The notes beneath the pieces are model-generated. The model saw only the letters and a list, made by a program, of their open reading frames with translations, made no database searches and was not told the origin of the DNA. Both the position numbers and the translations under genes were made by a program. Of a stretch of DNA of 26,602 bases, positions 1 through 26,602 are shown one piece after another. Numbering within the stretch: the first letter of the stretch is position 1; each line of letters opens with the position of its first letter. Origin of the DNA: a virus (lineage: Duplodnaviria; Caudoviricetes); the IMG/VR virus record IMGVR_UViG_3300032227_001068, positions 1 through 26,602 of that record; one strand, given 5' to 3'.

Positions 1-20
1 AACGGCGTACAGGGGAACCA

Positions 21-37
21 CCCCCCCCCCCCCCCCC
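21..37 (+). repeat. C17 homopolymer tract
   Basis: 17 consecutive C directly visible, inside the open upstream part of the int frame. Confidence 0.9.
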
Positions 38-53
38 GTTTTTAGCGTAAAAA
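31..53 (+). repeat. Copy 1 of a 23-bp inverted repeat (partner 9418-9440)
   Basis: CCCCCCCGTTTTTAGCGTAAAAA versus reverse complement of 9418-9440 CCCCCCCGTTTTTAGCGCAAAAA, 22/23 identical. Confidence 0.85.
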
Positions 54-91
54 CAGGGGTAGACCTACTTCAGCAGGTAGACGCGTGGATC

Positions 92-1297
92 GTGGCTACC
101 CGCGAGCTTGACGGTCAAGCCGAATACCATGTCCGCCAGGCTGCGCGCTGGGTGCGCGATTGGCTCGAGCATGTGAAGGCGCACGCGGCCGAGATTTCAC
201 CCGCTTCCTGTATTGAATGGCTGCGGGATATGACCCGCGGCGGCACGCTTGCCCCGCAAACCATCCGGAACCGAATGAGCGCCTGCCGCCGCTTTGCGGG
301 CTGGATGCTGATCCAAGGGCTAATCGAATCGAACCCGTGGGCACATGTTCCGGGGCCGCGCGGCCGGGCTGGGCAAGGCCGCGACGCGTTCACCGATGCC
401 GAAGTGCAGCGGCTAATCGACCACGCCACCCAGCAGATCACCGAGGGTGCATCCCCCGCCATCCGAGCCAGCGCGCGCAACCGCGCCAACCTGTACCGGC
501 TGCTGTCCCTTACGGGCATCCGGCGCGGAGAGGCCCACGCGCAGTTGTGGAGCGACATTGACCTAGAGGCAGGAACGATGGTGGTGAGCCTGGACAAGGC
601 CCGCCGCCGGGATCACATCCCACTCTCACATGCGGCGGTTGAACTGCTGCGCGAGATGCGGAAGGCCAAGACCGGGCCCAAGGTGTTTTCCCGCACCGTG
701 TCCTACAAGGGGCTGGCAACCGATTTGAAGGCGGCTGGGCTATCCGGCAGGTACGGATTCCATTCGTTCCGCTGCGGCTACATCACCGAATCCTTCGAGA
801 ACGGCACCCCGCCTGAACTGATTCAACGCTTGGTTCGCCACCGCTCTATCGATCAAACCCACAGGTACTTACGGCACCGGGAACCGCGCCTGCGGGAGGC
901 GGCCGAAAGCCGCGGCGGAAAAATATCTAAAAACTCTCCCATGAAAACTAGTGCGGTCGATAGGTTACCCGTGGATTCAGCAATGGCCATGAGCGCACCT
1001 ATCAATGCGAACACTTCGGCGACCAGCTCGCGCCTCGCGCCAATGGCCGTTGAATCCACCACGCGGGCTGGTCTTCGATGTGTTCGCAGTCGCTCCACCA
1101 ACACAGTTGCAGTAGGCGCTACAGGATTCGAACCTGTGAGCCTACCCACCCGTGCGGGGCGGCTTTTAGCCGCAGCCTCATTGCTAACAGACCACGCTTT
1201 CCTAGAGGAAGCATTGGTGCTGATGCACGAGGCGCAATTGCTGCTAACGCAGCAGGAGCCATCGCATGGATCGCAATCGCTACGGGAAGATCGTTGA
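92..1297 (+). CDS. int: Tyrosine recombinase (phage integrase) with long C-terminal extension; true start probably upstream of 92
   Basis: Catalytic set present: TGIRRGE (R), DKARR (K), FHSFR (HxxR), VRHRS (H), THRYL (Y, about aa 259). The frame is open back to position 2 (...VDLLQQVDAWIV). Confidence 0.92.
   Translation: MATRELDGQAEYHVRQAARWVRDWLEHVKAHAAEISPASCIEWLRDMTRGGTLAPQTIRNRMSACRRFAGWMLIQGLIESNPWAHVPGPRGRAGQGRDAFTDAEVQRLIDHATQQITEGASPAIRASARNRANLYRLLSLTGIRRGEAHAQLWSDIDLEAGTMVVSLDKARRRDHIPLSHAAVELLREMRKAKTGPKVFSRTVSYKGLATDLKAAGLSGRYGFHSFRCGYITESFENGTPPELIQRLVRHRSIDQTHRYLRHREPRLREAAESRGGKISKNSPMKTSAVDRLPVDSAMAMSAPINANTSATSSRLAPMAVESTTRAGLRCVRSRSTNTVAVGATGFEPVSLPTRAGRLLAAASLLTDHAFLEEALVLMHEAQLLLTQQEPSHGSQSLREDR
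1112..1139 (-). other. att core (probable attP): 3' end of a tRNA, Val-like
   Basis: Minus strand reads TC-ACAGG-TTCGAAT-CCTGT-AGCGCCT-A-C: perfect T-arm, 3' acceptor strand and discriminator A. No anticodon or D arm upstream. Confidence 0.8.
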
Positions 1298-1625
1298 GGA
1301 CATCGGGCTAGCAATTCAAAGCCTGAACGCTGGTGGATGTTCGCAGGATGCGGAGTGGGTGCGCCTCGTGTCCATGCACAAGCTGTATGCGCTTACCAAG
1401 GCGCTTGACGAGTTCCCCACCCCCATCCATCCCGTGGCCATCCTCGCCGCCGCGCACATCGTGATGCAGCAGGAGCGCCGGAAGGACTGCGCGCCGCTTG
1501 TGTCGCTGGGCCAGGGTGATTACCGCCGAGACATTTCCGAGGATGAGGTTGAGCCCGCACCCGAGGTGCCGCTTCTTACCCGTGGCGTTCGCGTCATCCG
1601 CTCGCTGGCGGGAGGTGGCCGATGA
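1266..1625 (+). CDS. Hypothetical protein
   Basis: AGGAG RBS upstream, overlaps int stop, coupled to next gene by ATGA. Confidence 0.7.
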   Translation: MDRNRYGKIVEDIGLAIQSLNAGGCSQDAEWVRLVSMHKLYALTKALDEFPTPIHPVAILAAAHIVMQQERRKDCAPLVSLGQGDYRRDISEDEVEPAPEVPLLTRGVRVIRSLAGGGR

Positions 1626-1771
1626 CCCTTGTTGAAGTTGCCGAGGTGCTGGGCTGCGATCCCAAAACCGTTTGGTACCACGAGCAGAAGGCGCTTGCGA
1701 AGCTGCGCAAAGCGATCAAGCGCGAGCGTGATTTGTTGGCGCTGGCAGAGGAGGTGCGCTGTGGCCGCTAA
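1622..1771 (+). CDS. Small sigma70 region-4-like HTH protein (49 aa, absent from ORF track)
   Basis: MTLVEVAEVLGCDPKTVWYHEQKALAKLRKAIKRERDLLALAEEVRCGR matches the TLxEIAxxLGxSxxxVxxxExxALxKLR pattern; GGAGGT RBS at 1611-1616. Confidence 0.8.
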   Translation: MTLVEVAEVLGCDPKTVWYHEQKALAKLRKAIKRERDLLALAEEVRCGR

Positions 1772-2603
1772 CACCTTCGCCCTTGGCGTTCGTGAACACA
1801 TCCCCGCTGCGGACTACCACGCGGTGCCTGCGCTGTCCTCCACATTTATGAAGGCAATGCTTGCCAAGTCACCGCTGCACGCTCGCTACCAAATGGAGAA
1901 TGGCGAGAGCAATGACGCGATGAACATGGGCACCGCGGTGCATACCGCGATCCTGACCCCGGACATGTACGAAGCCGAGGTGGCGGTAGCGCCGAAGTGC
2001 GACAAGCGCACCACCGCAGGCAAGGCCGAGTTCCGCGCGTTTGAAGTCCTGAACGGGCACAAGTTGATCCTTGATGCCAGCCAGGGCGAGGCGGTGGCGG
2101 GCATGGTTGCCGCGGTTCACGCTTCCAATTCGTGCCGCGCCATGCTGGAGATGGCTACCCAGCGTGAACTTTCCGTGTTTGCGGAAGACCCGCACACAGG
2201 AACGCAGTTGAAGGCGCGGCTGGATGGGTATGACCCAGCCACCGGCTGGGTGATCGACCTGAAGACCTGCCGCGACGCGTCCTATCCCGGTTTCAAGTCT
2301 GCGCTGTGGAACCTTGGCTACGGGTTGCAGGCCGCGTTCTATCGACGCGTGGCTCGCATCGCGGGGCTCAATGTGAGCGGGTTTGCGTTCCTGTGCGTCG
2401 AGAACACCGCGCCCCACGGCGTGGCCGTGTACGCGATGGACGATTCCGACATGGACTACTTCGAAGCAGACATGCGGCGGCTGATCGCGGACTACAAGGT
2501 GTGCCGCGAAACCGAGACATGGCCCGGCTACCCGGATCGCATCGAACGCATCGGGCTTGCGAATTGGGCGCGGCGGCAGCTTGAGGAAGGGCTTGCACGA
2601 TGA
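1761..2603 (+). CDS. PD-(D/E)XK exonuclease, RecE/exonuclease VIII (DUF3799)-like
   Basis: YHAVPALSST, MGTAVH, KARLD, IDLKT, GYGLQAAFY motifs; GTG at 1761 follows GAGGAGG RBS. Confidence 0.88.
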   Translation: MAANTFALGVREHIPAADYHAVPALSSTFMKAMLAKSPLHARYQMENGESNDAMNMGTAVHTAILTPDMYEAEVAVAPKCDKRTTAGKAEFRAFEVLNGHKLILDASQGEAVAGMVAAVHASNSCRAMLEMATQRELSVFAEDPHTGTQLKARLDGYDPATGWVIDLKTCRDASYPGFKSALWNLGYGLQAAFYRRVARIAGLNVSGFAFLCVENTAPHGVAVYAMDDSDMDYFEADMRRLIADYKVCRETETWPGYPDRIERIGLANWARRQLEEGLAR

Positions 2604-3406
2604 GTGAACCAGCAACCGTTCCCAACGCGGCGCACATCGAACGCGTGATCGAACAGGTCATGCCCCGCAACGCAAGCCAGGTGGATCGAATGGCGCTGGC
2701 GGCCATGATGAAGACCTACGGCCTTGATCCGCTCCGGCGCGAGGTGTACCCGCTGGCGTTCGGCGGCCGCTTGTGCCTGTATGTCTCCATCGACGGATGG
2801 CGTAGGCTGGCCCGTGAATCGGGGCGCTACCACTCCGGAGTTTGCATCTACCACCGCGATGCTGCCGGGGCTGTGGATTCCTGCACCTTCAAGGTGACCA
2901 CCACGGAAGGCGGTGAGTTTGAGTTCACCTGCTGGCTTTCGGAGTTCAAGGGATCAAGCCCGAACTGGCGCACCCAGCCGCTGCACATGCTGCGAACGCG
3001 CGCCGAAGCGCATTGCCTGAAAGCCGCTTTCGGGTTCAGCGGTGCCACCGAGGGCGATGAGGAACTAGCCGAAGCCACCACCGTGGTGGAGGCAGATAGC
3101 GCGCTGGCCGCGCTGAATGCCCGTGTGAGCCAATCCGCGGAGCGAACGACGGTATCGCTCCCCAGCGCACCGGCGGTGGTGGTGGAGCAGCCACCGCCGC
3201 CGAGCGCGCCGGATCGCATCCAGCAGCTAGCCGAATCCATCGCCGAGAAAGCCAAATCGGTTGGCATCCGATGGAGCGCAAAGCAGGCGGTGACCGCGGC
3301 AAGAAAGACCGTTGACGCGGGAACTGATCCATCCGAGGTGGATGGGTTGATTTTGAAGGCACTTCAACAGCAGGCCGAGCGCCTGGAGAAAGGTTCGGAG
3401 CAATGA
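2600..3406 (+). CDS. bet: Single-strand annealing recombinase, Bet/RecT family
   Basis: GLDPLRREVY, VSIDGWRRLA, NWRTQPLHMLRTRAEAHCLKAAFG; adjacent to exonuclease. Confidence 0.85.
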   Translation: MSEPATVPNAAHIERVIEQVMPRNASQVDRMALAAMMKTYGLDPLRREVYPLAFGGRLCLYVSIDGWRRLARESGRYHSGVCIYHRDAAGAVDSCTFKVTTTEGGEFEFTCWLSEFKGSSPNWRTQPLHMLRTRAEAHCLKAAFGFSGATEGDEELAEATTVVEADSALAALNARVSQSAERTTVSLPSAPAVVVEQPPPPSAPDRIQQLAESIAEKAKSVGIRWSAKQAVTAARKTVDAGTDPSEVDGLILKALQQQAERLEKGSEQ

Positions 3407-3879
3407 TCGATCTCATTCACGGAAGCAGCGAGGACAAGGCACGCAAGTCGAGCGGCGCAGGCGGCCCCTGCCCCGAGGGAACTTTTACCGCCACGATCAG
3501 CAAGGCGGAAGGCCGCGAAAGCCCGTTTGAGAACATGAAGACCACCGACAATCCACGCGGGCTGGTGGTTTCCCTGTGGTTCGACATCGAAACGGGCGGC
3601 CAGCGTTACCGCGTGTTCGAAGATGTCGCGGTCACGCGCATCCTGCGCCTGAACGAACTGCTGGACGCGTGCGCTCTTCCGCACATCGACAAGGCCACCC
3701 AGCGGTTTGAGGAAGCGAACCTTGAGGGGCGCGAAATCCTGTTGCGCGTGTGGCACTCGCAGAATGGCAAGGCCAAGGCGGGCGATTTCATCCGCCCCAC
3801 CCAGCAGCGCAGCACGGCCACGGCCGCGAAGCCTGGGCGCAAGGCGGTTGCGCCTGGGGCCGATGGAATCCCGTTCTAA
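3403..3879 (+). CDS. Phage ssDNA-binding protein (DUF669-like)
   Basis: PEGTFTATISKAE beta-rich N-terminus, flexible tail ending DGIPF, located after exo-bet. Confidence 0.7.
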   Translation: MIDLIHGSSEDKARKSSGAGGPCPEGTFTATISKAEGRESPFENMKTTDNPRGLVVSLWFDIETGGQRYRVFEDVAVTRILRLNELLDACALPHIDKATQRFEEANLEGREILLRVWHSQNGKAKAGDFIRPTQQRSTATAAKPGRKAVAPGADGIPF

Positions 3880-3884
3880 CAAAC

Positions 3885-3925
3885 CCCCGGAAAGGCCGGG
3901 GCGGTTGAGTTCTCGCCGCCCCGGC
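3885..3925 (+). terminator. GC-rich overlapping hairpins after SSB (terminator/attenuator-like)
   Basis: GCCGGGGCGG (3895-3904) pairs with CCGCCCCGGC (3916-3925); CCCCGG (3885-3890) can pair with CCGGGG (3896-3901). No U-tract. Confidence 0.4.
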
Positions 3926-3975
3926 TAATGGGGAACACTTCTCAACATCTGTAGCGGATTCGATCCGCGGCAAGG

Positions 3976-4488
3976 ATGCCGATGGTTACGGTGGAACTTA
4001 CCGACGCGGAAATCGAACTATGCGAGCGCGTGGCCGAGGCGCGCATGGCATCTAGTGCCGAGGATGGGTTGAACCATGCGTGCCTCATGGATCGCATTTT
4101 CACCGAGCGAGAGCAACACGAGTTCGGTGGCGCAGCCGGTGAGGTGGCGGTTGCCAAGTGGCTTGGGATTTGCGGCTACCAGCCATCCGTTCGGTATGTG
4201 AAGGGAGCGCCGGATGTCGAGCCCGACATTGAGGTGCGTTCCACCGGCTGGATGAATGGGCAACTGGTGGTGCGGCCGCGCGATCACGGTGATAGGCGCT
4301 ATGTGCTGGCCATCACGAGCCTCGCCAAGAGCTACGGCCAGGTGAGGCTGGCCGGGTGGATGTGGGGCCACGAGGCGCGGCAAGATGAGTTCCTGCAAAC
4401 CTACTACAACCGCCCCGAGCATTGGGTACCGCGTGACGCGTTGAACCCGATGCACACCATGCAAAGGGAATCGAATGGAACCGTATGA
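3976..4488 (+). CDS. Hypothetical protein, possible restriction-endonuclease-like fold
   Basis: GAAGEVAVAKWLG...PDV...IEVRST resembles E...PD...ExK with K replaced by R. Confidence 0.6.
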   Translation: MPMVTVELTDAEIELCERVAEARMASSAEDGLNHACLMDRIFTEREQHEFGGAAGEVAVAKWLGICGYQPSVRYVKGAPDVEPDIEVRSTGWMNGQLVVRPRDHGDRRYVLAITSLAKSYGQVRLAGWMWGHEARQDEFLQTYYNRPEHWVPRDALNPMHTMQRESNGTV

Positions 4489-4828
4489 CGCGCTGTTGCG
4501 CGATTTGCAGCGTGTATGCACCAAGCCGCACGGGCTGATTGCCCGCGCCATCGCGGCCATTGCGACCCTACGCGAGCAAGCGAAAACATGGGAAGAGCGC
4601 GCGGACTACCTGCGCGAGCGATGCGAGGATTTCAGGAAGCGGAACGATTACCTAGAGCGCGTGCAAACGGATCGGAACGACGATCAGAAGACCGCGCAGA
4701 TTCGCCAAGAGATGGCGGAATTGCGTGCAGATCGTGACGCGCTGCGCCGAACGCTTTCGCGCATGTACATGGACCCAAACGCGTTTGCAGCTTCGAAGGG
4801 TTGGGATTGCTTTGGGGAATCCAAGTGA
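4475..4828 (+). CDS. Hypothetical coiled-coil protein
   Basis: Charged helical heptads; overlaps both neighbours. Confidence 0.65.
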   Translation: MEPYDALLRDLQRVCTKPHGLIARAIAAIATLREQAKTWEERADYLRERCEDFRKRNDYLERVQTDRNDDQKTAQIRQEMAELRADRDALRRTLSRMYMDPNAFAASKGWDCFGESK

Positions 4829-6828
4829 CCACCACCGATGCAGCAGCCGCAGCGATTGAGTCCGCGTACCAACTGCTGGGCCTGATCTTCGAAGCGAATG
4901 ACCTGATCGAGTTCCGCACCATCGGCGGCCCCGGTGGGCTGCGCGATTGGGTTCCCCAGGCGAAGGCATCGCGCGTCATCGCGCAGCTTGCGGCGACGGT
5001 GGCGAAGGGCCAGCATGTGTATTTCGGGGCCAACCCGCGAAGTGGGCGCGGCGGCAAAGCAACCGATGTGGCTCTAGCGCGTTGCCTGTTCGCCGATTTC
5101 GATGGCGGCACCACCGTTGAACAAGCGCGCATGGCGTGGCGGGAAGCCAACATCCCCGAACCCACCGTGGTGGTGAAGACGGGCGGCGGCATCCACGCGT
5201 GGTGGCGCTTGGCGGAGCCGATGACCGACCTAGCAGAGTGGACGCGCTACCAAAAGGCATTGGCTCACCGGCTGGGTTCCGATTCCAGCGTGACCGATGC
5301 CCCGCGGGTGATGCGCTTGCCGGGCTTTGTGAACTGGAAGTACGCGCACCAACCGCTTTGCGTGGTGCATGAGAGCGAAGCGGATCACATTTGGACGCTA
5401 GACGAGTTCCCTGCCCCGCAGGAGGGCGTGACGGTGTTGATGCCCCCAGCGGCCACACCGGCGGCGGGATCGCTCTCCGACCTTTCTAGGCGCTTCCTAG
5501 AGGAAGGTTTTGTGATGCGCCAGGGCAGGCGCACCACCGTCTTTACGGTGGCCTGTGACATGAAAGCGCGCGGGTGGAGCATCGCCGAGGCCGGGCCGCG
5601 GATCATGGCGCGGGCGGCCACGCTTGGGCTCACCGCGGATGAACTGATCGACCTAAACCAACGGCAAATACCGAACGCGTTCGCCGCCGAGCGGAAGGCC
5701 GTGAGCGGCCCAGCAGAGGCGGTGCAGGCCGTGGAGCCCCCGCCAGCCGCCCCGGCGGCACGCTTGCAGCCTGTGCCCATCTGCGCCCTTGTGGCGAGGT
5801 GCCCCGAGTTGCGGCGGCCGGTCATTGAAGGGCTTCTACGGACGGGCGAAACCCTGAACCTGATCAGTAGCCCCAAGATGGGCAAGAGTTTTCTTGTCAA
5901 CCAACTTGCCATATGCGTTGCCAGGGGCGAGCCGTGGATGGGGTTCAGCATCCCGCAGGCGGGCCGAGTCCTGATCGTGGATAACGAGTTGCACCCCGAG
6001 ACGAGCGCGGATCGCATCCCGAAGCTGTGCGCCGCGCAGGGCATCCCGTTTGAGTCGCTGGCGGATCGGCTGGACATCCTGAACTTGCGCGGTGACCTGT
6101 GTGACTTTGACGGGCTGGGCGCGCGCCTGTTCGACCATTGCGCGGCCGGGCAGTACACGGTGGTGATCCTTGACGCGTTCTATCGATTCCTCCCGGCGCG
6201 CACGGATGAAAACGATAACGGGAGCATGGCGCGCATCTACAACCAAGTTGATAGGTGGGCGCGCACGCTTGATTGCGCGTTCGTGATGATCCACCACACC
6301 AGCAAGGGCGATCAAGCCGGTAAGGGTGTGACCGATGTGGGCGCGGGTGCCGGATCGATGAGCCGAGCGGCGGATAGCCACTTGATCCTTCGCCACCACC
6401 GGGAGGAAGGGCATGTGGTGCTCGACGCGGCGGTGCGTTCGTTCGCCCCCATCGAACCGCGCGTGCTGCGCTGGGCCTATCCCCTGTTCCACATGGCCCC
6501 GCACCTTGATCCCAAAGACTTGGCCAAGCCAGGCAAGAAAGACCCCGACGATGACGGGTGGAGCGCCCAACGGTTCGTGGAGGAGTGTTTCAGGGTTGAG
6601 ACGAAGCAGGCCAACGGTGCCACGGTGTGGCTTGATCGTGAGGCCATGAGCGGCGCGGAGCTGCGAGCCACGGCCGAGGCCATGAAGCTGACCAAGGGCC
6701 GAGCGGAGAGCCTGCGAACGCTGGCGCTGGGTAGCGGGTTGATTGAGAAGCAGGGATCAACCAAGGGTGTGGTGTGGGTGCGCCGAACCCACCCAGCCTC
6801 CGTGAATAATTCAAACGGAGACGCGTAA
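4825..6828 (+). CDS. Primase-helicase (RepB-like primase plus AAA_25/RecA-like helicase)
   Basis: LFADFD, KTGGGIHAWW, DAPRVMRLPG primase motifs; Walker A SSPKMGKS, VVILD, IHHTSKG; GTGA overlap start. Confidence 0.9.
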   Translation: MTTTDAAAAAIESAYQLLGLIFEANDLIEFRTIGGPGGLRDWVPQAKASRVIAQLAATVAKGQHVYFGANPRSGRGGKATDVALARCLFADFDGGTTVEQARMAWREANIPEPTVVVKTGGGIHAWWRLAEPMTDLAEWTRYQKALAHRLGSDSSVTDAPRVMRLPGFVNWKYAHQPLCVVHESEADHIWTLDEFPAPQEGVTVLMPPAATPAAGSLSDLSRRFLEEGFVMRQGRRTTVFTVACDMKARGWSIAEAGPRIMARAATLGLTADELIDLNQRQIPNAFAAERKAVSGPAEAVQAVEPPPAAPAARLQPVPICALVARCPELRRPVIEGLLRTGETLNLISSPKMGKSFLVNQLAICVARGEPWMGFSIPQAGRVLIVDNELHPETSADRIPKLCAAQGIPFESLADRLDILNLRGDLCDFDGLGARLFDHCAAGQYTVVILDAFYRFLPARTDENDNGSMARIYNQVDRWARTLDCAFVMIHHTSKGDQAGKGVTDVGAGAGSMSRAADSHLILRHHREEGHVVLDAAVRSFAPIEPRVLRWAYPLFHMAPHLDPKDLAKPGKKDPDDDGWSAQRFVEECFRVETKQANGATVWLDREAMSGAELRATAEAMKLTKGRAESLRTLALGSGLIEKQGSTKGVVWVRRTHPASVNNSNGDA

Positions 6829-7013
6829 CAGCGTGTAACACGATGAGGGAAAGTCCGATACTAATTAGGTTTTTGGCCCGATTTCAAATGGCGAAATTAG
6901 GGCGGCAGGGCTGTTTTATTTCCTTTTTCTCTCCCCTAAAGGGAGAGAGAAAAAAGAAAAAAACAACCCAGCCCTATCGGATCAGTTATCGGAATCGAAG
7001 GGAATATGCATAA
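6829..7013. promoter_or_regulatory. AT-rich palindrome-dense intergenic region, candidate replication origin
   Basis: Long pyrimidine/purine inverted repeat 6908-6974 and several short palindromes, directly after primase-helicase. Confidence 0.5.
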
Positions 7014-7358
7014 ATGGGAACCACGAGCGCCCAACCGTGGCAAGTGGTGATGGCGCTTGCGTCCCTTGAGTTTGGGTACGGGAACGATGCGAGCATGGCC
7101 GCCTACCGGGACCACCTGCGCCGCCACCAGCGCGAGCGCATCACCGCCCTTGCCGTGATCGTGCGGGTGTGCAAGGTCGAACCATCGGCCGCGGCCATCG
7201 CGCTGGGCATCGATGACATCCAAACCGCCACGCGCAGCCTGCACCGGCGGCCACCCGACCCTGACGAGGTGCGAGAGTTCACGCGCCTAGTTGCCGCGAT
7301 ATTCCGTAAGGCGCACGCGATGCACCTGCGCGCGAAGCTGCGCGAGGTGATGAAATGA
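7014..7358 (+). CDS. Hypothetical protein
   Basis: Basic helical ORF coupled to next ORF by ATGA. Confidence 0.6.
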   Translation: MGTTSAQPWQVVMALASLEFGYGNDASMAAYRDHLRRHQRERITALAVIVRVCKVEPSAAAIALGIDDIQTATRSLHRRPPDPDEVREFTRLVAAIFRKAHAMHLRAKLREVMK

Positions 7359-7636
7359 CCAGCCACGAATGCGGTTCGGGGATAATGCCGGGCATGGAGG
7401 AAGTGCTACTGCGATGGGGCCCGTGCGACGGTGATCGGGTTCAGGTCGATGGCACGGATTTGGAAATCCGCGTTCCTGTGGTCATGGGCGTGTGCTGCGA
7501 GGAACTTCCATCGAACATCGGGCGGGATGTCTACACCGAGGCGATTTACATCCCGGATAAGCAAGGCGTGTGGTGGTACAGCGGCCGGATGCGTTACCGC
7601 GATGACGGTGGCGAAGCGTATTTCCATCCCGCGTGA
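7355..7636 (+). CDS. Hypothetical protein (start may be 7385 or 7394)
   Basis: GPCDG-containing small beta protein; fills the operon. Confidence 0.6.
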   Translation: MTSHECGSGIMPGMEEVLLRWGPCDGDRVQVDGTDLEIRVPVVMGVCCEELPSNIGRDVYTEAIYIPDKQGVWWYSGRMRYRDDGGEAYFHPA

Positions 7637-7658
7637 AAAACTGTGAGAGGATGACCGC

Positions 7659-8030
7659 ATGGGCAGCCATTCACGGCAAAAGGGCAAGGCAGGCGAGCGC
7701 GAAGCAGCGGCGGTGCTGCAACAGCATTGGAACGCCACCGAGGCGCGCCGAGCGCAGCAGTTTTGTGGTGCCGCTGGTGATGCCGATTTGCTGGGCCTGC
7801 CGGGACTGCATTGCGAAGTGAAGCGGTACGCGGCCATCGGTGCGCTGAAGTTTCTTGAGCAAGCCGAGCGCGACGCAACGCCCGGAACCGTGCCATTTGT
7901 GATGATGCGCCAGGACGGGGACACCGAGTGGGCCATCATGCTGCGCCCCAGCGACGCGCCCGAGTTTGCGCGCCGCGTGCTGGCGATGATTGCCGAGCGC
8001 GCGCCCATGAATGCGGAGCCGGAGCCGTGA
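7659..8030 (+). CDS. Holliday junction resolvase, Hjc-like PD-(D/E)XK
   Basis: SRQKGKAGERE...GDADL...HCEVKR motif. Confidence 0.8.
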   Translation: MGSHSRQKGKAGEREAAAVLQQHWNATEARRAQQFCGAAGDADLLGLPGLHCEVKRYAAIGALKFLEQAERDATPGTVPFVMMRQDGDTEWAIMLRPSDAPEFARRVLAMIAERAPMNAEPEP

Positions 8031-8782
8031 GAGTTGCGGCGATTTCCTGCACGCATTCGCCGCACACCCCAATGGCCACGCACCATTGGCTACTAAAAAC
8101 GCTTGCCGATATAAAGGGGCTCACGCATTTCATTCACCTTGGTGATGTGTTCGAAGCCAGCGCGGCGAGCGTTCACCCCGACGAGGCCGGGCATTCGCTG
8201 CTAGACGAGTACAGGCACGCGGCCGCGTTCTTGAAGTCGATCCGCGAGGTGTTGCCGCGCAAAGCGCGTTGCCACATCACCGAAGGCAACCACGATGACA
8301 ACCTACGGAGCCAAGACCCCCGCCGCATCCCGCGTGCGTTGCGGGCTGTAGCCGATTTCATGCACGCCGAACCGTTCGCAACCGAAGCAAAGCGGTGGCA
8401 TTGGACCCCATACCGCAAGGATCGGAACGGGTGCCTTGAGCTTGGCCCCATCGTGGCTACGCATGGTTTCGATGTGGGGCAGAACTCCGACGAACTAGAG
8501 GCGCTGCAATTCTTCAACGCCACCGGCGGAGCCCCGCACCGGCTGTTCATCCGCGGGCACACGCATCGCCCGGTACCGCCAACGCAATGCAGGCGCACCC
8601 GATCCATCCCGCTTCCCTACTGGTACGCGAACGCTGGCACCTGCGGCCCGCTTCAGCCTGGGTGGATGAGCCGCCGTGATACATCGCAATGGGGCAGCGC
8701 GATCATCGTGATCGATGTGGGCGAGCCGATGAGCCGCCGCCGTGGTCGCAACTGGGAAGCGCGGATAGAGGTGATGCCGTGA
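8027..8782 (+). CDS. Calcineurin-like metallophosphoesterase
   Basis: SCTH, HLGD, GNHD, THG, GHTH motifs; GTGA overlap start. Confidence 0.85.
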   Translation: MRVAAISCTHSPHTPMATHHWLLKTLADIKGLTHFIHLGDVFEASAASVHPDEAGHSLLDEYRHAAAFLKSIREVLPRKARCHITEGNHDDNLRSQDPRRIPRALRAVADFMHAEPFATEAKRWHWTPYRKDRNGCLELGPIVATHGFDVGQNSDELEALQFFNATGGAPHRLFIRGHTHRPVPPTQCRRTRSIPLPYWYANAGTCGPLQPGWMSRRDTSQWGSAIIVIDVGEPMSRRRGRNWEARIEVMP

Positions 8783-9066
8783 AGGGCGATGAGTTCCGCA
8801 CCCGCATTGCCGGGCGTGTTTGGCGTGTGCGCTTCGAACCCGCACGCGTGATGGGAACCGATTGGGGCCGCTGCTGGCTACCTGCGGGCCGCCATCCGCT
8901 AATTCAGGTGCGGCGCGCCCTGCGCGGCCAGCGGGCGCTAGATGTGCTGGTGCATGAGTGCCTACACGCTGCACGGCCGGAGCTGGATGAGGCGGCCGTA
9001 GAGGCCACGGCGAGCGCCATAGCGCGCGCCCTGTGGCGCGCCCGGTATCGCAAGGTGGACGCGTGA
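8779..9066 (+). CDS. Small HExxH zincin-like protein
   Basis: WGRC...LDVLVHECLHA...E; GTGA overlaps at both ends. Confidence 0.7.
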   Translation: MKGDEFRTRIAGRVWRVRFEPARVMGTDWGRCWLPAGRHPLIQVRRALRGQRALDVLVHECLHAARPELDEAAVEATASAIARALWRARYRKVDA

Positions 9067-9413
9067 CCAAGCCCCGCCGCTTCCCGCCCCGCCTGCGGAT
9101 CAACGCGGGCAAGGCAGCCCCCCGCGCCTGGGTGGATGCCCAGCAACGCCACGATGAAAAGCGCGGCACGGCCAGCCAGCGTGGCTATGGCGCGGCGTGG
9201 CGCAAGCTGCGGCTGGTGATACTGAATGCTGAACCGCTGTGCCGCCATTGCCTGGCGCGGGGTGTGCCTGTGCCTGCGGTGGAGGTTGACCACATCCTGC
9301 CCTTGCGCGATGGCGGGGACAACGCGCGCGCGAACCTGCAAGGATTGTGCGGGCCTTGCCATGATCGGAAGACCATGCGCGACCTGATCGCTCGCAAGGC
9401 GAACAATCAATAG
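9063..9413 (+). CDS. HNH endonuclease (terminase-associated, HK97 gp74-like)
   Basis: RGYGAAW, PLCRHC, VDHILP, NLQGLCGPCHDRKT; immediately before terS. Confidence 0.92.
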   Translation: MTKPRRFPPRLRINAGKAAPRAWVDAQQRHDEKRGTASQRGYGAAWRKLRLVILNAEPLCRHCLARGVPVPAVEVDHILPLRDGGDNARANLQGLCGPCHDRKTMRDLIARKANNQ

Positions 9414-9592
9414 GCCATTTTTGCGCTAAAAACGGGGGGGAGGGTCGGATTTGAGCGATAGGCGAGGTAGGACCAATGTTGGGACCGCGTTGCACGCGGC
9501 TAACAATCCCACGAATGACCCTAAAACGGCCCTAGGATGCTTCAGGATCGATCCGAACCGCGAAAACGGTATCAGATACGGACGAAAACGCA
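9414..9592. promoter_or_regulatory. Probable cos/packaging initiation region
   Basis: Non-coding gap between HNH and terS, G-run GGGGGGGAGGGTC, four AAAACG direct repeats. Confidence 0.55.
9418..9440 (-). repeat. Copy 2 of the 23-bp inverted repeat (partner 31-53)
   Basis: TTTTTGCGCTAAAAACGGGGGGG. Confidence 0.85.
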
Positions 9593-10063
9593 ATGCCCCC
9601 TAGGCGAACCCCTACCCCCACATTGAAATTGCGCAATTCTGTGCTTTTGCCCGAGCGGCTGACCGAGCCGGATGGCAACACCGATGGCCCAGCCACCCTG
9701 TTTAGCCAGGTGATGGCGTGCCAAATTGCGCGCCGCTACTTCGACCGGCTGGTCGATGACCTTCGCGGGCTTGGGCTGTATGCATCCGAGGACTATGTAA
9801 GCCACAACCACTACGCGTTAGCCGCTGCGGAGTGGGAGAAAGCGCAGGCGCTGATTGAGTCCGAGGGCATGACCATCGTGACCCCACAAGGGAAAATCCT
9901 CAATCCGGCGCTGAAGGTGCGTGACAATGCGCGCGCCGAGGTTGCGCGGCTGTGCCGCGAGTTCGGGCTATCCCCCGCCAGCCGCGTGGGCCTGCAATCA
10001 TCAAAGAAAAAGGGCAATGCCGCGAGCGCCATTGAAAGCATCCTCAAAGCGAAGACCGCCTAA
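9593..10063 (+). CDS. terS: Terminase small subunit, P27 family
   Basis: NPALKV...LCREFGLSPASR signature. Confidence 0.9.
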   Translation: MPPRRTPTPTLKLRNSVLLPERLTEPDGNTDGPATLFSQVMACQIARRYFDRLVDDLRGLGLYASEDYVSHNHYALAAAEWEKAQALIESEGMTIVTPQGKILNPALKVRDNARAEVARLCREFGLSPASRVGLQSSKKKGNAASAIESILKAKTA

Positions 10064-11657
10064 AGCCGCAACCATTGCGGGTTTCAGCGCGGCCAAGACT
10101 GCGAGCAAGGGAGATTGGTTCGATGAACGCGAATGGGAACGCATCCGCGCATTCTTTGGCGCGCTGACGCATCAGAAAGGCACCTTCGCTGGCCAACCGT
10201 TTGCCCTGTTGCCCTGGCAGGAAGACTTCCTAGCCACCTTGTTGTGCTGGAAGCGCGCCGATGGGCGGCGCAGGTTCACCACCTGCTATGCGGAAATACC
10301 ACGCAAAAATGGGAAAACGACATTGATGAGCGCGGTGTGTCTGTGGATGCTGCTGTGTGATTCTGAACCGGGCGCAGAGGTTTACTGCTGCGCCTCGAGC
10401 CGCGACCAAGCCGCGGTGTGCGGTGATAGCGCGCGGCAGATGATTCAGGCGAACGCAACGCTAGCGGGCTTAGTGGATGTGTTTCGAAACACGATCACCT
10501 ACGGGAACAGCAAGCTTGAGATTCTGTCGAGCGATTCAGGAACCAAGCATGGCAAGAATCCAAGTTGCATCGTGTTCGATGAGTTGCACACTTACGATGC
10601 GAACGGGCGCGACCTGTATGACGCGATGGTGAGCGGCCAAGGTGCGCGCAGCCAACCGCTGAACCTGTCCATCACCACCGCGGGTTCGGATCGGAACAGC
10701 CTGTGCTTTGAGTTGCACCAATACGCGGAGAAGGTGCGCGACGGGTTGGTGCAGGATTCCAAGTTCCTGCCCGTGCTGTTCGGCGCGCCGGTGGACGCGG
10801 ATTGGACAAGCCCGAAGGTGTGGAAGCAAGCGAACCCCAGCCTGGGCGTAACGATCAGCGAAGAGTTCCTAGCGACCGAGTGCGCGAAGGCGAAGGAACT
10901 ACCCGCCTACCAAAACACCTTCCGCACTTTGTACCTGAACCAATGGGTAGAGAGCAAGCGCGCGTGGATCGGGTTTGAGACTTGGGCCGCGTGCGCGGCC
11001 AAGGGAATCACCGAGGAAGCGTTAGCCGGGCGTGAGTGCTGGGCCGGGCTTGACCTGTCCACCACCACAGACCTCACGAGCCTTTCGCTGGTGTTCCCTT
11101 CGGATGATGGGTTCATGGATGTGCTGTCCTACTCATGGTGCCCGGAGGAAGGCATCAAGCGCCGCAGCCGGTTGGATCGCGCGCCGTATCAAGTGTGGGC
11201 CGATCAAGGGTGGTTGCGGCCCACGCCAGGCGCGGTGGTGGACTATGACCATGTGGCCGAGTTCATCCGGCAACTGTGCAAGCGGTTTGATGTGAAGCGC
11301 GTTGCATTCGATCCGTGGGGTGCAACGCAACTAGCAACCGGGCTGTTGCGCGAAGGTGTTCCGATGATTGAAGTGCGTCAAGGCTTCCGGTCACTTTCGG
11401 AACCGTCGAAGAAACTGGAAGCCTTGGTTCTATCCAAAAAACTGCGCCATCCGGATAACCCGCTGCTAAATTGGGCTGTAAGTAACACCGTCATTGATCA
11501 AGACCCAGCCGGGAACATCAAGGCGAGCAAGGAAGCATCCACCGAACGAATCGATCCGGTGGCGGCGCTTATTAGCGCGCTAGCGGGTTGGATGTTTCAG
11601 GGTGAGGAACACATGGGGCCGAGCGTCTACGAAACCAAGGGAATCGAATGGCTCTAA
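10017..11657 (+). CDS. terL: Terminase large subunit
   Basis: LLPWQ, IPRKNGKT (Walker A), FDELH (Walker B), GLDLSTTTDLT, ERIDPVAA; start at ATG 10017 inferred. Confidence 0.95.
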   Translation: MPRAPLKASSKRRPPKAATIAGFSAAKTASKGDWFDEREWERIRAFFGALTHQKGTFAGQPFALLPWQEDFLATLLCWKRADGRRRFTTCYAEIPRKNGKTTLMSAVCLWMLLCDSEPGAEVYCCASSRDQAAVCGDSARQMIQANATLAGLVDVFRNTITYGNSKLEILSSDSGTKHGKNPSCIVFDELHTYDANGRDLYDAMVSGQGARSQPLNLSITTAGSDRNSLCFELHQYAEKVRDGLVQDSKFLPVLFGAPVDADWTSPKVWKQANPSLGVTISEEFLATECAKAKELPAYQNTFRTLYLNQWVESKRAWIGFETWAACAAKGITEEALAGRECWAGLDLSTTTDLTSLSLVFPSDDGFMDVLSYSWCPEEGIKRRSRLDRAPYQVWADQGWLRPTPGAVVDYDHVAEFIRQLCKRFDVKRVAFDPWGATQLATGLLREGVPMIEVRQGFRSLSEPSKKLEALVLSKKLRHPDNPLLNWAVSNTVIDQDPAGNIKASKEASTERIDPVAALISALAGWMFQGEEHMGPSVYETKGIEWL

Positions 11658-13417
11658 TCGACATCCTTCGCAGGTACTTGGGGCCACAGCCGCCGCGCAG
11701 CGAGTACGAAGACAACACACCCATTGGGCAACCTGTTTCGGGTGCGGTGCAGTCCTATGTGTCTTCCTATTCGTTCACCGGGTCGAACATCAACCCGCTC
11801 ACCGCGATGGAATCGCCGAGCGTGTACGCGTGCGTTCGCCTGATCGCGTCGAGCATTGCGAAGCTTGAGTGGCAGATTCTGCGCGAGACTCCGGAAGGCA
11901 AGGTGGTTGAACCTAACCACCCGCTGGCGAACCTGCTGAATGTGGAGCCGAATGAGGACACCAGCGCGCTGGTGTTCCGTGAAACGCTTCTCACTAATGC
12001 GCTGCTGACCGGCAACGGCTACGCGTACATCCAGCGCGATGCATCCGGTTTGCCTGTTTCGCTTGAACTGCTGCGCCCGGACAATGTGCAGATGATGCGC
12101 GACGGTGCGAACCAGCCCTACATCCAGGTTTACACGGGCAACTACACCGGCAAGGATGCAGAGAAAAAGGCACGCCGCTTCCGCCCCTACGATGTGTTTC
12201 ACCTGTGCGGCGCATCATTTGAGGGGCTGCTGGGCATCGCTCCGATCCACCTGATGCGCGAAACCATCGGGCTGGAACTGATCGTGCAGGAGTTCGTTAC
12301 CAAGTACTGGGCCAACAATGCCGTGCCTTCGGGCACGCTGTCCCTGCCCGGCAAACTGTCCCCCGAGGCATCGCAGCGGCTGCGCGAAGCCTGGCAGAAG
12401 GCCCACAACGCTCGCAACGCGGGCCGCGTGGCGGTGCTTGAGGATGGAATGTCGTACCAGCCGATGGCATCGACGATGAAGGATGCCGATTTGGTAGCCA
12501 TCCGCGAGTTCTGCCGCCAGCAGATCGCGGCGGCGTTCGGCGTTCCCGCGGCGCGCATTGGCTCCACCGAGGCGCAGAGTTACGCGAGCGCCGAGAGCGG
12601 TGATGCCCACCTAGTGAAGCACACCCTTTCAAGCTGGGCCACGCGCCTTGAGCAAGAGGCCAGCCGCAAACTGATCGTGCGAGGCGCGCCATATTGCACA
12701 CGGATTTCATTTGATTCGATGCTCCGCGCAGAGATGGCGGTGCGGTTCAGCGCCTACAACACGGCGATCATGTCCGGGCTGATGAGCCCGAACGAATGCC
12801 GCGCGCGGGAAGGTTTGCCAGCGGTTGCAGGCGGCGAGTCCATCCGCCTGCCGCTCAACACGGCCGCGCCGGAGCCCGCCGCCGGTGGCGTGCCCCCGGC
12901 CGAGCCTGTGTCCTCGCCAGCCGAGGAAGTGCCCGCGAGCGTTGACCTAGCACCCGATGAAGTGCCCAATAGCGTGGATGTTGATCCGGCCGAAGACGAG
13001 GCGGGAGACAACGCGAAAAAGTTGATCGCCATCCGCGCCGCGGTGGATGCGGTGCGCCCCGCCATCGAAAACGCGTATGGCCGCCACCTGCACCGGGTTT
13101 CCGAATACCTGTTGAAGACGCGCACCCAGGCGAAGCTGGATAAGTGGGCACCGCCCATCGATTGCATCGCTGGTGACCTGCGAGACACCATCACCGGGCT
13201 GGGCCGCATCATGGGCGATGAGGGCAAGGCATCCGATGTGCTGAACGCGGCGTTGCTGCGCCACGCTCGCCACCTGCGCGGCGCTGTCGGGAAAATCGCG
13301 GCGCTGTCGGACACGGTTGATGGCTGGAAGCCGCTGCCGAATGTGGCCACCACCGAACTGCTCGAGATGCTCGAGCATGAAATCTTGCAAACGCCACTAC
13401 TGGAGGGAAAGCCATGA
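11648..13417 (+). CDS. HK97-family portal protein with C-terminal extension
   Basis: VYACVRLIASSIA, LLTGNGY, IAAAFGVP, MSPNECRAREGLP; about 180 extra residues. Confidence 0.93.
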   Translation: MALIDILRRYLGPQPPRSEYEDNTPIGQPVSGAVQSYVSSYSFTGSNINPLTAMESPSVYACVRLIASSIAKLEWQILRETPEGKVVEPNHPLANLLNVEPNEDTSALVFRETLLTNALLTGNGYAYIQRDASGLPVSLELLRPDNVQMMRDGANQPYIQVYTGNYTGKDAEKKARRFRPYDVFHLCGASFEGLLGIAPIHLMRETIGLELIVQEFVTKYWANNAVPSGTLSLPGKLSPEASQRLREAWQKAHNARNAGRVAVLEDGMSYQPMASTMKDADLVAIREFCRQQIAAAFGVPAARIGSTEAQSYASAESGDAHLVKHTLSSWATRLEQEASRKLIVRGAPYCTRISFDSMLRAEMAVRFSAYNTAIMSGLMSPNECRAREGLPAVAGGESIRLPLNTAAPEPAAGGVPPAEPVSSPAEEVPASVDLAPDEVPNSVDVDPAEDEAGDNAKKLIAIRAAVDAVRPAIENAYGRHLHRVSEYLLKTRTQAKLDKWAPPIDCIAGDLRDTITGLGRIMGDEGKASDVLNAALLRHARHLRGAVGKIAALSDTVDGWKPLPNVATTELLEMLEHEILQTPLLEGKP

Positions 13418-13932
13418 CCGAAACACGCGCTAGCGGTACCGTCAAACCTTCAACAGATTTGAAGATTCGTGGCTATGCGGTGACATGGGAGCCGTACACG
13501 ATGGGCCCCGATTCATGGGAGCGCATCGACCGATCCGCATTCGATGCGGCGCTGGAGTCCCCCGAGGATGTGGCTTTGCTTTGGAACCATGACACCAGCA
13601 AGCCGATGGCCCGCGTGCGCGCGGGGAACCTGCGAATCTTCACCGACGAGGTGGGGCTTGGTTTTGAGGCCACGCTTCCTGACACGGCCGTGAGCCGTGA
13701 CGCGGTTTCCCTGATCCGTTCCGGCGTGGTGAGCCAATGCAGTTTCGGGTTCCATGTGCGCGGCGAGCGGTACGAAAAGGCACCCGATGGGAAGCCGCTG
13801 CGCGTCATCACCGACGCGAACTTGGTGGAAATTAGCGCGGTAACATTCCCTGCGAACCCTTCCACCAGCGTGGAGGCGCGCAACGCACAGCCCACCGCGC
13901 GCAAGCGTTACTACCTGCCACCCGAGATGTAA
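13414..13932 (+). CDS. HK97-family prohead protease
   Basis: GYA, LLWNHD, SFGF, LVEISAVTFPANPST. Confidence 0.93.
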   Translation: MTETRASGTVKPSTDLKIRGYAVTWEPYTMGPDSWERIDRSAFDAALESPEDVALLWNHDTSKPMARVRAGNLRIFTDEVGLGFEATLPDTAVSRDAVSLIRSGVVSQCSFGFHVRGERYEKAPDGKPLRVITDANLVEISAVTFPANPSTSVEARNAQPTARKRYYLPPEM

Positions 13933-13936
13933 TCGG

Positions 13937-13964
13937 TTGCAATTCACCTGCGCGCCCTGATAAT
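13937..13964 (+). promoter_or_regulatory. Putative sigma70-type promoter
   Basis: TTGCAA (13937-13942), 16 nt spacer, GATAAT (13959-13964); the -10 lies in the loop of GCGCCC/GGGCGC. Confidence 0.5.
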
Positions 13965-13970
13965 GGGCGC

Positions 13971-14116
13971 AACTGAATACGGCCGCGCGCGTCCTAGTGA
14001 TGCGCCGCCACCTGTAACGGTTTCCGTTCCGCCCTCGTGGCGAACTGACCACGCGATTTCTCACCGAATCCGCGAGGCTGTGCGCCATGCGCCCCTCGCT
14101 TTTTGAGGGTTGAACT
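13971..14116 (+). promoter_or_regulatory. Structured 5' leader of capsid gene 1
   Basis: Multiple hairpins; CCCTC (14093-14097) complementary to RBS GAGGG (14105-14109). Confidence 0.5.
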
Positions 14117-15133
14117 ATGGGCGAAACCAAGATCACGCGCGACTCCGATCAATACAGCGATATCTACCGCACCTTCCTGCGCCGCGGCGCGCGCGGGCTC
14201 ACCGATGTGGAGGCGCGCGCGCTGACGATCAGCAGCGGCGGCACCGCGCTGGCCCCGACCGCCTGGTCGAAGTACATCGATACGGAGATCGCCGAAGACG
14301 CAATCCTGTCGCGCGTTCAGAAGATCGAAACCCCCACCGCTTTCAATCTTCCGATCTACGCCGAGGATGCGACGGTGAACACCAATGTGGCCGAGTCCGC
14401 ATTGGGTACCCAGTCTTCCCCCACCTTCGCCAAGCCTGTGCAGGGCAGCACCTCCGGCACCAGCGGCACCTACTACACCTTCGCGCAGAAGAAGGTAACC
14501 GCGTGGGTAAAGGTTTCCAACGAACTGCTGAACGATTCGAAGGGCGCGCAGGATGTGGAAGAGTTCCTGCGCCGCGCGCTGGTCGATGGGCTGATCGGCG
14601 AGGTGGGCCGCCAAATCCTGATCGGAAACGGCACCAGCGAATGCCAGGGCAGTTTCAACAGCGCGAAGGGTTACAGCCGCACGGCATCCACCGGCGTGGC
14701 CACCACCAACACCATGAAAGATGTGATTTCCGCGGTGTGGGGTTCTACCGCTAGCGCCCTGTCCCCGCTTCCGTATGAATCGTGGATCAACAGCGTAGCC
14801 GTGATCAACAGCCGGTTGATGGCATCGTTCGATCCAACTTTTTTCCCGGTGCTGTTCCCAAGCTTCCGCGGAACGATGGTCAATGGAACCACGGTTGAAG
14901 GCTTGCCCACCGTCTACCACCGCTTGAGCACAGGTACCCCGGCCACCGGTGACACGCTGGTGCATTTCTTCAACCCTGCGCAATACCTGCTGGCCCATTC
15001 GTTCGGCGCGTTCAGCGTCGCGCGGTACAGCGAAGCGGCAGCCGATACGAACGAAACCATTTTCGTGGCTTCGATCCGTTGCGATGGATCGATCACCAAC
15101 AAGTTTGCTGTTCTGAATGTCAACCGCGCCTAG
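14117..15133 (+). CDS. HK97-fold major capsid protein paralogue 1 (short propeptide)
   Basis: KKVTAWVKVSNELLNDS...ILIGNGTSECQG, VEGLP, RCDG motifs typical of HK97 MCP. Confidence 0.85.
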   Translation: MGETKITRDSDQYSDIYRTFLRRGARGLTDVEARALTISSGGTALAPTAWSKYIDTEIAEDAILSRVQKIETPTAFNLPIYAEDATVNTNVAESALGTQSSPTFAKPVQGSTSGTSGTYYTFAQKKVTAWVKVSNELLNDSKGAQDVEEFLRRALVDGLIGEVGRQILIGNGTSECQGSFNSAKGYSRTASTGVATTNTMKDVISAVWGSTASALSPLPYESWINSVAVINSRLMASFDPTFFPVLFPSFRGTMVNGTTVEGLPTVYHRLSTGTPATGDTLVHFFNPAQYLLAHSFGAFSVARYSEAAADTNETIFVASIRCDGSITNKFAVLNVNRA

Positions 15134-15151
15134 TGCGCGTTTCAAATCTTT

Positions 15152-15214
15152 GGGCATTCGCACACCGCCGCGAATGTCCCTGCGGGCCGCGTTGGCCCGA
15201 GCGACACGCGGCGG
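15152..15214 (+). promoter_or_regulatory. Structured leader of capsid gene 2 (possible pseudoknot)
   Basis: 10-bp stem 15152-15161/15170-15179; loop CCGCC complementary to GGCGG 15210-15214; GGGCC/GGCCC hairpin between. Confidence 0.45.
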
Positions 15215-15236
15215 GAATCTAGGAAGGAAACCGAGT

Positions 15237-16526
15237 ATGCCAGTCCCCAGTTCATACAAGGCGCTCATCGAGAAGATGGGTGCGCTCTATCAGGAAATGC
15301 AGTCGATGGTTGATGGTGCCAATGCCAACGGCGAGGGCATGGCCCCCGAGATGGAGGCGAAGTACACCGCCCTGAAGACCCAGTACGCCAACCTGCGAAA
15401 GCAGCGTGAGCGCAACGAAGAGGTGATGGCGATGGATAACGGCCAGCAGGCCGTGTTTAGCGACATCCCCGCCGCCCCCGAGGTTCGCAGCGCCCAGCGC
15501 GCCGAGCGCGCCGCGAAGGTTGGCGAGCGCCGCGAAACCGACGAGTACCGCGACGCGTTCCACAACTACCTCCGCAACGGCGAACACACCGCACCCGCGG
15601 AGCTTCGCGCGCTGACCGAGGCCAGCGGTGGCACCGTGATTCCTCCCACCGAGTTCGACAACCAGCTCGTGGCCAAGCTTCAGACCATGACGAGCGTTCG
15701 CAACCTGGCGCGCAAGCTCTCGCTGGGTTCGTTCGCGCGCGAAGTGGCTTTCGAAAACGCCACGGGTGCCGCGTACTGGGTTGGTGAGTCCACCGCCCCC
15801 ACCGAGGCTGCGCCCACCTTCTCCAAGATCACGCTTACCCCGAAGCGCCTTTCGGCCCTTCTGCGCGTGTCGAACGAACTGGTGGCCGATGCCGATGCCC
15901 GCGGCGGCAACATGTCGATTTCTTCCATCGTCACCGAGCAGATGGCGCGCGTGTTCGCACAGACCGAGGAAACGGCGCTGCTGGCCGCTTCCAATGTTTC
16001 CGGCGCTCCTGTTTCGCTGCTGAATGATGCTTCCCTCACCAGCACCAATACCGGCTCTTTCACGGCGTTCACGGCGGAGAAGGTGATCGACTGGATTTAC
16101 AGCCTGCCCCGCCAGTACCGCCAGCACCCCAGCTGCGCGATCATCGTGAACGATTCCACCTTGGGTTACCTCCGCAAGCTGGGCGGCGTTACTGGTTCCA
16201 CCAATGTCACCAACTACTTTTGGGAGAACGGCTACACCAAGGGCGGCAGCGGCCAGGCTCCGGAGCCGGATCGCATCCTCGGAATCCCGGTGTACACCAG
16301 CGCGGCCATTTCGGCGCTTCCGACGAGCGGCACCACCGCTACCAAAATCGGCATCATCGGCGCGTGGGACTACTGCTACTTCGGCACCACGGGCAACTAC
16401 GAACTGAAGGTTCTGCGCGAGCGTTACGCGGACACGAATGAGACGGGCTACATCGCAAACATGCGTATGGATTGCCAGCTCTCGCTCCCCGCCCTGGCGT
16501 TCAAGGCTTTCAACGCCAGCACCTGA
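15237..16526 (+). CDS. HK97-fold major capsid protein paralogue 2 (full delta/scaffold domain)
   Basis: AGGAAGG RBS; coiled-coil N-terminus; AYWVGE, ITLTPKRLSALLRVSNELVAD, RILGIPV. Confidence 0.93.
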   Translation: MPVPSSYKALIEKMGALYQEMQSMVDGANANGEGMAPEMEAKYTALKTQYANLRKQRERNEEVMAMDNGQQAVFSDIPAAPEVRSAQRAERAAKVGERRETDEYRDAFHNYLRNGEHTAPAELRALTEASGGTVIPPTEFDNQLVAKLQTMTSVRNLARKLSLGSFAREVAFENATGAAYWVGESTAPTEAAPTFSKITLTPKRLSALLRVSNELVADADARGGNMSISSIVTEQMARVFAQTEETALLAASNVSGAPVSLLNDASLTSTNTGSFTAFTAEKVIDWIYSLPRQYRQHPSCAIIVNDSTLGYLRKLGGVTGSTNVTNYFWENGYTKGGSGQAPEPDRILGIPVYTSAAISALPTSGTTATKIGIIGAWDYCYFGTTGNYELKVLRERYADTNETGYIANMRMDCQLSLPALAFKAFNAST

Positions 16527-16546
16527 TACTTCGCCTGACACCCACA

Positions 16547-16574
16547 CCGGCGGGGGCCGAAAGGCCCTCGCCGG
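16547..16574 (+). terminator. Strong hairpin after capsid gene 2
   Basis: CCGGCGGGGGCC-GAAA-GGCCCTCGCCGG followed by ATTTCCTT. Confidence 0.65.
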
Positions 16575-16585
16575 ATTTCCTTACC

Positions 16586-16777
16586 ATGACAATGGTTCAA
16601 GTTCAATTCCTCAAAGCCGTGGCCAGCGCAAAGGGCGTTTGGGGGCCGGGCGAGGTGGCTACGGTCGATCCGGATACCGCGCAGCAATGGTGCGTGGCAG
16701 GCATTGCGGAACGCGTCCACGCGGTTCCTGCTGCGCCTAGCGAGGCACCAAAGCAGAAAGGCCAGGGCAAGCGATGA
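16586..16777 (+). CDS. Small head-associated protein
   Basis: MTMVQVQFLKAV...GPGEVATVD...GIAE, typical of small genes directly following HK97 MCPs. Confidence 0.65.
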   Translation: MTMVQVQFLKAVASAKGVWGPGEVATVDPDTAQQWCVAGIAERVHAVPAAPSEAPKQKGQGKR

Positions 16778-17988
16778 AGGGCAATGCGTTTGTTCCGTTC
16801 ATGCTGCGGCGCGGCGATGGCTCCACGCTGTCGCTTGATTTCACCGCGATGGGTGACACGCTTGATAGTCGCTTCACCTTCACGCGTAGCAGCACCACTA
16901 GCACCTACATCAACTCCAGCGGGCTAGTTGCAACTGCTGGAACGAATGTCCCACGCTTCAACTATGACCCGACCACGCTAACCCACCGCGGGTTGCTCAT
17001 TGAAGGTACTGCAACAAACCTGGTAACCAATTCGCAGAACATCACAACAGGTACTTGGACCGTCGGTGGAAACACTACCTTGACTGCGAATACTACCGAA
17101 GTTACTGACCCTGCGGGTGGAAACACCGCAACCAAAATTGCGCTCTCCGCGGGTGCGTATTGTTCTAGAGCGCAACTGGTGACGGTTCTTGCAAATACCG
17201 CTTACACATTCTCATTTTGGATTCGCGGCACAGCAGGATCAACACAGCGAATTTTCGAGTTTGGCGGTGGTGACTTGGTTTCGCAAACAACTCTCACTTA
17301 CACGAATACTGGCTGGACGCGGGTACAGGTTCAATTTACATCGGCAACAATTACCACGATATTTGTGTATGTGTGCAGCAAAAGCACAAGTGCTGGTTCT
17401 AGTGATGTTCTTTATGCGTGGGGCGCCCAACTGGAATTAGGTTCCGGTGCATCGTCTTACATCCCAACTGTCGGAAGCACCGTGCAGCGCACAGCAGATA
17501 CCTGCATCGCATCCAGCACCGGGTTTTCTTCATGGTTCACCGGCGGCACAAGCGGAACGTTTTACGCTGATTGGTTTGGCGGCGTGCGAAACATCACTAG
17601 CACGGTTCGCACCGTTCTTTCCACTTCCGATGTAACCGGCCGCCATCTGCACCTTCAGCAAACCGCTGCCGCTGGAAACCTAAAGGTTGCAGATTTCGGG
17701 GCCGCCAATTCGGTGACCACATCCAACAGCATCACAAGCGGAGCGCGCACCAAGGGTGCGTTTTCGTTCAGCGGAAGCACCGTGAATCTGACCCTGAATG
17801 GTGGCACGGTTGCGACATCTTCAAGCCTCGCGTTTTCAACCGCGCCCACATGGCTGGTGCTGGGTGGAACTTCAACCGATGGCAGCACCAACACGGATGC
17901 CACGGTGCTACTGAATGGATCAATCCGGGCCATCAAGTATTGGCCAAGCGTCCTGCCAACCGCAACCCTTCAGAGCCTCACCACATGA
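16774..17988 (+). CDS. Head fibre/spike-like protein with carbohydrate-binding/LamG-like domains
   Basis: FTFTRSS...PRFNYDP...GLLIEGTATNL, WGAQLE, SSYIPT; Thr/Ser-rich beta protein between head and neck genes. Confidence 0.65.
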   Translation: MKGNAFVPFMLRRGDGSTLSLDFTAMGDTLDSRFTFTRSSTTSTYINSSGLVATAGTNVPRFNYDPTTLTHRGLLIEGTATNLVTNSQNITTGTWTVGGNTTLTANTTEVTDPAGGNTATKIALSAGAYCSRAQLVTVLANTAYTFSFWIRGTAGSTQRIFEFGGGDLVSQTTLTYTNTGWTRVQVQFTSATITTIFVYVCSKSTSAGSSDVLYAWGAQLELGSGASSYIPTVGSTVQRTADTCIASSTGFSSWFTGGTSGTFYADWFGGVRNITSTVRTVLSTSDVTGRHLHLQQTAAAGNLKVADFGAANSVTTSNSITSGARTKGAFSFSGSTVNLTLNGGTVATSSSLAFSTAPTWLVLGGTSTDGSTNTDATVLLNGSIRAIKYWPSVLPTATLQSLTT

Positions 17989-18278
17989 CCGATTACTACC
18001 TGCGATCCAACACCGAAACGCAGATGGCCGAGGCTTTCGATGCCATCGGCGTTACGGTTCAACGCATCGATGGCGAGTGCCACAGCCTGGACGGGCAGCG
18101 CATCGACATTGGATGGATTGGCCCCGTTACATGGATCGATGCAGCCACGGGGCAACCGCAAACTGATAGCCGCTTTCATGCGAACTTGCGCGTGGCCGGT
18201 GAACTGACCGAGGCCCAAGCCGCGGAGCTTCCGATCCTTGACCCTGCACCATCTACCCCCATGAGGGTTTGGGCGTGA
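17985..18278 (+). CDS. Hypothetical protein, likely fibre partner
   Basis: MTDYYLR...FHANLR...PSTPMRVWA; ATGA coupling. Confidence 0.7.
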   Translation: MTDYYLRSNTETQMAEAFDAIGVTVQRIDGECHSLDGQRIDIGWIGPVTWIDAATGQPQTDSRFHANLRVAGELTEAQAAELPILDPAPSTPMRVWA

Positions 18279-18862
18279 GAACGAACCTGAACGACACCGG
18301 CGCAGTCACCACGGCAATCAGCGTGGCCGATTTCAAAGTTTTCGGGCGCATCTTCCATACCCAAGATGACACCGCCCTGGGCGATATGGTGCTAGCCGCA
18401 ACGCAGGTGATCGAAAACGAAACGCGGCGGGCGCTGATCACGCGTTCGTTCACCTATTCGCTGGAAGCGTTCCCCACCGATGGCGAAATCGTGTTGCCGC
18501 GTTCGCCATTCATTTCGGTTTCCAGCATCACCTACACCGACGCAGCCGGAGCCACGCAGACGCTTTCCGCGAGCGCCTACAACGCGTTCAGCGTCAACGG
18601 CATTGGGCGCGTCATACTGAAGGGTTCGCAATCGTGGCCTAGCACGCTTGGTGAGGGGGCGCTTGATGTGTCCGTGGCATTCACCGCGGGCTATGGTGCG
18701 GCGGCCGCGAACATCCCCCGCGCCCTAGTACACGCGTGCCTGCTGCAATGCAGCCACATGTATGACAATCGCGCGAGCGTGGCGATGGGTGCGGCACCTG
18801 TTGAAATCCCGATGACCGTTCGCCGGTTGATCGTGCAGTATCAGGATGGGGGCTACTGGTGA
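18275..18862 (+). CDS. Head-tail connector (gp6-like)
   Basis: ENETRRALIT, FTAGYG, MYDNR motifs. Confidence 0.88.
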   Translation: MRTNLNDTGAVTTAISVADFKVFGRIFHTQDDTALGDMVLAATQVIENETRRALITRSFTYSLEAFPTDGEIVLPRSPFISVSSITYTDAAGATQTLSASAYNAFSVNGIGRVILKGSQSWPSTLGEGALDVSVAFTAGYGAAAANIPRALVHACLLQCSHMYDNRASVAMGAAPVEIPMTVRRLIVQYQDGGYW

Positions 18863-19209
18863 ACCCCGGCAACATGCGCGTGGCGCTGGAGCTGTTGGGG
18901 GCCACTACCGCGCTGGATACCTACGGGCAGCCCATCCGCACGGTCAACGCGGCGGGCACGGGAACCATCCTGTTTGCCGAAATCAGCGACGCGACCCCCA
19001 GCGAGCGCATGAACCACAAGCAACTTGACCAGGTGGTGACGCACCGAATCCGCTTGCGGTGGAATCCAAATGTGAGCCACCGCAGCCAGTTGCAAACCGT
19101 ATCGACCGAGGGCGGGATGACCCGCCGGGTGTGGGAAATCGTGACCGTTACCGATTGGCGCGAGCGCCGCGAGTTCCTTGATTGCATGGCTACGGAGATC
19201 GTCCAGTAG
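18859..19209 (+). CDS. Head closure protein (SPP1 gp16-like)
   Basis: MNPGNMR, THRIRLRW; synteny. Confidence 0.8.
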   Translation: MNPGNMRVALELLGATTALDTYGQPIRTVNAAGTGTILFAEISDATPSERMNHKQLDQVVTHRIRLRWNPNVSHRSQLQTVSTEGGMTRRVWEIVTVTDWRERREFLDCMATEIVQ

Positions 19210-19754
19210 TGGCTAGCGCGCGCCAAAGGATGATCGTGGAAGGGATGCCGGAGTTCCGGAAAACCATCCTTGCGATGACCGGCCGCGAACTGGATGACAC
19301 CGTGTTGAAGGTGTTGCAGGAGATGGGCGAGCCAACCCAAATGGCGTTGCTCCAGTACTTCGATTCCCTCACCGGCAAGCACGATGGCGAGAGCCTGCAA
19401 CGCGCGTTGCAACACCGCTGGTGGAACAAAAATCGAAAACAGGGATTGCCCGTTGGCTTTACCCGAAACCTAGCCATTCAAGCCCTCGTGCGCGATGGCA
19501 AAGATGGGTGGGGCTTCAAGGTGGCGAAGCTTAAGCGCGGCGTGGGCTACCTGCTGCGCTTGAAGGCGTGGGGCCCAGGCATGTTCCTGATGGAGTCCGG
19601 CCGCCATTCGAAGCGTTCCTACCGCGGGTTCAACGGGGCGTTTTCGATCCTGAAGCGGTTTCGGTACACGGCCGAAAGCCAGTTAAACCGCAAGTTGCCC
19701 GAAGTCTTTGAGCGCCTAGCGGCCAAGGCCGCGGCGCGGAATGGGGTGAAATGA
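19209..19754 (+). CDS. Neck/tail completion protein (HK97 gp10 position)
   Basis: Basic protein, VEGMPE start, synteny only. Confidence 0.55.
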   Translation: MASARQRMIVEGMPEFRKTILAMTGRELDDTVLKVLQEMGEPTQMALLQYFDSLTGKHDGESLQRALQHRWWNKNRKQGLPVGFTRNLAIQALVRDGKDGWGFKVAKLKRGVGYLLRLKAWGPGMFLMESGRHSKRSYRGFNGAFSILKRFRYTAESQLNRKLPEVFERLAAKAAARNGVK

Positions 19755-20206
19755 GTAGCACCATCATCGCAGCCATCCGCCAAGGCTTGGTTCAGAACAC
19801 CGCGGTTACAACGCTGGTGCCGGAATCCCGGATCACTTCCGCCTATCGCCAGGACACCGGAACCTTGCCCGCCATCGTGCTGACGGTGCAGACTGACGAG
19901 GCGGTGAGTCCGTCATTCCCCCGCACCGATTGTTTGCGGCGTATGGCCATGAACATCGAATGCATCGCAACCAGCCTGAAGGCGGCGCGCGAACTGGGCG
20001 AGATCGTGCGCCGCGCAATGCATGGCGCAGCCGGTACGGCAAGCAGCACAACCATCCATGAAATCCGTGAAAACGGCATTACATCGACTTATGATGTGGG
20101 CGCAGAAGGCACGGAAACGGGAATCCACATCGCGGTGGTATCGGTCGATGCCTACTACCGCGCGCAATCGGTTGCACCCACCACCATCACCACCCCCGGC
20201 GGGTAA
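19751..20206 (+). CDS. Tail terminator (DUF3168-like)
   Basis: LVQNTAVTTLV, LPAIV, ARELGEIVRRAM; precedes tail tube. Confidence 0.75.
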   Translation: MSSTIIAAIRQGLVQNTAVTTLVPESRITSAYRQDTGTLPAIVLTVQTDEAVSPSFPRTDCLRRMAMNIECIATSLKAARELGEIVRRAMHGAAGTASSTTIHEIRENGITSTYDVGAEGTETGIHIAVVSVDAYYRAQSVAPTTITTPGG

Positions 20207-20224
20207 CACAGAGAGGAAACGCAC

Positions 20225-20680
20225 ATGGCCGCATTCACGAGTTTCGGAACCACGCTCAAGGTTGGCCCACTTGCCAGCGGCGCTTATTCAGCGCCAAGCG
20301 CAGCGGTTGGCGAAATCCTTTCGCTGAACCTGGATGGCATCAAGCTCAACACCATCGATGTTTCGAACCTGGGCAACCAGTTTCGCACTTACGCGGCGGG
20401 CCTGATCGATAGCGGCACCGTGTCGCTTGAGGTAAATCTTGATCCCGATGACGCGCAGCAGGTGACCGTGCTGGGCCAACTGGATGTGACCGCGGCCACC
20501 ACCCGCCCGGCGCTGAAGTCCTGGCTGATCACTTTCGGAACCACCGGAAATGCTGGTGCAACCTTCGCGTTTATCGGATTTGTGACCGATTTCAGCGTGA
20601 AGGGTGCGATGGATTCGGCGGTTACCGCGTCGATCAGCATCAAGATTTCCGGAAGCGTCACCTTCACGGATGTGGACTAA
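20225..20680 (+). CDS. Tail tube (major tail) protein
   Basis: IDVSNL, AGLIDSGTVSLEVN, FIGFVT, IKISG; GAGGA RBS. Confidence 0.88.
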   Translation: MAAFTSFGTTLKVGPLASGAYSAPSAAVGEILSLNLDGIKLNTIDVSNLGNQFRTYAAGLIDSGTVSLEVNLDPDDAQQVTVLGQLDVTAATTRPALKSWLITFGTTGNAGATFAFIGFVTDFSVKGAMDSAVTASISIKISGSVTFTDVD

Positions 20681-20683
20681 ACC

Positions 20684-21025
20684 GTGAGCGACCTGAAAGC
20701 CAAGTTTCTCGCACTCCGGGCCACCGTTCCTACCGAGCAAGTAACGGTGCCCGGAGTTGGCGTTGTGACCATGCGCGGGCTCACCGCAGGCAAGCGAGAC
20801 GAGTGGGAGCAGCGCATTTGGAGCGCCAAGGGAAAGACCCTCACCAACATCCGCGCCAGCCTCGTGGCCATGTGCGCGTATGACGGTGACGCTCCGATGT
20901 TCAGCGCCGCGGACATCGAAGCCATTGGGGACATGCCCGCATCCGTCATTGATGAGTTGTACGACATCGCAACGCGGCTTTCGGGCATGGGTGCGAAGGA
21001 CAAGGAAGCCATCGAAAAAAATTGA
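20684..21025 (+). CDS. Tail assembly chaperone (gpG-like)
   Basis: Between tube and TMP; ends IEKN on slippery A AAA AAT. Confidence 0.85.
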   Translation: MSDLKAKFLALRATVPTEQVTVPGVGVVTMRGLTAGKRDEWEQRIWSAKGKTLTNIRASLVAMCAYDGDAPMFSAADIEAIGDMPASVIDELYDIATRLSGMGAKDKEAIEKN

Positions 21026-21339
21026 GTGAGCGACCGCTTCGGCGCTTCCTGTTCCAACTGGCACTAGCGTTAGGGAAGACGGTCGCGGAACTAGAGGAAA
21101 CCATGTCGAGTCGCGAACTAACCGAATGGATCGCCTACAACGCAGTCCAGCCTTTCGGTGATACGCGCGCCGATTTGCGTTCCGCGATCATCGCCAGCAC
21201 CGTGGCGAACTGCCACCGCACTAGCGGCACGCCATTCAAGGTGGCGGATTTCATGCCCTACGAAGAAAAGCCCAAGGGCGCGCCGCTGGATGCGGTGAAG
21301 CAGTTGCGCGCCATGTTTGGAGGAAAGCGCAATGGGTAA
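21022..21339 (+). CDS. Tail assembly chaperone -1 frame extension (gpT-like)
   Basis: LALALGKTVAEL...MSSRELTEW...PFG; -1 frame relative to upstream ORF. Confidence 0.85.
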   Translation: MSERPLRRFLFQLALALGKTVAELEETMSSRELTEWIAYNAVQPFGDTRADLRSAIIASTVANCHRTSGTPFKVADFMPYEEKPKGAPLDAVKQLRAMFGGKRNG

Positions 21340-22522
21340 TGTCGCAGCGTTCAAAACACGTATCACGCTTGAATCCGATCAGTACATCGCCGGTTGGAAG
21401 AAGGTGGAATCCGCTACCACGAACAAGGTGAGCGGTATCGAAGCGGCCATTTCCAAGGGCATGAAGTCTTGGAGTAATTCGATGGGGAAAGCGATCAGCG
21501 GGTTTCTTGGAATCCAACTTGCTGACACGCTGCTGAAGTCCATCGATGAAACACTCAAGAATCCAATCTTCAACAATTCCGGCGCGAACATTGCCTACGC
21601 CATTGGCGATGGATTCGCCAAGACACTTGAAAGCATCCCGGTTGCTGGCACCCTAGGCAAGTGGATTGGGCAGGGTTTGGGATCGGCCACCGATGCCATC
21701 GGGTTGACCAGCGACGCAAGCGGGAATCAGGAAGCGCGGCAGCAAGCAAGCCGAGAGGAAGCCGCGCGAAATGAGCGGATGCTTGCCGTGGGTTCCAAAA
21801 TGGCGGCCGATTTGGAGAAGCAGCGCGAACTAGCCGAAGCGGTAAGCGACGAACAGCGCACCCGCGTGGAGCGAGCGCAGCGCCTGGCGGAACTTGAAAA
21901 GCAATTGAACGATCAGATGACGAAGGAAGGCGCGAAGGGGCCGGAGATCGTCGCAGCCCGCGACAAGCTGCGCGCGGCATTTGAGGCCACGAGCGCGGCG
22001 CAGGATGAAGCCCTCAAGCGCCAAGAGCGTGAGAAGATGCTTGCCGATCAAGCGGCAGAGGCAGAGAAGGAACGCGCACGCGTTGCAGAAGAGGCCGCGA
22101 AGGCGCAAGAGCGCGCCCAGGCTGATGCGGAGAAGCGCGCGGAAATGCGCGCCGCCGCAGAGGAGCGCCGAGAGGAATCCGTGATGAACTTCATGGATGA
22201 TTTGCAGGACGCGCTAGACGAGCGCACGATGACCGAAGATCAGTTGTTTCAGAAGAAGATGGATCGGTTGGGTCTTGACGCGCAGGAGCAAGAGAGTGCG
22301 CGCGCGCTGAATGAGAAACTGAAGGCGGCCGAAGCCGGTGCATCCAAGACCACCGCGGTATCCAACATCGAAAGCATCCAAAGCGCCGTGGGCAGCGTGA
22401 AAATGGCTGGCACCACGAGCGGGCTAGATAAACTGGCGAAGCCCGCAGAGGCCACCGCCAAGGCCACGGAGGCCAGCGCAACGCACCTGGCGAAACTCGC
22501 AGCAGCAACGGGAGCCGTGTAA
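21332..22522 (+). CDS. Short tape measure protein
   Basis: GGAGG RBS; Ala/Glu-rich helical protein following chaperones; 396 aa. Confidence 0.8.
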   Translation: MGNVAAFKTRITLESDQYIAGWKKVESATTNKVSGIEAAISKGMKSWSNSMGKAISGFLGIQLADTLLKSIDETLKNPIFNNSGANIAYAIGDGFAKTLESIPVAGTLGKWIGQGLGSATDAIGLTSDASGNQEARQQASREEAARNERMLAVGSKMAADLEKQRELAEAVSDEQRTRVERAQRLAELEKQLNDQMTKEGAKGPEIVAARDKLRAAFEATSAAQDEALKRQEREKMLADQAAEAEKERARVAEEAAKAQERAQADAEKRAEMRAAAEERREESVMNFMDDLQDALDERTMTEDQLFQKKMDRLGLDAQEQESARALNEKLKAAEAGASKTTAVSNIESIQSAVGSVKMAGTTSGLDKLAKPAEATAKATEASATHLAKLAAATGAV

Positions 22523-23428
22523 ATGCCTGTGATCATCAACATTGCCCAGCGCGCCGGTGGAACTACCATCAACTTTGAGCGCGGCAAGTGGAGCGGCAGC
22601 GCGCAATATGTGATCACCGAGGCGGCCGCGCAGGCGCTTACGGCCAGCGACATCCTCGGCAGCGCCACCGTAATTGCGAAACTGTTCCCAACCGAGTACG
22701 GCGGCGCTGGCGGCGCAATCACCGATCAAGGCTCATTCTTCTCGGGCCGCGTGACGCAGCCAAGCTTCTCGCTGGCAATGGTTGATGATGGCGGATATGT
22801 GTGGCAGGCCACCGTTACTTTCGACTCACAGACCGCGGACAATGGCACCACCACCACGGATAACAAGGTGGAGCGCGAGGTTGGATTTACCGCCATCGAA
22901 TACAGCTTGAGCGGCGAGGGCGTGGATGTGTGGCGGGTTGGCGCAACCGCACCCGCGAACAAGTCCATGCCAGCCGATACCGACATCAGCGGCACCAAGG
23001 TTGATAGCGGCGGCGAGCCAATTACCTTTTTCAACAATGTTGCCAAGGTGACCGTTCGCAATGTGGTTGCCGGGCGCCCCACGCCGCCGGTTGGCTTCAT
23101 CAACAACCGGAACAGCGCCAGCTTTACGATTGGCCCCTACTCATTCCCGGCGGACACGCTGCTGTTCACGGGTTGCAGCATCACGCGTGTGGGCCCTGCA
23201 ACCTATGAAATCGTTTATTCATTCGTTTATGACAACGGCTACCACCTGCGGCAGATCGCCAAGCGCGGCCCCGATGGGCAGGTGATCAAGGGAAAGAAAA
23301 CCGATTCCTGCGGCAGCGCGCCAACCACCGTTCCCGATGGCGAGATGAGCAACGCGCTATGCGTGTTCTTCCGGCAGCCGTTCCCAACCACGAGCGCCTT
23401 TAGCGGCATCGGCATAACGGGCATCTGA
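22523..23428 (+). CDS. Tail tip/distal tail-like protein
   Basis: Beta-rich protein immediately after TMP; synteny. Confidence 0.55.
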   Translation: MPVIINIAQRAGGTTINFERGKWSGSAQYVITEAAAQALTASDILGSATVIAKLFPTEYGGAGGAITDQGSFFSGRVTQPSFSLAMVDDGGYVWQATVTFDSQTADNGTTTTDNKVEREVGFTAIEYSLSGEGVDVWRVGATAPANKSMPADTDISGTKVDSGGEPITFFNNVAKVTVRNVVAGRPTPPVGFINNRNSASFTIGPYSFPADTLLFTGCSITRVGPATYEIVYSFVYDNGYHLRQIAKRGPDGQVIKGKKTDSCGSAPTTVPDGEMSNALCVFFRQPFPTTSAFSGIGITGI

Positions 23429-23955
23429 TGTTTGTGAACGGTGTCACCCGCGGGAATGTTGGCCCTTGGTCACCGAACCAAGTGCGCACCATTGCGGACA
23501 CTATCAACCGCATAAACGGCGAGGGGCAGCGCGGGCCCAAGTCCGCACCGCCGCCGGTTGTGGTGTTCATGGCGCGCATTACTGGCAGCACGGCCATTGC
23601 GGGTAAAACCGCGACCATCGGCGGAACCGCCGCGCAGCCAGTCGCGTGGGAATACGATTGGGAAGAGGTGAGCGTGTCCACCACGGGCACCTACAACACC
23701 AGCGATACCTATCGCCGGAAGTCTTCCCTGATCGCCACCAAGGGGAAGGCCATCAATGGGTGCGAAGGCCCGCAGATGATCGGCGCTACCACCACGCTTG
23801 GCCCTGGCATTACCACTTCCAACATCCCTGCCGGGTTCAGTTTCAAGGCCATCGCCAACAACACCGTGGTGATGATGTACGCCACCGCGCGCGCGACGGG
23901 CGAGAACCTGTTTTTCTTCAGCGTGCCGAACGCGGTGGATGGAGCCTGCGCGTGA
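23428..23955 (+). CDS. Putative tail tip protein
   Basis: TGATG coupling; Thr/Gly-rich; ends DGACA. Confidence 0.55.
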   Translation: MFVNGVTRGNVGPWSPNQVRTIADTINRINGEGQRGPKSAPPPVVVFMARITGSTAIAGKTATIGGTAAQPVAWEYDWEEVSVSTTGTYNTSDTYRRKSSLIATKGKAINGCEGPQMIGATTTLGPGITTSNIPAGFSFKAIANNTVVMMYATARATGENLFFFSVPNAVDGACA

Positions 23956-24242
23956 GCCCCGTTCCCTCCATCGGCCCCCGCCACCAGCAGCCCACCACGC
24001 TTGGAACGGTGATCAGCGTGGTGCAACTGGTGGTGCTGGTGGTTGGCGTGGGCGGCATCTTCCAAACGATGGGCCGCAAGGATGCCATCTTGGAGCGCCA
24101 AGACCGCGACCTGACTGAGCTTCGCGCCATCGTGGGCGATTTGGTCAAAGCCCAAGTGCTGGGCGCTGCGAACGATTCCAAGCATGGGGAAACCCTCACC
24201 AGCATCGCGGTGCGCCTTGACCGGCTAGAGGGCCGCCGGTGA
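23952..24242 (+). CDS. Single-TM coiled-coil membrane protein (holin-like)
   Basis: VISVVQLVVLVVGVGGIF followed by heptads ending RLDRLEGRR; GTGA overlaps. Confidence 0.6.
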   Translation: MSPVPSIGPRHQQPTTLGTVISVVQLVVLVVGVGGIFQTMGRKDAILERQDRDLTELRAIVGDLVKAQVLGAANDSKHGETLTSIAVRLDRLEGRR

Positions 24243-24784
24243 TCCGCTGTTTGGTCTTCCTGCTGCTGATCGCCTGCGCCGCGTGCAGCCCTAGCCGGGC
24301 CATTGCGGTTTCGGCTACCGAGGCTGGTGAGCGCGCCGGAACCATCGCCAGGCTGGCAACGCACATCGGGAGCGTGTCTACTCAAACCGAGGTGGTGGCC
24401 GATGCGGCCGCCATCGTGGTTGAAGCCCAGCACATCGAAGCGGCCGCCGGAGCCATCCACAAGGCGCTACCGGGCGTGGAGGATCAGACCCCATGGTGGG
24501 CGGTGCTACTTGGTTACATCGCAGCAGCGGCCGCCCTTGTGGCCGTGGCGGCCATCCTGTGGCAGACGGGAATAGGCGCAGCCATCCGCGTGGCGCTGGG
24601 TTGGATTCCGCGGCCGAGCCTGCGCGATGCGGCCCTCGCCCGCGATGTGATGGAAACTTCCAACCCCGCGACGATCCGGGAATACATTGCAGCAAAGCGC
24701 GCAAGCGATCCCGTGTGGGAAGCCGCTTGGAAGCGCACCGAGGAACCCAAGCCATGTACTACATCGCATCCGCTGAATCCCTGA
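24239..24784 (+). CDS. Lipoprotein with internal TM helix (candidate unimolecular spanin)
   Basis: MIRCLVFLLLIACAA-C-SPS signal; TM WWAVLLGYIAAAAALVAVAAILW. Confidence 0.6.
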   Translation: MIRCLVFLLLIACAACSPSRAIAVSATEAGERAGTIARLATHIGSVSTQTEVVADAAAIVVEAQHIEAAAGAIHKALPGVEDQTPWWAVLLGYIAAAAALVAVAAILWQTGIGAAIRVALGWIPRPSLRDAALARDVMETSNPATIREYIAAKRASDPVWEAAWKRTEEPKPCTTSHPLNP

Positions 24785-24891
24785 TCGGTTCGACCTGGGC
24801 CGCCTTCGCTTGCCTTGCCATCGGCTACATCGCGGGGCACCTTGTTCCGCTGGGCACCATCGCGGGATGGATTCGCGGCACCAAGGGCTAA
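24754..24891 (+). CDS. 45-aa membrane peptide
   Basis: GAGGA RBS; MYYIASAESLIGSTWAAFACLAIGYIAGHLVPLGTIAGWIRGTKG. Confidence 0.6.
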   Translation: MYYIASAESLIGSTWAAFACLAIGYIAGHLVPLGTIAGWIRGTKG

Positions 24892-24894
24892 CCC

Positions 24895-25569
24895 GTGAGC
24901 ATGATGCAGGCGGGCTGCTGCTGCGGGTGTTCTTGCCCGAGCGGGACCACATTGCCTAGTAGCGTTTCGCTCACCATCACCGTGACCGGGTGCCAGGGCA
25001 CCACCGCTATAGTGACATGCGTTCTTCTACTGAACGCAAGCGCACCGTGCGTTGTTGGTGTATGCCTGTGCCAAAAGTATTCATTTACGGCCAACCTAAA
25101 CACAGCTGGCGGGTGCAGCGGCAACTACGCGTGCAACATGCCATACGACTATTTCGACACCTGCCAAAACGGAACGCCTGACCCTGGGCAAGCATTGATA
25201 GGCATTGCAAAGGCTGCAATCGGAACAAACGGGATCGGATTTGATTCCGAGGAGTACCCCGCTTGTGATGTGTGGTTTTTGCGCTTGACGCTGGAACTAA
25301 AGATGGGGCTTACCGACCCAACAGCTCAATCCGCCGGTGATGTTTGTGGAGATTGCCATTGGCACTATCCAGCATTCCCATGCGTTGCGCCAGCATCCCA
25401 AACCTTTGACATGGGATTTTGGAAGGCTACTGGTACAGACCCGCGAGGCACTTATGTGTCCGCTGTTGGTAGCCCAATTCCTGATTCCTGCTGGGTAGAT
25501 GTTCCACCGCCATGCGAACCGTGCGAAGGCTCTTGGGGCATGACCATAAACGATATCACCATCGCATGA
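24895..25569 (+). CDS. Cysteine-rich protein (20 Cys, CCCGCSC N-terminus)
   Basis: Direct translation; visibly lower-GC body. Confidence 0.7.
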   Translation: MSMMQAGCCCGCSCPSGTTLPSSVSLTITVTGCQGTTAIVTCVLLLNASAPCVVGVCLCQKYSFTANLNTAGGCSGNYACNMPYDYFDTCQNGTPDPGQALIGIAKAAIGTNGIGFDSEEYPACDVWFLRLTLELKMGLTDPTAQSAGDVCGDCHWHYPAFPCVAPASQTFDMGFWKATGTDPRGTYVSAVGSPIPDSCWVDVPPPCEPCEGSWGMTINDITIA

Positions 25570-26084
25570 TTGAGTGCGACCATTGGAGCGAGTGCGGCGT
25601 GAGCGGCGGCGGCTGCTGCGCTGCTAACCACTACGGCGGCCGCCCCAGCGCGGGCGTGTGCAAGCAATGCCCGCACCGCGTGGTCAAGGGCGAGCGGCCG
25701 ATGGGCATCGGTGAAACAATCAACTACGGTTTCGCATCGCGCGCCGCGGCCTATCTAGCTGCGGAGCGCAGGCACGCCACCCAAGGCCCCGCCAGCGTCC
25801 AAGTGCAGGGTGAGCGCGCGGCCATTTGCCGAGCGTGCGAAGGCCGCGCCGAGGTGGTGGAGGGCGCTACCGATCCCGGCGGCATCGGTTGGTGTACCAA
25901 GTGCGGGTGCGGTTCCAACCGCCGCGCGGCGCTATCGGTGAAGTTGACCCTTGCCGGGGCAACCTGCCCGCTGGGCAAGTGGCAGCCCGTAGAGGGCACA
26001 GGCGCAAGCCTGGGCACCGTGGCCGAGGCCATCACCGGCGTGGCCAGCAGCGTGGTGGATACAGCCAAGCGGCTGCTGGGCTAG
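25566..26084 (+). CDS. Cysteine-rich protein (12 Cys; RxxICxxC...CxxCGC...CPLGKW)
   Basis: ATGA coupling; metal-binding-like Cys pattern reminiscent of DUF6171-type proteins. Confidence 0.7.
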   Translation: MIECDHWSECGVSGGGCCAANHYGGRPSAGVCKQCPHRVVKGERPMGIGETINYGFASRAAAYLAAERRHATQGPASVQVQGERAAICRACEGRAEVVEGATDPGGIGWCTKCGCGSNRRAALSVKLTLAGATCPLGKWQPVEGTGASLGTVAEAITGVASSVVDTAKRLLG

Positions 26085-26347
26085 CGGAAGTGCCGTGGCT
26101 GGGGAAGCACGAAGCGTTCGTATGCATTCCACAGCAGCATCCCAGTTACCAGCAAGCCGATGGCAATCGCAGTCCACTTGAGCATTGTTCGCGTGCGCGC
26201 GTAAGACGCGGCGCGTTCAGCCTGTTCGACAGATTCGATTATTTCGCCGCGGGCGGCAAGGTTGGCGCGCGTGCGTTCGCGTTCCTCCGCCCAAATCTTG
26301 CGCCGCTCCGCTTCGCTCAACCCGCCATCTTCCTGAACCGTTGCCAT
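26081..26347 (-). CDS. Minus-strand membrane protein
   Basis: GGAGG RBS before ATG 26347 (MATVQED...); C-terminal TM WTAIAIGLLVTGMLLW; stop overlaps convergent gene. Confidence 0.7.
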   Translation of the reverse strand: MATVQEDGGLSEAERRKIWAEERERTRANLAARGEIIESVEQAERAASYARTRTMLKWTAIAIGLLVTGMLLWNAYERFVLPQPRHFR

Positions 26348-26515
26348 GTTGAATCCTCCGGGAGCGCGCACGATAGTCATTTCGCCGGGTCGATACAACT
26401 AACTAGAACCGGGTATGTGTGTGTGGTTCGTTTCTGAACTAGCCAAATGCATGATGGTGTGCATAACTTTCCAAATGACTCAAACTAGTTACGGAACGCA
26501 CTAGGTTTCGACAGA
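26348..26515. promoter_or_regulatory. Divergent control region with repeated ACTAG boxes
   Basis: AT-richer; AACTAG at 26401, 26437, 26483 and CACTAG at 26499. Confidence 0.45.
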
Positions 26516-26602
26516 ATGAAAGTCCGGGTGACTTTTGAAATTGAGTTGGGTGATACGGTGCCCCAAGTGAAATGCGAAAGGCGTTCAGGTGCATCACCCC
26601 CC
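26516..26602 (+). CDS. Partial ORF MKVRVTFEIELGDTVPQVKCERRSGASPP running off the window end
   Basis: 29 open codons; may be the integrase N-terminus if the molecule is circular. Confidence 0.35.
   Translation, partial: MKVRVTFEIELGDTVPQVKCERRSGASPP

Follow-up and report, generated by a model that had tools for sequence, protein, structure and literature searches.

Why does a small siphophage encode two different shell-type proteins side by side? The window, a virus record of 26,602 bases estimated to be 99% complete, carries integrase, recombination and primase genes, an HK97-type head module and a lambda-like tail module, as identified by profile searches. The head module contains two capsid genes in tandem on the plus strand. 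The first-pass annotation had described them as diverged HK97-fold major capsid genes sharing one maturation site, and had proposed that the first copy is a co-assembled second shell protein serving as penton, size determinant or anchor for the head fibre. Most public runs holding the region are freshwater or lake metagenomes. Host labels from three MAG contigs were mutually unrelated and were taken as binning noise, and no close homologue of the first protein was found in cultured phages, the best match reaching 27% identity.

The upstream protein, C1 (338 aa; 14117..15133, + strand), is a capsid paralogue without delta domain and, judging by homology and profiles, a likely penton or vertex protein. 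The downstream protein, C2 (429 aa; 15237..16526, +), has the profiles and predicted structure of a canonical HK97-type major capsid protein (MCP) and likely forms the hexons. Both pass PF05065 (63 bits for C1 and 132 bits for C2, cut-off 24.2) and TIGR01554 (69 and 205 bits, cut-off 27.5), and both match phrog_10. BLASTP aligns the two at 21% identity over 350 columns (E 6e-10), and profile–profile comparison of the two families gives 99.6% probability over 299 columns. The tandem, diverged pair thus stands as it had been annotated, and both ORFs are intact. C2 starts at ATG 15237 behind AGGAAGGA and not at the upstream ATG 15117 selected by the ORF lister. The motifs quoted earlier as evidence for the pair are all present, but VSNEL and E..A..N.T are generic to HK97-type MCPs in the profile consensus.

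The delta (scaffold) domain of C2 comprises 124 aa (15237..15608, +), as delimited by the model and by the position of the cleavage motif. The AF2 model of C2 places long N-terminal helices at residues 7–30 and 37–67 and matches HK97-fold capsids, best the RcGTA capsid (6TB9, E 7.5e-19). C1 has no full delta domain. It retains a stub of 33–36 aa in 87 of 88 sequences, which in the window is 34 aa long (14117..14218, +), aligns with the end of the C2 delta domain and terminates at the putative cleavage residue Arg34. This agrees with the domain layout annotated at first. The structure prediction proposed as a check is clear for C2 and much less so for C1, whose model is of low confidence (pLDDT 51.5), weak in the axial (A) domain and too poor for geometry. 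The best-predicted part of this model is the stub, with helices 11–23 and 30–36. Its best PDB match is HK97 (1OHG, E 5e-4), and its top matches are all HK97-fold capsids at a TM of about 0.3. In some C1 alleles, the predicted E-loop contains an inserted 75-aa domain. An Atlas search returned nothing beyond generic PF05065 clusters for C1, and no match for the E-loop insert. No C1 orthologue was detected among solved vertex proteins, and a profile built from C1 alone matched HK97 gp5 only, weakly. As far as sequence comparison can tell, the likeness of C1 to known vertex proteins lies in architecture, not orthology: it is a diverged paralogue adjoining a scaffold-bearing MCP, and its 21% identity to C2 is within the range of about 18–24% of known vertex proteins.

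The two proteins appear to share a maturation site. The motif E-x-R-[ASVT]-[LI] is found at R33–36 in 87 of 88 full C1 sequences, and an equivalent motif is found in 90 of 91 full C2 sequences. A cut after R34 in C1 and R124 in C2 would leave mature chains of 304 and 305 aa. Cleavage of both is putative and is proposed because homologues are cut after Arg or Lys, namely at R242 in Nocturne116 (PMC13595954) and at R128 of phi12 CP and K87 of Ccm (PMC8569155), according to the available text of these papers.

Three IMG/VR scans provided 126 loci and, after 9 duplicates were dropped, 118 records including the window. Both capsid genes are present in 92 of the 118. Each of the remaining 26, of which 13 carry C2 alone and 13 C1 alone, is truncated by a contig end no more than 200 bases away. 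In all 74 contigs that hold both the protease and C2, C1 lies between them. One scan was queried with C2, so genomes lacking C1 could have appeared. The order protease–C1–C2 is kept even in lineages about 25% identical (L132–L139, L141–L144). The distant matches L195–L198, L200 and L243 show a single, weak capsid match, fall outside the family and were left out of the motif test described below. In nine groups, dN/dS is 0.09–0.24 for C1 and 0.13–0.27 for C2. C1 is under purifying selection, as is C2. A decaying duplicate is ruled out by these values. In a quick tree, C1 falls among other capsid proteins that are short and lack the delta domain, and C2 is not its sister, so C1 represents an old paralogue lineage, and a recent tandem duplication is ruled out.

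The pair is neither absent nor decaying in related genomes, and the proposal of a maintained second shell protein, most likely penton-specific, is borne out to the extent that C1 is universal in the family and has dN/dS like that of C2. That C1 is instead a non-shell protein, an assembly helper or a relic duplicate, is the least probable of the readings considered here. The low-confidence fold model of C1 would be compatible with such a role, against which stand the full-length fold profile, the purifying selection and the universal presence, as well as the 75-aa insert in the predicted E-loop of some alleles and a constraint on the A-domain, described below, that is tied to an external fibre.

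The HK97-type prohead protease (13414..13932, +; PF04586, E 1e-40; TIGR01543) is followed right behind its stop by a sigma70-like promoter site (13937..13964, +; 1 found versus 0.6 expected by chance). Comparable hexamer pairs occur at the same place after the protease in the relatives inspected, and the site likely drives the capsid operon. A terminator-like hairpin of 12 pairs, 11 of them GC (16547..16574, +), lies 3' of C2 and before the low-copy genes; the number of terminator-like sites in the window overall is not above chance. Fusion of C1 to C2 by read-through or frameshift was considered and rejected, as the frame offset varies (33, 18 and 35 of 86) and so does the gap length. No repeats suggestive of an invertible element flank C1 and C2. 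The window encodes its own terminase, portal, protease, MCP, connector and tail genes, and does not represent a satellite of the Ccm type.

These features bear on the possibility that C1 is a size or shape switch for alternative capsids, as in the Ccm/phi12 system. Ccm converts prolate to isometric heads (PMC8569155), and the Nocturne116 authors speculate that vertex proteins favour a prolate shape (PMC13595954), in the portions of both papers that were accessible; the structured leader of C1 could also be regulated. Against this, C1 belongs to the phage's own operon wherever this could be tested, with neither inversion nor satellite context, and the two C1 classes have longest contigs of overlapping size, about 24–28 kb. 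We regard a switch as highly improbable, and the switchable capsid put forward in the first-pass annotation is unsupported: C1 and C2 invariably come as a pair, in a single order, downstream of one conserved promoter-like site and without flanking inversion repeats. A fixed role of C1 in head shape is compatible with the penton reading favoured below; it is switching that is without support.

C1 is preceded by a structured 5' leader of about 150 nt (13965..14116, +), which is predicted by folding to occlude the C1 ribosome-binding site; leaders from 6 sources gave no Rfam match. By prediction, the C1 start is costlier to open than the C2 start in 61 of 67 distinct loci (mean 10.6 versus 5.5 kcal/mol), and it is the more open of the two in 6. 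Among ten starts tested in the window, of which the small-gene start was misplaced, the lowest opening costs are those of C2 (6.6) and the tail tube (6.9), and that of C1 (11.2) resembles those of portal and fibre. Codon bias shows no contrast (0.66 for C1 and 0.69 for C2, with C2 higher in 51 of 77). In four of the six RNA runs listed, near-relative contigs cover parts of C1 in two and parts of C2 in four, a coverage from which neither gene ranking nor proof of transcription is possible. With its start hidden in leader structure, C1 would be made in smaller amounts than C2 from a single capsid-operon transcript.

The interval from C2 to the adaptor falls into two length classes, about 250–270 bases in fibre-less phages and 1.3–2.2 kb in those with a fibre cassette. 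In the window it begins with a gene for a 63-aa protein (16586..16777, +; weak DUF7302), which by locus comparison occurs with and without fibre. It is followed by a head spike fibre of 404 aa (16774..17988, +), a homologue of RcGTA Rcc01080 (PDB 6TB9 chain E, 1.4e-9; NF048003, 114.6 bits, cut-off 36). A 97-aa protein (17985..18278, +; phrog_18574, unknown function) is found only behind this fibre type and is likely a fibre-specific partner; the gene is replaced or missing beside other fibre bodies, and the cassettes of L010 and L012 have no small gene after the fibre. The fibre bodies are unrelated to each other, being lectin-like, Gly-rich (PF21722) or weakly GDSL-like. Peptide comparison shows that the N-terminal peptide MKGNAFVPFMLRR (16774..16812, +), a putative docking peptide, is common to unrelated bodies. 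Most fibres open with M[KR][GA][NS]-x-x-P-F-M-x-R, 11 with an AAALLF form and 8 with MLITWRR, and in all three types hydrophobic residues are followed by basic ones. In RcGTA, there is one Rcc01080 fibre per five-fold vertex, and its N-terminal residues 2–10 are held by a base pentamer of Rcc01079 (PMC7296036, in the text available). No Rcc01079-like base gene was found among the flanking small ORFs, including those of 63 and 97 aa, by a sequence search that covered these ORFs only and is insensitive for short proteins. A base-protein gene elsewhere in the genome could exist undetected.

The presence of the fibre is closely mirrored in C1. The A-domain region of C1 (residues 181–292; 14657..14992, +) is, by regional identity, conserved only in fibre-bearing phages, and it contains the hydrophobic motif FDPTFFPVLFP (residues 238–248; 14828..14860, +), a putative fibre-docking site proposed from alignment and co-occurrence. 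Aligned via C2 and a broader profile, the motif falls on the K-D-x-x-G-R-[FY] hairpin region of the RcGTA and HK97 MCPs, a segment which we take to lie at the capsomer axis in HK97. With the pattern [FWL]D-x(1,2)-[FA][FY]P-x-LFP, which was defined on the first batch itself, motif and cassette are concordant in 77/77 scorable loci of that batch (52 both, 25 neither); 41 of the 118 were unscorable, including L018, in which the C1 fragment starts downstream of the motif. From a second batch, 115 loci collected with class-specific queries, 61 non-duplicates and 28 scorable loci were obtained, and all 28 are concordant (25 neither, 3 both), counting L179, whose C2 is frameshifted and which was scored by hand. 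Many loci in both counts are near-copies. All 11 fibres with the AAALLF form accompany a P-I-L-F-P variant of the C1 motif, and the 7 scorable fibres opening with MLITWRR accompany ordinary C1 motifs.

The constraint on the A-domain follows the same division. Among representatives under 90% identical, the A-domain is the most conserved region of C1 with fibre (identity 0.68 versus 0.59 for whole C1, 15 sequences) and the least conserved without fibre (0.34 versus 0.55 overall in 12 sequences, and 0.47 versus 0.65 in 4 sequences). The A-domain of C2 shows no such contrast; its values of 0.51 with fibre and 0.62 without are inside the range of other C2 regions.

Exchange of C1 is seen directly in genome pairs. 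Pairs with opposite fibre state and C2 84–92% identical have C1 only 29–44% identical. In L027/L108 and L029/L075, which differ in fibre state, terminase, portal, protease and adaptor are 89–99% and C2 89–92% identical, and C1 is 32–44% identical. In L039/L120 and L058/L103, C2 is 45–62% identical between flanks of mostly 91–100%, and the whole block of C1, C2, small gene and fibre has been exchanged. As these other pairs swapped C2 too, block linkage accounts for part of the pattern. On FastTree trees of 44–69 rows, the fibre state changes 1 time on C1, 3 on the adjacent small gene, 4 on C2 and 9–11 on portal, protease and adaptor, and an IQ-TREE quick tree of C2 likewise forces four changes. 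Independent pairs on the C2 tree are concordant in 3/3 cases (p 0.25); pairs on the portal and adaptor trees are significant, where function is not separable from whole-block linkage. Motif-bearing C1 forms a single clade, so the association had one origin and was kept through few independent exchanges. C1 occurs as exchangeable allelic classes, and one class goes with the fibre gene. Of the roles proposed initially, that of fibre anchor is the one that this concordance and the A-domain constraint strengthen.

In many members of the family, C1 is a likely swappable fibre socket because one version of it is found only together with a fibre gene. Its position at the pentons is suggested, by analogy, because that is the location of the paralogue in four solved heads and because the homologue of the fibre sits at a five-fold site. 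The covariation is the reason for proposing putative direct binding between C1 and fibre. The explanation that we consider best, and somewhat more probable than all others together, is that C1 likely forms the 11 five-fold pentons and C2 likely the hexons, with the axial domain of C1 docking the fibre directly in fibre-bearing members. That MLITWRR peptides accompany ordinary C1 motifs counts against it.

C1 may also be the penton while its link to the fibre is indirect, through docking via the 63-aa, the 97-aa or an unrecognised base protein, or through linkage or shared host adaptation. Such a link is possible but unlikely. A separate base pentamer is used in RcGTA (PMC7296036, available text), the block of C1, C2, small gene and fibre often moves whole (L039/L120, L058/L103), and the independent events across C2 are few. 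The small genes are poor candidates in that the 63-aa gene also occurs where there is no fibre, other fibre bodies have a different gene or none in place of the 97-aa one, and neither protein has an Rcc01079 match in a PDB sequence search; linkage, for its part, fails to explain a constraint specific to the C1 A-domain.

A further arrangement, which we judge distinctly unlikely, has C1 binding the fibre from a subset of hexons or from capsomers mixed with C2, as with SPP1 gp12, which binds MCP A-loops at hexons only (PMC6813328, available text). Mature C1 equals C2 in length, unlike in Jabs and Nocturne116, where the penton protein is smaller than the MCP; this unshrunken C1 favours the hexon arrangement and counts against the penton one. 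The paralogue is confined to pentons, though, in the T4, SaPIbov5/phi12, Jabs and Nocturne116 heads as far as these are described in the accessible text, the solved homologue of the fibre is a five-fold vertex fibre, and 21% identity between C1 and C2 would make mixed capsomers unlikely.

With C1 as the penton and direct fibre socket, assembly would proceed as follows. The prohead would be scaffolded by the C2 delta domain, C1 joining via its 34-aa stub, and both proteins would be trimmed by the prohead protease behind the conserved Arg. Five C1 axial motifs would form a hydrophobic pocket at each vertex, gripping the hydrophobic-basic N-terminal peptide of one fibre per vertex, so that the pocket would take over the role of the Rcc01079 base pentamer in RcGTA. 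Swapping the fibre body (lectin-like, Gly-rich or GDSL-like) would allow a different host surface to be bound, and fibre-less members would carry C1 alleles with a freed, diverged axial domain. A prolate head like that of Nocturne116 is plausible at 26.6 kb by analogy. Whether this amounts to a modular vertex socket in small freshwater siphophages seems to us evenly balanced; there, an exchangeable HK97-fold penton would grip interchangeable fibres without adaptor, or would itself be the variable vertex surface in fibre-less alleles, and leader RNA structure would set the penton-to-hexon ratio.

Cryo-EM has already revealed dedicated penton paralogues, in T4 gp24, SaPI Ccm, Jabs and Nocturne116. 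What is new is the existence of exchangeable C1 allelic classes, one of them tied to a head-fibre gene. The literature searched, mostly without subscription papers or supplements, yielded no paper that deals with this phage family, describes the exchange of penton-gene alleles or reports an Rcc01080-type fibre docked on a penton paralogue. The Nocturne116 authors note, in the available text, that it is not clear what a small phage gains from a separate vertex protein (PMC13595954). A candidate answer, which is testable, is that splitting the penton from the hexon leaves the vertex free to evolve and to be swapped as a module for host contact, with no change in hexon and scaffold. The natural allele pairs with near-identical neighbours are a ready-made experimental contrast. 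If the proposal is true, a 13-residue peptide and its pocket would also allow compact display at the five-fold positions of an HK97-type shell.

Two-protein HK97-fold heads have been described for T4 (PMC9958956), SaPIbov5/phi12 (PMC8569155), Jabs (bioRxiv 10.64898/2026.07.24.740622) and Nocturne116 (PMC13595954), and the following comparison refers to the accessible parts of these papers. The premise of the first-pass annotation that small siphoviruses use one MCP has exceptions in Nocturne116, in other c2-like phages predicted to have a vertex protein (PMC13595954) and in Jabs. In T4, gp23 and gp24 are about 20% identical and both trimmed by the prohead protease, and the N-terminal piece of gp24 is short, 10 aa; T4 differs as a large myophage with a separate scaffold, and its Hoc sits on hexon centres, not on gp24 (PMC9958956). 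SaPIbov5 Ccm is an HK97-fold paralogue of phi12 CP, 24% identical and found in pentamers only, with a shortened delta domain (87 versus 128 aa); both proteins are cleaved and have equal mature mass. Ccm is satellite-encoded and redirects its helper, whereas C1 lies in the phage's own operon (PMC8569155). Jabs is likewise a siphophage with hexon and penton paralogues (MCPh and MCPp, 18% identical), and its penton protein has no maturation domain; it differs in its T=9, disulfide-linked head, its reduced penton A-domain and, as described, the absence of decoration proteins (bioRxiv 10.64898/2026.07.24.740622).

Two other systems are comparable on the side of the fibre. RcGTA has a homologous fibre, whose short hydrophobic N-terminal peptide docks at five-fold vertices; there, one MCP is combined with a separate jelly-roll base, whereas here no base gene was seen among the flanking small ORFs, and the fibre peptide differs (PMC7296036, available text). 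In SPP1, the gp12 fibre is bound directly by axial loops of the gp13 MCP at the capsomer centre, but with a single MCP, hexon sites and a collagen-like trimer (PMC6813328, available text).

Nocturne116 offers a similar case in overall form, again in the accessible text. It is a small cos-type siphophage of similar genome size (25,554 bp; PMC8306868) with a prolate head (Tend 4, Tmid 8), and it has adjacent HK97-fold paralogues about 24% identical, the MCP (ORF18) and the vertex protein VP (ORF19) (PMC13595954). As in Jabs, the scaffold-less paralogue is the penton protein: the VP forms 11 pentamers, and the MCP is cut after Arg (PMC13595954). However, the VP follows the MCP, is 54 aa shorter and lacks a delta stub, and that text does not mention a head fibre (PMC13595954). 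C1, in contrast, precedes its MCP, is full-size with a cleavable-looking stub, is allele-swapped and co-varies with the fibre.

C1, the delta-less capsid paralogue, is preceded by a structured leader (13965–14116, plus strand). In alignment A3, which compares homologous C1 leaders, the structure is kept over about 150–200 nt and the hairpin loop CCTAGTG/CCTGAC recurs. Five of nine consensus base pairs show changes on both sides. The leader has no match in Rfam; it is a candidate cis-regulatory RNA setting the ratio of C1 to C2, the canonical major capsid protein. The gap between the two genes (15134–15236 in the window) differs by lineage, being about 100 nt in some and about 25 nt in others. 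The longer version holds a long predicted hairpin, possibly an RNA processing or stability element. In three related loci (L179, L203 and L204), C2 or the portal gene is interrupted by frameshifts or stops, which are probably sequencing errors.

The fibre cassette (16774–18278), also found in relatives, is hypervariable even where C1 is 95–99% identical between phages. The fibre bodies are of at least three mutually unrelated kinds that share an N-terminal peptide, and most body types are accompanied by their own small downstream gene. In the window the cassette has a lower GC content (0.53). Region 21317–26084 contains a short tape-measure candidate (401 aa), two Cys-rich ORFs (24895–25569 and 25512–26084) and tail-tip genes for which family searches returned no match.

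Many relatives' contigs start about 4.6–4.9 kb upstream of C1, near window position 9420, suggesting a cos end there. Bases 27–53 form a 27-nt inverted copy of 9418–9444, and bases 1–53 may be an assembly artefact.

A 416-aa C1 subtype (L060:9992–11239; relatives P0054, P0056, P0058 and P0059) carries a 75-aa Gly/Thr-rich insert with two repeats in the predicted E-loop. Family searches with the insert found no match; it may give C1 an additional display site. Six delta-less HK97-type proteins of 332–345 aa (P0198, P0200, P0202, P0214, P0234 and P0235), more distant and compared here by protein sequence, cluster with C1 in a quick tree, and the two-gene head may thus range much more widely.
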